DNA of 64,000 nt. Origin: a virus. The position numbers and the translations under genes are program-made. Under the pieces are notes generated by a model. That model had not been told where the DNA came from, did not search any database, and saw nothing but the letters and a program-made list of their open reading frames with translations. Shown here in pieces: positions 1 to 64,000 of this stretch (the first letter of the stretch is position 1; each line of letters starts with the position of its first letter). The stretch lies in the IMG/VR virus record IMGVR_UViG_3300021093_000041, positions 1-64,000 of that record. The stretch is one strand, 5' to 3'.

Positions 1-45
1 ATATTCATATACTTGTTCAAATGTATTTATTGTATTCATTGTAAA

Positions 46-375
46 TTAGCATTTCCATCTCCTACGGGCTGCACAACCTCTTGTTTTTTTACCTGCACAC
101 CCACCAGCTGGAATCCACGCACTTGATCTTGCACAAAAACTCTTTCTTCTTTTAGAGGCTTTAGATCCTTTTTTAACTTTACCTGTAACCGGTGCTTTAA
201 GTTTACTACCAGTCGCTCTATTATACTTAGCTCTACCTTTTGCCGTTAAACCTGCACCTTTGCTTACAGGCAATTTTTCTCCACGTTTTACCGATAATGA
301 TGGTCCACGTTTTTCTAAAATTGAATGTGCTATATCACTACCACCTATAAACTTTAATAGCATATCGAAATTCAT
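46..375 (-). CDS. Small basic late protein (DUF6321-like), probable head-internal protein
   Basis: AKGRAKYNRATGSKLKAPV...RRKSFCARS...RRWKC motif typical of T4-like phage basic proteins; start moved to ATG 375 because TATAAATA lies 5 nt upstream. Confidence 0.6.
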   Translation of the reverse strand: MNFDMLLKFIGGSDIAHSILEKRGPSLSVKRGEKLPVSKGAGLTAKGRAKYNRATGSKLKAPVTGKVKKGSKASKRRKSFCARSSAWIPAGGCAGKKTRGCAARRRWKC

Positions 376-400
376 ACATATATTTATATTAAATAAATGC

Positions 401-727
401 ATGACATCAGATAATCATCAAATTTTTAGACTTTATGAAAATGTAGCTAATTTAGGTCCGGCTGCAGAGTCACCTGTAGGTCCAAGTAATAATGAACAAG
501 TGTTAATTAATGTACCATCGGGTTTTGCTGTAAAAGATGATAACTATGATGATAGACGCAAAGATATGGTGAAGTCAAATCTTTTATCGTTAGCAAAAAA
601 TATACGTAGTATAGCTGAAGATTTCAAAAAACTTGATGATGTACCACCTTGGGTCCAAGAAAAATTAGCAGTTAGTGCACAATCAGTGCAAGATATTTCT
701 GATTATTACGATAGTAGAACAACTTAA
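401..727 (+). CDS. Hypothetical late protein
   Basis: TAAATA(390-395)-N5-ATG401; C-terminal PPWVQEKL...ISDY motif seen in T4-like head-associated proteins. Confidence 0.55.
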   Translation: MTSDNHQIFRLYENVANLGPAAESPVGPSNNEQVLINVPSGFAVKDDNYDDRRKDMVKSNLLSLAKNIRSIAEDFKKLDDVPPWVQEKLAVSAQSVQDISDYYDSRTT

Positions 728-729
728 TA

Positions 730-1437
730 TTATCGTTTGTCTTCGAATTTAAAATTAAAATAATCTATTTCAGTTTTTGCTTTTTTGGTGACAAAATCTA
801 TTAGTTCATCTGTATACCATAACGAATAGTGCTCTTTGGCTTTTTCTGTTATTTCCGGTAATATATATGAATGACTATCTGATACATTAAGCTTAGGTAA
901 CGTCGAAACAGGTAACCCCACATTAATACACACTTTATTAAAATCTTCTTGTAAATTTTCAAATCTACCAACAAAATCCATTATAAATTCACCTTTATAT
1001 GTCAAAAAATCCCATTGTGTATGATCGTAACCCCAAGCACCCATAACATGTTGTTTAAATGTATAAGCGCGAGCAGATTTTTCTCTAATACCTTCAGGTA
1101 AATTAGAATAGTAACTATGTTGCATACTATACTTGTAACCTGCAACTAACCCGTCGTATGTGTTTCTTACAAAAGCAAATTTATAATATTCATTAAAATT
1201 TATTTTAGGGTATATTACATTAAACTGATCAAAAGTAATATGACTATTACCAACATCCATTGGTAGTATATTGTAAGGTGCTCTATATAATTTATCAGCA
1301 CACCAGTTTATTAACATACGCTGATCAACCTGTCTATATTCGCTAAATGCAGCGTAAATGGAATGACCACCCGTTTTAAATAAGTGCTGGAAAATTGTTT
1401 TATTGTAAAAATCAAACCACATATAATTTATATACAT
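730..1437 (-). CDS. Sulfotransferase family 2-like protein
   Basis: HLFKTGGHSI (HIPKTGGTS-like PAPS loop), KFAFVRNTYD, DFVGRFENLQEDF. Confidence 0.75.
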   Translation of the reverse strand: MYINYMWFDFYNKTIFQHLFKTGGHSIYAAFSEYRQVDQRMLINWCADKLYRAPYNILPMDVGNSHITFDQFNVIYPKINFNEYYKFAFVRNTYDGLVAGYKYSMQHSYYSNLPEGIREKSARAYTFKQHVMGAWGYDHTQWDFLTYKGEFIMDFVGRFENLQEDFNKVCINVGLPVSTLPKLNVSDSHSYILPEITEKAKEHYSLWYTDELIDFVTKKAKTEIDYFNFKFEDKR

Positions 1438-1458
1438 GGTTGATACAATTTTTCAATC

Positions 1459-1872
1459 TTACTCTGTATATGTCGACATAAATGCCTTTAATTTATCGAA
1501 AATTTCCCGTGCGTTATTTTTATTGATATCTGCATTTAATACTTCGATTGGCATTTTATTTGGATCAATATCTAATGTAAGTGCTTTTCTTAGTAAACGA
1601 ATTAATTCAACCTCACCTTCAGATGTTAATTTTTCTGTTTCTTCTTGCTCAGGTGGGGTAGCTTCTGGTTGCGGTTGTTGTTGTGCTTGAGCTGTTTGGG
1701 CTGCTGTGGGGTCTAATGCAGCATCTTGCGCTACTGCAGCGTTAGGGTCGTCAGCAGTTTGTTCATCTAACTTATAACTATTAATGAGTTTTTTAAATTT
1801 TGTCTCGTGGATAGGTGTAACAATTTTTTCAATTTTTTTACCCTCTACACCAATAATTGATTTAAATCTCAT
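1459..1872 (-). CDS. Hypothetical protein with A/Q/P/E-rich linker
   Basis: ORF in minus-strand late cluster. Confidence 0.5.
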   Translation of the reverse strand: MRFKSIIGVEGKKIEKIVTPIHETKFKKLINSYKLDEQTADDPNAAVAQDAALDPTAAQTAQAQQQPQPEATPPEQEETEKLTSEGEVELIRLLRKALTLDIDPNKMPIEVLNADINKNNAREIFDKLKAFMSTYTE

Positions 1873-1873
1873 A

Positions 1874-2323
1874 TTATACGCCTCCCTTTTTCATTTTTGC
1901 TGCAGCTGCAGTTAATCTTGTTGATAAAGCATTTAATACATCACCGTATGCTTTTTGTATTTTTTTGACTGGGTTACCCATTAAACCACCTGTGAGAGTA
2001 TTTAGCATCCCACCTTTTGCTTTACCTTGAGCCATTGTATAAGCAGTGTTTATTGCATTCACTTCATTTGGTGTTAAAGAAAATTCCTCATCCTCTTCAT
2101 ATTCAACACTTACACATTTACCACATCTTTCAGTTTCTTCCATTATATGGTCAAAAAGAAATCTAAGCACATCTACTTTATAGTTTGTGCTATCCATAAT
2201 TTCTCTAACTTCTTTAGCAATATTAATCAACCTATCAATCTCTTCTTGATCAAGATTTTCCGATATAACCGGGGTGTTTAAATGCTTCTTATATCTTTGT
2301 TGAAGCGTTTGTTGGAACTTCAT
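1874..2323 (-). CDS. Hypothetical late protein
   Basis: TATAAATA(2329-2336, minus)-N5-ATG. Confidence 0.55.
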   Translation of the reverse strand: MKFQQTLQQRYKKHLNTPVISENLDQEEIDRLINIAKEVREIMDSTNYKVDVLRFLFDHIMEETERCGKCVSVEYEEDEEFSLTPNEVNAINTAYTMAQGKAKGGMLNTLTGGLMGNPVKKIQKAYGDVLNALSTRLTAAAAKMKKGGV

Positions 2324-2327
2324 ACTA

Positions 2328-2897
2328 TTATTTATACAATATCTGTTTACTTTTTACTGTTGTAAAATAGTCTTTAGATAAAAAATTGAGTTCGTATTTT
2401 TCAGCAAATTGTTTTGCTTTTTTAAACCAACCGTATTTAGATTGTTTGTTTTTAGCCAATAGTTGAATTTTATTAACTAATATTTTTATTTCATCGTTAT
2501 TATGTTTCAATTCACTCTCAATGTATAATAATGGTAATTTACCGGTAAATATACATAACGGTAACATTTTTGTATATGTTACCATTGCACTTTTAAAAAA
2601 CTTTACCATTACATTTTTATCAAAAAAACAGTCAAACCATCCATATTCATTATCTTCACAGTTATAGTATAACACTACCTTATTTTTAGTATTATACTTT
2701 ATAGTTTTTTCGCATAGTTGATGTACTAGTCTTGAATGAACAAACTTCTTAACGACGTGTTTTGATAAATTTATATCAATATTATACGAATTTAAATCAT
2801 TAATCGTAATAATACTAATATCTCTTATAACTTGATTTACACAGATTAAACAAATACCATGGTCATCTAAATCTAAAACCTGGGATAAATTATCCAT
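2328..2897 (-). CDS. Hypothetical protein, possible degenerate T4 RNase H-like fold
   Basis: GICLICVNQV resembles T4 RNase H GICLIDFSQI without the catalytic Asp. Confidence 0.4.
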   Translation of the reverse strand: MDNLSQVLDLDDHGICLICVNQVIRDISIITINDLNSYNIDINLSKHVVKKFVHSRLVHQLCEKTIKYNTKNKVVLYYNCEDNEYGWFDCFFDKNVMVKFFKSAMVTYTKMLPLCIFTGKLPLLYIESELKHNNDEIKILVNKIQLLAKNKQSKYGWFKKAKQFAEKYELNFLSKDYFTTVKSKQILYK

Positions 2898-2907
2898 ACC
2901 ATATTAT

Positions 2908-3330
2908 TCATGTATTTAATGTTTTTTTCAACTTAGGAATACGTAGATTAATAATTCCATTATAAAAATCTTCTCTCAATAACACTTTATGCTCAAATTG
3001 CAGTCTAGCTTCATGATACGCTAGTTCCCATTTACTTGTACAAAACATTATAATTTGAAACTTGAACTTATCTTTACCGTATTTTTGTATATCACCGTTA
3101 ACCTCGTTACTTGAACTGGTGTAGTTTTTCCAATCAGTTTCTATTTCTTCACATCTTTTATTTTTTCTACCTTTAAGCGGTGGTCTTTTTTTAATAGTCT
3201 TCATCTGTTTTTTACCAATATACATTTTATTAGTAACTGTATTGGTAATTAAATAGATAAAACCATACTGCGTACTAATAAATTGATTATCAGGATTAAA
3301 ACAACAAATTTCCCAATGACCTAAATCCAT
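2908..3330 (-). CDS. GIY-YIG nuclease (T4 endonuclease II/DenA-like)
   Basis: YGFIYLITN...KMYIGKK; WKNYTSS; FYNGIIN. Confidence 0.75.
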   Translation of the reverse strand: MDLGHWEICCFNPDNQFISTQYGFIYLITNTVTNKMYIGKKQMKTIKKRPPLKGRKNKRCEEIETDWKNYTSSSNEVNGDIQKYGKDKFKFQIIMFCTSKWELAYHEARLQFEHKVLLREDFYNGIINLRIPKLKKTLNT

Positions 3331-3341
3331 GTACTCACTTA

Positions 3342-3596
3342 TTAGAAATATGTAAATGTTCTACGCTGTATTGGTATAATTGTTTTTCTCTTACCTTTTT
3401 TCTTACTTTTTTTCTTTATTTGTTTTGCACCTAACACTTTAGGTATTCTATAATCACCTGGTGCATATGTATCACCGGTATATAATTCATTACCACCTGA
3501 ACCAATGTTAACATTACCATTGGAAAATACAGATCCTGTACCACCAGCTACATTATCTTCCATTATTTTAGTGTATAACTGATCAAATGTTTTCAT
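3342..3596 (-). CDS. Small basic protein reproducing the N-arm of the major capsid protein
   Basis: NVAGGTGSVFSNG...GDTYAPGDYRIPK...IPIQRRTF matches gp23 NVAGGTGSVFSNG...GDTYATGDFRLPK..IPMIRRTF. Confidence 0.75.
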   Translation of the reverse strand: MKTFDQLYTKIMEDNVAGGTGSVFSNGNVNIGSGGNELYTGDTYAPGDYRIPKVLGAKQIKKKSKKKGKRKTIIPIQRRTFTYF

Positions 3597-4102
3597 AATG
3601 AACTACTATTTGTTTGGTATGGTAACATAGTCATATTCATATTTACTCTCCCAACATTGTATTTGGGAACTACTTTTCTATTACCAGGTTTAATATATTG
3701 TTTTTTACGTTTTGCTATTTTATTTGCTGTGTTAGATCCAGGTATTGGTAAAAGTTCTGGTGCTGATTGAAATGTAGTCATTGGAAAATCACCAAAATTG
3801 TTACCTTGTATAACAGCACTTTGATTTGTTTCATTTTTCAAGTTTTCTGGTGGTATTGATTTATCTAACCATGATTTAATTTTTTTATCTAATGGTTTTA
3901 CTCTAATAATTTGGCTCCATTCAGGTCGCGGTGGTGGTAATGGTTGTAAACCATTAATTTCTCTTCGTATTTTTTCAAATTCGTAATCCGACATGTTAAA
4001 TATTGGATTTCCACGTGAGTCAATTATTACTTCGCCTTTAATATCTAATAATGGGTAATGTTTACTTTCTGTTTGCAGATAATAATATTGTGAAAAGTTC
4101 AT
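3593..4102 (-). CDS. Hypothetical protein
   Basis: ORF with 4-nt overlap with the next gene; TATAAATA at 4142-4149 (minus). Confidence 0.5.
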   Translation of the reverse strand: MNFSQYYYLQTESKHYPLLDIKGEVIIDSRGNPIFNMSDYEFEKIRREINGLQPLPPPRPEWSQIIRVKPLDKKIKSWLDKSIPPENLKNETNQSAVIQGNNFGDFPMTTFQSAPELLPIPGSNTANKIAKRKKQYIKPGNRKVVPKYNVGRVNMNMTMLPYQTNSSSL

Positions 4103-4173
4103 AATTTTACAGTTGATTTCCCAATTAATTGTCCTTTATAATATTTATAGAAGAAAAGATTAAAACTATCTCT

Positions 4174-4581
4174 ATGATATCTGGAAAAGAGCTGCTCGAA
4201 AAATATATTACCGAATTAGATGCGGATGTTAAGATAGATCAGTTTAATCTCAAAGAAGTTCAATTGGCATTACCTGGTATAAAACATAAATGGTCGGGAA
4301 GGTTGGTGAGACATAAAATTGATCTTAATGAGCTAAATTTAAAAAGATCTCTCAAACTTACAGAAATAGTAAATCAAATAGAATACCAATCACCAGCACC
4401 GTTACCTAAACCTATTATAGAAAAAAATGCATTAAAACATAGCGCACTATTTGAAATTGATACACAAATAACATATACTAAACTTATTATCGAATTTCTT
4501 GAAAAGACTGAAAAGACTTTGTCAAGTATGACCTTCGATATATCAAACATAGTAAAAATAATTACAATTGAAACTACATGA
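4174..4581 (+). CDS. uvsY: Recombination mediator UvsY-like
   Basis: Size, helical character, D..ID..NL...KHKW pattern, directly upstream of uvsW. Confidence 0.7.
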   Translation: MISGKELLEKYITELDADVKIDQFNLKEVQLALPGIKHKWSGRLVRHKIDLNELNLKRSLKLTEIVNQIEYQSPAPLPKPIIEKNALKHSALFEIDTQITYTKLIIEFLEKTEKTLSSMTFDISNIVKIITIETT

Positions 4582-6032
4582 TTGAGTTTAGCTACGATCA
4601 AGGGAATAAACGTGCAGTAATTACCGGTGATGATGATGTTGTAGCACGGGTAAGAGAATATTTTTCGTACGAAAACCCTGGTGCTAAATTTGCTCGTAGA
4701 ATAGGTAGATTTATACCTGAGAGAACCTATTTAATTACACCTACATGTAGGTTTGATGAAGGTTTAACATATACAATAAAAGATTATATTGAAAAAGAGT
4801 TTAATGGTGTATCAATTAGTGTTTCTCAAGAACTTGAAACTAGGTTAAAACCCAAATTTATAGATAATCTTTCAACTGAATTGACTTTAAAGTTGCGTGA
4901 TTATCAGAAAGATATTGTTAATTCTTGTCTTCAACATGGTAGAGGAGTTGTGTTATTGGCTACCGCAGGTGGCAAAACTTTAACATTTGCTACACTGCTT
5001 GAAAATCTATATCAGCTTATAGATAAAAAAGATATATGGAAGGTACTTGTAGTTGTTCCAGATTTAGGTCTTGTAAATCAAACGTACGATGATTTTGTGA
5101 AGTATGGTGTAAACTTTACGTTTTCAAAATGGACTGGTAACAATGAGTTAAATTTAGGTTCAAACGTAATTATTGCTAATTTAGGTATTTTACAAAGTAA
5201 AAATACCGATACTGAATGGATAAAATATGTCGATACTCTTATTATAGATGAGGTGCATAAATTACGTAAAGATAATAAGATTAACAAATTAATAAAATCA
5301 GTTAAAACAGTCCACAAGTTTGGATTTACAGGTACATTGCCTGAAGAATTACCTGATCAATATAACATAATAGGTAAAATTGGCTCGGTGTTGTATGAAA
5401 AACGTAGTTACGAATTACGAGATGATAAGTATATAACTACTGCTGAAGCATTAATTTTTAATATTTCATATAATATATTACCAAATTATGGTTCTATGGA
5501 TTTGGTAGACCCGGGAGTGTGGTATAGAGCTGAACAAGAATTTATTACCGGTAATATATTTAGAAATCAGCTTATTGGTAAGTTTTGTAACGGTATTAAA
5601 AATAATACTCTTATACTTGTAGATTTAATTAAACATGGCGAAACAATATTTTCCACACTTAAGGAAATGTGCCCATCTAAACAGGTGTTTTTTATACAAG
5701 GTGAAGTTGAAGTAAGTGAACGAGATAAAGTTAAACAAATGATGGAGCAGCAAGATAATATCATTTGTATAGCAATAAGTAAAATATTTAGTACCGGTAT
5801 TAGTATTAATAACATACACTACATTATATTTGCAAGCGGTGGTAAAGCGAAAGTTAAAATACTGCAAAGTATCGGTAGGGGTTTACGGTTACATGAAAAT
5901 AAAAATAAATTAGTGTTAGTTGATATAGCAGATCAGCTTAAATATGGTGGTGACCATTCAGATCGTAGACTTGAATTATATAAAAACGAGCGTATATTAG
6001 TTAAGACACACAATTTTCAGGAAAAAATATGA
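4578..6032 (+). CDS. uvsW: UvsW-like SF2 DNA helicase
   Basis: LRDYQ, ATAGGKT, DEVH, GFTGT, QSIGRGLR motifs. Confidence 0.92.
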   Translation: MIEFSYDQGNKRAVITGDDDVVARVREYFSYENPGAKFARRIGRFIPERTYLITPTCRFDEGLTYTIKDYIEKEFNGVSISVSQELETRLKPKFIDNLSTELTLKLRDYQKDIVNSCLQHGRGVVLLATAGGKTLTFATLLENLYQLIDKKDIWKVLVVVPDLGLVNQTYDDFVKYGVNFTFSKWTGNNELNLGSNVIIANLGILQSKNTDTEWIKYVDTLIIDEVHKLRKDNKINKLIKSVKTVHKFGFTGTLPEELPDQYNIIGKIGSVLYEKRSYELRDDKYITTAEALIFNISYNILPNYGSMDLVDPGVWYRAEQEFITGNIFRNQLIGKFCNGIKNNTLILVDLIKHGETIFSTLKEMCPSKQVFFIQGEVEVSERDKVKQMMEQQDNIICIAISKIFSTGISINNIHYIIFASGGKAKVKILQSIGRGLRLHENKNKLVLVDIADQLKYGGDHSDRRLELYKNERILVKTHNFQEKI

Positions 6033-6640
6033 TCATAGGATTTACAGGACCGCAGTGCGCTGGTAAAACTACAATTGCAACACAATTGTGTAGTTATCTT
6101 ACCAACTGTAATTTTGATGTTGTATTTCAACCTGAACAAGTTTTACCTAAAGATTTAACTGATATTACAAGTAAAGAACTTGAGTTAGTTCAATGTATGA
6201 CGCTGAACCATCATATTAAACCGTTATTAAATCATGCGTATAATACAAAGTTAAAAAGAATTCTTGTTACTGATAGGACAATAATTGATGCATATGTTTA
6301 CACTAATTTTTTTGCAAAACAACAAACTCTCCCTGAAGAATTATTAAGATATTCAGGTTACCTGGTTAGAAAGTTGGTGCCATACTATTCAGTAATATTT
6401 CACTGTGATATTGAAAATATTGATTTGGTGGATGATGGTATTAGATCTACAGATAACACGTTTAGAACAGACATTTCTGTAGAATTTATTAATTATTTAA
6501 AGTGTAATAATAAATTTTTAAATAATAATAATGTTAGAATTCTCAGTTTAAGAGGACCACTTGAACAGCGCGTTCAAAAAGCCATTCAATTTTTCGAAGA
6601 AATAAAATTTCAAGGTTTTAAACAATTATATGCTAAGTAA
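6029..6640 (+). CDS. P-loop nucleotide kinase-like protein (NadR/dNMP kinase-like)
   Basis: GPQCAGKTT, TDRTIIDAYVY, DDGIRSTD. Confidence 0.7.
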   Translation: MIIGFTGPQCAGKTTIATQLCSYLTNCNFDVVFQPEQVLPKDLTDITSKELELVQCMTLNHHIKPLLNHAYNTKLKRILVTDRTIIDAYVYTNFFAKQQTLPEELLRYSGYLVRKLVPYYSVIFHCDIENIDLVDDGIRSTDNTFRTDISVEFINYLKCNNKFLNNNNVRILSLRGPLEQRVQKAIQFFEEIKFQGFKQLYAK

Positions 6641-7127
6641 AAAACTTCAAAACGGTAAAAAAATTAAACCTAAGGATCGTCCTCATTATGTTAATAGTAA
6701 GGAATTTGAAGAAGAGATCAAAGCGTACTACAAAACTGGTGAATGTACAGAAAAACTTTGTGATTCATTATCAAAAATTGCACATGGGTTGAGCTATGCA
6801 CCTAATTTTATCAATTATTCATATAAAGATGAAATGATAGGTGATGCAATAGTTAAGATGTTCCAAGCATTAAAGAATAAGAAATTTGAGTTAGATGCAA
6901 GAGATAGTGAAGGTAATAGTTATAATCCTTTTTCATATTTTACAACAATTGCTTTTCATGCATTTATTAACCGTATAAAAAAGGAGAAAAAACATCAGGA
7001 AATTGTTACAGATTATAAACATAAAGTTTATGAAGATATAATGGGTGATAAAGATATAACAAATGGTTGTGTATATGTTAATATAGTGCATGAAGATACA
7101 CAAGATAACTACAATGCTTCTGTATAA
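6630..7127 (+). CDS. 55: Sigma factor for late transcription (gp55)
   Basis: HYVNSKEF, NFINYSYKDEMIGDAI, NPFSYFTTIAFHAFINRIKKEK. Confidence 0.92.
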   Translation: MLSKKLQNGKKIKPKDRPHYVNSKEFEEEIKAYYKTGECTEKLCDSLSKIAHGLSYAPNFINYSYKDEMIGDAIVKMFQALKNKKFELDARDSEGNSYNPFSYFTTIAFHAFINRIKKEKKHQEIVTDYKHKVYEDIMGDKDITNGCVYVNIVHEDTQDNYNASV

Positions 7128-7130
7128 ATA
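7123..7130 (+). promoter_or_regulatory. T4-type late promoter TATAAATA (representative of about 19 sites)
   Basis: Exact T4 consensus, 5 nt before ATG; gp55 encoded adjacent. Confidence 0.8.
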
Positions 7131-7135
7131 ATTAC

Positions 7136-8086
7136 ATGCGTTGGGGTGTAATTATTTTATTGTTTATACTAGCAGGTTGTTCTACAGTTAGACCTTCAAA
7201 GCAAGTCACCACCAATCAAAAAGCAATTGACAAAGAAGATAAAAAAGTAGCTAAAATTTTTAGTGAGTTGGTAGATAATACCACAGATCAAAAAAATCAA
7301 ACAGCTATATTAATTGCAGGTACACAACGTAGTTTAAATCAAATAACCAACCCACCAATACAAGTAACCACTGCCCAACAATTAAACGAACGGGTAATTA
7401 ATATTGTTGGTACACCTAATTTAGATGAATTGCAAAAAATTAACAAAATTGTTGATTTGTTGAATTCAACAATTGCAAATGAACGCAAAAAAGGTGAACA
7501 ATTATTAGTTCAGCGTGATAGTCAAATTGTCGAATTACAAAGAGAAAAAACTGGTCTACAAAAACAACATGCTGATCAAATAAGAAATCTTACTGATGTT
7601 GCAAAACAGTCGGCAAAAACAGCAGATGAAAATCAAGCTGCATTTGATTCAATGAGTGGGTTTTTTGGTTTAAATGCTGTGTTTTGGGGTTTAAAAAGAT
7701 TTTTTATAAGTACATTTACATTTTTAATAATTTTTAGTGTACTCTTTATTATATTGAGAATTTTATCAACTGTAAATCCTATAGCAGCAACTATATTTTC
7801 AATTTTTGACCTTATCGGTTCAGTGGTTTTAGGTGTTATAAAAGGCTTGACACCTAAAGCATTTGAAATGGCTAAATATACATCAAGCGCAGTAACGCAA
7901 AGCTACAAACAAACACTTATTAAAATTATAGATACAATTGAAACTTTAAAACAAAAGCAAAAAGACAACCCGTCTGTAAAATATGAACTCGATCAAGTTC
8001 TTAATAAATTAAGTCAGAATATGAATGATAGCAATAAAACTATAATTGATAATATTTTGGTGGAAGAAAAGTGGAGACACCGTTAA
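7136..8086 (+). CDS. Late lipoprotein with coiled coil and C-terminal transmembrane segments (candidate unimolecular spanin)
   Basis: Lipobox ILAG-C15; long helical region; hydrophobic segments after about aa 175; TATAAATA-N5-ATG. Confidence 0.5.
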   Translation: MRWGVIILLFILAGCSTVRPSKQVTTNQKAIDKEDKKVAKIFSELVDNTTDQKNQTAILIAGTQRSLNQITNPPIQVTTAQQLNERVINIVGTPNLDELQKINKIVDLLNSTIANERKKGEQLLVQRDSQIVELQREKTGLQKQHADQIRNLTDVAKQSAKTADENQAAFDSMSGFFGLNAVFWGLKRFFISTFTFLIIFSVLFIILRILSTVNPIAATIFSIFDLIGSVVLGVIKGLTPKAFEMAKYTSSAVTQSYKQTLIKIIDTIETLKQKQKDNPSVKYELDQVLNKLSQNMNDSNKTIIDNILVEEKWRHR

Positions 8087-9201
8087 CTGTTGTATTCACT
8101 TATATCGTTCCAAACTGTATAAAAACTTTTTGTAAATGTACCATCGGTGGTGCAAGGGTTTGGTGGATTATGGGGTACATTATGTGACCAATCTGAAAAT
8201 TCTAAAAATTTAGGTCTAAATAATGAGTAATATAATGATAAAATTGGCTCTTCAGTGAATAATGTATTATATTCGTAGTTCAATAAAAAGTTTAAATGAT
8301 CATAATAAAAATGATTCAAATGATCTATTTTAGAGCGAGTTACACCAATAATACCACCTATAATCTGTTTGGTGAAAATACCTATAGGGTCATGCTTACC
8401 TTTATCAGTTGGTTGTCTTGAATATGTACTCACACCCGGTGTATAAACCGGGGATAATTTATAAACTTTATTGTTTTCACCTAAACTCCATTCACAATTT
8501 GGATCAATATAATCTTTTAAATTATTTTTAAACACGTAAATTGCTTGTACCCATTGTAAATTGCTATCATACCAATTATTTTTATGACCAACTAAAAATA
8601 TATCATTAGTTGATAACAATTTCTTAAAGCCTTCACCAATTGATGGTTTGAACATTGTTGAAGTACTATGTGGATAAAATTGAGTATAATTGTGGCTACC
8701 ACCGTTAATTTCCATACCACCGTAACATCTAGGATTTAGACCCCAATGAGTTATACCTGCATCTAACCAAATTACACTACCAAGATCAGGGTACTTATCA
8801 AAGACCTTCTTTAAAAATATAACCTTCGAATGACAAATTGTTTCATTACGAGTCCAATAAAACCCGTTTGGATTGTTAACTTTATCGCTGTTTATTTTTT
8901 CTAACGATTTTACTCTATTGCTTATAATTAAATCCAAATATGGGTGTGATCTCAATTCGTGCTGTATTATTTCAGCATCTAATTTATCGTTTAGGTTTGT
9001 TTTAAACTCAGAAATTATGTTGTTTATTTTTACAACAGTGTTGTTATCTGTATTGCAAAAAATTGTAACCGGTAACCCCATGTTAAATATGTTAAATAAA
9101 GTCCACTTATAATATTCTTCAGGCCAACTTCTACCACCCAATTCACTTTCCCTGTGAGAATGATATACACTAGTGACGATTCTTATGTTGGAATTAACCA
9201 T
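8083..9201 (-). CDS. HtrL/WlaTC-like glycosyltransferase-related protein
   Basis: HSKVIFLK...WLDAGITHW, IGGIIG, TEEPILS; TAAATA-N5-ATG. Confidence 0.55.
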   Translation of the reverse strand: MVNSNIRIVTSVYHSHRESELGGRSWPEEYYKWTLFNIFNMGLPVTIFCNTDNNTVVKINNIISEFKTNLNDKLDAEIIQHELRSHPYLDLIISNRVKSLEKINSDKVNNPNGFYWTRNETICHSKVIFLKKVFDKYPDLGSVIWLDAGITHWGLNPRCYGGMEINGGSHNYTQFYPHSTSTMFKPSIGEGFKKLLSTNDIFLVGHKNNWYDSNLQWVQAIYVFKNNLKDYIDPNCEWSLGENNKVYKLSPVYTPGVSTYSRQPTDKGKHDPIGIFTKQIIGGIIGVTRSKIDHLNHFYYDHLNFLLNYEYNTLFTEEPILSLYYSLFRPKFLEFSDWSHNVPHNPPNPCTTDGTFTKSFYTVWNDISEYNS

Positions 9202-9235
9202 AATAGTATTTAAAATATCATTATAAATTTACAAT

Positions 9236-10282
9236 ATGATTTTTAAAAATAAACGGATTGCTATAATTTCTGATTTACATCTTGGAGCTCATCAAAATAA
9301 TCCATCCTGGCATACAATTGCTATAAATTATGCTACGTGGTTGAAAGATATATTAAATCAAAATAGTATAGAAGATATTATGTTTTGCGGAGATTGGTTT
9401 CATCATCGTGATGAAATTAATGTATCTACATTAGACGTGTCATCAAAAATATTAAGCATATTAGATGGGTTTAATATAGTCATGATACCAGGTAATCATG
9501 ACTGTTACTTAAAGCATGACGCATCAATAAATTCGTTATCTGTATTTAAAGGTAAATCGAATGTAACTGTTTTAGATGAGTTATATTCAGCAACAATACA
9601 CGGTAGAAGAGTATCGTTTGCACCTTGGGGTTGTTCTGTAACAAATATACCTGAAAGTGATATAGTATTTGGTCATTTTGAATTAGCTAATTTCCAAATT
9701 AATAATTTCAAAATATGCGACCATGGTGAAGACTATAATCAATTACTTAACAATGCAAGAATAACATTTACTGGTCATTTCCATTTAAATCAGGAGCGTG
9801 TATTTGATAATGGTAAAATTATCTATGTAGGCAATACATTTCAAATGGATTTTGGTGATGCGGAAAGAAAGAAATATGTTTATATTTACAATTTTGTGGA
9901 TAATTCATATGAAACAATAGAGAATACTGTTTCACCTAGACATTATCTTGTTAAATTAAGTGAGATACAAGGTGACAATATAGACAAGACAATACAAAAC
10001 ATTGTTACAAACAATATTGTACGTTTATGTGTAGATAAAAAATTACCACCTGATAACATTAATAAAATATCTACTAAATTATCACAACTTAAACCATTAG
10101 GGTTTAGTGTAGATTATAAACTAGATATTGATAAAATTGATATTAACGCAAACCAGGATACTCATCTTCAAAGTATAGATATACCTACAATGATTGATGA
10201 GTTTATTAATTTAATGGAGATAGATAATAAACCTGAAGTGCGTAAATATGTTAATAATTTATATAAGGAATGTTTAAAATGA
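9236..10282 (+). CDS. 47: Recombination endonuclease subunit gp47 (Mre11/SbcD-like)
   Basis: SDLHLG, GDWF, GNHD, GHFE, GHFH metallophosphoesterase motifs. Confidence 0.92.
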   Translation: MIFKNKRIAIISDLHLGAHQNNPSWHTIAINYATWLKDILNQNSIEDIMFCGDWFHHRDEINVSTLDVSSKILSILDGFNIVMIPGNHDCYLKHDASINSLSVFKGKSNVTVLDELYSATIHGRRVSFAPWGCSVTNIPESDIVFGHFELANFQINNFKICDHGEDYNQLLNNARITFTGHFHLNQERVFDNGKIIYVGNTFQMDFGDAERKKYVYIYNFVDNSYETIENTVSPRHYLVKLSEIQGDNIDKTIQNIVTNNIVRLCVDKKLPPDNINKISTKLSQLKPLGFSVDYKLDIDKIDINANQDTHLQSIDIPTMIDEFINLMEIDNKPEVRKYVNNLYKECLK

Positions 10283-11010
10283 ATAAAACCGGTTTTTTAA
10301 TTTATCACGATAGTAATAAACAAAATTGCACTAAATTAGTAGATCTACTTTCAACGGTAAATAATTCATATACCGTTGTAACTAATGATTTAAACACTAA
10401 TAACTTTAAATGCGATACAAAAATTTATAGAGCTGATAAAAAGTATTTTTCAGCTTGTGTAAATGATGGTTTAAGAGAACTTAGTAAAAATAATTGCGAG
10501 CATATTTTTATTATACGTGATAATGTTGAATTATTAGATACAAATTTTGTAAATGAGTATGTAAAATGCTTTGAAAATACCGGTATACACATTTTATTCA
10601 ATGTAGATGCCGAACGAGTTATTTTAGATTATAAAGATTGTTCGGTAAAAGTAACAGATCGTTTTTCGAAACATTTTGTATATTTAAATTTGAAGTGTAT
10701 AAAGGAAATAGGTTATTTTGACGAAAAATATCAGGATTCATTCGAAGCATTAGACTATTATTATAGGTTATATAATAAGGGTTTAAGTACACCTGTGAGT
10801 TACTTTACATCACCTAACATTAATAAGTTCAATGTAATTGAGCAACCTACAACCACCCCGTTTGAAGAAGATATAATGTTAAGAGGGCTTAAACTGTTCA
10901 AACTCAAGTATAATTACACCCCTGTTGATTTACCTCTGTTAACAATGACTGAAGCATCACAGGTATATCAAAAACTTTTTACTAGATTTGCTAAAAATAA
11001 TACGGTATAA
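10279..11010 (+). CDS. Divergent GT2-like glycosyltransferase
   Basis: ACVNDGL...HIFIIRDNV and IGYFDEKY...EALDYYYR patterns; DxD is degenerate. Confidence 0.55.
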   Translation: MNKTGFLIYHDSNKQNCTKLVDLLSTVNNSYTVVTNDLNTNNFKCDTKIYRADKKYFSACVNDGLRELSKNNCEHIFIIRDNVELLDTNFVNEYVKCFENTGIHILFNVDAERVILDYKDCSVKVTDRFSKHFVYLNLKCIKEIGYFDEKYQDSFEALDYYYRLYNKGLSTPVSYFTSPNINKFNVIEQPTTTPFEEDIMLRGLKLFKLKYNYTPVDLPLLTMTEASQVYQKLFTRFAKNNTV

Positions 11011-11018
11011 TTTACAAA

Positions 11019-12824
11019 ATGAAACACATTTACTTTAATCGTATATCGATTAAAAACTTTCTTTCTATAGGTACTGAACCTGTTAGTGTTGAATTCAACA
11101 AAGGTTTACACATTATTACAGGTTACAATAAAGATAAAGAGGATAGACGCAATGCAGTCGGTAAAACCACTATATTAGATGCTATTAACTTTGCTGTATT
11201 TGGTAATACAGTGAGGGATCTTAAAAAAGATTTAGTGGTTAATAATATAACCAATGACACATGTGAAGTTGAGCTTAATTTCACTATTGATGATAAATCG
11301 GTACGTAACACATATACAGTTATACGTAGAATTAACCCCTCTGAATTATTTTTATATCGTGATGGTGAAAATATTACCATGCACACCATGGCAGGGACTA
11401 ACAATCTTATTACAGATTTAATATCGTGTAATGAGGAGGTTTTCCAAAATTGTATTATAATGAGTGCAAATTCTTCAACACCATTTATGGCAAAGAAAAT
11501 GGTTGAGAAGAGAAAATTTATTGAAGGTATTTTTTCGTTAGAAGTTTTTAGTGAAATGCTTTCTAAAGTTAGAGATAATTATAATTCCAATAAAAAAGAA
11601 TGTGATATAGATTCTGCAAAGTATAATGAAATTAAAACTGCAGTAACAAATTACACCAATCAAAGACAAGGTATTTTAAATGAGCGTCTTTCTAAAAAGA
11701 AAGAAAAAGAAAAGACACTTAAGGAAAATAACGAAAAAATACAAAAACTAAAAAATGCAGATAAAACATCAAATGATGATGTTGATATAGAAGGTAGGCA
11801 AGATAGAATAAAAGTTTTAAATAAAGCTATTGATGAATTAGATAATAAAATTAATCAGCTTACTATATCTATAACTACATCAAAAACTGAAGTAACCACA
11901 CTTACAAACAAATACAACTTAATTGGTACAAAGAATGATTTATGTGATGTATGCTTAAGACCAATAGATGTAACCGATAGAGCACACATCAATAAAGAAA
12001 AAGATACGTTAAAAGATAAAATAATATCTATAGGTCAATCTTGTAAAACTAATACCGATAAACTACAAGTTTACAAAACACAAAAAGAAAAAGTTAAAAA
12101 AGAAATAGAAAAAATTAGTAATGAAATTACTACAATTTCAAAACAATTAGAATCAAAAAAATCACTTTCTACGGCTATTAAAAGCTTAGAGGATTGGAAT
12201 AAAAATATTGAGAATGAGCTTATAACGTATAATAGTACTTCTACAGACTTTGATGAAGTTATCAACACAACAACAGATAAACTCAATACAGCAAAGACTA
12301 AGTTGGATAACTTAAAAGCAACGTTGAGTATGCTTGATGCTGTAAAATATATTGTTTCAGAAGAAGGTGTAAAATCGTTTATAATTAAAAAAGTGCTCGA
12401 ATTGTTTAATGGTAGAATTGCATATTATCTTAAAAAAATGGATAGCAATTGCACCTGTGTTTTTGATGAGTATTTTGACGAAAAATTTACTAATGAAAAG
12501 GGTAAATCGTGTTCATATTTTAATTTTTCAGGTGCTGAACGTAAAGCAATTGATTTAGCATGTCTTTTTACGTTTATGGATGTGCGTAGACTCCAGGGTG
12601 GTGTCTCAATTAATATTAGTATATACGATGAATTGCTTGATAGCAGTGTTGATGAACGAGGTATAGAACTTGTTTTAAATATTCTAAAGGAGCGGGTTGA
12701 ACAAAATAATGAATGCGTGATGGTTATTAGCCATCGTAAAGAAAGTGCAAAATTTGCTACCGGTGAAATCATATGTCTTGAAAAAAGAAATGGTATTACC
12801 ACCCGTGTGGAATATATAGAATAA
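11019..12824 (+). CDS. 46: Recombination ATPase gp46 (Rad50/SbcC-like)
   Basis: KNFLSIG, NAVGKTT, CDVC hook, FSGAE, YDELLD, ISH. Confidence 0.95.
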   Translation: MKHIYFNRISIKNFLSIGTEPVSVEFNKGLHIITGYNKDKEDRRNAVGKTTILDAINFAVFGNTVRDLKKDLVVNNITNDTCEVELNFTIDDKSVRNTYTVIRRINPSELFLYRDGENITMHTMAGTNNLITDLISCNEEVFQNCIIMSANSSTPFMAKKMVEKRKFIEGIFSLEVFSEMLSKVRDNYNSNKKECDIDSAKYNEIKTAVTNYTNQRQGILNERLSKKKEKEKTLKENNEKIQKLKNADKTSNDDVDIEGRQDRIKVLNKAIDELDNKINQLTISITTSKTEVTTLTNKYNLIGTKNDLCDVCLRPIDVTDRAHINKEKDTLKDKIISIGQSCKTNTDKLQVYKTQKEKVKKEIEKISNEITTISKQLESKKSLSTAIKSLEDWNKNIENELITYNSTSTDFDEVINTTTDKLNTAKTKLDNLKATLSMLDAVKYIVSEEGVKSFIIKKVLELFNGRIAYYLKKMDSNCTCVFDEYFDEKFTNEKGKSCSYFNFSGAERKAIDLACLFTFMDVRRLQGGVSINISIYDELLDSSVDERGIELVLNILKERVEQNNECVMVISHRKESAKFATGEIICLEKRNGITTRVEYIE

Positions 12825-12840
12825 TACGTTAAGTTTAATT

Positions 12841-14061
12841 ATGTTTACATCGCTCCCGGGTACATCACCATTTGCTGCACCTTTTAAACCTGTATTTGCA
12901 CAGCAGCAACCCACGCCTGGTGTTATACCTCACAGTGAGCGTTTAATACCTATTCAACAATCTGTTCAAGACACTGTTAAAGTTTTTAATTTTTTAGCTG
13001 ATCACGGTGGTTGTGGTTGTTGGAGATTAATTTGGCCTGAAATGATAATGAATCTCAGAGGTGATTTATTATCTTTTAATGGTATTTTTATGTTACGTGA
13101 TGAACGATTTTATAGTCAAATGACTACAATCCGTATACAACGTCAAGCTTCACCGCAACAGTTAGAGTTTATTAAATTTTTAAAAGATATACAAAAGAGA
13201 AATAAATTCAAAATCGTATATGAAATTGATGATATAACATTTAGAGAAGATATTCCTGATTATAATAGATTTAAAGTAGCGTTCGCTTCAGATGATGTTA
13301 GAATAAGTTGTGAAGAAATAATGAATCTATGCGACGAAATTACAGTAACATGTGATTTCATGAAAGATTATTATAAATCTAAAATAGCTAATCAAAACGT
13401 TACTGTAATACCTAACTATGTACCTAGATTTTGGATGGGTAATTTTTATAACAAAGAAAAGTTGTTAAAGAATCTAAACGATAATAAAAACAAGCCACGT
13501 ATTTTATATAATGGTTCAGCTGCACATTTTGACGTTGATAATAGAGTAAAGCAGCATGATGATTTTTACCATGTTAATGAAGCAATTATTAAAACAAGGA
13601 AAAAATTTAAGTGGATATTTATCGGTGCTGCATCACAAACTTTAATACCGTATATTAAGTCAGGTGAAATTGAATTTCACCCTTGGTGTAAATTAATGGA
13701 TTACCCGTATTTTATTGATAAACTCAACGTACAAATGATGGTAGCTCCATTAGCTGATAATACATTTAATAAGTCAAAGAGTGATCTAAAATATCTTGAA
13801 GGTGCATGTTACGGTATACCTGTAGCTTGTCAAGATATGGTAACATATAAAAACGCACCTATAAGATTTAAAACTGGTGATGAAATGATAGATCAAATTG
13901 ACGAAAATTTAAAAGAAGGCAATTATAAGAGACAGGCTACAAATGCTCGCAAAATTGCAGAAAGCCGTTTTTTAGAAAATGAGGGAAATATAATGAAATT
14001 TGTTGAGATGTATAAATACCCATACGGGTCAATTGAACGAAAATTTTTAAGTAAAACTTGA
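12841..14061 (+). CDS. GT-B glycosyltransferase
   Basis: GCGCWRL.WP, YEIDD, VIPN, APLADNTFNKSKSDLKYLE. Confidence 0.8.
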   Translation: MFTSLPGTSPFAAPFKPVFAQQQPTPGVIPHSERLIPIQQSVQDTVKVFNFLADHGGCGCWRLIWPEMIMNLRGDLLSFNGIFMLRDERFYSQMTTIRIQRQASPQQLEFIKFLKDIQKRNKFKIVYEIDDITFREDIPDYNRFKVAFASDDVRISCEEIMNLCDEITVTCDFMKDYYKSKIANQNVTVIPNYVPRFWMGNFYNKEKLLKNLNDNKNKPRILYNGSAAHFDVDNRVKQHDDFYHVNEAIIKTRKKFKWIFIGAASQTLIPYIKSGEIEFHPWCKLMDYPYFIDKLNVQMMVAPLADNTFNKSKSDLKYLEGACYGIPVACQDMVTYKNAPIRFKTGDEMIDQIDENLKEGNYKRQATNARKIAESRFLENEGNIMKFVEMYKYPYGSIERKFLSKT

Positions 14062-14094
14062 TGATTTTACAAAAATAACTTATCATAAGTTATC

Positions 14095-16680
14095 ATGAGT
14101 TATAGGAGTATAACGTATCATCCTAGAGAAGAGATGATGCGTTTGTATACATGGGATGAAAATGGTAATCGCATTACTGTTGATCATACTTTTCACCCAT
14201 ATCTTTATGTAGAGGTACCCACCGAAAGACAAGGTACTGCAGTTTCTTTGTTTAAAACCCCTTTAAAGAAACTCAATTTTAAATCGCAATATGATAGAAG
14301 TAAGTTTATTAAAGATAACAATATAACAAGAGTTTTTGAAAACTTACCGTACTATCAACAATTTTTAATTGATAGGTTTTGGCAAGTTAATGAAACACCA
14401 GATTTTTCAAAGTTTCCTATCAAGATGTTATTACTTGATATTGAAACATATTCACCTGACGGATTTCCTGATATTGCAAAAGCAAATCACCCTATCAACG
14501 TTATTACTATATATGATAGTTTATCTAAAAAGTTTGTAACATGGGGTATTAAACCTTATAGTGGTATAACCCAAGACCACAACTACATATATTGCCGTAC
14601 TGAAAAAGATTTGTTAAACAGTTTTTTAACGTATATTGAATCAGACTATCCTGATATTTTAAGTGGTTGGAACTCTGAGTTTTTTGATTTACCATACATT
14701 ATTAATAGATGTGCAAATATTTTAGGTGAAGATGAAATGCGTAGACTTTCACCTGTAAAAAATGTTTATAGTAGAAATATTTTAGGTAAATTTGGTAGAC
14801 CACAAATAAGGTGGTATGTTGATGGTGTATCGTTACTTGATTACCTTGATATATATAAAAGGTTTTCACCTGAACGTGAATCCTATAAATTAGATTATAT
14901 AGGTGAAATTGAAGAAGTTGGTACTAAAGTTAAATTTACCAATACTGATCTTGTAGGTTTAGCTGATAAAGATTGGGAAAAATTTGTCGAGTATAACGTG
15001 CAAGACGTGCGATTACTTGTTAAACTTGAAGAAAAACTTCAATACTTAGGTCTTGTTAGAATGCTTGCCTATGTAGGTTTAACTACATTTGAAGCTGCAA
15101 TGGGTAGTTTGTCGGTTATTAATGGTGCAATGGCGGTTAAAGGTAGATATCGTAATCAAATAATACCTACTTTTATACGTAACGATCCTGATAATACTAA
15201 TCCAGGTGCATATGTAGGTGAACCTAAACAAGGTTTTCAAAAATATGTATTCTCATTTGACGCTACTAGTCTATATCCTAGTGTGATGATTAGTCTTAAT
15301 CTATCACCTGAGACTAAAATTGGTAAACTGGTTGGTGTTGAAGATGATAAATATAGTATACAGCTTACTAACGGTAAAACAAAAACAGTTAGTAAAGCTA
15401 TATACGAAAAATTTATAAAAGACCATGAAATAGCTATTACTAAAGCAAATGTCTTATTTACGCAAAAAGAAAAAGGTATAGTACCGGAAATCGTAGATTA
15501 TTACTTTGCTAAACGTAATGAGTTTAAGAAAGAGTATATCAATCGGAAAAAATATCTTGCAAGTCTGAAACCTACCGACCCTGAGTATAAGACAGTTTCT
15601 GCAGAAGTGCAAAGATTAGGCACCAAACAATTAACTGTTAAGATTTTTATTAATTCAATATACGGTTATTTTGGTAATAAACAGGCACCTATTGGTGATG
15701 ATGATATTGCCTCATCTATTACACTTACCGGTCAAGGTGTTATTAAACAGAGTAATAGTATTATAACAAACTTTATTAGCAAGAAAGCAAATATACCTAT
15801 TGAAGTTCTTGAAAAAGATACACCAGTAATTTATAACGATACAGATTCATCTTATATATCAATTAGACATCTTATTGATAAATTAAATATCCCATTTATC
15901 GATAAAGATGGTAATGTTAGTCAGCAAGTGTATAGTATTGAGAATGAACTTGTTACGTTTCTTAACAAGGAAATTACAAAGTGGGGTTTAAGTGAATTAA
16001 ACAGTAAAGACTGTAGATTTTCATTTAAACGTGAATGTATAGGTGATGTCGGTGTTTTTCTACAAAAGAAAAGATATGTATTACATGTTCTTGACGAAGA
16101 AGGTGTAAAGAAAGCTAAAACAAAATATGTAGGCGTTGAGGTAGTACGCACTTCAATACCTACTGCACTTAAACCTTTACTTAAAGAGGTTATGGAAATA
16201 ATGTTAAGTACGCAAGATTATGCAAAAGCTAATCATGCGCTTAAACATGTATATGATACTTTTAAAACACTACCTATTGAAAATGTAGCAACGGTAATGG
16301 GTATGAAAAATTACGAAAAGTATGCAGCACAGTGTAATGAGTTCACTGTATGTAAAGGTATGCCTATACACTGCAAAGCTGCATATTATTACAATAAAAT
16401 ACTTGAAAGAGATAAGCTTGATAAAATTTACGAAAAAATAAGCTCAGGGGATAAGGTTAGATTTTTCTATGTTCAAAAACCCAACCAGTTTGGTATTGAT
16501 GCAATAGCATTTAAATATTCATGGCCTCAAGAACTTTCAAAGTATTTCAAACTTGACTACGATAAGGTTTTTGAAAAAGCAATATTTGCACCAATTGAAC
16601 GAATGTATGAGGCTGTAGGTTGGAGAGCTCATATACCTAATAAGGCTGTGCAGACAGATTTATTTTCACTCTTAAGTTGA
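14095..16680 (+). CDS. 43: Family B DNA polymerase (gp43)
   Basis: DIET, GWNSEFFDLPY, FDATSLYPS, KIFINSIYG, YNDTDS, KKRY. Confidence 0.97.
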   Translation: MSYRSITYHPREEMMRLYTWDENGNRITVDHTFHPYLYVEVPTERQGTAVSLFKTPLKKLNFKSQYDRSKFIKDNNITRVFENLPYYQQFLIDRFWQVNETPDFSKFPIKMLLLDIETYSPDGFPDIAKANHPINVITIYDSLSKKFVTWGIKPYSGITQDHNYIYCRTEKDLLNSFLTYIESDYPDILSGWNSEFFDLPYIINRCANILGEDEMRRLSPVKNVYSRNILGKFGRPQIRWYVDGVSLLDYLDIYKRFSPERESYKLDYIGEIEEVGTKVKFTNTDLVGLADKDWEKFVEYNVQDVRLLVKLEEKLQYLGLVRMLAYVGLTTFEAAMGSLSVINGAMAVKGRYRNQIIPTFIRNDPDNTNPGAYVGEPKQGFQKYVFSFDATSLYPSVMISLNLSPETKIGKLVGVEDDKYSIQLTNGKTKTVSKAIYEKFIKDHEIAITKANVLFTQKEKGIVPEIVDYYFAKRNEFKKEYINRKKYLASLKPTDPEYKTVSAEVQRLGTKQLTVKIFINSIYGYFGNKQAPIGDDDIASSITLTGQGVIKQSNSIITNFISKKANIPIEVLEKDTPVIYNDTDSSYISIRHLIDKLNIPFIDKDGNVSQQVYSIENELVTFLNKEITKWGLSELNSKDCRFSFKRECIGDVGVFLQKKRYVLHVLDEEGVKKAKTKYVGVEVVRTSIPTALKPLLKEVMEIMLSTQDYAKANHALKHVYDTFKTLPIENVATVMGMKNYEKYAAQCNEFTVCKGMPIHCKAAYYYNKILERDKLDKIYEKISSGDKVRFFYVQKPNQFGIDAIAFKYSWPQELSKYFKLDYDKVFEKAIFAPIERMYEAVGWRAHIPNKAVQTDLFSLLS

Positions 16681-16712
16681 TTTTTATTTATTTCAATTAT
16701 AATAATAATATT

Positions 16713-17069
16713 ATGGAAGAACAAATAAGCATATATGTCGATGGTGCTGGTAGATACATACTTGGTATTGAAATTGCTTCAGACAATGACAATACTATAC
16801 GTGTTAAAAATCCTGCATTAATTGTAATCAATACCGGTGCAAATGGCCAAATTCAAATTCAAACAATACCTTTTTTCTTTAGAGAGTTAACCGCACCGGG
16901 TTGCGACCGGTGTATTTGGGACTTTCCAAAGAATAATTGTGCTAAAGCAACTTCAATTGAATTGAGTGAACAGCTTAAAAAGCAGTATTATAATGCTGTA
17001 AACCCACCACAAGCACAAGTGCAACAAGCTAGCGAGCAAATAAAGGTTGTCAAACTTTTTGATGAGTAA
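16713..17069 (+). CDS. Hypothetical protein
   Basis: ORF between gp43 and uvsX; ATG 16713 preferred over TTG 16677. Confidence 0.55.
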   Translation: MEEQISIYVDGAGRYILGIEIASDNDNTIRVKNPALIVINTGANGQIQIQTIPFFFRELTAPGCDRCIWDFPKNNCAKATSIELSEQLKKQYYNAVNPPQAQVQQASEQIKVVKLFDE

Positions 17070-17071
17070 AT

Positions 17072-18172
17072 ATGGGAACTAAAGAAATAGATATTAACGA
17101 CGTTTTTGAACGTCTTGATAAACTCAACCCTGAAGCTACTTTTCTTAGTGAAAGTGCTTTATCAAACGTAGATACCTGGTATGATACTGGTTGCTACGCT
17201 CTAAATGCCATTGTTAGTGGTAAAATACGCAATGGTGGTGTACCTAAAGGTCGTATCGTAGGGTTTTCTGGAGAATCTGGTGTTGGTAAAACCTTTATTA
17301 TTAATAAAATTCTTGGTATTGCACAAAATAAACTCGGTTTGATACCAGTTATTTTTGATACTGAGTTCGCTGTCGATAAAGAAAGTGCTATCAATGTTGG
17401 GGTTAACCCTGAAAAGACCAAATATGTTCCAGTCTATACTGTTGAGCAATGCAGGAATCAACTATCTACATTTTTAGATAGTGTGGTTGAAAAAGGTCTT
17501 CAAGGTAGGTTTATTGTAAGTGTTGACTCACTTGGTAACCTTGCATCTCAAAAAGAAATTGATGATGTTGAAAAGGATAAATCTGCTGCTGATATGGGTC
17601 TTCGTGCTAAGACGCTGAAAGCTATGATGCGCCTTATTACCTACAAGGCTGCTGCTGCAGGCACCACTATATTGTTTAGTAACCATGTTTATGGTGATCC
17701 TACTGCAATGTACCCATCTTTGGTAAAGAACCAGGCTGGTGGTAGTGGTCCTACATATCTTGCAAGTGTTCTATGTCAAATAGCTGCTTCTAATGAAAAG
17801 CAAGATGAAAATAACGAGAATGATGAAATGCTTACAGAAGCACGTAATTACTCTGGTAAAACTTTACGGTTTTTAACTGTAAAAAATCGTTTTATACCTC
17901 AGTATTTACAGGCTGAAATTTATCTTAATTTTAAGACAGGTTTAGATAAATACAGTGGTTTGAGGGATATGGCTGTAAATCACGGTGTTCTTATATCCAA
18001 TGGGCCCACATTTCAGATTGGAATAACATCTGAAGATGGTAAGTATAAACAAGGTGATAAGATTGGGTATTACAAAAATTGGTCTAAAGATATCGATTTT
18101 TGGGAGAACTACATTATACCTGAACTCGATAAAAAATTAGCAGTGGCTTATAGGTATGGTGTAAGTAAATAA
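17072..18172 (+). CDS. uvsX: RecA-like recombinase UvsX
   Basis: DTGCYALN, GESGVGKT, FDTE, DSLG, ADMGLRAK, GGSG. Confidence 0.93.
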   Translation: MGTKEIDINDVFERLDKLNPEATFLSESALSNVDTWYDTGCYALNAIVSGKIRNGGVPKGRIVGFSGESGVGKTFIINKILGIAQNKLGLIPVIFDTEFAVDKESAINVGVNPEKTKYVPVYTVEQCRNQLSTFLDSVVEKGLQGRFIVSVDSLGNLASQKEIDDVEKDKSAADMGLRAKTLKAMMRLITYKAAAAGTTILFSNHVYGDPTAMYPSLVKNQAGGSGPTYLASVLCQIAASNEKQDENNENDEMLTEARNYSGKTLRFLTVKNRFIPQYLQAEIYLNFKTGLDKYSGLRDMAVNHGVLISNGPTFQIGITSEDGKYKQGDKIGYYKNWSKDIDFWENYIIPELDKKLAVAYRYGVSK

Positions 18173-18176
18173 GTAC

Positions 18177-19748
18177 ATGGCTAATATTGGATTTTACGGC
18201 TCACATAACGGTGGTATTGCAGTTGAACAGAACGGTAAATATACTGTTGTTGAGTTTGAAAGATTATTTAACGGTAAAAATTTAGGTCTAGCACAATATA
18301 AAGTTGCTAGGAATAGAGAGTTGGGTTTAAAGACGGCTCTTTTATATTTACAAAATAATCTTGGTATTGAGTTTCCTGTAGATGTAATGGTTCATAGTAA
18401 CTCTGAAGTTACACACAATGATATAGTAACAAGCTACAAGGATTTTATACCAGCTACAAAATTAGTAAGAACTTGGCACCACCGTGCCCATGCAGCCTCA
18501 TCGTATTACCAGTCTAATTTTGATGAGGCTGTTATTATTTCATATGATGGTGGTGGTGATGATGGGTTTTTTAACGTATTTACAGCAAATAGAAAAGACG
18601 GTTTATCACATATAGGAAGTCACCATGTTGATATGGGGTTCCCGTACATGATAATAGCTCATTATCTTGAACCGATAAAGCAAGAATGGATAGGTGATGG
18701 TAATTTAGTGTATGGTGGTAAGATAATGGGTCTATGTAATTATGGTCAATCAATACCTGCATGGGAAAAACCTATGCGCAAATTCTATATGTCAGCTCCA
18801 TGTGGTGAAACTTATATAGAAAAAGTAAAAATATTAAGTGCTGAGATAGGTGTACCGTTCAACGAGGGTTTGAGACTCACAGGTGAGATTGCATATAATT
18901 TAGCGGCTACGTCGCAAAAAGTTTTTGAAGATATTTTCTTTGAAATAGCGTCACCTTATTTCATTAGATGTAATTATCCAATTATATTAACAGGTGGATG
19001 CGCTTTGAATATTTTAGTAAATCAAAAGGTTAAGGAAAAATACCCTAACCGTAAAATATTTGTAGCACCCAATAGTAATGATTGCGGTATTGCGTTAGGG
19101 TTTTTACTTGATTACATGAAACCTAAGGACCCTGTAGATGTAACTTATGGGGGACCTGAAGTTTTTGATAGAAATACACTTTCTGATATATACGAATCAC
19201 GGTATAGTTTTAAAATAACACCTGCAAAAGCAGCTTCTTTATTTGCTGATGGTAAAATAGTGGGTGTAGTACAAGGTGGTTGTGAACACGGACCTAGAGC
19301 ATTAGGTCATAGAAGTATTATGTGTAACCCTTCGTTTCCTCAAATGAAGGATATATTAAATGCAAAAGTAAAAAATAGAGAATGGTATAGACCTTTTGCA
19401 CCTGTTGTAAGACTTGAAGAAGTTTCGACGTATTTTGAATGGGAAGGTGAGTGTAGGCATATGTTATTTTGTCCTAAAGTTAAACCTGAATGGAGAGATA
19501 AATTATCATCTATCACCCACGTTGATGGTACTGCAAGAGTTCAAACAATTACCCGTGAACAAAATGAATGGTTGTATGATGTTTTAACAGAGTTAAAAAA
19601 GCTTGTAGGTCACGGGGTGCTGTTGAATACATCATTTAATGTTGCAGGCAAACCAATATTAAACACATACCGAGATGCACTCGTTGTTTTAGATAAGACG
19701 CAAATGGACTTTTTAATATTGGAAGATATTCTTGTACATAAGTCTTGA
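18177..19748 (+). CDS. Carbamoyltransferase (NodU/CmcH/TobZ family)
   Basis: HHRAHAASS, DGGGD, GKIMGL, GGCALN, EHGPRALGHRS, KNREWYRPFAP, LLNTSFN. Confidence 0.93.
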   Translation: MANIGFYGSHNGGIAVEQNGKYTVVEFERLFNGKNLGLAQYKVARNRELGLKTALLYLQNNLGIEFPVDVMVHSNSEVTHNDIVTSYKDFIPATKLVRTWHHRAHAASSYYQSNFDEAVIISYDGGGDDGFFNVFTANRKDGLSHIGSHHVDMGFPYMIIAHYLEPIKQEWIGDGNLVYGGKIMGLCNYGQSIPAWEKPMRKFYMSAPCGETYIEKVKILSAEIGVPFNEGLRLTGEIAYNLAATSQKVFEDIFFEIASPYFIRCNYPIILTGGCALNILVNQKVKEKYPNRKIFVAPNSNDCGIALGFLLDYMKPKDPVDVTYGGPEVFDRNTLSDIYESRYSFKITPAKAASLFADGKIVGVVQGGCEHGPRALGHRSIMCNPSFPQMKDILNAKVKNREWYRPFAPVVRLEEVSTYFEWEGECRHMLFCPKVKPEWRDKLSSITHVDGTARVQTITREQNEWLYDVLTELKKLVGHGVLLNTSFNVAGKPILNTYRDALVVLDKTQMDFLILEDILVHKS

Positions 19749-19772
19749 TTTATATTTGAGAATTTTTATAAT
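19745..19772 (+). promoter_or_regulatory. Sigma70-type early promoter of queC (representative)
   Basis: TTGATT-N16-TATAAT-N6-ATG. Confidence 0.7.
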
Positions 19773-19778
19773 AAAAAT

Positions 19779-20519
19779 ATGACCAACAATGGTGTTGTAT
19801 TAGGTGTAAGTGGTGGTATGGACTCTTCTGTACTACTTCACAAAACGTTAGAATATTTTGATAATATACATGCAGTGTTTTTTGACTATGGTCAAAGACA
19901 TATTATAGAAAAGACTTGCGCTGAAATGCAAATTAATCACGTTAGGTCAAAATTGAAACCTAACCAAACGTTACAATTTAAAACAATTGATGTGAGATTT
20001 ATTAGAGAAATTGCTCCAACGAGTTCGTTAACTAATAATAAAATTGCTACACCTAATGTTAAAAATGTAATGGGAGAGGCTCAACCATTAAGTTACGTAC
20101 CAAACCGCAACTTGATGTTTTTAAGTATTTTAGCCTCATTAGCTGAAGCAAATAACATAACATCAATATGGCATGGGTCTGCTCAAGCTGATACACTTGC
20201 AGGTTATTGGGATTCAAGTAGCGAATTTAGAAATAATTTAAATAACCTACTTTCATTAAATAGAACAATACGAATAACGGTAGATACACCTCTTATATTA
20301 ATGAGTAAAAAAGACATTGTACTTGAAGGTGTGCGGTTAGGTGTTAATTTCGGTAATACATACACTTGTTATAGCGGTGAAATGGTTTCAGATGCTGAAA
20401 GTGTAAGTAGTAGTTTGCGTATTAAAGGGTTTATCGATGCAGGTTATATAGACCCACTTGCTTATAAGCAAGATTTATCCCTAATATGGGAAAAATATAA
20501 CTGTAAACGTATAGATTAA
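19779..20519 (+). CDS. queC: QueC-like 7-cyano-7-deazaguanine synthase
   Basis: SGGMDS, DYGQRH, YVPNRN, TYTCY; distal Zn-binding cysteines absent. Confidence 0.88.
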   Translation: MTNNGVVLGVSGGMDSSVLLHKTLEYFDNIHAVFFDYGQRHIIEKTCAEMQINHVRSKLKPNQTLQFKTIDVRFIREIAPTSSLTNNKIATPNVKNVMGEAQPLSYVPNRNLMFLSILASLAEANNITSIWHGSAQADTLAGYWDSSSEFRNNLNNLLSLNRTIRITVDTPLILMSKKDIVLEGVRLGVNFGNTYTCYSGEMVSDAESVSSSLRIKGFIDAGYIDPLAYKQDLSLIWEKYNCKRID

Positions 20520-21577
20520 AGTTCGTCGGGTGATACTGGTTCGTCTTCATCAGATATTTCAGTATCAGTCTCTTCAATTTCTTTTTCTCTAGCTTTTTCT
20601 TCAGCTTCGTACTTTTGTTTTTCTTCTGCACGTTGACGTCTGAGTTCAAGCATTTTATTGACAAATTCTTTACGTTTTTCTTCTTCACTCTTACCTGAAG
20701 GTAAGAATTTTTTAAGTGGTAAGAACATTTTTAATGTAGATTCTAAATCTTCGTCAGGTTGTTCTTTTGGTTCTTTACCGCCTAATTTTAACTCTTTAGG
20801 TGCTTTAGGTATATCATCTTCACTTTCGTCGTCGTTAGATAAGCTAATATCTTTAGTTAGTTCAGGGTCATATTCCATTTCACCGCTTTGTTCATCTGGT
20901 ATACTAATTTCACCGGGTATTTCTTTTGGGGTTTCTTCACCTGAAAAATATAACTTTAATATATCTAATAATGCTAAACTTGCAACTTTATTTTTTGCAT
21001 AAACTTCATTAACACCTTTATCTATTAAAAAATTGACAATTTCTTTACCGGTGGCAGGTGTATCCTCTACATACTGCAAGATATCTTGCGTCATCGCATC
21101 TAGCGGAGCTTGTTCATACTTGTCACCAAGTGTTAACGTAGTGTTAAAGTTAAACGCTCCTACATCCTCTATAGGTTTACTTCCAATATCTATATCAACA
21201 TCTTCATCAGGCTCAGCATCTTCATCGGGTTCCTGTTGACCAGTTAATTGATTTTGTAAATCTGCAATTTTTTGTCTCAATTGATCTTCAACACTACCAC
21301 TTGCTACATATGGTTCTTCTGTTGTTGGCTCATCTATTGTTGGTTCATCTGAAATTGGTTCGTTTTCTGATTCAGAAGCTGCATTTATTGCTGCACGTTT
21401 AAGTCTTTGCATCATTTCATAATATGATTCTAAACGTTGTTCCCCTGTTTTAGGGTCGGTTATCATCTGTTTGACACGTTCACCATATTGTTTCTTTCTA
21501 CCCCTAGCTTCATTAATAGCATTATTAATAGCATGAAAATAACTTTCAAAAATTAAATTATCATCGGAATGAAGCAT
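20516..21577 (-). CDS. Acidic low-complexity late protein, probable head component
   Basis: E/D/P-rich; TAAATA-N5-ATG; AINE|ARG cleavage-like site. Confidence 0.5.
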   Translation of the reverse strand: MLHSDDNLIFESYFHAINNAINEARGRKKQYGERVKQMITDPKTGEQRLESYYEMMQRLKRAAINAASESENEPISDEPTIDEPTTEEPYVASGSVEDQLRQKIADLQNQLTGQQEPDEDAEPDEDVDIDIGSKPIEDVGAFNFNTTLTLGDKYEQAPLDAMTQDILQYVEDTPATGKEIVNFLIDKGVNEVYAKNKVASLALLDILKLYFSGEETPKEIPGEISIPDEQSGEMEYDPELTKDISLSNDDESEDDIPKAPKELKLGGKEPKEQPDEDLESTLKMFLPLKKFLPSGKSEEEKRKEFVNKMLELRRQRAEEKQKYEAEEKAREKEIEETDTEISDEDEPVSPDEL

Positions 21578-21631
21578 AAAATTATTTATTGTTTTGTAGT
21601 AATTTAATGGTTAAATAACTATAATAAAAGT

Positions 21632-22303
21632 ATGTGCGCAATATTTGGATCGTATAATTTATCACATTTTGTTAGACTTTATTTAACAAATAAATTTAGA
21701 GGTAATGTTTCGTTTGGGATAGCTGTGTTATCTAGTGAAACAAATAGATGGGAAATACATAGAACTACAGATTCTGAACAAACACTTAGAATTTTAGAAA
21801 AATATGGTCAAAATACCAGATATTACCTCGGTCATATACAAGCTCCTACAGGTTCAGATAGGAATATTAATGAAAATACAATCCATCCTTTTAGCTATAA
21901 TAATATACATGTAGCACATAACGGTATATTAACCAATTATGAAGATTTGAAGCGTGAATTTAATTGCAATAATATAGATAGTAATGTAGATAGTTCTATT
22001 ATACCGTATATTATAAATTACTATAAAAGCTTAGGCAAAACAACGCAAGAAGCTATAATTGAAACTTGTAATAAATTAAAAGGTACATTTAGTTTATGGA
22101 TTATTGATGAAAATAATGATTTATATATTTGTAGGTTAAGTAGCACTTTATTTCACGAAGAAAATTGGTTTTCTTCTGTAAAGTACATGCTCATGGTACC
22201 GGTACCAGAAAGAACTTTGTTTAAACTTGATTTAAACAATAATACCTTTTATAATGTAGGGACGTTTGCCGCTGATTCTCATTTCTTTACTCTCGGATCA
22301 TGA
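21632..22303 (+). CDS. Class II (Ntn) glutamine amidotransferase
   Basis: N-terminal MCAIFG, GHIQAPT, HPF, HNGILTN, VDS. Confidence 0.85.
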   Translation: MCAIFGSYNLSHFVRLYLTNKFRGNVSFGIAVLSSETNRWEIHRTTDSEQTLRILEKYGQNTRYYLGHIQAPTGSDRNINENTIHPFSYNNIHVAHNGILTNYEDLKREFNCNNIDSNVDSSIIPYIINYYKSLGKTTQEAIIETCNKLKGTFSLWIIDENNDLYICRLSSTLFHEENWFSSVKYMLMVPVPERTLFKLDLNNNTFYNVGTFAADSHFFTLGS

Positions 22304-23634
22304 AAAATTTATCGTTAGATTTAGATATTTTTGAAACAACCATATTTTATAAATCATTTACCGATCAAAAATACCTTGCTTCAATTGTAGACTATATTAG
22401 ACCTCATTACTTCAAAGATAAAGATTTTAAAAACGTTTTCACCATAATAAAAATCTTTTTTGAAAAAAGAAATACGTTACCTTCAAAAACTGAAATTTTA
22501 AACTATTGTAACACATCAGAATATAAAGATAGTTTAAAAAATGCACTTAATAAAATTCAAAAAGTCGATAAAAACTTTAACGAAGATGACTTGTACGCAA
22601 GTACTGAGCAATTTTTAAAGGAAAAGGCTGTATTCCATACAATGATGGATGTGGTGGATAAGGTAACTAATAACACGGTAAATACAGCAGAGATATTAGA
22701 AAAATTTGAGGAGAGTTGCAGTATAAATCTAACCCAGACTTTAGGTATTGATCTCTTCAAAGACATTGGTACAGTAATAAATGATCTTGAAACCATACAA
22801 CCTGTGATTTCAACGGGTTGGAAATGGTTAGATGAAAGATTAGACGGGGGATGGTTGGCTTCAGGTAGAGCTTTATATTTGTTTGCAGGTGAAACTAATG
22901 TTGGTAAATCTATTTTTCTAGGTAACGTAGCAACAAACATAGCCAAACAAGGTAAAACAGTAATTATCATTTCACTTGAAATGAGTGAAATGATTTATGC
23001 ACGAAGACTTGCATCAAGCATTACCAGTATACCGTTATCTAATCTACGCCATGAAACAGGTTTGTTGAGAGGTAACGTTGAATTGTTTTTCGAAAAATAC
23101 CCAGGTGGTAAAATACTTATTAAGGAATTTCCACCTAGTACTATAACACCTATACAATTATCAGCTTTTCTTAAAAAGTTACAATCGCAAGGTATTGCTT
23201 TTGATGCGGTTGTTTTAGATTATCTTAACTTACTACATTCACCGATAGGTTCAAATAGCAACGAACGTGGTAAATATATAACCGAACAGGTACGTGCATT
23301 TACTTATATGTTTAATGCGCCGTTTATATCTGCTACTCAGTTAAATCGTACAGGTTATAATGTTTCAAACCCAGGTGTTGAAACTATCGGTGAGAGTTTA
23401 GCAATGGCACAAGCGGTTGATGCAATGATGAGTATTTGGCAAGAAGAAGACGATAGATCTCTAAACATAATACGATTAGGTATGATGAAAAACCGATTTG
23501 GATCTAACACCGGTTGTACTCAATTACAAATTAATTACCCTACATTAACTATTACCGAGGAAGATATACCACAATTAGAATCAGTAGCAGCTACAGCTAT
23601 TAACGCTCTTGACTTGTTAGGTGATAATAGTTGA
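22300..23634 (+). CDS. 41: Replicative helicase gp41 (DnaB-like)
   Basis: AGETNVGKS, SLEMSE, IKEFP, DYLNL, SATQLNR, KNRFG. Confidence 0.95.
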   Translation: MKNLSLDLDIFETTIFYKSFTDQKYLASIVDYIRPHYFKDKDFKNVFTIIKIFFEKRNTLPSKTEILNYCNTSEYKDSLKNALNKIQKVDKNFNEDDLYASTEQFLKEKAVFHTMMDVVDKVTNNTVNTAEILEKFEESCSINLTQTLGIDLFKDIGTVINDLETIQPVISTGWKWLDERLDGGWLASGRALYLFAGETNVGKSIFLGNVATNIAKQGKTVIIISLEMSEMIYARRLASSITSIPLSNLRHETGLLRGNVELFFEKYPGGKILIKEFPPSTITPIQLSAFLKKLQSQGIAFDAVVLDYLNLLHSPIGSNSNERGKYITEQVRAFTYMFNAPFISATQLNRTGYNVSNPGVETIGESLAMAQAVDAMMSIWQEEDDRSLNIIRLGMMKNRFGSNTGCTQLQINYPTLTITEEDIPQLESVAATAINALDLLGDNS

Positions 23635-23661
23635 TATCAATAAAAACGTATTTAATTATTT

Positions 23662-24549
23662 ATGATGGATAAGTATTTCGTTTTCACAGATTGTGATCTC
23701 GACGGCGCTTGTAGCTATTTATGTGTTAAATGGCTACTTGGGTCCACTCCTCTACCATATAAAGCAACAACAGTCAAAAATTTTAGTACCGATTTTAGTG
23801 CATGGTTATCTAAAAATGATATAAATTCATTTAAGAAAATTTTTATATTAGATATTGATGTTTCAAAAAATATAGATCTTGTTGATTACCCTAATGTTAT
23901 TGTGATTGATCATCATCAATCACATAAACCAAATTATAAAAAAGCAGTTAAAATTGTTAAAACACATACAAGTAATGCTGATTTAGTTAAGCAAACATTA
24001 CTTAAAAATACTAGTTTAACACCCGAACAACAACATTTAATTGCATTAGTTGACGACTATGATAGTTACACCCTTAAAAATCAAGAATCATTACTTTTAA
24101 ATTTTCTTTACTGGCAATATCAAGGGGATAGAGTTAAACAGTTTGTGGTGGATTTTGAAAACGGTTTCAAATTGTTTAACGTTCAGCAAAGAAATATCAT
24201 TTTATTACAACTTAAAAAATTACAAGAACATATACAGACAAATCCAATATACTATTATAAAAACGATAGATATTCAATAGCATCCATGTTTGGTGATTTC
24301 AGTATTAACGAACTCGCTGACCATGTTCTTAAAAAAACGCAATGCGATATAGCGTGTATAGTCAACACTCGTTTAAAGCGTATATATTTTAGACGTAAAA
24401 AAACATCTAATGTATCACTTTCAACTACCGTTGAAGAAGTAACGGGTGAGAAAGGAGAAGGTCACGATAATGCTTGCGGAGGTACCATAACAGAAAAGTT
24501 CTTAGAGTACACCAAGTTGTTATCGGTGTATGAAAAAGACAAATACTAA
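23662..24549 (+). CDS. DHH-family phosphoesterase
   Basis: DCDLDG, LDI, IDHH, GEGHDNACG. Confidence 0.82.
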   Translation: MMDKYFVFTDCDLDGACSYLCVKWLLGSTPLPYKATTVKNFSTDFSAWLSKNDINSFKKIFILDIDVSKNIDLVDYPNVIVIDHHQSHKPNYKKAVKIVKTHTSNADLVKQTLLKNTSLTPEQQHLIALVDDYDSYTLKNQESLLLNFLYWQYQGDRVKQFVVDFENGFKLFNVQQRNIILLQLKKLQEHIQTNPIYYYKNDRYSIASMFGDFSINELADHVLKKTQCDIACIVNTRLKRIYFRRKKTSNVSLSTTVEEVTGEKGEGHDNACGGTITEKFLEYTKLLSVYEKDKY

Positions 24550-24844
24550 CCCATCTAATAATCTATCAAATGATGAGATGGAGCATATATTTTTAACGTG
24601 TTGTTCATACACTTATATTTATTTTAATAAAAAAATAAACTTACCCAACATTTTCCTTAAGGTTATAAGCGATAAACATATATGTGAAGTGTTTCTTAAA
24701 TGTATGGATTTAGATACACCTTTCCAAGTAGTGCAATATTTTTTAAATTACGATCCCACATTGTATAAGAGCAAATATATCAATATGTTTTTGAATAATA
24801 AAAAAAATAAATTGATAGTAGATTCGTTTAAATTATCATATTAA
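24530..24844 (+). CDS. Hypothetical protein
   Basis: ORF only. Confidence 0.45.
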   Translation: MKKTNTNPSNNLSNDEMEHIFLTCCSYTYIYFNKKINLPNIFLKVISDKHICEVFLKCMDLDTPFQVVQYFLNYDPTLYKSKYINMFLNNKKNKLIVDSFKLSY

Positions 24845-24845
24845 T

Positions 24846-25481
24846 ATGACAGAGTTTGAAAAAGATATTTACAATAAATATCTTAAAGTATCTCGTCGAA
24901 GTTTAGACAAACCATATAAAACGAGAGTAAATTTCGAAAATTTTGAAAATGAAGAAAATTACATTTATACAAAAAAGCTTGCAATTTTTTTCACAAAATA
25001 CAACCATATTAAGATTGAAGACTTTTTTCTTGCACCTTACTATATTTATCCAAAATGTGATAAATCGTATGATTTAAAGTTTTATTCATCATATAATGGT
25101 GTGAAGGTGTACAACCTTTATGAGAAAAAGCTATTAACAATAAACCCCGATACCGATATTGTATTGCAAAGAACAAAAGACGGTATAAAACATATCATGT
25201 CTTTTTGTAAAGAAAATAATTTGAAATACTCTGATTATTTTAATCATATTACCGATAAGGTAAATACATTTTGGGTACATTTAAAGGAAAATAAAATTAG
25301 TGTGTATTGTCTTTTTCTTTGCGATAAAATTGATTTAATCTACAGTAGATGCGATAAGGAAATCATTAATTTTATGTTGGGTAATTTAATGCATGATTTT
25401 AATCTTTACAGATCCGTTTATTATAACTCTAAAACGACAAAGAAAATAATTTCGGAATTAAAACCTTATTTTTCCATTTGA
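24846..25481 (+). CDS. Hypothetical protein, possibly gp59-like helicase loader
   Basis: Size (211 aa), aromatic/basic composition and position just upstream of gp32 as in T4. Confidence 0.4.
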   Translation: MTEFEKDIYNKYLKVSRRSLDKPYKTRVNFENFENEENYIYTKKLAIFFTKYNHIKIEDFFLAPYYIYPKCDKSYDLKFYSSYNGVKVYNLYEKKLLTINPDTDIVLQRTKDGIKHIMSFCKENNLKYSDYFNHITDKVNTFWVHLKENKISVYCLFLCDKIDLIYSRCDKEIINFMLGNLMHDFNLYRSVYYNSKTTKKIISELKPYFSI

Positions 25482-25510
25482 AATTTTTGGTAAAATATAT
25501 TAAATATAGA

Positions 25511-25584
25511 TCAATACGTGAGTAGCGTATTGAAAAATAACTAATAAACTAATAAACTAAAAAAACTAAAAATAACTAAAATAT
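25511..25584 (+). promoter_or_regulatory. Putative gp32 translational operator: hairpin plus AACTAA repeats
   Basis: TCAATACG-TGAGTAG-CGTATTGA stem followed by a G-free AACTAA repeat tract up to the ATG. Confidence 0.65.
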
Positions 25585-26451
25585 ATGAATAACATAATAA
25601 CAGCATCGATGTTTGATAGCATCAAACAAGCATTAGTCAAGAACGAAAACAACAGTGTGGGTAAGTTCATGAAGACAGAAGTAGGTAATACCTACACTGT
25701 AAGATTGTTACCTAACATTAAAGATCCAAGCAAAACGTTTTTCCATTACTTTACTTTTGGTTGGACGTCTTATTCAACTGGGCAATATATTAACTTGGTA
25801 AGTCCTCAGACGTGGGGTGATCGTGACCCGATCAATGAGTATAGATATAAAATTACCAAGACTGGTTCGCAAGAAGAAAAAGACAAGGCAAGCAAAATTC
25901 TTCGCAAAGAGAATTGGCTTGTAAATGTTTATGTCATCAACGATCCTAAGAACCCTGAAAATAATGGTCAGGTAAAACTTCTTAAGTTCGGTCGTCAATT
26001 GCATAAGATTATTATGGATGCAATTGAGGGGGAGGATAGCGATTCACTTGGTTCGAGAATCTTTGACCTTAGCGGTAAGGGTTGTGATTTCAAGGTTAAG
26101 GTGGATAAGCAAGGTGAATATCCTTCGTATTCATCTTCTAAATTCACAATGCCCAAAGCAATCGAGAATCTTACCGAAAATAAGATTCAGGAGATTTACA
26201 ATGACACTATTGATCTTGAAAGGGTGTTCACTGTTAAGAGTTACGACGAGCTCACCAAGGTTCTTAATGAGCATTATCATTGCACAGCCACACCTGCTGC
26301 AAAGGAGGATGTGAAGGTAAATATTATTGAAGCTGCTACACCTGTAGCTCAGAAGCCAGTTAGTAAAGCAGTTGCAGAAGCTGAAACATCTCTCAATACT
26401 CAAGAGGAAGATGATGATATAAGCAAGATTCTTGAGCAGTTGAATAGTTAA
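25585..26451 (+). CDS. 32: Single-stranded DNA-binding protein gp32
   Basis: VRLLP, NVYVINDPKNPENNGQVK, FDL..GCDFKVK, YSSSKF, acidic tail. Confidence 0.9.
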   Translation: MNNIITASMFDSIKQALVKNENNSVGKFMKTEVGNTYTVRLLPNIKDPSKTFFHYFTFGWTSYSTGQYINLVSPQTWGDRDPINEYRYKITKTGSQEEKDKASKILRKENWLVNVYVINDPKNPENNGQVKLLKFGRQLHKIIMDAIEGEDSDSLGSRIFDLSGKGCDFKVKVDKQGEYPSYSSSKFTMPKAIENLTENKIQEIYNDTIDLERVFTVKSYDELTKVLNEHYHCTATPAAKEDVKVNIIEAATPVAQKPVSKAVAEAETSLNTQEEDDDISKILEQLNS

Positions 26452-26468
26452 ATAGTTATATAAATACA

Positions 26469-26498
26469 GGGGAAGGTGTACACCTTCCCCATTTTTTT
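26469..26498 (+). terminator. Rho-independent terminator after gp32
   Basis: GGGGAAGGTG-TA-CACCTTCCCC followed by ATTTTTTT. Confidence 0.8.
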
Positions 26499-26960
26499 AT
26501 GTCTGCAAATAATGTAAAAGAAGATTTAGAATTGATTGCAGCATTAACTGCAAGCACAGCGGGGTTTATTAAAAACAACGTTAATGGTATGATGGTTGGT
26601 GATAGTAAATTTATTAAAACTGATATCCAACCACGTGATATTATTGAAAAAGCAAAAGCTAATTTAGTTAAAGAGCATATTAGGGTTGTACCTGCTCAAC
26701 AAGTACAACCACAATTACCTCGATCGCAACCAGTTCAATACCCTGTAGTAGAACAACCTTCACCGGTTAATACACCACAAACACCGGTGAATGATTCTAA
26801 TCAAATGATGTTTAATTTCGATAATTCACCTACAGCACAAAATATATATTATAAACTCAATACAATTATTGAACGTTTAGATAAATTAAATGAAAAAGTT
26901 AATGGTCTTTCCGAACATATTGTAAAAAAAAAGTTGGACAAGAAAGAAAAAAAAGTCTAA
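26499..26960 (+). CDS. Hypothetical protein with Q/P-rich linker
   Basis: ORF; QMMFNF motif. Confidence 0.5.
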   Translation: MSANNVKEDLELIAALTASTAGFIKNNVNGMMVGDSKFIKTDIQPRDIIEKAKANLVKEHIRVVPAQQVQPQLPRSQPVQYPVVEQPSPVNTPQTPVNDSNQMMFNFDNSPTAQNIYYKLNTIIERLDKLNEKVNGLSEHIVKKKLDKKEKKV

Positions 26961-26969
26961 CATAGAAAT

Positions 26970-27704
26970 ATGGAATTGGTTATCAAAAATAAAGGGGAAT
27001 TTCTCACGAAATTCTTAAAACCTGTATGTAATATATCAGACTCAGGTAATCTTAAGATACAAGAAAATAAAGTAACATCAATAAATGCCACACAAGATGC
27101 ATCGGTAATTTTATTTGCGCAAAGTAATATTGAAATTAATACCGATAAACCTGTTGTATTAAATTGCCCCGATCTTCGTAGGTTAGAAAGAATAATAACA
27201 CTTCTAGATTGTGAAGAAGTCAAATTAAAATATAATGGTAATAGTTTAGGTTACAATGATGGTAAAATAAGATTCACATACCATCTTTTGGAAAATGGAA
27301 TTATCAATGGACCTTCATTAAGTGCTGAAAAAATAGCAAAACTTGAATTTAATATTCAATTTACCGTTGACCATAATAAAATTATTGAGTTAATTAAAGG
27401 GTCGAGTTTTGCAAATACAGCAAGCAAGTTATATATTTCATTTGTTGAAGGTAAAGTTTACGGTGAAATTGCAGACAAAGCAAATAGTTTATTGGATACA
27501 TTTTCAACAGTGTTAAATGATGACTTCCAACCTAAAGAACCGATAAATGATATACCAATTATATTCGAAACAATAAAAATAATTTCATCGGTTAAATTTG
27601 AAAAGCTAACTGTTAATATTAACCCTAAACTTGGGGTTATATTGTTTGAAATAAGTGAAGATCAATATAAATTGAAGTATATTGTATCGGCACTAATGAC
27701 ATGA
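26970..27704 (+). CDS. 45: Sliding clamp (gp45/PCNA-like)
   Basis: 244 aa, two-domain alpha/beta pattern, C-terminal LKYIVS, replication context. Confidence 0.65.
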   Translation: MELVIKNKGEFLTKFLKPVCNISDSGNLKIQENKVTSINATQDASVILFAQSNIEINTDKPVVLNCPDLRRLERIITLLDCEEVKLKYNGNSLGYNDGKIRFTYHLLENGIINGPSLSAEKIAKLEFNIQFTVDHNKIIELIKGSSFANTASKLYISFVEGKVYGEIADKANSLLDTFSTVLNDDFQPKEPINDIPIIFETIKIISSVKFEKLTVNINPKLGVILFEISEDQYKLKYIVSALMT

Positions 27705-28027
27705 ATAATATTACCACGCAAGGTTATTTTATCAAAAGACTACGTGATTGCGGTTTTGTGGTAATTAAACTGTTTCACAATTATAATTTTATAGATCCAC
27801 GTAAATGGACAATTATTATTAACCCCAATAGAGAGTCAGTGGTGGTGACTTGTTACTGTAATAAAGATTCTCTGAAGGAAATAATGTTTGAATTCAATGA
27901 CGGTGGTAATAAAATACCTAAAAATTTTTATTTAACAACAAATTCAATGGAAGTTGTTATATCTTTTTTAATTAAAAGAGGTATATCGAACAACGTTGAT
28001 TTTAACGATCCTTATATTAAAAAATAA
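27701..28027 (+). CDS. Hypothetical protein
   Basis: ORF coupled to the clamp gene. Confidence 0.5.
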   Translation: MNNITTQGYFIKRLRDCGFVVIKLFHNYNFIDPRKWTIIINPNRESVVVTCYCNKDSLKEIMFEFNDGGNKIPKNFYLTTNSMEVVISFLIKRGISNNVDFNDPYIKK

Positions 28028-28028
28028 T

Positions 28029-29003
28029 ATGAAAATACTGGTACTCGGTAAAGGTTTTATTGGTGAGCGTTTAAGTTTTTTTCTTGCTAAAGCTCCAAAC
28101 TTTGAGGTACATAACGTAAGTGTAGATATATTAGATTATACAAATCCGGAAATGCTTAGCATGTTTTTAAATTACCATGCTAACACTCAACAGTTTGATA
28201 AAGTTATAATTGCATTTGGGTATACCGGTACACCCAACATTGATTCATGCGAATTACCAGAAAATAAGCAACTAACATATCGAAATAATGTTACTATACC
28301 GAATAATATTATTGATGTTGTAAATCAATATGGTAGTAGTTGTATATACATTGGGTCGGGTTGTGTATATGATGGGTATGATAAGGAATATACAGAAACC
28401 GATGAACCAAATTTTGGGTTATACAATAACGATAGCAGTTTTTATTCAAAAACAAAGCATTTAGCTGAATTAACCTTTGGTCATAAGTGTCATATCTTTA
28501 GAATTAGGTTACCTTTTACGTTTATTGACGTTGAAAAGAATTTATTTAATAAACTTTTAAAGTATGAAAAGACTTTAGATGTATTGAACAGTGTAACATG
28601 TGTTGATGATTTCTATAATTTTGTATATAACTTTTTACTATTAGATAATCAATCACCTTTACCGTTTGGGCCTTATAATGTAGTTAACCCGCAACCAATT
28701 AAAGCAAATGAAATTGTGGAGTTAATGAAGGAAGTAAATATACCTAGTGTTTTCGATAAGAAGTGGAATTTTATTTCAGATCCTGCAAAGTTTAAATTTA
28801 AAGCTAATAGAAGCAACACGGTTCTTAACACCGACCTTATAACTTCGCTTGGATTGGGTTTACCTAAAACCGAAACATCTATTAAAAACATATTAATGCT
28901 TTATAAGCAAATCTTAACCACGGGTAATGCTGTAATTGAACCCCCTCAAATTGTATCTACAACCGAAACCATACCTACAAGTGCTGTAGAAATATCTTCT
29001 TAA
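28029..29003 (+). CDS. RmlD-like NDP-sugar epimerase/reductase (rhamnose pathway)
   Basis: GKGFIG, GYTGTPNIDSCE, GSGCVY, SFYSKTK. Confidence 0.8.
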   Translation: MKILVLGKGFIGERLSFFLAKAPNFEVHNVSVDILDYTNPEMLSMFLNYHANTQQFDKVIIAFGYTGTPNIDSCELPENKQLTYRNNVTIPNNIIDVVNQYGSSCIYIGSGCVYDGYDKEYTETDEPNFGLYNNDSSFYSKTKHLAELTFGHKCHIFRIRLPFTFIDVEKNLFNKLLKYEKTLDVLNSVTCVDDFYNFVYNFLLLDNQSPLPFGPYNVVNPQPIKANEIVELMKEVNIPSVFDKKWNFISDPAKFKFKANRSNTVLNTDLITSLGLGLPKTETSIKNILMLYKQILTTGNAVIEPPQIVSTTETIPTSAVEISS

Positions 29004-29016
29004 ATTCATCTAATAA

Positions 29017-29352
29017 ATGAATTTTTTTAGAAATAAAAAAAATAAATTTAAAAAAGGTGATATATACGCAGTACATAAAGGTACGTATATAGGTCATCTA
29101 TTGGTGTTTATAGAACAAAATACTGAAACAGATACGTTTAATTTTTTATCTACAAATAACCTAGAAAATTTTTACATACCATCGAAAGACGTTAAAGAAG
29201 GGGTGGAAAATAATTTATTACGTAAAACAAATGCTGTTTTATCTGGTAAAATACTTGAAATTTGTTTGAAACAATACAAGTTTAATATTGACCATCCTAA
29301 AAATACAAATATTATTAAAGAGGATGAAAATACTGATTTTGGATTGCAATAA
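29017..29352 (+). CDS. Hypothetical protein
   Basis: ORF only. Confidence 0.45.
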   Translation: MNFFRNKKNKFKKGDIYAVHKGTYIGHLLVFIEQNTETDTFNFLSTNNLENFYIPSKDVKEGVENNLLRKTNAVLSGKILEICLKQYKFNIDHPKNTNIIKEDENTDFGLQ

Positions 29353-30226
29353 TTTACTGTATAGAACGTTTTGGGTTTCAAAAAATACAATAGGTAATGA
29401 TAGCGATGGCCCTATTTTAGTTCATTTATTTTTAAATTCTGTTTATTCTTACGTCAATCAATTCAAACCTGATAAGGTTTACACGGTATGGGATAAAAAA
29501 TTATTGGAAAATTCTACAAATTTTAGAAAAGAAGCATTAATACATCAATATAAAGCTAATAGGGATAAATCTTTAGCTCTAGAAGCACATCAATATGATG
29601 AACAGTTAGTGGGTATGTTAGAATCGATCGGTGCTTGTAATTTTTACCCATATAAACTCGAGGCAGATGATGTTATATCATGGCTCACCACAAAGAAAAA
29701 CAATCATTATACAATTGTAAGTGTTGATAAAGATCTTTTACAGTTGGTAGATGATAATATTGATGTATATTCCCCAATTAAAAAAGACCTTATTACTAAA
29801 AATAACTTTACATTAACCAATAAAGGTATCGATAAAAGATATTTTCTAACTTATAAAGCTTTGATTGGTGATAATAGTGATAATATACAGGGTTTATATA
29901 AGGTAGGCCCAAAGAAAGGTCTTAAACTTGCTGTTGAAATAGTTGATACAAACAATATTAGTTGTCTCACCGATGAGCAACGTGTTATTTTTGAGAGAAA
30001 TATGCGAATAATGGATTTACATGTAGGTTATACTATTGAAGATGAATATAAACACTATGAGAAACAATTGGATAACATAGTTGATACAAGGGATTACAAT
30101 AGATTCGTTAGATATTGTAACGATTTGTCGTTAAACCGTATCATTTTAAATAAACATAAATGGTATAAAACGTTTTTTGAAGCAAATAAATTGAATAAAC
30201 TTGTTCAACAATTAGGATTATATTAA
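29324..30226 (+). CDS. rnh: 5'-3' exonuclease / RNase H
   Basis: LDCNNL, YKANR, EADD, SVDKD, GDNSDNIQG..VGPK. Confidence 0.88.
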   Translation: MKILILDCNNLLYRTFWVSKNTIGNDSDGPILVHLFLNSVYSYVNQFKPDKVYTVWDKKLLENSTNFRKEALIHQYKANRDKSLALEAHQYDEQLVGMLESIGACNFYPYKLEADDVISWLTTKKNNHYTIVSVDKDLLQLVDDNIDVYSPIKKDLITKNNFTLTNKGIDKRYFLTYKALIGDNSDNIQGLYKVGPKKGLKLAVEIVDTNNISCLTDEQRVIFERNMRIMDLHVGYTIEDEYKHYEKQLDNIVDTRDYNRFVRYCNDLSLNRIILNKHKWYKTFFEANKLNKLVQQLGLY

Positions 30227-30234
30227 ATACATGT

Positions 30235-30432
30235 ATGATTAACAATATGAGCAATCAACAATTTGTTAGACCTACTGTTATAACCAGCCCAATCAGTGGT
30301 GCACCGGTAAAACCACAGTTGAAAACATATGTGCGTAACAATCAAAAAGTTACTGAAGCACATTGGATTGATCCTAACAGTGGTTCATTTATACGAAAAG
30401 GTATAGTTAGTATTGAGCCCGCTGGTAAATAA
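30235..30432 (+). CDS. Small hypothetical late protein
   Basis: TAAATA-N5-ATG. Confidence 0.5.
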   Translation: MINNMSNQQFVRPTVITSPISGAPVKPQLKTYVRNNQKVTEAHWIDPNSGSFIRKGIVSIEPAGK

Positions 30433-30433
30433 A

Positions 30434-31453
30434 ATGTATATTCCAGAAGAATATGTAATTCAGAAATTTTATCAATACGCAAACAAACCAAAGTATAACC
30501 GTCTTACACGTACCTACCAGGGAGGGTGCCCGATATGCAAAGAGGGTAAAAGCTGGGGGTTAAAAAGACGGTTATTCTATGTAGTAAAGAAAAATTTAAT
30601 ATTTTGTCATAATTGTGGGTGGAGTGGTAACCCATTAAAATGGATTACGCAAGTATCAGGAGATTCTTACAATAGCATACTAAATGATTTACAACAGTAT
30701 GATAGTATTAAAATTGTAACTGAAAAAGAAGAGAAGCAACCTATAACTAATGATTTACCCGATGATTGTATTAACTTACTAGATGAACAACAGTTACAAT
30801 TCTATAAAGATAATAAAATAATTAACACGATACACAATTATATTATTGAAAGACGGTTGAACACAGCAGTAAATAGACCTAAGACGTTATATACAAGCTT
30901 AAAAGATGGTACCCATAAGAACCGTTTAATTATACCATTTTACGAAAATGGTAAACCTATATATTATCAAAGTAGAAGTGTGTTAGATTACGATAAAAAG
31001 TTTAAACCTAAGTATCTATCTAAAAGAAACGGTGAGAAGTCATTGTTCAATATTGATAATATCAATAATGATACTGATTTTATTTTTATATTTGAAGGAC
31101 CTATAGATAGCTTTTTTGTACCTAATGGAGTGGCGGTAGCTGGCATTCAAGAAGATAGTTATTCTACATTTACAGACTTACAATCACACCAAATTAAGAA
31201 ATACCCACTACATAAACACGTGTGGGTACTGGATTCACAATGGCAAGATGAAGCAGGATTAAAGAAAACGTATAAACTTATAGAGAATAATCAAACAGTG
31301 TTTGTCTGGCCAGAAAATATCGGTAAAAAATTTAAAGATTTTAATGAAATGTGTTGTAAAGTTAAAATAGACAAAGTTAACCCAGCGTTTGTTATTGAAA
31401 ACAGTTACGCTGGGTTAAAAGCTAAGTTAGTATTAAGTAAGATAAAGATATAA
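30434..31453 (+). CDS. 61: DNA primase gp61
   Basis: CPIC...CHNC Zn finger, RLIIPFY, KYL, FEGPIDS, KDFNE. Confidence 0.92.
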   Translation: MYIPEEYVIQKFYQYANKPKYNRLTRTYQGGCPICKEGKSWGLKRRLFYVVKKNLIFCHNCGWSGNPLKWITQVSGDSYNSILNDLQQYDSIKIVTEKEEKQPITNDLPDDCINLLDEQQLQFYKDNKIINTIHNYIIERRLNTAVNRPKTLYTSLKDGTHKNRLIIPFYENGKPIYYQSRSVLDYDKKFKPKYLSKRNGEKSLFNIDNINNDTDFIFIFEGPIDSFFVPNGVAVAGIQEDSYSTFTDLQSHQIKKYPLHKHVWVLDSQWQDEAGLKKTYKLIENNQTVFVWPENIGKKFKDFNEMCCKVKIDKVNPAFVIENSYAGLKAKLVLSKIKI

Positions 31454-31855
31454 TTAAGCGTTCTTACCACTGATTAAGTAACCTTTGAACGATTGTACGA
31501 GACCGCTAAGTTCGCTAGCTACTCTAGCTATTTTCTTTGATTCAGATGATGCAATTTTTTCAAACATTGTGTCGCAACTAGCGTTATGTAATTTGGATTG
31601 AATAGACTCTTGTGGATTCCCGTTAATATATTGCACAAACTCTTCAATCTGTGTTATCCAGCCTTGTAATTCACCAGCTTGCATGTCATAAGATTGTTTA
31701 AGAACATCTTTTGTTGATAAAGTTGGTGCTTGTACATCATACTCTGCTGCTTCAGTACCTTGATCAAGTGTAGCTGTCATTGCTTCTCTATCAGAAGCTG
31801 CATCATCGTTGGCTGCTTCAATTACTCTACAAAATCTCTTATGGAATACGCTCAT
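31454..31855 (-). CDS. Hypothetical late protein
   Basis: TAAATA-N5-ATG31855. Confidence 0.55.
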   Translation of the reverse strand: MSVFHKRFCRVIEAANDDAASDREAMTATLDQGTEAAEYDVQAPTLSTKDVLKQSYDMQAGELQGWITQIEEFVQYINGNPQESIQSKLHNASCDTMFEKIASSESKKIARVASELSGLVQSFKGYLISGKNA

Positions 31856-31887
31856 ATTATTATTTATTCGCAGACTAAATATTTTAT

Positions 31888-32274
31888 ATGCCTCACTACA
31901 TATCTGAAGACGATAAAATGATGTACAATAAATGGGTGCAAGGCATAGCAACCCGGGATCTTAAGGGTAATAACATACTTTTATCTGATTTAAAACAACA
32001 AAGCAGTACACAAAATTATACAAATAGTGATGTAGGTTCACCTAATTATAAATTACCAAAAAAACTTCCATACCCTCTCGATACCATTTACGATGACTTA
32101 GCTGGTTTTATAGTTTCATATAGTAATATCCTTGAAAAACTTAAAAGAGGGTTTGAAAACCCTATAACAAAAGGCAAGGATAAAGAAAAGTATGATCAAA
32201 TAATTAGTAAGTTTAAATTAATTGAAACTATACTTAAAGACACTGTCAACACATTTGATGACAAAGTTGAATAA
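31888..32274 (+). CDS. Hypothetical late protein
   Basis: TAAATA-N6-ATG. Confidence 0.5.
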   Translation: MPHYISEDDKMMYNKWVQGIATRDLKGNNILLSDLKQQSSTQNYTNSDVGSPNYKLPKKLPYPLDTIYDDLAGFIVSYSNILEKLKRGFENPITKGKDKEKYDQIISKFKLIETILKDTVNTFDDKVE

Positions 32275-32301
32275 TTAATTTTATTCAATATATTATGTAG
32301 T

Positions 32302-32739
32302 ATGAATTTTAATAAGGTTATACTAGGTGTAATTATTTGGGTTGCAATGAGTGTTGGTATTGCAATTAGTTTGAATATGATACTAAATGTATCGTTTTTT
32401 CCAACTTTTTTTGTTTCTTTATTGGTTCAATATTTTATCAGTGATACCGTGTATAGAATTTTAGCTGCAAAAGATATCACCAAAGCAAGAGAGTTGGAAA
32501 AAGAAATGTTAGACCAAATGAGTCAACAGTATGCGCAAGTAAAATGTCCTTGCGATAAAAATACTTCGCAACTTGTAATGTTAAATATTAATCAAGAAAA
32601 TTTGTACAATTGTAATAGTTGTAATAAAGAATTAAAATGTATAGTTGGTTGGAAATCGTTTCAAACTACCGAACCAGTAACCCAAGATCCGTTTAAAAAT
32701 TTCAATTTCGTAGAAAATAAAGATTATGAAATACAGTGA
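32302..32739 (+). CDS. Two-TM membrane protein with Cys-rich ribbon
   Basis: Two N-terminal hydrophobic helices; CPC...CNSC. Confidence 0.55.
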   Translation: MNFNKVILGVIIWVAMSVGIAISLNMILNVSFFPTFFVSLLVQYFISDTVYRILAAKDITKARELEKEMLDQMSQQYAQVKCPCDKNTSQLVMLNINQENLYNCNSCNKELKCIVGWKSFQTTEPVTQDPFKNFNFVENKDYEIQ

Positions 32740-33112
32740 AGTAAACCCCACTTTTGCACCACCAATACGTGACGTACCACATCAAATTGATTATACAAAT
32801 TTAGATCAAAAATGGTCTAATGATTCTGATTTAAATATAAAATATAAATTAGGTCAACAGTATAAAATAACTGACAATACACCTTTATGTGTTTTAGATA
32901 CTATTGTTGATTGTGTGTTTGACTATATTAAAAGTGTACAGACTGACCCTAATACTAAAATTATTATAGCAAATCACCGTGATATAATTAAAAGTGTAAT
33001 TAAAAATTTACACGATTCGAAAATAACAGTTGATTATAAACATATTTTATGTATTATTGATGGTATAACATATGCAAATGGAAGAAATTTATACCGCAAA
33101 GACAGTAGATGA
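32726..33112 (+). CDS. Hypothetical protein
   Basis: ORF only. Confidence 0.45.
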   Translation: MKYSEVNPTFAPPIRDVPHQIDYTNLDQKWSNDSDLNIKYKLGQQYKITDNTPLCVLDTIVDCVFDYIKSVQTDPNTKIIIANHRDIIKSVIKNLHDSKITVDYKHILCIIDGITYANGRNLYRKDSR

Positions 33113-33410
33113 AATGGGTAGTGAAGAATTAGCAAGATGGTTATGCTTGTTTGAAGCAGTTGATATAGTAACAGAAAAAGCTAACAAACAAAACATTGAC
33201 CTTAATCAAACTAATGAATGGATCAAACCACTTTCATTTAAAACCTATATAAAAGAAACATATTTTTCGATGCTTGATAAAGTATGTCATTATCGTAATG
33301 AAATACCTCGTTTTGATGTACCAGCTTATTCAATCGTTGAAGTTGATAATCAAGATTCAATTGAAATAAATATTGAAACAGAGGAAGAGAGTAAAGATGT
33401 GTTAATATGA
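33072..33410 (+). CDS. Hypothetical protein
   Basis: ORF only. Confidence 0.45.
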   Translation: MQMEEIYTAKTVDEMGSEELARWLCLFEAVDIVTEKANKQNIDLNQTNEWIKPLSFKTYIKETYFSMLDKVCHYRNEIPRFDVPAYSIVEVDNQDSIEINIETEEESKDVLI

Positions 33411-33697
33411 CGTATATAATTGGTACAACTTTTAGTGTAAAGCGTCAGGAGTTAAAACCTGGTATAACTAGTTCAGCTCTTAGACCAAAGAGTAGCGGTA
33501 GTTTTTTACCACCAGGTACATACACTATTAATTATATCAAACTAATTAAAGAAGGTGTGGATTATACATTTGTAAATCAAAACGGTGAAATGTTAGTTGT
33601 TAATTTTAAATCTATAGGTCAAGCAGATGACTTCATATCTTCTGCAAGAGGGGAAAGAATACCCAATTACACTCAAATATACAGTAAACTAGCTTAA
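33407..33697 (+). CDS. Hypothetical protein
   Basis: ORF only. Confidence 0.45.
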   Translation: MTYIIGTTFSVKRQELKPGITSSALRPKSSGSFLPPGTYTINYIKLIKEGVDYTFVNQNGEMLVVNFKSIGQADDFISSARGERIPNYTQIYSKLA

Positions 33698-34434
33698 GTA
33701 CCGTAACCACCGTATACATCATCATTGCTATCAGTATTGTCTGTATAGTTGAATATTTCTTTTGAACTATCATCAAAGTTTTCAGCGTATGGTTTCTGAT
33801 CCATTGTATTACCAGATAATCCTGCGTATCTACTATCGTAAACTTGATTGTTAACACCTTCTGCAGATAAGCCAGGTTCGTAACTCCATTCGAATCTCTT
33901 AGCCTTAATTAACCAAACGTAGTGACCCATCAATTGACTGGTACGTGATGCGTCTTCGTCGAATCTTTCTGTAATTTCAAATTGTTTACCGGTTCTACCA
34001 TTTGGTCTACCTTCACCGTATTCAGTTAAAACAAATACATCTCCCGCTTTAGGTTCGGTATTTTGACCAAAGGCATTATAAAAACCTTTTATAGATATAT
34101 AAGCTGTTACTTCATCTTCAGATTGTATACCAAATTTTGTCAACATTATAGCATTTTCATTTAAGTCTACACCTATAACTATTTCTTTAGGATCACCATA
34201 ATGTCTGGTTGGATCTTCACCATAAAAATTATCGGCTCCAGATAAACTGTAATTGTTTACAAAATACGATACTTTTTGACCATACAAATTAATTATTTCC
34301 CGCCAATAATTATCGAAAACGTCTTGCTCACAACCAAGTGTAGTTTTATTTAAAAATCTAAAACAAGTATTAACCGGTTGCGAGTACGGATATACTTTTG
34401 CACTATTATTACCTTTGTAACGACCCATTGACAT
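33694..34434 (-). CDS. 14: Neck/head completion protein gp14-like
   Basis: EIINLYG, FYGED, KFGIQSEDE, PKAGD, FEIT, RFEWSYE. Confidence 0.78.
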   Translation of the reverse strand: MSMGRYKGNNSAKVYPYSQPVNTCFRFLNKTTLGCEQDVFDNYWREIINLYGQKVSYFVNNYSLSGADNFYGEDPTRHYGDPKEIVIGVDLNENAIMLTKFGIQSEDEVTAYISIKGFYNAFGQNTEPKAGDVFVLTEYGEGRPNGRTGKQFEITERFDEDASRTSQLMGHYVWLIKAKRFEWSYEPGLSAEGVNNQVYDSRYAGLSGNTMDQKPYAENFDDSSKEIFNYTDNTDSNDDVYGGYGT

Positions 34435-34435
34435 A

Positions 34436-34759
34436 TTATTTTGTTTTAACCATTAAAATTTTTCCTGTATTTGTTTTTTTCAAACCAACACCTGTACGTT
34501 TCAAACCTTTTACCTTACCTACCGGTAAATGCCTCACGTTAAACATATTTTTTAATTTATTTGTATCTGTATTTGATAAAGTTGTTTGATTTTTATTTTT
34601 TTGTTTTTTAAAGTGGTTTTTTGTTTTAGGTGAGGTTTTAGGTCTTATATATTTAGGCACTGTGTAAGCATGTTTTCTAGTGCTAGGGTCTCTAACAAGG
34701 GGGTGTCTATGCCTATGTTGTACTTGTCTATCAAAGTAATCTTTAAATGACCCCAGCAT
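34436..34759 (-). CDS. Highly basic small late protein
   Basis: K/R/H-rich; TAAATA-N7-ATG34759 downstream of a terminator. Confidence 0.5.
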   Translation of the reverse strand: MLGSFKDYFDRQVQHRHRHPLVRDPSTRKHAYTVPKYIRPKTSPKTKNHFKKQKNKNQTTLSNTDTNKLKNMFNVRHLPVGKVKGLKRTGVGLKKTNTGKILMVKTK

Positions 34760-34774
34760 ATATATATATTTATT

Positions 34775-34804
34775 AAAAAACCCTGATAGTTGCCTATCAG
34801 GGTT
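34775..34804 (-). terminator. Rho-independent terminator
   Basis: Minus strand CCCTGATAG-GCAA-CTATCAGGG-TTTTTT. Confidence 0.82.
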
Positions 34805-34825
34805 CAATATTTTGTAAACTATTTA

Positions 34826-36403
34826 TTACGCTGGTTGAAAGAATGTATCACCGACTTTTGAACTTGTTGTTGACTTAACAACGTTTGACTTACCTTTAAC
34901 ATTTGTCAATTCTGTACCTTTTGTCTGATTAACTAATGGGTGGCCTTCGTCACCATCATTACCAACCTTGTCAGTTACTTTACCGTCGCCACCTTTACCT
35001 GGCTTAGCAAGTTTTGATACTGTGCTGTCGACTACGTTACCTTTACCTTTAACTGGAATAGGGTCACCTTTCTTCTGATTTACGAGTGGATGGCCAAGTT
35101 CTTCAGCTTCAATCTCTTCACCATATCCCATCATTGGTTGCTGTTCGTCTTCCTCACCTATTTCTTCGACTTCACCTTCATCTTCAAGTTCTTCTGATCC
35201 ACTGAGAATATCACTTAACAAAGCGTGAAGATGTTGTGCAACTTCTCTTGGAATGGTAAGAGTAACATTTTCACCCTCATCACCAGCTTCGAGTTCAGGT
35301 GCACCAGCTTCTGCCTCAGCTTCAGCTGCACCAAGTGCAATTGCGTCTTCATCACCCATTACATCTTCATAAAGTTTATCGAATATTGATTTACTCATAT
35401 CATTATTTATATTTTCTTTAGCAATTTTCTTTACCCCCTGTGAAAATTTATTTACATCGTAAAAATTTTCTTTTGTACCACCTGGTTCAATAGGGGTTTG
35501 GGGTAATTCAACACCATCTGATTCAGGGCCAGAATTTTTTATAAAAGGTGTTTTTGTTGGTGTTTCTGTTGCTGTTGGTAACGATTGAAATTTAACTTTA
35601 CCTGGTTGTTTAAAGGTTTTAGCTTTTTGTGGCTTATAATTAGCACCAGTCATTAAATTTGGATTTTTTTTACCACCGAAAAAGTCAAATTTTTCAGAAC
35701 GTAATTTAGCTAAAACAGCTCCAGCTACTTTTTGACCAGCTTTTTTAGAACCATATTTTTTAGCTGCACCCTTAGCAATTTTCTTAAATTGTTTGCCAGG
35801 TTTACCAATATCTTTACCAGCTTTTGCTTGCTTAGCTGAATATGATTTTTTAGCTTCTGTTACATGTTCACCTTTTGGTAATTCACCAGAACCACCCATT
35901 GCTTTGTCAATTGCTGAACCTCTGGCTTTTTCGTATTCAGAAAGTTTACCATCTTTATTAAGATCAGATTTAGTTGTATCAATCTCATCTTCTTGATTTA
36001 ACATTTTTTTAAGTTCGTTAATTGCCATGTCACCTTCTTCATCGGTAAGGCCTTTACCTGTTTTGCTCTTAATATCATCGCTGACATCAAATACAAGTGA
36101 ATTTATATCCGAATCTTTAGGCATATTTTCGGTTGCGCTCATACAAGCTTTAAGTATGAGTTGTTCGCGGGAATTACCTAATTTTTCAAATTCACCTTCC
36201 TCAACCTTTTCATTCACAATTGCGGCACCTTTTGTACCTTTATTGTAAATTTCGGTATACATATTGTTTAAAGTTTTTAAGTTCTTATCACTTGCTGATG
36301 AAAAATGGTTACCTGATTGCTGAGGTGTGTAGGTCTTTTCTTCTATTGGCTTGATCGAAGAATAAAGATCTGCAAGACCTTGCATTTGACGTGTTAAATT
36401 CAT
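34826..36403 (-). CDS. Modular late protein (basic and acidic blocks), probable prohead/internal protein
   Basis: DLNKDGKLSEYEKARG, AGKDIGKPGKQF modules, 2x GHPLVNQ; TAAATA-N5-ATG; internal promoter/start at 35398. Confidence 0.6.
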   Translation of the reverse strand: MNLTRQMQGLADLYSSIKPIEEKTYTPQQSGNHFSSASDKNLKTLNNMYTEIYNKGTKGAAIVNEKVEEGEFEKLGNSREQLILKACMSATENMPKDSDINSLVFDVSDDIKSKTGKGLTDEEGDMAINELKKMLNQEDEIDTTKSDLNKDGKLSEYEKARGSAIDKAMGGSGELPKGEHVTEAKKSYSAKQAKAGKDIGKPGKQFKKIAKGAAKKYGSKKAGQKVAGAVLAKLRSEKFDFFGGKKNPNLMTGANYKPQKAKTFKQPGKVKFQSLPTATETPTKTPFIKNSGPESDGVELPQTPIEPGGTKENFYDVNKFSQGVKKIAKENINNDMSKSIFDKLYEDVMGDEDAIALGAAEAEAEAGAPELEAGDEGENVTLTIPREVAQHLHALLSDILSGSEELEDEGEVEEIGEEDEQQPMMGYGEEIEAEELGHPLVNQKKGDPIPVKGKGNVVDSTVSKLAKPGKGGDGKVTDKVGNDGDEGHPLVNQTKGTELTNVKGKSNVVKSTTSSKVGDTFFQPA

Positions 36404-36437
36404 ATTTATATTTATTGTCCGCTTACTAAATAATAGA

Positions 36438-39194
36438 GTGGCAATAGGAAAACAACGAGAACACTACCTGGGTAATCCAAATTTACCAACAGCAAATACT
36501 AGCTTTGAGTATACTCCTGAGATGATTAAAGAGATTAAAAAATCATCTGATGATATTGTACACTTTGCTTCAACTTACTTTTATATAATTAGCTTAGATG
36601 AAGGTAGAAAATGTATTGAACTACATAAATGTCAAAAACGGGTTCTCAAAAAAATGATGGATAACCGTTTTTTTATACTTTTAGCTTCCCGTCAGATAGG
36701 TAAGGCATTAGCATTAGATACACCTATACCAACACCGAACGGGTGGACAACTATGGGTGAGCTTAAACAAGGTGATCAAGTATACGGTTTAGATGGTAAA
36801 CCATGTAATATTTTATGTGCGCATGATGTGATGTATGGTAGACCATGTTATAAAATAACATTTGATAATGGTGAAACAATTATTGCAGATGAAGAACATT
36901 TATGGTTTACAGAGTCGAAAAATGAAAGATATAAAGGCGGAACTGTTAAGACAACAGGTGAAATCTGTAAAACATTATTAGCTGGTAAAGAGCCTAACCA
37001 TCGTATACCAATGTGTATTAATGGTGTTACATATGAATCTAGTAATTTACCTATTGATCCTTATGTGCTAGGTATGTGGCTAGGTGACGGTACATCAAGT
37101 GGTGCTACTATCTCAATAGGTAAACGTGATTTAAATGAAACGATAGATACACTTAAAACATATCAATCACAATTTGATAAATTAACTTTACACGAATATT
37201 ATGCAGATAATTATACATTAAGGTTATCTACAACAAGTAATGTTAAAACCAAAAGTTTATCTACATTATTGCATGATAATAACTTAATAGATAATAAACA
37301 TATACCGACTGCTTACTTACAATCTTCAAGACAACAAAGATTAAAATTATTACAAGGTTTAATTGATAGTGATGGTTATATCAATAAAAACGGTGTTTGT
37401 CAATTTTATAATACTAATATACGGTTGGTTAAACAGGTAAAAGAACTGGTTGAGAGCCTTGGCTACAAAGTTACATTTAAACAATATACCCCTACATTAA
37501 ACGGGGTCGAATGCGCTGAATGCGGGTGTATTACTTTTACACCTATTGAGTATGTAGCAACTTTAATGTTTAAAAAGTCGCGTATAAAACCTAAACCACT
37601 ACATGTACAATCAAAATTTAGATCCCAATGGCATTATATTAAAAATGTTGAGAAGATTGACTCTGTACCTGTAAGATGCATAACTGTAGATAGTAAAGAT
37701 AATTTATTTCTCTGTGGTAGACAGTATATACCCACACATAACACCACATTAATGACAATATATGCACTTTGGTTTGCTTGTTTTAACGATGATCAAAAAG
37801 TGTTAATTGTTGCAAATAAAGAAGGTACCGCTAAAGAAATTTTTAGTAGAATACGTTTAGCATATGAAGAATTACCTAATTGGTTGAAAGCAGGTGTTAA
37901 AGAATATGGTAAGGAATCCATGGTTTTGAGTAATGGTAGTTCAATAGGTATAAGTACCACAACGGGTACAGCTGCCCGTGGTATGTCAGTCAGTTTACTT
38001 ATTTTGGATGAGTTGGCGTTTATTGAACCACACATAGTAAATGAGTTCTGGAAATCAGTGTTTCCCATTGTTTCGTCATCTAAAAAATCAAAAATCTTTA
38101 TAGCTTCAACAGCCAACGGGACAGATAATTTATTTTACGATATATATTCCAAAGCAGAAGCTAATAAAAATAATTGGGCTTACGATAAGGTTCTTTGGAG
38201 TGAGATTCCTGGTAGAAATTTACTGTGGAGACGTGAAATGATACTCGCTCTTGGTAGCGAAGAGGCATTTGATCAAGAGTTTGGTTGCAAGTTTATACAA
38301 ACAGGTGAATCAGCAGTTGATGAAGTTTTATTTGCACATTTAAAAAAGAATATACGCCAACCACAGTTTGTTTTAGATGAAGGTAAATACTATGTTTATA
38401 AAGACCCTGAACCTAACGGTGTTTACGTTGTGGGTGTTGATGTAGCGGAAGGTCTGGGTGAAAATTATACGTCAATCCAAATTTTAGATTTACAAGATTT
38501 GACCAATATTGAACAAGTTGCGACCTATAATTGTAACACAATTGCTCCTATTCACTTCACAAAAAAGTTGCATGAAATTTTAACGCAATGGGGTAACCCA
38601 TTGGTGTCAATAGAAAGAAATAACTGCGGGGGTCAAGTAATTGATCAATTGTTTTATTCTTATAATTACACTAATATTTTAACTTACGGCTATGGAAACA
38701 GCTTAAAAATTGCAACCAATAAAAAAGGTATTACATCACACTCTAATATAAAATTTAAAGGGGTGATGAATAAAAGATATTGGTTAAAAGAACAAAAAGC
38801 TGTTGCAATAAGGGATGAAAATACGTTAAAAGAACTTAAGAATTTCGTAAGATACCCTAACGGTTCATGGAAAGCTAGACCTGGTGCGGATGTATTTGAT
38901 GACCGTGTAATGAGTCTAGTATGGGCTCTAATTGTATTGGATAACGAACTTGTTGAAAAATATTTTCATGTTGAAAAGTATGATGAAAATAAAAGACCGT
39001 TAATTATTAAACCATATCACGATACATCAAATGTTGCTTTACATTCATTTAATTCAATTTACAACGGGATGAATAATTTACAACAAGGTTTACCTACACC
39101 TTTTGTATTTACATCAAATGAAGGTGAGCCAAATGAAGACTTAGATGAACTAAAAGCAATGGGGTACTCTTTCTTACATCAACAAAGGTACTAA
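36438..39194 (+). CDS. 17: Terminase large subunit gp17 containing an intein
   Basis: YLGNPNL, ASRQIGK[intein]TT, LDELAF, STANG, FDQEFGC, GVDVAEG, DDRVM. Confidence 0.95.
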   Translation: MAIGKQREHYLGNPNLPTANTSFEYTPEMIKEIKKSSDDIVHFASTYFYIISLDEGRKCIELHKCQKRVLKKMMDNRFFILLASRQIGKALALDTPIPTPNGWTTMGELKQGDQVYGLDGKPCNILCAHDVMYGRPCYKITFDNGETIIADEEHLWFTESKNERYKGGTVKTTGEICKTLLAGKEPNHRIPMCINGVTYESSNLPIDPYVLGMWLGDGTSSGATISIGKRDLNETIDTLKTYQSQFDKLTLHEYYADNYTLRLSTTSNVKTKSLSTLLHDNNLIDNKHIPTAYLQSSRQQRLKLLQGLIDSDGYINKNGVCQFYNTNIRLVKQVKELVESLGYKVTFKQYTPTLNGVECAECGCITFTPIEYVATLMFKKSRIKPKPLHVQSKFRSQWHYIKNVEKIDSVPVRCITVDSKDNLFLCGRQYIPTHNTTLMTIYALWFACFNDDQKVLIVANKEGTAKEIFSRIRLAYEELPNWLKAGVKEYGKESMVLSNGSSIGISTTTGTAARGMSVSLLILDELAFIEPHIVNEFWKSVFPIVSSSKKSKIFIASTANGTDNLFYDIYSKAEANKNNWAYDKVLWSEIPGRNLLWRREMILALGSEEAFDQEFGCKFIQTGESAVDEVLFAHLKKNIRQPQFVLDEGKYYVYKDPEPNGVYVVGVDVAEGLGENYTSIQILDLQDLTNIEQVATYNCNTIAPIHFTKKLHEILTQWGNPLVSIERNNCGGQVIDQLFYSYNYTNILTYGYGNSLKIATNKKGITSHSNIKFKGVMNKRYWLKEQKAVAIRDENTLKELKNFVRYPNGSWKARPGADVFDDRVMSLVWALIVLDNELVEKYFHVEKYDENKRPLIIKPYHDTSNVALHSFNSIYNGMNNLQQGLPTPFVFTSNEGEPNEDLDELKAMGYSFLHQQRY
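36705..37742 (+). mobile_element. Class 3 intein with LAGLIDADG homing endonuclease (346 aa)
   Basis: Starts Ala (ALALDTPIPTP), DEEHLW, VRCITVD, ends PTHN|T; LGMWLGDG and QGLIDSDG; splits Walker A. Confidence 0.92.
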
Positions 39195-39205
39195 TAAATA
39201 TTATT

Positions 39206-39826
39206 GTGGCAGATATACCAGTCAATTCATTACCGTATACGCAAGCTCCGATCAATAAACAGAGAGCGGATAAATTTATTCTTGTGTTAACACCACCTAA
39301 GATATTTAGAGAATTTGATATCGGTAACATTTTTCCAACAAGTATACAATATAGTGTGTATGGTACTATAATACCTGAAATCAGTGTACCATCTACAACT
39401 TTAGGGTTTGGTAATCAAAGTATTAAAGTATCAACTTATTCAAGAACACCTTATAATGACATCACTGTAAACTTTACTGTAGATAATAGATTTCATAATT
39501 ACTATTTTATCTATAAATGGTTAGATATTTTAAATGATGATAAAGACGGTATTTTTGCAAAATCTGACCAAGGTGGTATAGATGATGTGGTTAAGTCTAT
39601 ATCAAGAAAGAATTACAAACAAGGGTTATCTGAGTCAGACCTTTACTATACTGACTTTACTTTATATAGTTTAGATGAGTATAATAATAAAATAGCACAA
39701 TTTACATACACCAAAGCATTTCCAGTAAATTTAGGGTCTTTAACAGCTAATTACAGGGATGCTACTCAATATGATACAGCTTTTACATTTTCATTTAATC
39801 AATTTTACATGAAACTTTTGATCTAG
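39206..39826 (+). CDS. 3: Tail tube terminator gp3-like
   Basis: IPEISV, FTVDNRFHNY..IYKWL, FTYTKAFPVNLG; next to sheath gene. Confidence 0.7.
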   Translation: MADIPVNSLPYTQAPINKQRADKFILVLTPPKIFREFDIGNIFPTSIQYSVYGTIIPEISVPSTTLGFGNQSIKVSTYSRTPYNDITVNFTVDNRFHNYYFIYKWLDILNDDKDGIFAKSDQGGIDDVVKSISRKNYKQGLSESDLYYTDFTLYSLDEYNNKIAQFTYTKAFPVNLGSLTANYRDATQYDTAFTFSFNQFYMKLLI

Positions 39827-39859
39827 AAAAAAAGTGGTACGTAATCAATAAATATAAAT

Positions 39860-42286
39860 ATGCCTATCACGAATAATAATAGATTAACTAGCCCAGGTGT
39901 GCAAATAAATGAGGTTGATCTCACGCTTAGAGCAGCATTAAAAATCGGTACAAATGTGCTCGTTGCAGGTTTCGCTCCTCAGGGTCCAGCTGATGAAGTA
40001 ATACAAGTTACATCAAGATCCGAATTTCTCGATATTTACGGTGCACCGACAAATGCTGCAGAAAGGTATTTCTACCATTCAGTAGCTCAGTTATTTAATA
40101 GCCCGGTAAATGTGTTGGTTAATAGATTACCTTATGGTGACAACACCGGTGAAGGATTTAGCCAGACCTTTTATAGTGCACTTGTTTACCCTGTTACAGC
40201 TTATAACGGCACAGAGTTAACAAGCAACCTTGCTTATACATCAACCAACCCTATTTCGACATATTTTCTTGGTGCTCCTTATCTTGTAAATTTACCGCTT
40301 TCAGCATATAACGCATTGTTATTACAAGAAGGTACATCATTTACATGGTCAGCTTCATCAACTGATTTATCATCACTTTTAGATTGGAACAGCTCTGATT
40401 TAAATATTCAAAATTTAGCTAGTGCTGGTGTAATTATTCTTAATAGTGCTCAAGTTGCTAACAACAACAGATTTGAAGGTTATTATACGGCTATAGTAGA
40501 TAACACAAATTATAACCCTGCAACACCATTTGATAATGTTATCGGTGTAAGAGGTGTTTCAACATTGTTGGATTCATATAATCTTAATAGCAATACATAC
40601 GCTTCAACATTACCATCTACACGTCTTAACTTCCAACTTGCATTACCATCAACGGAAATTCCTGCTGGTAACACAGTTTCAGAGGTTATTGAGGCAATTC
40701 CAACATATAATCTTAACACAAGAGGTTTTGATGATACATTAACCCTTGCAGTGTTTAAATTACGCCAATCAACGTTCTCACCCGATACCATTAAGCTTGA
40801 TTTCGTTTATCAAGAAGGTTATATTGGTTCACTTGATTTTAATCGTCAAATTAACAGTGAAAATGGTGGTCAACCTATAAGTTTCTTTTTACCAAAAGTT
40901 GCACAAACAAGTCCAAATGTTAAAGTTCTTGTTAACCCGTATATTTCTGGTGAGATATATCAACCTGCAGGTGCACCAGATTACAGAACAACAACTTGGT
41001 TAAGTTTAGATGGTTTACCTAAGACCAAAGTAAGAATGGCAACAAATACACTCACATATTTGTTATCATCCACAGATATTACAGATAGTGAATATACATC
41101 AATTGTTGGTGCAGCATCAGGGGTTGTTCAAAGTGCAGCAACTGGTATTGGTAGCGATGGTGGCTATCTTTGGGCTCAGGGTGTATTTACACCAACTCAA
41201 ATAACAAATAAGAGTGTTGGTAGCATACCTAATAAATTAGATCGTTTATTTGACAGATTGTCAAATATTGACCTTTATGATATTGATATTGTTCTTGACG
41301 CAGGTCTTTCAACAATATTCACTACATGTCAAACATTAGGTACCAATTACTTTGATGACACGGTTAGCATGTTACAGTTTGTAGATGGTTTGAGAACAGC
41401 TAAACCAACCACTGACATTTTAGGTGGTAATGATACAGATGCATCAGCAATTATAACAAACTGGAATGTTATATTCTCACAGATGAATTCATTCTGCCAG
41501 AACACCAGAAAAGATTGCTTGCTTATTGCTGATGTATATAGAAACTTGCTTGTTGATGGACCCAACCTTAAAACAATAAGCCAAGGTAGCTATAACTTCG
41601 GTCAATATATTTACTCACCGTTAAAACATTTGTTGTATAATGCTAACACAAGTTACGCTTGTATATATGGTACATGGGCTAAAGTATTTGATTCGTTTAG
41701 CAGCCAACAAGTTTGGATACCATTCAGCGGTGTTGCAGGTCAATTGATGGGTAACACTGATGCAAACTTTAAACCATGGTTTGCACCAGCTGGTTTCACA
41801 AGAGGTTTAGTGCAAACAATTACTGATATTGCATTTTATCCAAATCAAGCACAACGTGATCAATTATACCCGTTAAGTATAAATCCTGTTGCATTCTTCC
41901 CAGGTGAAGGGTTTGTTGTAATGGGTCAGAAAACATTATTAGACAAGCCAAGTGCATTTGATAGAATTAATGTAAGGAGATTGTTCTTGGTGTTAGAGAA
42001 ACAAACAAGAAATACAGTTAAGTATTTCATATTTGAACCTAATACATTGTTTACAAGATCTAGTCTTGTTAATGTTATCAACCCAATATTTGATGATGCT
42101 AAAAATACTGAAGGTGTATATGATTATCTCATTGTATGCGATGAAAGGAATAACACACCTGAAGTAATTGATCAAAATCAATTGATTGTTGATATTTACA
42201 TTAAACCTGTAAGAACTGCAGAGTTCATCTTAGTGAACTTTATTGCAACGAGAACATCGCAGAACTTCCAAGAGTTGGTAGGATAA
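39860..42286 (+). CDS. 18: Tail sheath protein gp18
   Basis: SPGVQINEVDLT, PWFAPAG, GQKTL, RINVRRLF, CDERNNT, IKPVRTAEFI. Confidence 0.96.
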   Translation: MPITNNNRLTSPGVQINEVDLTLRAALKIGTNVLVAGFAPQGPADEVIQVTSRSEFLDIYGAPTNAAERYFYHSVAQLFNSPVNVLVNRLPYGDNTGEGFSQTFYSALVYPVTAYNGTELTSNLAYTSTNPISTYFLGAPYLVNLPLSAYNALLLQEGTSFTWSASSTDLSSLLDWNSSDLNIQNLASAGVIILNSAQVANNNRFEGYYTAIVDNTNYNPATPFDNVIGVRGVSTLLDSYNLNSNTYASTLPSTRLNFQLALPSTEIPAGNTVSEVIEAIPTYNLNTRGFDDTLTLAVFKLRQSTFSPDTIKLDFVYQEGYIGSLDFNRQINSENGGQPISFFLPKVAQTSPNVKVLVNPYISGEIYQPAGAPDYRTTTWLSLDGLPKTKVRMATNTLTYLLSSTDITDSEYTSIVGAASGVVQSAATGIGSDGGYLWAQGVFTPTQITNKSVGSIPNKLDRLFDRLSNIDLYDIDIVLDAGLSTIFTTCQTLGTNYFDDTVSMLQFVDGLRTAKPTTDILGGNDTDASAIITNWNVIFSQMNSFCQNTRKDCLLIADVYRNLLVDGPNLKTISQGSYNFGQYIYSPLKHLLYNANTSYACIYGTWAKVFDSFSSQQVWIPFSGVAGQLMGNTDANFKPWFAPAGFTRGLVQTITDIAFYPNQAQRDQLYPLSINPVAFFPGEGFVVMGQKTLLDKPSAFDRINVRRLFLVLEKQTRNTVKYFIFEPNTLFTRSSLVNVINPIFDDAKNTEGVYDYLIVCDERNNTPEVIDQNQLIVDIYIKPVRTAEFILVNFIATRTSQNFQELVG

Positions 42287-42308
42287 AAACAGGTAAATAT
42301 TAATACAG

Positions 42309-42335
42309 AAGGGACCGTTTTTCGGTCCCTTTTTT
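42309..42335 (+). terminator. Rho-independent terminator after sheath gene
   Basis: AAGGGACCG-TTTTT-CGGTCCCTTTTTT. Confidence 0.82.
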
Positions 42336-42370
42336 ATGTAAAAAAAACCCATCCAAGAATAAATAATTAT

Positions 42371-42934
42371 ATGCCAGACGTAAAGCAAACTATAGCCGAT
42401 TTTTACAGAGTAGCATTACAACGTGATTTTGCACGTAATTTTCAATTTAGATTACTTTCAATGAACACGGGTGGTGCTAGTACTATTACATTCGATGAGA
42501 ATGATTTGGTTTACTTGACAGCTGGTTCACTACCTGCAAGATCAATCCAAAACGTTGCAGTACCATACATGGGTCTCAATTTTAACTTACCCGGTGTAGC
42601 AACTTACGATGGCTCAGAAGGTTATAATTTAACATTCTATTGTGATTCAAGATCACAAATACGTCGCAAATTCGAAGATTGGTCACGTGATATATTCGAC
42701 GATGCAACAAGCACAGGTAATTATTTTGCACCAAGACAGACTGCAACAATTGATATGTTACAATTAGATACCCAGCTTAATAGAGTATCACAATATCAGT
42801 TAGTTGGTGTATCAGTAAGAACCGTTGGAGCAATTGAGTATAATATGTCATCTGGTACAGGTGATGTTGTTAACTTTACAGCAACTGTAGCATACCATTA
42901 CTTTAGAAGATTAGCCCCACCAAGAGGACAGTAA
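42371..42934 (+). CDS. 19: Tail tube protein gp19
   Basis: AGSLPA, VPYMG, FEDW, QLD, FTATVAY; follows sheath gene. Confidence 0.85.
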   Translation: MPDVKQTIADFYRVALQRDFARNFQFRLLSMNTGGASTITFDENDLVYLTAGSLPARSIQNVAVPYMGLNFNLPGVATYDGSEGYNLTFYCDSRSQIRRKFEDWSRDIFDDATSTGNYFAPRQTATIDMLQLDTQLNRVSQYQLVGVSVRTVGAIEYNMSSGTGDVVNFTATVAYHYFRRLAPPRGQ

Positions 42935-42956
42935 TTCTAAGATTAAATAATCTTAG

Positions 42957-43826
42957 ATGAATAACCCAATAACAGATGTAGTAAGGGGTTTAGGTGAAAA
43001 TATATCAGGTGTTTTCACTGGTACAAATTCGTTAATTGCACCTCAAATAACGAATATTTTTGGTTACACAATTCCAGGTATACCACTAATTAGTGCGAGG
43101 GATTATTTTATTGCACAAATGGAGTCGTGGTTAACTGCTATACCACTTAAAACTCAATGGTTAGTATTAATACAAGGTTACCCTAAAGCTTTAACAACGC
43201 AAACATTGCAAATGCTTGAACGCACAGAAGGTAACACCCACAACTTTAATATAAATAGTGCTGTTACAAAATTAAAATCATTTCCATTGAATAAAGTTGT
43301 AGGTTGTATTTTCGCACAAGGTGTAGGTATACCTGAAAATGAAGTTAATAATACATCTTCTACTGAAAATGGGTTTAATAGAGGTTTTTTAAACGGTTCA
43401 GTTAGTAACGGTAGAACAGGTTTCGATTCAGGCTTTCAAATCAACTTTTTGGAAACCAATACATCGTTTGTAGATTTTGTAATTAGACCATGGGTAATTT
43501 TAAGTGAGCATTATGGTTATGTTGCAAGACCAATTAACGAAGCAGAAAAAGACGTCAGTACAACTATAACAATTTTGCAGTATACTAGATCGTATCAAAA
43601 ACTATCTATGATACCTCGCAAAATTTGGACTTTTTATAATTGCTATCCAACTACAGTGGCAAGTAGAGAGTTGGTGTATGAGGGTGAAGCAATTGATACA
43701 TACCCGGTAACATGGAGATATAGTAATTATGCGGTACAAAATACGCTATATTTACCATTACCTGATATAATTAATAGAATAAGATCAGGCAATATTATAC
43801 CACGTATATCGCCATTACAGGGTTAA
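42957..43826 (+). CDS. Tube-like baseplate protein (gp54/gp48-like)
   Basis: INFLETN, IRPW, WTFYNCYP tube-fold motifs. Confidence 0.6.
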   Translation: MNNPITDVVRGLGENISGVFTGTNSLIAPQITNIFGYTIPGIPLISARDYFIAQMESWLTAIPLKTQWLVLIQGYPKALTTQTLQMLERTEGNTHNFNINSAVTKLKSFPLNKVVGCIFAQGVGIPENEVNNTSSTENGFNRGFLNGSVSNGRTGFDSGFQINFLETNTSFVDFVIRPWVILSEHYGYVARPINEAEKDVSTTITILQYTRSYQKLSMIPRKIWTFYNCYPTTVASRELVYEGEAIDTYPVTWRYSNYAVQNTLYLPLPDIINRIRSGNIIPRISPLQG

Positions 43827-43863
43827 AATTGATTTAAACTTATATTATAGATAAATTATTTAC

Positions 43864-44745
43864 GTGGCTTTTACTATCCGCATATATTTACCATACAGTA
43901 AAAAAACTGTTTCTATTAAACAGTTTACTAATTTGGAATATAAAAATTTACTTAAAACATTAACCAATAAAAATTATAGTCAATGTAATAATTTTATTAA
44001 CAGTCTTATATATGATTGCTCCTTTGGAGAATTGACGGATATAAATTTTATAGATAAATTCGTTACACTACTTAACTTACGTTGTATTTCTATAGGTGAC
44101 ACTCTAACCCAATCTATACAAAAAGATAGCGCTAAGTATAACTTAAATTATAGTATATATTCAATAATAGATAAAATTGTAAACAACTCACAACTAACTT
44201 TTGCAGATAACATACAGTATGGGTTATTACAAGTTACTACTGGGGTACCTAAACAAATTTTTATCAACCCGCAAGATATTCACAATTTTATATATTCAAT
44301 TAAAATTGGTAATAGAATTTTTGATCTTAACAATTTACCTGAAAATGAAAAAATTGAAGCTATCAATATATTACCAGGTCAGATTATGTTGAGATTGTAT
44401 CAAAGCATATATCTTTTTAAACAACAAATACAAGATTTTGATATTTTAACTCTCAAAGTTAATATTGAAACAAAAGAAGAAACACCTGTTAAGCTATATC
44501 TAGACCAAGATAATATGCATGCTTTATTATCCGTATTTTTTAATGAACATTTAACCAATATATTTTTAAAGCAATTTATTTTATCAAAACAGCATAATAT
44601 TGATTGTAATTATTATGATTCTTTACCACCTGTAGAATCAGATATATTTTATAATTTTCATAAAGAATTGCAAGAACATGAAAAACAACAAAATGAAAGC
44701 ACAAAAGGTGTTTCAATAGGTGTACCACCATCAAGTGAATTTTAG
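43864..44745 (+). CDS. Baseplate hub protein gp26-like with gp51-like C-terminus
   Basis: LP.SKK....F...E.K.L, LNLRCISIGD; C-terminal FILSKQHN...LPPVESDIF. Confidence 0.55.
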   Translation: MAFTIRIYLPYSKKTVSIKQFTNLEYKNLLKTLTNKNYSQCNNFINSLIYDCSFGELTDINFIDKFVTLLNLRCISIGDTLTQSIQKDSAKYNLNYSIYSIIDKIVNNSQLTFADNIQYGLLQVTTGVPKQIFINPQDIHNFIYSIKIGNRIFDLNNLPENEKIEAINILPGQIMLRLYQSIYLFKQQIQDFDILTLKVNIETKEETPVKLYLDQDNMHALLSVFFNEHLTNIFLKQFILSKQHNIDCNYYDSLPPVESDIFYNFHKELQEHEKQQNESTKGVSIGVPPSSEF

Positions 44746-44779
44746 TTGATATGTATCTTACAGCATTATAAATAGCAGT

Positions 44780-44965
44780 ATGACAAAAGAAGAAGCATTT
44801 AAGATTAACGAACTTTATCGTGAAATAGATTTATTAAAAAGTGCAAATAAGATTCAAACACAAACAATTGAAAAGCTTGAAGCTGAAAACAAGTTGTTAA
44901 GTGTAGCAGTTAATGTCGAAAAGATTCTAAATAGGATTGAGATAATAAATAAAAAGAAAGAGTGA
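44780..44965 (+). CDS. Small coiled-coil late protein
   Basis: TATAAATA-N5-ATG. Confidence 0.5.
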   Translation: MTKEEAFKINELYREIDLLKSANKIQTQTIEKLEAENKLLSVAVNVEKILNRIEIINKKKE

Positions 44966-45186
44966 TGAAGAATTTGTATATCATTACAGCTACAAAAAAC
45001 CAAATAAAAGTTTTTAATTCTAAAACAGGTACACTATTAAAAACTTTTATTTTGCCTGGTAATTTAGTTAATGGCCCGGTTCAATCTGATGATATATTTA
45101 CGGTGGTTATAGACCTCAACGGTCAGCAACAAGGTAGAATATATAAGTTACCTAATTGTTTCTTACAAAGAACATTTAAAGTGTAA
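44962..45186 (+). CDS. Hypothetical protein
   Basis: ORF coupled to the previous gene. Confidence 0.45.
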   Translation: MMKNLYIITATKNQIKVFNSKTGTLLKTFILPGNLVNGPVQSDDIFTVVIDLNGQQQGRIYKLPNCFLQRTFKV

Positions 45187-45223
45187 GAGTGGATTTTTAA
45201 TTTTCATAATTTACTATTGAATT

Positions 45224-45724
45224 ATGAATAAATTAGAAAACACACAATACTTCAAGTTAGTTGAATATCCAGTTGTTTTAGATAGTATAGAGATTACTTC
45301 TAATTACGATAAAAAAGCTTTCGTGGGATTTCCTATTCGTAATGAATATGATAGAGTGAGACATAAAATACCTGACGAATATAACCCGACTTATGTTCGT
45401 CACGATGATGGTAATACATATTACGGTATTTGGTCGGACCTAACTAGAGAAGGAAATGAGTTGTATAATTTTATAAGCGATTTTAAATTGCTTAATATTA
45501 CAGATATTAAAACGTCGATGAATATCTGCGCAAAAGAATATGATATTAATTTATCTGAATCATTTTTATTGACGAATAAAGACACATTAGCATTAACATT
45601 CGATCAAGGTAAAAAATATATAGATAGCAACCATTCTAACCTCGATGCTATAGCTTATAACTGTTCTAGCGCACCAAGTTACGTAAAAGTTACTGGGATG
45701 TATATTTTCCTATTTTACTATTGA
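45224..45724 (+). CDS. Hypothetical protein
   Basis: TACTAT-N6-ATG. Confidence 0.45.
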   Translation: MNKLENTQYFKLVEYPVVLDSIEITSNYDKKAFVGFPIRNEYDRVRHKIPDEYNPTYVRHDDGNTYYGIWSDLTREGNELYNFISDFKLLNITDIKTSMNICAKEYDINLSESFLLTNKDTLALTFDQGKKYIDSNHSNLDAIAYNCSSAPSYVKVTGMYIFLFYY

Positions 45725-45760
45725 TATAACACCAAAATAATATATAAATAACGATATTCT

Positions 45761-48238
45761 ATGAACGTAATCAAACGAAACGGTGATAAAGAAACTTTCA
45801 ACGAAGAGAAAATATTGTCTGTTGTAACAAGATGCTGTGCTGATATACAGCATGTAGATGTTACACAGGTAATGTATAATGCAAAGATTAAACTATACGA
45901 CGGTGTTCCAACTACGGAAATAGACAAGGCTTTAATTAAGTCAGCAAGAGCTCTTATTGAAGAAGAGCCGAATTACACATATGTTGCAGCACGCCTTCTT
46001 CTTACAACTATATATAAGGAAGTTTTCGGTGAAAATACCGATAACGATCTGTTTGAACTTCAATACAGGAAAGCCTTTATTTCAAACATAAAGAACTTAA
46101 TTGATGAGGGTATTGTAAGTAAAGAACTTAAAAAGTTTAACCTTAAAAAGCTTTCAGAGTTTTTGTCTGTACCACATGATAATAATTTTGAGTACCTTGG
46201 TCTACAAACTGTATACGATCGCTATCTTTATCACATCAAAGGTCGTCGGGTTGAAACACCTCAGGCATTTTGGATGCGGGTTGCAATGGGTTTAGCAATT
46301 AACGAAAAAGCTGAAGACCGTGATGAATGGGCTATTAAGTTCTATAATGTGTTGTGTACATTCAGCCTAATATCATCTACACCGACCTTATTCAATAGCG
46401 GTGGTGTACACAATCAATTATCCTCATGTTTCTTGTCAACGTTTGAAGATAGTATAGATGGTATTTTCGATGGGTTACATCAAGAGGCTCTCAAGAGTAA
46501 ATACGCTGGTGGTCTTGGTATGGATCTTACAGCATTCAGACCTCAAAATTGTTACATTAAAGGTACTAACGGTTACACCCAAGGAGCGGTATATTTCTGG
46601 AAAGTTTACAATGACATGCTTGTTGCCGTAAATCAGGGTGGTAAACGTAAGGGTGCGGGTTGTGCTTATCTCGAATCATGGCATGGTGATGTAAATGATT
46701 TTCTCGAATTGAGAAAAAATACCGGTGATGAACGTAAGCGTACTCATGATATGAATACCGCTAACTGGATTCCTGATTTGTTTATTCAACAAGTTAATAA
46801 GGATGGTCCTTGGTATCTTTTTTCACCAGCTGAATGTCCAGAGTTGCATGAAACTTTCGGTGAAGAATTTGAAAAGATATATTGGAATTATGTCGATAAA
46901 GGTAAGGCTGGTAAGCTTAAATTTTTCAAAGAAATAAGTGCAAAAGATCTTTGGAAAAAGATGTTAAGAATGATTTACGAGACTGGCCACCCTTGGATAA
47001 CATTTAAGGACCCTTCTAATATTCGTTATAGTAATCAACATGTAGGTGTAGTTCATTCAAGTAATCTTTGCACTGAAATACTTTTACATACCAAACCAAC
47101 ATCATACAAAGATGATGGTACACGTAAGGTGAAGGAATACGGTGAAACCGCAGTATGTAATCTTGCAAGTATTAATCTAGCTAAGTTTGTTACACCTTCT
47201 GAAGGTATTAATTGGGAAGGTCTTGAAGATACTATACGTGTAGGAATGCGAATGCTTGATAATGTTATTGATATCAATTTTTATCCTACCGAAGAAGCAC
47301 GTAAAAGCAATATGAACCACAGACCCGTTGGGTTGGGTTCGATGGGTTGGCATGACCTATACCATGCATTAAATGTTGCTATGGATAGTGAACTTGCAGG
47401 TAGTCTTGCAAGTCAAATATACGAGTTTATTTCATTTAATGCAATTAAAGCAAGCAGTGAACTTGCTAAAGAACGCGGTACATATCCTTCATACGATGGG
47501 TCGCTTTGGACTAAAGGTAAATTACCGGTTGATACATATATTGAATTGATAAAGTATCGCACTGGTAAAACACTAAAGCGTGACAGTCTTGAAACACTTG
47601 ATGACTGGGATATATTGCGTACACATATTAAGAAGCACGGTATGCGTAATAGCAATACCATGGCAATAGCACCTACTGCATCAATTAGTTCTATTACCGG
47701 TGCAAGTCAAAGTATTGAACCATACTTTAGCAATATTTTTGTGTATAGTACTTTATCGGGTGATTTCACTATGGTAAATAAATGGTTTGTTGAAGATATG
47801 AGAAAGTATGGTTTATGGAATGAGTCTATGCTTTCTCACCTTAAGAATAATAATGGTGATATTCAAAACTTTAATTTTGAAGCTACTGGTAAAATTAAAG
47901 CAAATGAAATTGCAAATATTAAAGCAAAATATAAGACTGCATTCCAAGTAGATCAGTTTAAATTAATTGATAATGCTGCGTATAGGCAAATTTGGATTGA
48001 TCAAGGTCAAAGCTTAAACCTCTACAACGATAAAACATCGTTGAAGCATTTAAATGACCTTTATATGCATGCATGGGGTTCATGTTTAAAAACAACGTAT
48101 TACTTGCGAGGTAAAGGTGCAAGTGAAGTTGAGAAGAGCACTGTTTCTAAGAATGAAATCCAACAGGCTGAACCGGTGGAGGATAACGAACCTAAAATGT
48201 GCAAGATTAATGATCCTAGTTGCATGAGCTGTCAATAA
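45761..48238 (+). CDS. nrdA: Ribonucleotide reductase class I alpha subunit with ATP cone
   Basis: VIKRNG, TPTLFN, QLSSCF, SNLCTEI, CNLASINL, APTASIS, KTTYY, C-terminal CMSCQ. Confidence 0.96.
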   Translation: MNVIKRNGDKETFNEEKILSVVTRCCADIQHVDVTQVMYNAKIKLYDGVPTTEIDKALIKSARALIEEEPNYTYVAARLLLTTIYKEVFGENTDNDLFELQYRKAFISNIKNLIDEGIVSKELKKFNLKKLSEFLSVPHDNNFEYLGLQTVYDRYLYHIKGRRVETPQAFWMRVAMGLAINEKAEDRDEWAIKFYNVLCTFSLISSTPTLFNSGGVHNQLSSCFLSTFEDSIDGIFDGLHQEALKSKYAGGLGMDLTAFRPQNCYIKGTNGYTQGAVYFWKVYNDMLVAVNQGGKRKGAGCAYLESWHGDVNDFLELRKNTGDERKRTHDMNTANWIPDLFIQQVNKDGPWYLFSPAECPELHETFGEEFEKIYWNYVDKGKAGKLKFFKEISAKDLWKKMLRMIYETGHPWITFKDPSNIRYSNQHVGVVHSSNLCTEILLHTKPTSYKDDGTRKVKEYGETAVCNLASINLAKFVTPSEGINWEGLEDTIRVGMRMLDNVIDINFYPTEEARKSNMNHRPVGLGSMGWHDLYHALNVAMDSELAGSLASQIYEFISFNAIKASSELAKERGTYPSYDGSLWTKGKLPVDTYIELIKYRTGKTLKRDSLETLDDWDILRTHIKKHGMRNSNTMAIAPTASISSITGASQSIEPYFSNIFVYSTLSGDFTMVNKWFVEDMRKYGLWNESMLSHLKNNNGDIQNFNFEATGKIKANEIANIKAKYKTAFQVDQFKLIDNAAYRQIWIDQGQSLNLYNDKTSLKHLNDLYMHAWGSCLKTTYYLRGKGASEVEKSTVSKNEIQQAEPVEDNEPKMCKINDPSCMSCQ

Positions 48239-48240
48239 AT

Positions 48241-48477
48241 ATGATATTCAATCATGAGCTTGGAAAATTAACAGAAGATGAATTAGGTTTACTTCAATAC
48301 ATTATTACTAATAAAGGTAGTGATGAAAGTATGCTTAATATTATTAACTCTATTCGTAAAGAATATATAATTAATTATTTTGTTAGAAATAAGCAAACCT
48401 TCAATCAGAAAGGGTTGGAGGTTGCTCAATCTTTAATAACAAAATTAATTGGAGAACAAAAAAGTGCTGCACTGTAA
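48241..48477 (+). CDS. Hypothetical protein
   Basis: ORF between nrdA and nrdB. Confidence 0.4.
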   Translation: MIFNHELGKLTEDELGLLQYIITNKGSDESMLNIINSIRKEYIINYFVRNKQTFNQKGLEVAQSLITKLIGEQKSAAL

Positions 48478-48562
48478 AACGTGTAGCTCCTGGTAAGAGC
48501 GTTAAGAAAAAACTTGGTACTAAAACACAAGTATACTACACTATTGGCAATAAATTTTTCGT

Positions 48563-49558
48563 ATGAAGACAGGTACTATTATTTCAGCAAATCAAACAGG
48601 TGTTAATCAAATATTACCCCATGTTAACAAGTGGGCTTGGGATCTTTATAAAACAGGTAAACGTAATAATTGGGACCCAGAAGAGATTGCAATGACTCGC
48701 GATATTCAAAATTGGAACAGCGGTGTTCTAACAGAGGATGAAAAACGTGTTGCAAAAAGAACACTTGGATTCTTTGCTGGTAGTGAGAGCCTTGTTGGTA
48801 ATAATCTGGTGACATTATATCAATATGTAACTGACCCTGAATGTAGACAATATATGTCTAGACAGATATGGGAAGAATGTTTACATAATGATACAATTGT
48901 ACATGTTTGCGATTCCTTGTCATTAGATATAACCGAGGTATATCAAGCATATACCTCAATACCTTCTATTAAAGCAAAAGATGATTTCTTGATGAGTGTA
49001 ACAACGGGTATACTTAAAAATGTAGATGTAACCACCACAAGGGGTTTACAAGAAGTTGTTAGAGCAGCATTTCTTTATTGGATTGTATGTGAAGGTACAT
49101 TCTTTTTCTCAGGATTTGCAATGTTACTTGCAATGAAAGACAAGTTACCTGGTGTAGGTGAACAAATTGAATACACACTTCGTGATGAAAGTAACCATAT
49201 TAAATTTGGTACAGCGGTAATAAACAAAATTAAAGAACAGAACCCTCAAATTTGGACTAAAGAGTTCGAAAATGAGTTGACTGAATACCTTAGAGAAGCA
49301 GTTGCACTTGAGATCGCTTATGCGAACGATGTTCTCCAAGGTGGTATACTTGGTTTAAATTCAAGTATGTTTGTACAATATATGGAATACATTGGTAATA
49401 GAAGACTTGAAGGTGTAGGAATGTTATATAGATTTCCAAGTGATAAAAACCCGTTTAAATTCTTGAGTGAAGTTCAAGATCTTATTAAAGCTAAAAACTT
49501 TTTTGAAACTAGAGTGATAGAATATCAAAGTTCGGGTGCACTCAGTGATGATTTTTAA
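48563..49558 (+). CDS. nrdB: Ribonucleotide reductase beta subunit, class Ic (Mn/Fe)-type
   Basis: FFAGSESLVGNN, EECLHNDTI, EGTFFFSGF, RDESNH, NFFETRV.EY. Confidence 0.92.
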   Translation: MKTGTIISANQTGVNQILPHVNKWAWDLYKTGKRNNWDPEEIAMTRDIQNWNSGVLTEDEKRVAKRTLGFFAGSESLVGNNLVTLYQYVTDPECRQYMSRQIWEECLHNDTIVHVCDSLSLDITEVYQAYTSIPSIKAKDDFLMSVTTGILKNVDVTTTRGLQEVVRAAFLYWIVCEGTFFFSGFAMLLAMKDKLPGVGEQIEYTLRDESNHIKFGTAVINKIKEQNPQIWTKEFENELTEYLREAVALEIAYANDVLQGGILGLNSSMFVQYMEYIGNRRLEGVGMLYRFPSDKNPFKFLSEVQDLIKAKNFFETRVIEYQSSGALSDDF

Positions 49559-49559
49559 T

Positions 49560-50081
49560 ATGCATTTAGCTAAAATAGATAGAGCAGAAGTGATTAAGTT
49601 ATTTAGCAACTATCCAGAAGATAGTTTCGACCACACTTATATTTTTTATGATTGTATACCATACTACGATAAAAATAATTTTTGGTTAACATCACCTGCA
49701 GCACTGTTTGATAGTAATGCGAAAATAGGTGGTATTTGTTTTTATGTATATGATATGTATAAAGATTTAATATATCTTGACATAAAACGTATTTTAACAA
49801 CTACAGATAATCGAGGTAAAGGTTACGGTACTGCATTACTTTCAAATATTAGAAAACATGCATTGGAAAATGATGTAAAGTATATTAGAATGTTTTGCGA
49901 CCCCGATTCGATAGATTTTTATCGTAAAAATGGATATTATTTTCACGGTGAAACTGACGAAGGTTATGCATTTGTATTCCAACCTATAGCAGAGTTTGAA
50001 CGTAGTGCAGAAACTGTAGAGTTAGAGCAAGAGTTTATACATCATCAACTTAAAAAATATAATGGATGTATTTACCATTGA
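49560..50081 (+). CDS. GNAT acetyltransferase
   Basis: RGKGYGT, DFYRKNGY. Confidence 0.8.
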   Translation: MHLAKIDRAEVIKLFSNYPEDSFDHTYIFYDCIPYYDKNNFWLTSPAALFDSNAKIGGICFYVYDMYKDLIYLDIKRILTTTDNRGKGYGTALLSNIRKHALENDVKYIRMFCDPDSIDFYRKNGYYFHGETDEGYAFVFQPIAEFERSAETVELEQEFIHHQLKKYNGCIYH

Positions 50082-50112
50082 TTTTTGATTGGTGTTATTA
50101 TATTCTTAACGA

Positions 50113-50721
50113 ATGAAGACGCCGGTATTGGTAAAACCTACCGATGAGTTGGTTTTAATTTTAGACTATTGTTGGATGCCTTTACATATAACATCAGTAC
50201 GTGAAGGTGTAAAAAAACTATTCACATTCGGTGGTAAACATAAAAAGAACCCTAAAGTTAGAGCGTTAAACAGAGTCGGTGAACCGGTCTGTTGGGAGGA
50301 TTGGGTTAATTCAGGTGGTACACACTATTATGAAAACCAACCTTTTATTCGATCAATAAATCAGTTAATACCTGTACCTACAATATTATTAACTACGGCA
50401 CATTTTTACCATCAAGCAAAGAAAATGCCTAAACTTTCTCTCCTTTATAAGAAATATAAAGGTATTTGTCAAATTTGCGGTTTACATAAACCGCAAGATA
50501 TAATGACTCTTGAGCATATATACCCAAAATCTTTCGGTGGTACACTTGATTGGTTTAATATTACTTTAACGTGTCAACCCTGCAATACTAGAAAAGGTCA
50601 AATATACCCATACCCAAACTATAAAGGTGAGGAACTTACTGGTACCACCTACGATAAATACGATAAATTACAATACAAAGTATTGAAAAGGGAAGAATGG
50701 AGACCATATATATTTAGATAA
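50113..50721 (+). CDS. HNH endonuclease
   Basis: CQIC, TLEHIYPKSFGG, NITLTCQPCNTRKG. Confidence 0.85.
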   Translation: MKTPVLVKPTDELVLILDYCWMPLHITSVREGVKKLFTFGGKHKKNPKVRALNRVGEPVCWEDWVNSGGTHYYENQPFIRSINQLIPVPTILLTTAHFYHQAKKMPKLSLLYKKYKGICQICGLHKPQDIMTLEHIYPKSFGGTLDWFNITLTCQPCNTRKGQIYPYPNYKGEELTGTTYDKYDKLQYKVLKREEWRPYIFR

Positions 50722-50722
50722 T

Positions 50723-51484
50723 ATGAAATTTTTTAAACAAATAGACTACAGTAGTATACTAGGTGATGAGCAATACTTTTTAGATTGTATTAAAAAGTAT
50801 AAAGTGTTAGTCGTCAAAAGCTACATTTTTAATACGCCTATCACTGAATTTATAGAAAATTATATTAAAAAATTTGGTAAAATAGTAGACTCACAAGAAG
50901 ATTTAAAAACCGGGGTAACTACAGGTGAACAACTAATGGAAATTAGCTTTGATCCAGAAGATCAAAAGCAATACCGTACTGCAAAGGCTAATCAACCCCT
51001 ACATACAGATTATAGTTATGTTAATGTTGATAATAATATTCAATTTTTAATGTGTGTAAAAAAAGCTCCAATAGGTGGTGCTACCACATTTATTGACACT
51101 CGTTTATTAGTAGAATTGTTACTAGCGGATAATGAAGAAGTTTTATTTAATGATTTGTTATCTATTCCAGTATTGCATGCTAAAGGTAATAGAGTTAAAA
51201 GACGGTGTATTTTAGAAAAAGTGACGGACGATTATAAAATTAATTGGAATTACCCCCCTGCTAAAAGAGCATTAAATACACATGCAGCTAAAGATTTAAT
51301 TGAAAGATTTAAAAATTGGTTAGATAATCGTGTTGAAAAATCTGGATTAGTTCACAGCGTTTTACTTAAAAACAACGACACGGTCTTTTTTCATGATTAT
51401 AGAGTATTACATGGCAGAAATTGTTATTTTGCCTCTAAAAAAGGTGACCGTTGTTTATTAAAAAGTACATTAATTATCGGATAA
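50723..51484 (+). CDS. TauD/TfdA-family Fe(II)/2-oxoglutarate dioxygenase
   Basis: PLHTD, GGATTFID, VLHGR, R.L. Confidence 0.82.
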   Translation: MKFFKQIDYSSILGDEQYFLDCIKKYKVLVVKSYIFNTPITEFIENYIKKFGKIVDSQEDLKTGVTTGEQLMEISFDPEDQKQYRTAKANQPLHTDYSYVNVDNNIQFLMCVKKAPIGGATTFIDTRLLVELLLADNEEVLFNDLLSIPVLHAKGNRVKRRCILEKVTDDYKINWNYPPAKRALNTHAAKDLIERFKNWLDNRVEKSGLVHSVLLKNNDTVFFHDYRVLHGRNCYFASKKGDRCLLKSTLIIG

Positions 51485-51526
51485 TTTTCCTATTGATTTA
51501 TTTTTGGATTACTATATAATAACATT

Positions 51527-51706
51527 ATGCAAAATAAGCTAACTAAGCAGCAAGCAGAAGCTAAGATATACGAACTCACTGAAGATCTTATTCGTATTCG
51601 TCAAGAAAAGAAAGATATGAACGCAGGGTATCGTGAAAAAATTAAAAGTATTGAAGATGAGATTCAATGTATTATTGATGATGTAAAAGAGAAAGAAAAT
51701 CCTTAA
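51527..51706 (+). CDS. Small coiled-coil protein (59 aa, not in ORF track)
   Basis: TTGATT-16-TATAAT-6-ATG; MQNKLTKQQAEAKIYELTEDL...KENP. Confidence 0.6.
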   Translation: MQNKLTKQQAEAKIYELTEDLIRIRQEKKDMNAGYREKIKSIEDEIQCIIDDVKEKENP

Positions 51707-51707
51707 T

Positions 51708-51887
51708 ATGAAATATCAAGTTGTACTTGAGATTTTTACAGATGATACTGTTGATATAACAAAACGTGCAACTAAGAAAAAGATTGAAGAAGAGATATTA
51801 AATAAGTATACATCCGGTAACTTGTTTAAACGGGTTAACGGGATAAATAGAATTAATCTTGCAGTGAAAGCTGCAGGTGTTGTTTGA
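51708..51887 (+). CDS. Small hypothetical protein (59 aa, not in ORF track)
   Basis: MKYQVVLEIF...AAGVV; 1 nt after previous stop. Confidence 0.5.
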   Translation: MKYQVVLEIFTDDTVDITKRATKKKIEEEILNKYTSGNLFKRVNGINRINLAVKAAGVV

Positions 51888-51890
51888 TAT

Positions 51891-51964
51891 TGAGACGTTG
51901 CATAATGGTAGTGCTTCTGACTTTGGATCAGACAGTGGTGGTTCGATTCCACCCGTCTCAGCCA
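51891..51964 (+). tRNA. tRNA-Gln(TTG)
   Basis: TGAGACG/CGTCTCA acceptor, TCTGA-CTTTGGA-TCAGA, TTCGATT, CCA. Confidence 0.93.
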
Positions 51965-52024
51965 TTACCGAGAGTCGTGGTAAAATAATTCGATCGAAAT
52001 TTGTCATGCAGACTAAATATTTAC

Positions 52025-52507
52025 ATGACAAAAATAGAACTAAAATGTTCCATTTGTACCAAAATATCACATAAATGGCCGTATGAATATAGGGCTATAA
52101 AAAATACAGAACATTATAAATGTAAAAAATGTAAACGAATTAATTACGAAACAAGACAGTGCCCGTCATGTTTGAAACAGTTTAATACCCCTTCAAAAAG
52201 TAAAAAGATTACTTGTTCGTATAAATGCTCTAACAAAATATTTAGAACCGGGCCCAATAATGGTAATTGGAAGCATGATGTATATAGAAGTACTTGTTTT
52301 TACTACCATAAAAAAGAATGTATTATTTGTAAAGAATGCAATATTGTAGCAGTTCACCATTACGATATGAATCATAATAATAACAACCCTTGCAATTTAA
52401 TACCTTTATGCCCCACTCATCATCAATATATGCATAGTAAATTTCATATTGAAATAAAGGATCAAGTCGATAAATATATACGTAATTTTAAACTCGGGTT
52501 CGCCTAG
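52025..52507 (+). CDS. Zn-finger HNH (homing) endonuclease within the tRNA cluster
   Basis: Multiple CxxC, VAVHH...N..CNLIPLCPTHH; TAAATA-N5-ATG52025. Confidence 0.8.
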   Translation: MTKIELKCSICTKISHKWPYEYRAIKNTEHYKCKKCKRINYETRQCPSCLKQFNTPSKSKKITCSYKCSNKIFRTGPNNGNWKHDVYRSTCFYYHKKECIICKECNIVAVHHYDMNHNNNNPCNLIPLCPTHHQYMHSKFHIEIKDQVDKYIRNFKLGFA

Positions 52508-52570
52508 CTTGGTATGGCACCACATTTGGGATGTGGAATAACGTGAGTTCAAATCTCGCACCCGAGACCA
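52493..52570 (+). tRNA. tRNA-Pro(TGG)
   Basis: CTCGGGT/ACCCGAG, CCACA-TTTGGGA-TGTGG, TTCAAAT, CCA. Confidence 0.93.
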
Positions 52571-52589
52571 TTTTTGTTCTTTAAAAATT

Positions 52590-52712
52590 TGATCATTAGT
52601 GATATAGAATTGTAAAACACCTCCAGTCTGGGGGAGGAGAAGGCTGAAGTTGACGAGATAGACATATGGAACACAGTGAAATCCTCGTATATTCGCAGGC
52701 CGTGGTCATCCA
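52590..52712 (+). ncRNA. tRNA-like ncRNA with expanded T-arm
   Basis: TGATCAT/GTGGTCA 7-bp stem + T + CCA; internal CCTCC/GGAGG and ACGAG/CTCGT stems. Confidence 0.55.
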
Positions 52713-52720
52713 ATTTAAAT

Positions 52721-52795
52721 GGGCTGGTAGTGATAATGGTAGCACGGGAGCTTTGCAAGCTTTAGGTAGGAGTTCGATTCTCCTCCGGTCCACCA
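52721..52795 (+). tRNA. tRNA-Ala(TGC)
   Basis: G3:U70, GGAGC-TTTGCAA-GCTTT, TTCGATT, ACCA. Confidence 0.93.
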
Positions 52796-52801
52796 ATTGA
52801 A

Positions 52802-52876
52802 GCGGGTATGATGTAGTGGCTAGCCTGGAACCTTGCCAAGGTTTACGTGTCGGTTCGATTCCGACTACCCGCTCCA
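52802..52876 (+). tRNA. tRNA-Gly(GCC)
   Basis: GCGGGTA/TACCCGC, TTGCCAA loop, TCCA. Confidence 0.93.
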
Positions 52877-52891
52877 GTTCTTTTACATTAT

Positions 52892-53267
52892 GGGGATGTA
52901 CTGGTTTCGATTTAATAGTTGATATAAACTAGGCATGTAGAGGATGATAGTTGGCCTCTTTAATCACCTGTCAAAAAAGTAACTACTGAAATAGTTGCCG
53001 AATACGACTATTCGTTTGAGGACGAAGAAGTCGCAATCGCAGCCTGAATCTGCGACATCTATTATATAGATACCTAATATATGTAATAGGTGTATATTAT
53101 TAGGTTAGATTGTTATTATTATTGTATATAGCAATTAAAACTTACAATATAGATAATATACGGTTTGTTAATTCATAATATATTGTTTAAATTTAAAATT
53201 AACTAAGCATGTAGTCTGGTTATTGAACCTATTAAAGACAGGGGTTCAACTCCCCTCATCTCCACCA
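52892..53267 (+). ncRNA. ssrA: tmRNA, tag (A)AEYDYSFEDEEVAIAA
   Basis: 5' GGGGATG..GGTTTCGA; 3' GACAGGGGTTCAACTCCCCTCATCTCCACCA with G3:U; tag ORF 52997-53047 ending AIAA-stop. Confidence 0.93.
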
Positions 53268-53272
53268 ATTTA

Positions 53273-53361
53273 GGGTAGATGGCTGAGTGGTTTAAGGCAA
53301 TTGACTTGAAATCAATCGTAGTTAATAGCTACCGGGGGTTCAAATCCCTCTCTACCCGCCA
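53273..53361 (+). tRNA. tRNA-Ser(TGA)
   Basis: GGGTAGA/TCTACCC, CTTGAAA loop, long variable arm, GCCA. Confidence 0.93.
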
Positions 53362-53366
53362 TTTTT

Positions 53367-54356
53367 ATGCGAAAGTTAGATGTTTATTTTAAAGATTGGC
53401 GACATATAAATACCAATTATTATTTTTATAAGATATTTGAGTATTTAAAAAACACATTTACAGGTATTGAGATTAATCATATCGATATACCGTGTTACGG
53501 TGGTTTTGATTGTTTCAAAAAAATAGGACCTAATCTTTGTACAATAGAAAACCCTGAAAATGGTAAATATTCGATAATATCATTTGTAGATTCACCGTTT
53601 GTTTTGTTTGATAAACAGTTATGGCCTAATATCGAACAAATGCAGCAAATTTTTACATGTAATAATTTTACAGTAAAATCATATTATAATTGGCGTGATG
53701 TAATACCCGTTTTTTTAGAAAAAGTACATTATTTCGATAATATACAAGAAAAACTAGTACCTGTTTCGTTTCACCCTATTATTGAAACAAACGAAACAGG
53801 TGTCGAAAAAATGTATGAGTTGAGAAAAACTAAAACAACTTTTGGTGATAAAATTGTTTTTAGAGGTATAAAATCTATTCCATATAGAGAATTAGTGATG
53901 GATACTTTAAAACATCCAAATATTTTAGTTACATCCGATAAAGTACCAGAACAACAATTCTTAGAAGAACAATCAAATAATCTTTGCTCATTGTCAATGC
54001 CAGGTATAGGTGATATGAGTTGTAGAGATATTGAATTAATGGGTATGGGTATTTGTATGTTTAGAACACCTTTCCATAGCAGTTTTGATGATCCACCTAT
54101 TGAGGGTGTTCATTATGTTAAGATATGTGACTGGGATTGGGAGTTTATTGATGCATCATATATAAAAGCAATTGATATTGAAAAACATAATGCAAATCTA
54201 ATTGCTTTGCAAGAAGGTATAAAAGATAATATAGATAGATACAAACAAATAGGTGAAAATGCTAGACAATGGTATCTTAAAAATTGTACACGCAATTCAC
54301 CTAACAGTACTCTCGAAATTTTTAAACGTAATTTTAAGTTAGATCTATTGTTCTAA
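53367..54356 (+). CDS. Glycosyltransferase-like protein (GT-B C-terminal domain)
   Basis: FRG, SLSMPGIG...RDIELMGMG, GVHYV, IGENARQWY. Confidence 0.6.
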   Translation: MRKLDVYFKDWRHINTNYYFYKIFEYLKNTFTGIEINHIDIPCYGGFDCFKKIGPNLCTIENPENGKYSIISFVDSPFVLFDKQLWPNIEQMQQIFTCNNFTVKSYYNWRDVIPVFLEKVHYFDNIQEKLVPVSFHPIIETNETGVEKMYELRKTKTTFGDKIVFRGIKSIPYRELVMDTLKHPNILVTSDKVPEQQFLEEQSNNLCSLSMPGIGDMSCRDIELMGMGICMFRTPFHSSFDDPPIEGVHYVKICDWDWEFIDASYIKAIDIEKHNANLIALQEGIKDNIDRYKQIGENARQWYLKNCTRNSPNSTLEIFKRNFKLDLLF

Positions 54357-54400
54357 GCATTTTAATTGTATTCCTAATAGAAATCTTTATAATCTTACAT

Positions 54401-54829
54401 ATGCAAACATTTTTACCGTATGCAAGTTTCAGTGAGAGTGCTAAAGTTTTAGATCAAAAAAGATTAGGCAAACAACGAGTTGAAGTATTACAGTTATTAA
54501 ATTCAATATCAACAATTAAAAAAGGTTTACCTGTTAGAGGGTGGTCTAACCACCCTTGTCGAAAAATGTGGCAGAACTATAGTAATGCATTAGTTGAATA
54601 TGGTTTGGCTATTTGCGATGAGTGGAAATCTAGAGGTTATAAAGACACCTGTTGGGATAAAATTAATAACCATCGTGATAACAATTCATCATATGATAAG
54701 CCTTCATTTATAGGTAATGAAGAGTTTCATCTAAGTCATAGAAGTATGCTTAAGCAGAAAAAACCAGATCATTACGAAAAAATCTGGCCTGAAGTACCAA
54801 ACAACCTTGAATATGTATGGCCTGTATAA
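54401..54829 (+). CDS. Pyrimidine dimer DNA glycosylase/endonuclease V-like (MSMEG_6728 type)
   Basis: MQTFLP, LDQKRLGKQRVE, GW.NHP..MW, HLSHRS.L..K, YVWP. Confidence 0.85.
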   Translation: MQTFLPYASFSESAKVLDQKRLGKQRVEVLQLLNSISTIKKGLPVRGWSNHPCRKMWQNYSNALVEYGLAICDEWKSRGYKDTCWDKINNHRDNNSSYDKPSFIGNEEFHLSHRSMLKQKKPDHYEKIWPEVPNNLEYVWPV

Positions 54830-54841
54830 TAAACATACTAT

Positions 54842-55801
54842 ATGTGGTATGCTCATAAATATTCTGATATATGGTTAGTACCGAGTAAATGTGCTGTTGA
54901 ATCGCGTTCTCAAGCACAAACCGATGTCAACTTTGGAGGTTACCGGTTTAAAGTACCGGTTGTACCAGCAAATATGCTTTGCTCAATAGATGAGCGAACT
55001 AGTGATACGCTTATAAGTAACGATTATTTTTACATCTATCATAGATTTGGTGACACGCTACAATTTTGTAGAAATAAAGTAGAGCAAAAGCAAATTATAT
55101 CAATAAGCCTCGGTGTCAAACGGGAAGATCATCATTTAATTGAAACATTAAATGATTATGAAATTGTCCCTGATTATATTACAATAGATATAGCCCATGG
55201 TCATGCACCAAGTGTGGTTGCAACAATACACAAAATTAGACATGAGTTTGGTAAAACACCATTTATTATTGCTGGAAATGTATGTACATCAGATGGTGTA
55301 AAATATTTGGAAGACGGTGGGGCTGATGCTGTTAAAGTTGGTATAGGTCAAGGTAAAGCGTGCACTACAAAATACAAAACCGGGTTTACAGTTCCAATGT
55401 TCACGTGTGTTCAAGAATGTGCAACCGCTGCAAAAGTACCATTAATTGCAGACGGTGGTATTGAACATAATGGTGATATAACTAAAGCTTTAGTTGCAGG
55501 TGCGACAATGGTAATGGCGGGTGGTATGTTTGCCTCATTGTATGATAGCCCTGCCCCTTCATTACAAACTGGTGAAAAAGAGTATTTTGGATCTGCAAGT
55601 GCAAGAACCAAGACTCATATTAGTAAGTCGTTAAAAAATATTGAAGGTACCACAAAACATATACCTGAGAATAAAATGACTTACTTAGAAAAAATGATTG
55701 AGATTCAAGAAGATCTTCAAAGTTCAATTTCATACGCAGGTGGTATTGATTGCTCTTGTTTAACTTCGGTTGACTATAGAATACACCCTGAATCTACTTA
55801 A
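54842..55801 (+). CDS. guaC: GMP reductase
   Basis: PVVPANM, IDIAHGH, KVGIGQGKACTTK.KTGF, ADGGI, YFGSAS, QSSISYAGG. Confidence 0.92.
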   Translation: MWYAHKYSDIWLVPSKCAVESRSQAQTDVNFGGYRFKVPVVPANMLCSIDERTSDTLISNDYFYIYHRFGDTLQFCRNKVEQKQIISISLGVKREDHHLIETLNDYEIVPDYITIDIAHGHAPSVVATIHKIRHEFGKTPFIIAGNVCTSDGVKYLEDGGADAVKVGIGQGKACTTKYKTGFTVPMFTCVQECATAAKVPLIADGGIEHNGDITKALVAGATMVMAGGMFASLYDSPAPSLQTGEKEYFGSASARTKTHISKSLKNIEGTTKHIPENKMTYLEKMIEIQEDLQSSISYAGGIDCSCLTSVDYRIHPEST

Positions 55802-58083
55802 CCTTTATATTCATTTATAATAGGTAAAGCTGGGTTAATAGATGTATTGTTGTTTAACTTAGCAGACAATCTTACTTGATCGTTACCGCTAACTAATTTT
55901 AGCGGTATATTTTTGAAATGATGTGAATGATCATAACATTGTACTATGTTATCATTACTATCATCTATCAATTCAAGTTTAATTATGTTTTCAGGGTCAT
56001 CATTTACTCTAGCAAAAAATGTTGTACCTTTAAGTAACTTACCAAATAAGCGTACAAGTTCGGTAGCTTGTATTTCATATGGAGCTGTAATGTGATTTAC
56101 AGATAGTTCACCGTCTACGTGCATACCACCGCGTATTATTGCATTACCATTAACACCAAAGTTACTATCTACCAATACCTGACCACCTAGTTTATTTTTT
56201 AAAATAATAATGTTGGATTCAAGTAATAACCTACTTTCTGCATTAATATTTACTTCAGTTTCAGCAGAAATATTTACTTGAACACCGCCAATATTAGTTA
56301 TTGTACCTGATATATTAACAGGTCCATATGATTTAAGATTCATACCCCCTGCGCCTACATTTAAAGTATACCTGTTACATACATTTAAGGTATAATTACC
56401 ACCAGGTAAATCGTCTACATGTACATACTCTATTAAAGGTGACTCTCTTTTTGATATATATACACCTAAATCATCTATTAAAACTTCATTAGGGTATATT
56501 TTACCAATGTTATCAACACGTATATTACCAAAATCATTCATAACTAAACCGACTGTTTCAACTTTATGTTTAGTTATATCAACTATATAATTACCACCGA
56601 TACCCATTTTATCTTCAGTTTTAGCTAACTCTATAATTTTATCATTGTAAAGATTTCTAAGATTATTGTAATCTTTTAATGTTTCAGTAACCCAATCACC
56701 GTTCATTGAACTTGGGCTTATACCAGTACCATTACAAACGGGACATCTTGAAACCGGTGGTAAGAGTCTTTTTGTTGCAGATGATCCAACTAAAGGGTCA
56801 GTAATTTTAACGTAATCAACCACCTCGTTATCTGTATCATTTATAATAGGTATATCTTCTTGAAATGATGATGTATTATTAATTAATATATATTCATTAC
56901 CTTTTGCACCATTACACACCGGGCATTTAGCAAATTTACCTTCTCTTGACTGTAGTGTGCTTGTATATTTTATATATTCCGAGTCAATTTTTTGAGCTCT
57001 ACGGATATCAAATAGTTGTTTAATATTAGCAAATCCTGTTACTATATTTTTCCATTCACTAAAAGCTGTATTATTTAAATTACCAATTTTTAAATAATAA
57101 TCACCTTTTATATTTTTATCTTCATCTCTACCGATATATACGTTTCTATTACCTTTAACCGTATAAAACTGGTCATTCAAAACCATTTTCTGGTCGTTAT
57201 TAGTAGCTAATTCAACAGTTGTACCATTAGTAAACCCTTTAAAACTACCGCTTGCATGAGATAACTTAACTGATTCACGGTTATCGCTATTAATAAATTC
57301 AAGCGAACCACCTTTCTGATTAATAAGATACTTGTTTCGATACTGTTCTAAATTAGGTGTATTTTCCGTTACCGGGTTGTTTTCAAATGAACCGGGATAA
57401 TCTAAACCCGTTTGATCGTTAAATAGGTAGATATTATTCCAGTCTTGTTCACCGAAAACTGCTGCAAAATAAACCGGGTAATGGGGATCACCGTCATAAA
57501 AAAATACCCATAAATGGCTACCTACAGCTGGCACACAAAAACTGCCTTTTGCTTTATTAGCGTACACTGACGGTGTATATTCGTGTGCGTATATATTAGC
57601 TTGATTAACGTTATTTTCTTTTGGATCACTAAACGGGTCACTTAGCTTAGTTCTATATTTTTCGTATAACGCACCTTCTTTTTCACCGGTACCATCAGTG
57701 GTAGTATTTTGTGAATTATTTAACGGGTCTGGTGAACTTTGAAATCCAGATAACCCGAAAAAACTACTATCAGATGTTGAAGCATAATCACGACTATTAT
57801 TATATCTACCAGATGTATTTTCACCAATTAAAGGTGATGCACAAATCGACCATGGTAATATCTCTTTTAGATCTTGTACTATAATACTTAAATCACTATT
57901 AATATTTTTACCTAAAAATTTAAATTTTTTATCTTGCGATAGTTCATTCCACCTTTTATACACTGTAGGGGATATATGAGGTACATATACTTTAACACGA
58001 CCTTTACCTAAAGGGTCGTTGTTTTGTATTACTATACCTACATAATTACCGTAAAACTTTTGTTGATGTATTATATTTTGCAT
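55798..58083 (-). CDS. 5: Baseplate hub/central spike gp5-like
   Basis: N-terminal OB (GIVIQNNDPLGKGRVKV, P.VGSHLWVFF..GDPHYPVY), beta-helix-like repeats, C-terminal HSHH. Confidence 0.75.
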   Translation of the reverse strand: MQNIIHQQKFYGNYVGIVIQNNDPLGKGRVKVYVPHISPTVYKRWNELSQDKKFKFLGKNINSDLSIIVQDLKEILPWSICASPLIGENTSGRYNNSRDYASTSDSSFFGLSGFQSSPDPLNNSQNTTTDGTGEKEGALYEKYRTKLSDPFSDPKENNVNQANIYAHEYTPSVYANKAKGSFCVPAVGSHLWVFFYDGDPHYPVYFAAVFGEQDWNNIYLFNDQTGLDYPGSFENNPVTENTPNLEQYRNKYLINQKGGSLEFINSDNRESVKLSHASGSFKGFTNGTTVELATNNDQKMVLNDQFYTVKGNRNVYIGRDEDKNIKGDYYLKIGNLNNTAFSEWKNIVTGFANIKQLFDIRRAQKIDSEYIKYTSTLQSREGKFAKCPVCNGAKGNEYILINNTSSFQEDIPIINDTDNEVVDYVKITDPLVGSSATKRLLPPVSRCPVCNGTGISPSSMNGDWVTETLKDYNNLRNLYNDKIIELAKTEDKMGIGGNYIVDITKHKVETVGLVMNDFGNIRVDNIGKIYPNEVLIDDLGVYISKRESPLIEYVHVDDLPGGNYTLNVCNRYTLNVGAGGMNLKSYGPVNISGTITNIGGVQVNISAETEVNINAESRLLLESNIIILKNKLGGQVLVDSNFGVNGNAIIRGGMHVDGELSVNHITAPYEIQATELVRLFGKLLKGTTFFARVNDDPENIIKLELIDDSNDNIVQCYDHSHHFKNIPLKLVSGNDQVRLSAKLNNNTSINPALPIINEYKG

Positions 58084-59435
58084 TGCGTTGGTAGATCTTC
58101 TAGTTTAGAAATGGTAAATTGTGGTAATAAGTCAGTTTTAAACGCGCCATTTAAAAATTCCCCTAATATTAATTTAGCAGCATCATTAGGGTTTTGCGTA
58201 CCACCGTAAGCTGTATATGCACCATCTAGACCGTACCTAAATGAACCACCTAATTTAGTGGTGGGTAATTCTTGACCTTTCTTGGTGTATACAAGTTTGT
58301 AAAACCAATCTATTTTAACTGTATGGTTTCTATCGTCAATTACACTTATTCGCCAAATTCTTTTAGTGTCGCTGACAATTGTTAAAATTAATTCCATATC
58401 ACAACCTGCTTTTTCTTGTCCTATATCAAACTTTTGGTTAGATTTAATTGTGCTTAAATTTACTTTATCAATTAAAGCTTTATAACCATCCTGAAATAAA
58501 AGGTTTATTTTCTTATTTGAATAACCGTTACCGTTAAAAACAAACAGCACTTCATCGTCTGGTGTTGTTTCATCAAAGGTATATTGAAGTTGTAATGTAC
58601 CAGTTATTTCAAATGGTATAGCTGGTTCCTCTTCAACTTTTGTTATAGCAGGAACTGTTTGTTGTGCAGTTTTAACAGGTTCAACTTTTTGCTCGACTTT
58701 CTTTTCAGTTTTTGTTTGTAAATTTGTTGTACTTGTTTGCACCGCAGCTGCAGTTGCTTGCTGTTGTTTAACTGGTGATGTAGCTAATTCTTTTTTCTGG
58801 GTAGGTGTAGATACAGATAATTCATCACAACCAAGAAATTTACTAACACTTAAATCACCGATTTCAATAGTTGATGTTATTGATGTGGTGATATCATTTA
58901 TAGTACCAAACACTGTTTGTTCAAGACTCACTGCAGCAGCAGTTAATTCTTTAAGAACATTATTAAATATTTCACCTATACTTACTTTAGGTACATCAGG
59001 TAAATTAGGTATTTCTAATGGTAAGCCAAATGGTAAAGTGAATATACCAATTATATCTTTCAATTTTTGACCTATACATGCAAGCATGTCTGGTTTATTT
59101 GATTCTACTGCACTGGAAATACTATCTTTATAATTAGGTGCTGCTGAATTATTTTGAATAAAGTTATTCGATTCTAATTTTTGTAAATTATTGATATTAT
59201 TTGTAGTTGTTTGTTTTAATTGTTTTTCCTTTTTTTGAACTTGTTTTTTAACGCTAAAAGTTTCAGGTGCATTTTGCGAATCGTAATAGGCTTGTAAAAC
59301 ACCGGGGTCTTTTTTACCAGTTTTTTTATCATATAAAGCTATAGCTGTTGTACCATCGGTAAATTTAAACCAAACTCGGATTAAATTACGATCCCATTTT
59401 TTAACGGTAAAGCTTTGTATTTCTTTATCAGCCAT
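58071..59435 (-). CDS. Hypothetical late (probably baseplate) protein
   Basis: TAAATA-N6-ATG; coupled to the gp5-like gene. Confidence 0.5.
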   Translation of the reverse strand: MADKEIQSFTVKKWDRNLIRVWFKFTDGTTAIALYDKKTGKKDPGVLQAYYDSQNAPETFSVKKQVQKKEKQLKQTTTNNINNLQKLESNNFIQNNSAAPNYKDSISSAVESNKPDMLACIGQKLKDIIGIFTLPFGLPLEIPNLPDVPKVSIGEIFNNVLKELTAAAVSLEQTVFGTINDITTSITSTIEIGDLSVSKFLGCDELSVSTPTQKKELATSPVKQQQATAAAVQTSTTNLQTKTEKKVEQKVEPVKTAQQTVPAITKVEEEPAIPFEITGTLQLQYTFDETTPDDEVLFVFNGNGYSNKKINLLFQDGYKALIDKVNLSTIKSNQKFDIGQEKAGCDMELILTIVSDTKRIWRISVIDDRNHTVKIDWFYKLVYTKKGQELPTTKLGGSFRYGLDGAYTAYGGTQNPNDAAKLILGEFLNGAFKTDLLPQFTISKLEDLPTQCKI

Positions 59436-59516
59436 TATATATATTTAATCGTAAATGGGGTAATACAAACTCATAATAAAACTTGAATTTAATAGTGATT
59501 TATAATATATTATGGT

Positions 59517-60458
59517 ATGGCTGAAATTGATAATACAAATGTATCAAAAGTGTTAGGACGTATTGTAGATTACCCTCAAAACTACGATAAGAGTATCCTA
59601 GTACGTGAACCTAGACAAAGTAATAGAGTTCATTTAAACATTGCTGACGACATACCACCTTTTATAGGGTATGATGTGTGGAATGCATATGAGGTGAGTG
59701 CATTAACAATCAAAGGCTTACCTGTTGCAGGTATACTTAAAATTGTTTACAAAGCAACTAATAATTATATTGTTGAGAGTAAAAGTTTGAAGCTCTACCT
59801 TAACAGTTTTAATATGTTTAAAGTCGGTGAGACTTCTGAACAAACAATTTACTTTATTGAAAAAACTGTTGAGGCTGATCTATCTACATTGTTGGAAACA
59901 ACAGTTAAGTGTAGATTTTATACTACCACTGAGGTTAATAATTTTATTAAAAATGGTTATGAAATGGATCATTGTTGGCATGCATTTCCAACAATTGAAA
60001 ACCGTTTTAATTTGGATGATGTGGAAATTACTCAATTTCAAGAAGATAAAACTTTACTAACATCTATGTTTCAGTATAAAAGTGCTGAACCTAAATCATT
60101 ACCTATACAAGCATATCATAGTAGTTTACTCAAGAGTAACTGCAGAGTTACACGTCAACCTGATTGGGGTGATGTCTTTATTGAAATGCAAGCACAAGAT
60201 GCAATCGATCCAATTGGTCTTGCAAAGTATATTGTATCATTTAGAGATGAATGCCATTTTCACGAAGAAATTTGTGAAACAATTTTCAAAAGATTGTATG
60301 ATCGTTTCCAACCTTATTCATTAATGGTTAAATGTCTTTATACCAGACGTGGTGGTATTGATATTTGCCCTATACGTGCAACTAAAAATTACACGTTATT
60401 GGATAAATCACCATTTGTTGATATAGATGTACCTTACTGTAAAACCCCTCGACAGTAA
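59517..60458 (+). CDS. queF: NADPH-dependent preQ0 reductase QueF (bimodular)
   Basis: WNAYE, VESKSLKLYLNSF, KSNCRVTRQPDWG, FHEE, YTRRGG. Confidence 0.93.
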   Translation: MAEIDNTNVSKVLGRIVDYPQNYDKSILVREPRQSNRVHLNIADDIPPFIGYDVWNAYEVSALTIKGLPVAGILKIVYKATNNYIVESKSLKLYLNSFNMFKVGETSEQTIYFIEKTVEADLSTLLETTVKCRFYTTTEVNNFIKNGYEMDHCWHAFPTIENRFNLDDVEITQFQEDKTLLTSMFQYKSAEPKSLPIQAYHSSLLKSNCRVTRQPDWGDVFIEMQAQDAIDPIGLAKYIVSFRDECHFHEEICETIFKRLYDRFQPYSLMVKCLYTRRGGIDICPIRATKNYTLLDKSPFVDIDVPYCKTPRQ

Positions 60459-60468
60459 ATATACCGAT

Positions 60469-60502
60469 AAAAAAAGAGCGTACCTTTCGGTACGCTCTTT
60501 TT
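60469..60502. terminator. Bidirectional terminator between queF and gp23
   Basis: AAAAAAA-GAGCGTACC-TTTC-GGTACGCTC-TTTTT. Confidence 0.9.
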
Positions 60503-60522
60503 GTTTATATTGACTACTTCGC

Positions 60523-61995
60523 TTAGAAGTAAACAACTTGCTGACCTGGTGCGAATGCAACACCGAGATCCTTGACGATGATTGTATGGTAATACAAATC
60601 AGCACCAAAGATGTTGTCAACGACACCGTAACGTGTTAAGAGACCAACACGTGGTGAGAAGTCGTTAGGACCGATTGTACGCTGTACCATTACTGGTATG
60701 TATGGGCAGTAGATAATACCTGTGTCGTAGAACTCAGGGCCTTTGTAACCAAGTAATGCATATTCAACATTACGTGTTGAGCTATAACCACTATTAGAAT
60801 AGAAGCTGGACTGAGCTTCTGTACGTGTGTCGCGGTAAACATTAAAACGACCACCGAGTGAGCCAATCTTGGCGACACCAACTGGTTGTGTGTTTACGTT
60901 ACCTTGTACAGGTACCCATTGGAACTCAGGTAACATTTCAAGGATTGCTGAAACACGTGGTGTGCAAACGATAAAGTTTGCAGAACCTCTACGGTTACGA
61001 ACAGCAATTCTGTTAGCCTGGATTATGATTTGCTGGTAGAAGTCACGATTACGTTCAACTAACCAACGACCGTCCGCTGATGCTGGGCTCCAAAGTGAGT
61101 AACCAATGTTGAAACCAGCGTTAAGAGAAATTTGAACCATTCTCATTAACATTTCGCGGTCAATTTCAGCCTGAATTTCGTAGCTCATCGCATTGGTTAA
61201 TTCAGTGTCGATATCGATACCGTTCATGTTCTTGAGATCTTGCTCAAGTTCAACTGACCAGCGAGCTGCTAACCTACGGGTACCAGCTTCGACTGCTGTC
61301 TTTTCAAACGATGTTACGATCTGAGGAATCCTACCAGTTAACTCGAAGTTAGCAAGTAACTGTGCAACACCTTGATCTGTAGCAAGATATTGGAAATCAG
61401 AACCTGAACCAAGACCAGACAATGCTAATGAGCTTGTACCTGTGAATCTTGAGTCAAGATACTGATAACCAATTTCCTTACCATCGGATTGATTTTGTGG
61501 TTCGAGGTTGATTGTACCTGTTGCTGATGGCTGACCGTCAACACCGTTGCCGAGTGCTTCTGATTCGTATTTATAACGAATGGCGAATGCAAGACCTACC
61601 GGACCTGACATTGGCTGAACACCAACGATTTCGTTAGTGATAAGCTCAGGGAAGGTACGACGGATCATTGGGATAAGAATCTTAGGCAATCTGAAATCAC
61701 CAGTTGCATAAGTATCACCTTGGGCATAGCTGTTTGGTATTTGGTTACCAAACTGGCCGACGTTTACAGAGCCGTTTGAAAATACCGAGCCAGTACCACC
61801 AGCTACGTTATTTCCCTCTGTTAAGCACCACTTCTCTTGATTTTCTAAGAGACAAGCGGTTGTATATCTCTGATGGTCGTCAGAGATTGGTTTTACGTTA
61901 TCTGAAGTGTAGTCCAATACAGGGGACCACTTCTCGAGAAGAGCCTTAGCACGGCTCATATCGATGAACGAGTTATTTGGTCTTATTTGGTTCAT
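60523..61995 (-). CDS. 23: Major capsid protein gp23
   Basis: LLEKWSPVL, LLENQ, GVQPMSGPVGLAFA, ELEQDLK, EIDRE, YCPYIP, TRYG. Confidence 0.97.
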   Translation of the reverse strand: MNQIRPNNSFIDMSRAKALLEKWSPVLDYTSDNVKPISDDHQRYTTACLLENQEKWCLTEGNNVAGGTGSVFSNGSVNVGQFGNQIPNSYAQGDTYATGDFRLPKILIPMIRRTFPELITNEIVGVQPMSGPVGLAFAIRYKYESEALGNGVDGQPSATGTINLEPQNQSDGKEIGYQYLDSRFTGTSSLALSGLGSGSDFQYLATDQGVAQLLANFELTGRIPQIVTSFEKTAVEAGTRRLAARWSVELEQDLKNMNGIDIDTELTNAMSYEIQAEIDREMLMRMVQISLNAGFNIGYSLWSPASADGRWLVERNRDFYQQIIIQANRIAVRNRRGSANFIVCTPRVSAILEMLPEFQWVPVQGNVNTQPVGVAKIGSLGGRFNVYRDTRTEAQSSFYSNSGYSSTRNVEYALLGYKGPEFYDTGIIYCPYIPVMVQRTIGPNDFSPRVGLLTRYGVVDNIFGADLYYHTIIVKDLGVAFAPGQQVVYF

Positions 61996-62021
61996 ATTTA
62001 GTTATGGGTTAAAATTTAAAA

Positions 62022-62076
62022 ACATATACTATGTGTATAGTACATATCAGAACTATAAGAAACCGTCCTATAGCTC
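62022..62076 (-). promoter_or_regulatory. Two tandem hairpins in the gp23 leader
   Basis: Minus strand GAGCTATAGGA/TCTTATAGTTC and ATATGTACTAT/ATAGTATATGT. Confidence 0.55.
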
Positions 62077-62091
62077 TCAAGTAAGTTGAAA

Positions 62092-62964
62092 TTAATATCT
62101 TGTCAACTCAGTAAGATATAAACTAGCAACAGGGTTGTCTTGCTGTGATTGTGTTGGTTGTACCGACTCCTCAACTACAACACGATCAACAGTTGTTGAC
62201 GTAGCCTGTTGTTTAGCTTCTTCTGTGAGGCCTTGAAGTTTTTCCTCTTCTCTCTTATCAAACATTGAAACGGTGTAATCAAAGTTTTCCTTTATAAAGT
62301 CATATGACTTATTACTAAGGATCTTTTTGATGTAACCCTTTTTATCGTCTGACAAGGTAGCAGTTTTTTGCTCAAGATACAATTTTGCTTTTAAATTAGC
62401 ATTTTCTTGTTCTGTTGCAATAAACTTGCTCTTCAAGTCCTCAAGCTCGCTATGAGCTTCATTTATTTGATTCTTACCATCCAAAATTGCTTCACGTACA
62501 CTCTCTTTAGCAATTGCTAAATCAACACCAAGTGCAGAACGTATTGAGTTCAACATGGTGTTTGCACGCTTGTTTTCTACAGCTTGGAGAATTGCATCTT
62601 GTGGTACCAATTTTTCAAGATATAATTCCATATAGTCGCTGATTTTTGTAACTAAAGAAGTTCTGAAATTGTTTGCTTCTTCATTTAAAGCTCCCTCGTA
62701 CTTCGTGATAACTTTCTTTAATTTATTGGTGTGATTAAGTTCGATAGCTTCGACCACTTTTTTAAGTTTGTTAGAGTGATCAGCATCTAAAGCATCAAGA
62801 AATTTTTCTAATGCGACAGAATACTCTTCATCTTGTTCATTGAGAGCTTTTTCAACATGAAGCTTGACTTTTTCATTAAAGTGTTGCTCAAGCTTGCTTA
62901 AGGATTCTTCAGTGAGAACTTCCTTAACATCATCTGTGAGTGCATCTTTGATTTCTTTATTCAT
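62092..62964 (-). CDS. 22: Prohead scaffold protein gp22
   Basis: Acidic coiled coil between gp21 and gp23; many (I/L)xE sites. Confidence 0.85.
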   Translation of the reverse strand: MNKEIKDALTDDVKEVLTEESLSKLEQHFNEKVKLHVEKALNEQDEEYSVALEKFLDALDADHSNKLKKVVEAIELNHTNKLKKVITKYEGALNEEANNFRTSLVTKISDYMELYLEKLVPQDAILQAVENKRANTMLNSIRSALGVDLAIAKESVREAILDGKNQINEAHSELEDLKSKFIATEQENANLKAKLYLEQKTATLSDDKKGYIKKILSNKSYDFIKENFDYTVSMFDKREEEKLQGLTEEAKQQATSTTVDRVVVEESVQPTQSQQDNPVASLYLTELTRY

Positions 62965-62981
62965 AATTTAAATTGGTTGTT

Positions 62982-63116
62982 TTACTTAACTTTATCAGCT
63001 GCTTTTTTGATTTTAGCTTTAAGTTTAGCTTCAACTAATTGCTGTAAATATTTATTAGCTTCAGCATACTTTTCCTCCAAAATTGCTGAAATAAAATTAT
63101 GGTAATTTTTTGTCAT
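62982..63116 (-). CDS. Small prohead core-like protein (44 aa, not in ORF track)
   Basis: TATAAATA-N5-ATG; MTKNYHNFISAILEEKYAEANKYLQQLVEAKLKAKIKKAADKVK. Confidence 0.6.
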   Translation of the reverse strand: MTKNYHNFISAILEEKYAEANKYLQQLVEAKLKAKIKKAADKVK

Positions 63117-63124
63117 AATATTAT

Positions 63125-63796
63125 TTATAATTTAGCGCTAATTTTATCAATAAATGCTGTTATTTGCTCAAGAAAATATTTTTCTCTATTGTTTCTTGGT
63201 AATTTAGAGATTTTCTCTTCGAATTTTGAGTAAGCCTCTTCTAATTCGCCTTTGGTGTTTAAGACCCATTGCTTAGATTCAAGTATACCATTTACAAATG
63301 CTTTTGGACAAGAAGGGTCAGCTACACAATCAATTGCTACTAACTTAACATCGCTTACTCTGCTTATACCGTTAGACTCTTGACACAATTGGCCAAGTGC
63401 TCTAGTACTCATACCCATTGTTACACCATCTTGGATTAACGATCTTACAATTAATCCCATTGGGGTACTTAATACTTTAGACTTACCATGGTAAAATTTA
63501 CCCTCGTTTTTAAGCTCCACAACCATGTGGCAAGCTCTTTCAGGGTTAACCTCAACAGACGTTGGGTGATTTAATTCACCCATACTGCGTTTCGTTTCAA
63601 TCATTTCCTTTATATAACGACCAACTTCAGCTCTCATTTCATCTGCAGGATAATATCTTTTATTACGATTGGTTTCGTCTACCATTATATAAGGACCTTT
63701 GATATATAATGTTGAAGGAGAATTAGGACTTTTCTCTTCAAGTATATACTCAAATTGCTCTTTTGGAGCTGGTGTCTCAATAAGTAATCTAAACAT
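63125..63796 (-). CDS. 21: Prohead protease gp21
   Basis: LYIKGP, NRNKRYY, GELNHP, STPMG, GMSTRALG, DCVADPS. Confidence 0.95.
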   Translation of the reverse strand: MFRLLIETPAPKEQFEYILEEKSPNSPSTLYIKGPYIMVDETNRNKRYYPADEMRAEVGRYIKEMIETKRSMGELNHPTSVEVNPERACHMVVELKNEGKFYHGKSKVLSTPMGLIVRSLIQDGVTMGMSTRALGQLCQESNGISRVSDVKLVAIDCVADPSCPKAFVNGILESKQWVLNTKGELEEAYSKFEEKISKLPRNNREKYFLEQITAFIDKISAKL

Positions 63797-63849
63797 TTAA
63801 AATATTTATTGTTTTACAGTGGTTTATTTAACAATTTTAGTTTTTATAT

Positions 63850-64000
63850 TTATTCAATATCTGGGTCTTCCCTATTTGGATCTTCAGGTTGTATAAAATC
63901 GCGACTTCCATGAATATCTGATAAAGTTTTACCTACAATTTGACCCACCTCATTTAATGAATTTACTTTATACCAGTCCTGCGGATCAGTGCTAGTTTTA
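63850..64000 (-). CDS. Partial ORF (C-terminus), product unknown
   Basis: Open frame from window edge ending ...PNREDPDIE-stop. Confidence 0.4.
   Translation of the reverse strand, partial: KTSTDPQDWYKVNSLNEVGQIVGKTLSDIHGSRDFIQPEDPNREDPDIE

What the first reader, a model, noticed from the sequence alone, without database searches (positions are those of the whole stretch)
3342..3596. Stand-alone mini-protein copying the mature N-arm of the major capsid protein, with a poly-lysine insert
Seen: the 84-aa ORF reads IME|DNVAGGTGSVFSNGNVNIGSGGNELYTGDTYAPGDYRIPKVL-GAKQIKKKSKKKGKRKTI-IPIQRRTF. gp23, about 58 kb away (about 61650-61820), reads LTE|GNNVAGGTGSVFSNGSVNVGQFGNQIPNSYAQGDTYATGDFRLPKIL-IPMIRRTF. 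The shared NVAGGTGSVFSNG is 13/13 identical in protein but differs at several synonymous positions, pointing to selection on the peptide rather than recent DNA duplication. Known: T4 gp21 cleaves after (I/L)xE, and T4 internal proteins begin with an MKTYQEFIAE-type targeting sequence; this ORF begins MKTFDQLYTKIME. Inference: after maturation it would release a free N-arm mimic that could fill vacant N-arm sites on the inner capsid (e.g. near portal/vertices) and tether DNA through its K-rich loop, or act as an assembly regulator or decoy for capsid-sensing defences. I know of no described equivalent.
Basis: partly seen in the sequence, partly recalled or inferred. Interest (0 to 1): 0.9.

Follow-up and report, generated by a model that had tools for sequence, protein, structure and literature searches.

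The report
Mini-protein copying the capsid arm
This 84-residue gene of an uncultured T4-like phage is real, conserved and under selection; it joins a head-targeting leader, a copy of the flexible N-terminal arm of the phage's own capsid protein and a lysine-rich stretch, the same design as the unstudied gene 61.1 of phage T4, so its role can be tested in T4.

Summary
ORF 3342..3596 (-) matches residues 62-115 of the window's gp23 (BLASTP E 2e-17), with an 18-residue K-rich insert. Synonymous sites are randomised: 18 identical codons against 17.5 expected, dS about 1.5. Orthologues give dN/dS of 0.06-0.19.

It belongs to a large family: 635 clusters at 50% identity, and present in 3 of 3 complete ~210-230 kb genomes of an uncultured T4-like clade. 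The gene always lies divergent from uvsY-uvsW, and in five diverse relatives a TATAAATA motif sits directly upstream.

Across 8 genomes the small protein's arm goes with its own gp23 arm (permutation p = 0.0008), although three genomes are exceptions.

Relatives carry the same module fused to cargo domains: an ADP-ribosyltransferase fold, ParB-like, GNAT and DUF5661.

Phage T4 has the same design in gene 61.1, which has no known function, and a cyanophage has it too.

Best reading, at about 0.55: an internal head protein trimmed by the prohead protease. Its arm copy docks where gp23's flexible N-terminus docks in the prohead, and its lysines bind DNA.

This scan has reached the gp61.1 link before on other DNA.

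No virion or expression data could be obtained.

The parts
3342..3596 (-). 84-aa mini-protein gene, stop codon included
   Evidence: ORF list; 17 small homologues of 68-84 aa; 635 clusters by HMM; dN/dS 0.06-0.19 among orthologues
3558..3596 (-). Leader, residues 1-13: CTS-like, ends I-M-E, a predicted gp21 cut site
   Evidence: F4 invariant and L7 nearly invariant in the family. T4 IPII/IPIII/IPI and gp61.1 leaders begin MKT[YF]. In T4, CTS residues 4 and 7 target and residues 8 and 10 direct processing (PMC9026906). Cleavage is inferred.
3432..3557 (-). Copy of the mature gp23 N-arm, residues 14-55
   Evidence: BLASTP against gp23 residues 62-107. The YAPGD-R-P core is invariant or nearly so in the family.
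3378..3431 (-). K-rich insert, residues 56-73
   Evidence: 18-residue gap against gp23. A basic stretch is present in all family members.
3345..3377 (-). C-terminal arm piece, residues 74-84 (IPIQRRTF..), matching gp23 I108-F115
   Evidence: Many distant members end in a related QRR.FP.M.
61651..61815 (-). gp23 residues 61-115: the mature N-terminal arm that is copied
   Evidence: It aligns with T4 gp23 from about residue 66 to 103. That T4 segment is unresolved and internal in the unexpanded head (PMC9546572).
60523..61995 (-). gp23 major capsid protein
   Evidence: Pfam Gp23 E 5.5e-87
63125..63796 (-). gp21-type prohead protease, the presumed processing enzyme
   Evidence: Pfam Peptidase_S77 E 1.1e-28
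62092..62964 (-). gp22-position scaffold protein, a candidate docking partner
   Evidence: It lies between the protease and gp23. It has no Pfam hit. Relatives are only 35-52% identical, against 63-80% for gp23.
3593..4102 (-). Upstream 169-aa ORF, whose stop overlaps the mini-protein start (ATGA)
   Evidence: A shorter 88-aa ORF in close relatives matches its C-terminal part (about 80% identity over 79-80 aa).
4142..4149 (-). TATAAATA, a T4 late-promoter-like motif, 39 nt upstream of the 169-aa ORF
   Evidence: The same motif lies directly upstream of the mini-protein gene in L033, L047, L053, L204 and L207. The motif is not enriched in the window as a whole.
2908..3330 (-). Conserved 140-aa GIY-YIG protein directly downstream
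   Evidence: Pfam SegE_GIY-YIG E 2.8e-32. It is 50-80% identical and in the same position in relatives.
4129..6032 (+). Divergent uvsY-uvsW pair that marks the conserved position
   Evidence: Pfam UvsY E 2.4e-7; helicase domains and UvsW_N; synteny in 14 loci

Best explanation
The ORF encodes a late-expressed internal head protein. It is the counterpart, in this uncultured clade, of the unstudied T4 gp61.1. Its 13-residue CTS-like leader and its copy of gp23's flexible N-terminal segment bring it into the assembling prohead. The arm copy makes the contacts that the real gp23 segment makes there, most likely with the scaffold core or the inner face of the shell. The gp21-type protease then cuts after I-M-E, so the product has nearly the same N-terminus as mature gp23. 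The lysine-rich stretch holds the peptide on the packaged DNA. In relatives the same module carries enzyme domains into the head, as T4's CTS carries Alt and the IPs. Shown here: the similarity, purifying selection, family size, synteny, partial co-variation with the phage's own gp23, the fusions, and the T4 and cyanophage parallels. Inferred: packaging, cleavage, the docking partner, DNA binding and injection.
For: The arm copy is significant (E 2e-17) and is kept by selection alone. The leader matches T4 CTS determinants: F4 and L7 are conserved and I-x-E ends it. A Peptidase_S77 protease is present. A TATAAATA motif lies directly upstream in five diverse relatives, and upstream of the overlapping ORF in the window. 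Three of three complete genomes hold the gene, and 635 clusters match the family profile. The summed own-pair arm score is 810 against 640 +/- 56 over all 8! pairings, p 0.0008. The window's protein scores 152 against its own gp23, 94 against the best other gp23 and 93 against the best other mini-protein. Arm types match across contigs for L033/L107, L047/L040 and, read by eye (L022 was not in the scored set), P0015/L022. The module is fused on either side to cargo. One cargo domain has an ADP-ribosyltransferase fold (AF2 pLDDT 88; VIA Z 11.2, rmsd 2.2 A over 90 residues to Tpt1), and its stand-alone forms carry only a CTS-like leader. Other cargo domains are ParB-like, GNAT and DUF5661. The copied stretch corresponds to T4 gp23 aa 66-105, which is internal, flexible and thought to touch the core in the unexpanded head. 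In T4 heads, the lysines of internal proteins contact DNA phosphates (PMC3012670). T4 gp61.1 has the same design (E 6e-9 against T4 gp23) and aligns end to end with this ORF (E 1e-4).
Against: There is no proteomic, structural or transcript evidence for any member. No RNA run was listed, and the complex predictor was not available. TATAAATA is not enriched in this AT-rich window (15 found, 18.8 expected). In three of eight genomes (G002, G006, G011) the variable part of the arm does not match the phage's own gp23, so strict matching is not required. T4 61.1 lies among early and middle genes with no TATAAATA in the 200 nt upstream. In six Straboviridae isolates own-versus-other tracking is not significant (p 0.19), because their arms are too conserved to test. 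The S-ShM2 homologue has no leader.
Confidence: 0.55

Rival explanations
1. Assembly regulator. The free arm copy competes with gp23's own N-terminal segment for the scaffold core, the portal or neighbouring subunits. It thereby tunes nucleation, head size or the timing of expansion. It is not a passenger protein.
For: In T4, head-length mutations map to this gp23 segment (A66D, A94V, G97S), and the segment is thought to contact gp22 (PMC9546572). The copy covers this segment almost exactly. The gene is a core gene of the clade. The scaffold protein evolves fast, as the arm does.
Against: This reading does not explain the universal lysine tail or the cargo fusions. Three genomes tolerate a mismatched arm.
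Confidence: 0.18
2. Permanent shell component. After cleavage the arm copy fills arm-binding sites that lack a partner, at the portal vertex or at pentons, and ties DNA to the wall.
For: The clade has a single Gp23-family gene and no gp24 paralogue in three complete genomes, whereas five Straboviridae isolates have two. Its vertices may therefore differ. P1 DarA-Hdf shows that internal proteins can sit at penton-hexon junctions and touch DNA (PMC12810830).
Against: T4, which has gp24, holds the same kind of gene. In expanded T4 heads the arm and N-fist lie on the outside, out of reach of a peptide tied to DNA or cargo.
Confidence: 0.12
3. Protease decoy. The protein is an abundant substitute substrate that soaks up stray prohead protease in the cytoplasm. 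It would limit premature cleavage or blunt host sensors that are triggered by the protease.
For: The protein copies the cut site and the residues downstream of it. T4 prohead protease activates CBASS by cleaving a host loop (preprint PMC12991175). In T4 the protease inhibitor gene inh lies divergent from segE-uvsW, a position like the one this gene holds.
Against: There is no similarity to Inh. About 40 residues past the cut site are conserved, and the K tail and cargo domains are not needed for a decoy.
Confidence: 0.08
4. Decaying partial duplication of gp23 with no function.
For: None beyond the similarity itself.
Against: dN/dS is 0.06-0.19. There are hundreds of family clusters. Position and promoter motif are conserved. 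Synonymous sites are saturated while the protein identity is kept.
Confidence: 0.02

Closest known systems
T4 gene 61.1 product (54 aa, NP_049649.1; phrog_1823; long forms phrog_2086)
   Same: It has a CTS-like leader ending in I-K-E, then a copy of its own gp23 across the cut site and the first ~30 mature residues (17/37 identical, E 6e-9), then a K-rich tail. It aligns end to end with this ORF (19/53 identical, E 1e-4). Its function is unknown (PMC1524935; PHROGs 'unknown').
   Different: The window's ORF matched no PHROG at E <= 0.01, and phrog_2086 found no match in these genomes. The profile comparison aligns only 10 columns. Gene 61.1 sits beside the primase gene, whereas this gene sits beside uvsY-uvsW. 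The copy here is longer: it reaches the RRTF motif, and the lysines are an insert, not only a tail.
T4 internal proteins IPI, IPII, IPIII and Alt (CTS-led, gp21-processed prohead core proteins)
   Same: They share an N-terminal MKT[YF]-type leader and an I/L-x-E cut site. They are basic, lysine-rich and associated with DNA (PMC3012670). A leader carries varied cargo, and Alt is an ADP-ribosyltransferase (established knowledge of T4).
   Different: None of them is reported to copy gp23. Here the arm copy is the conserved core of the family.
Cyanophage S-ShM2 SShM2_188 (286 aa, annotated 'major head protein')
   Same: It starts with a copy of its own gp23 arm (68% identity over 28 residues, E 5.7e-10), followed by a basic stretch and a long C-terminal part.
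   Different: It has no leader. It lies two genes upstream of the primase gene.
Phage P1 DarA-Hdf
   Same: These are internal head proteins that are bound to the inner capsid wall, touch DNA and leave with it (PMC12810830).
   Different: They are unrelated in sequence. No capsid-protein mimicry is reported in the abstract read.
T4 Inh (inhibitor of the prohead protease)
   Same: Its gene lies divergent from segE-uvsW. Its leader has a Y-I-A-E motif.
   Different: It shows no sequence similarity to this ORF or to gp23.

Membership tests
CTS-bearing, gp21-processed internal head proteins (T4 IPs, Alt) | N-terminal capsid targeting sequence with hydrophobic residues at positions 4 and 7 | tested here: met
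   F4 invariant and L7 nearly invariant. The determinants are given in PMC9026906.
CTS-bearing, gp21-processed internal head proteins (T4 IPs, Alt) | I/L-x-E cut site at the end of the leader, and a T4-type prohead protease in the genome | tested here: met
   I-M-E at residues 11-13. The motif is kept in most members, and a few have Asp or lack the acid. Peptidase_S77 E 1.1e-28. Only the motif was tested, not cleavage.
CTS-bearing, gp21-processed internal head proteins (T4 IPs, Alt) | Physically present in proheads or heads and trimmed there | not testable with these tools
   The phage is uncultured, and no proteome or RNA run was listed.
CTS-bearing, gp21-processed internal head proteins (T4 IPs, Alt) | Expression at the time of head assembly | tested here: inconclusive
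   TATAAATA lies directly upstream in five relatives and upstream of the overlapping ORF here, but the motif is not enriched in the window.
T4 gp61.1 family (phrog_1823 / phrog_2086) | Match to the family profiles | tested here: not met
   The ORF matched no PHROG at E <= 0.01, and phrog_2086 found no match in G000, G002, G006 or G007.
T4 gp61.1 family (phrog_1823 / phrog_2086) | Direct sequence similarity to T4 gp61.1 | tested here: inconclusive
   BLASTP gives E 1e-4, colinear over 53 residues including the leader. hhalign aligns only 10 columns at 82% probability.
T4 gp61.1 family (phrog_1823 / phrog_2086) | Architecture: cut site, copy of the phage's own gp23 arm, K-rich stretch | tested here: met
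T4 gp61.1 family (phrog_1823 / phrog_2086) | Position next to primase gene 61 | tested here: not met
   Here the gene is always beside uvsY-uvsW. In T4, KVP40, CC2, Ac42 and RB43 it lies beside the primase gene, and in S-ShM2 two genes upstream of it; in KP27 the 890-base stretch read shows no primase.
Gp23 major capsid protein family (PF07068) | HK97-fold body matched by the Pfam model | tested here: not met
   No Pfam hit for the 84-aa ORF. Only the arm is shared.

The most novel reading that the evidence does not exclude
The copy of gp23's flexible N-terminal segment is a second capsid-targeting and retention signal, derived from the capsid protein itself and used throughout T4-like phages. 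T4 gp61.1, cyanophage homologues and this clade would all be examples. It would co-evolve with the gp23-scaffold interface and let phages load varied enzymes (ADP-ribosyltransferase fold, ParB-like, GNAT, DUF5661) into the head for delivery with the DNA.
Probability: 0.35. Interest if true: 0.8.

Novelty: new variant of a known kind. Interest (0 to 1): 0.68.

Why it matters
T4 head assembly is a textbook system. Even so, a small conserved protein that copies the capsid protein's cut site and arm has no assigned role in the papers I could search, although it is present in T4 itself and in distant marine relatives. If it is a head component, the inventory of the T4 prohead is incomplete. A capsid-derived targeting signal would then explain how diverse cargo is loaded. 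The question is directly testable in T4 with a 61.1 knockout and head mass spectrometry. This window adds three things: partial lineage-by-lineage tracking of the phage's own capsid arm, the cargo fusions, and a second conserved genomic position.

Tried and rejected
IMG/VR loci were used instead.
The planned test of the mini-protein against the gp22 scaffold was not run.
- No RNA holder was listed for window 2900-4200.
- blastn and tblastn of the ORF region against isolate phages gave no match. The nearest isolate gp23 is only ~33% identical.
- Pfam and PHROGs gave nothing for the ORF.
- A single-sequence AF2 model of the L024 fusion failed (pLDDT 39). It was redone with an alignment of the cargo domain.
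The same comparison was then made by reading the stored loci by coordinates.
- Homing-endonuclease carry-over was rejected as the origin of the copy. The neighbouring GIY-YIG gene is conserved in place in all relatives, and no DNA-level trace of conversion remains.
- A partial Mantel test of arm against scaffold was considered and not run, because the fast rates of both would confound it.
- Own-versus-other tracking in six Straboviridae isolates was not significant (p 0.19).

Full report
**Observation**

The ORF at 3342..3596 (-) encodes 84 residues. The window's gp23 is at 60523..61995 (-), 490 aa, Pfam Gp23 E 5.5e-87. BLASTP of the two gives E 2e-17 with 35/72 identities and one 18-residue gap opposite the K-rich stretch. 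A search of the whole 79.8-kb record finds only these two places.

The ORF has four parts:
- residues 1-13: a leader ending in I-M-E;
- residues 14-55: a copy of gp23 residues 62-107;
- residues 56-73: the K-rich insert;
- residues 74-84: a copy of gp23 I108-F115.

The 13-residue identical run differs at five synonymous positions.

**Selection, not recent copying**

Between the ORF and its own gp23, dN is 0.26 and dS about 1.5. At the 35 identical residues, 18 codons are identical against 17.5 expected from the window's codon usage (z 0.19). The same holds for six other mini-protein/gp23 pairs. No DNA-level trace of duplication or conversion is left, so the likeness is kept at the protein level. 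Orthologous mini-proteins (window, L003, L004, L005) give dN/dS of 0.06-0.19.

**Family and context**

- A word-indexed search found 17 small proteins of 68-84 aa.
- IMG/VR scans gave 14 further small or fused members and many gp23 genes.
- A profile of 26 diverse members found 635 clusters at 50% identity with E <= 1e-3, and 160 with E <= 1e-10. None of the best 150 has capsid-protein length.
- The phage belongs to an uncultured T4-like clade. It has more than 589 gp23 contigs in IMG/VR and complete genomes of 209-230 kb. Its gp23 is only about 33% identical to that of any isolate.
- All three complete genomes hold the gene.

The gene always lies divergent from a uvsY-uvsW pair. It usually sits directly upstream of a conserved 140-aa GIY-YIG protein. 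That neighbour is therefore a resident gene, not a mobile endonuclease that could have carried a capsid fragment along.

In five diverse relatives a TATAAATA motif lies 5-17 nt upstream of the start. In the window it lies 39 nt upstream of a 169-aa ORF whose stop overlaps the mini-protein's ATG. The motif is not enriched in this AT-rich window (15 found, 18.8 expected). Only its conserved placement counts as evidence.

**Tracking of the phage's own capsid arm**

The first ~35 mature residues of gp23 are hypervariable in the clade: 72 distinct versions in 107 loci. The rest of the protein is 63-80% identical.

Eight records hold both genes. The summed score of each mini-protein arm against its own gp23 arm is 810. 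Over all 8! pairings the mean is 640 +/- 56, and the fraction reaching 810 is 0.0008.

The window's protein scores 152 against its own gp23. It scores 94 against the best other gp23 and 93 against the best other mini-protein. That pattern is the opposite of what a single old duplication followed by independent drift would give.

Arm types also match across contigs:
- L033 with L107, including a 17-residue identical run;
- L047 with L040/L039;
- P0015 with L022, a match read by eye, since L022 was not in the scored set.

The tracking is not strict. In G002, G006 and G011 the variable part does not match the phage's own gp23, and G006's looks like another lineage's arm. The eight genomes are not phylogenetically independent. 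Effectively the signal rests on two lineages with same-genome pairs (the window type and the NPPG type) plus three arm types seen only across contigs.

**Modular fusions**

The same module (cut site, arm copy, K-rich stretch) occurs fused to other domains on either side.

- One abundant marine form of 198-214 aa, with 100 clusters, carries a C-terminal domain. With an alignment, that domain folds at pLDDT 88. It matches the NAD-binding domain of Tpt1/KptA at Z 11.2 (rmsd 2.2 A, 90 residues), followed by other ADP-ribosyltransferase-fold proteins. An Atlas lead to PARP agrees weakly.
- Stand-alone versions of this domain carry only a CTS-like leader.
- Other fusions are ParB-like (phrog_17560 E 3.7e-12; ParB-like E 2.9e-4), GNAT placed N-terminal of the module, and DUF5661 on either side.
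- In some proteins the leader is internal and lacks a Met (P0146, P0197). These are true fusions joined by a cleavable linker.

**Comparison with T4**

T4 IPII and IPIII begin MKTYQEFIAE and IPI begins MKTFKEF. In the T4 CTS, residues 4 and 7 direct targeting and residues 8 and 10 direct processing (PMC9026906). The family here keeps F4 and L7 and ends its leader in [ILV]-x-E. The window has a Peptidase_S77 protease.

Aligned with T4 gp23, the copied stretch corresponds to T4 residues 66 to about 103. In T4, residues 66-105 are unresolved in the unexpanded head. They point inward and probably contact the scaffold core. On expansion they are externalised as the N-arm and N-fist, and head-length mutations map there (PMC9546572). 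The mini-protein therefore copies almost exactly the flexible, inward-facing segment of the prohead state.

Searching T4's own genome with its gp23 arm found gene 61.1 (E 6e-4). It is annotated as hypothetical. Its 54 residues are a CTS-like leader, a stretch 17/37 identical to T4 gp23 residues 57-93 (E 6e-9), and a K-rich tail.

Further facts about gene 61.1:
- It aligns end to end with the window's ORF (E 1e-4).
- tblastn with it gives matches in 1432 phage records, a few of which are gp23 itself.
- PHROGs lists it with unknown function, and it has no Pfam family.
- A comparative paper lists it among conserved ORFs without function (PMC1524935).
- Longer forms in KVP40, CC2, Ac42, RB43 and KP27 place an N-terminal domain before the same cut site, arm copy and K tail.

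Cyanophage S-ShM2 has a 286-aa protein near its primase gene that starts with a copy of its own gp23 arm (E 5.7e-10).

The profile comparison of the two families aligns only the ten columns round the cut site, and the window's ORF matches no PHROG. Common descent with gp61.1 is therefore likely but not proven, while the shared architecture is clear. I found no paper assigning a function to any of these proteins.

**Interpretation**

The most coherent reading is an internal head protein. The leader and the arm copy take it into the prohead, the protease trims it, and the lysines hold it on DNA. In T4 heads, the lysines of internal proteins contact DNA phosphates (PMC3012670). In relatives the module carries enzymes, as T4's CTS carries Alt.

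The arm copy most likely binds what gp23's own segment binds in the prohead. The scaffold protein of the clade is only 35-52% identical among relatives. A fast-moving interface of that kind could explain why the arm and its copy change together.

The rival readings cannot be excluded:
- an assembly or size regulator;
- a permanent filler of arm sites, which is of some interest because the clade lacks gp24;
- a protease decoy (PMC12991175).

A functionless remnant is excluded.

**Limits**

No RNA run was listed. This scan had already reached the gp61.1 link on other genomes. I reached it independently and then found those notes.

Noticed in passing
window 2908-3330 (-): A 140-aa protein holding only a SegE-type GIY-YIG domain is conserved (50-80% identity) directly downstream of the mini-protein gene in nearly all relatives. 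It looks like a resident core gene and not a homing endonuclease. PHROGs names its best family 'NAD synthetase'.
   Followed up: partly
G002, G006, G007 (complete genomes of the clade): Each has only one Gp23-family gene, so no gp24 vertex paralogue was detected. Five Straboviridae isolates each gave two matches to the same model.
   Followed up: partly
L235:1493-2353 (S-ShM2 SShM2_188): This gene is annotated 'major head protein' but is a 286-aa protein that shares only the gp23 arm. Some isolate records likewise call gp61.1 homologues 'major capsid protein'. These names are misleading.
   Followed up: partly
L028, L044, L045, L202, upstream of or fused to the mini-protein: A small Cys-containing basic motif domain (DPKCWKGY...NKCV) lies in frame before the module. 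It forms either a longer leader or a second released piece.
   Followed up: no
window 46-4102 (-): Several neighbouring small ORFs also begin with M-x-x-F/Y-type leaders that end in [ILV]-x-E (for example at 2323 and 4102), and a TATAAATA lies 6 nt upstream of the 149-aa ORF (2329-2336).
   Followed up: no
window 59517-60458 (+): A QueF-type nitrile reductase (QueF_N E 7e-29) lies next to gp23, pointing to 7-deazaguanine DNA modification.
   Followed up: no
L215 (T4 111327-114440): T4 has inh (a protease inhibitor and minor head protein) divergent from segE-uvsW. This echoes the arrangement here of the mini-protein and GIY-YIG gene divergent from uvsY-uvsW. No sequence similarity was found.
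   Followed up: yes
P0016, P0146, P0148, P0197, P0202, P0276, L033: Many distant family members end in a C-terminal Met after a QRR.FP-like motif (..FPNM, ..FPSM, ..ETM). The conserved last residue is unexplained.
   Followed up: no
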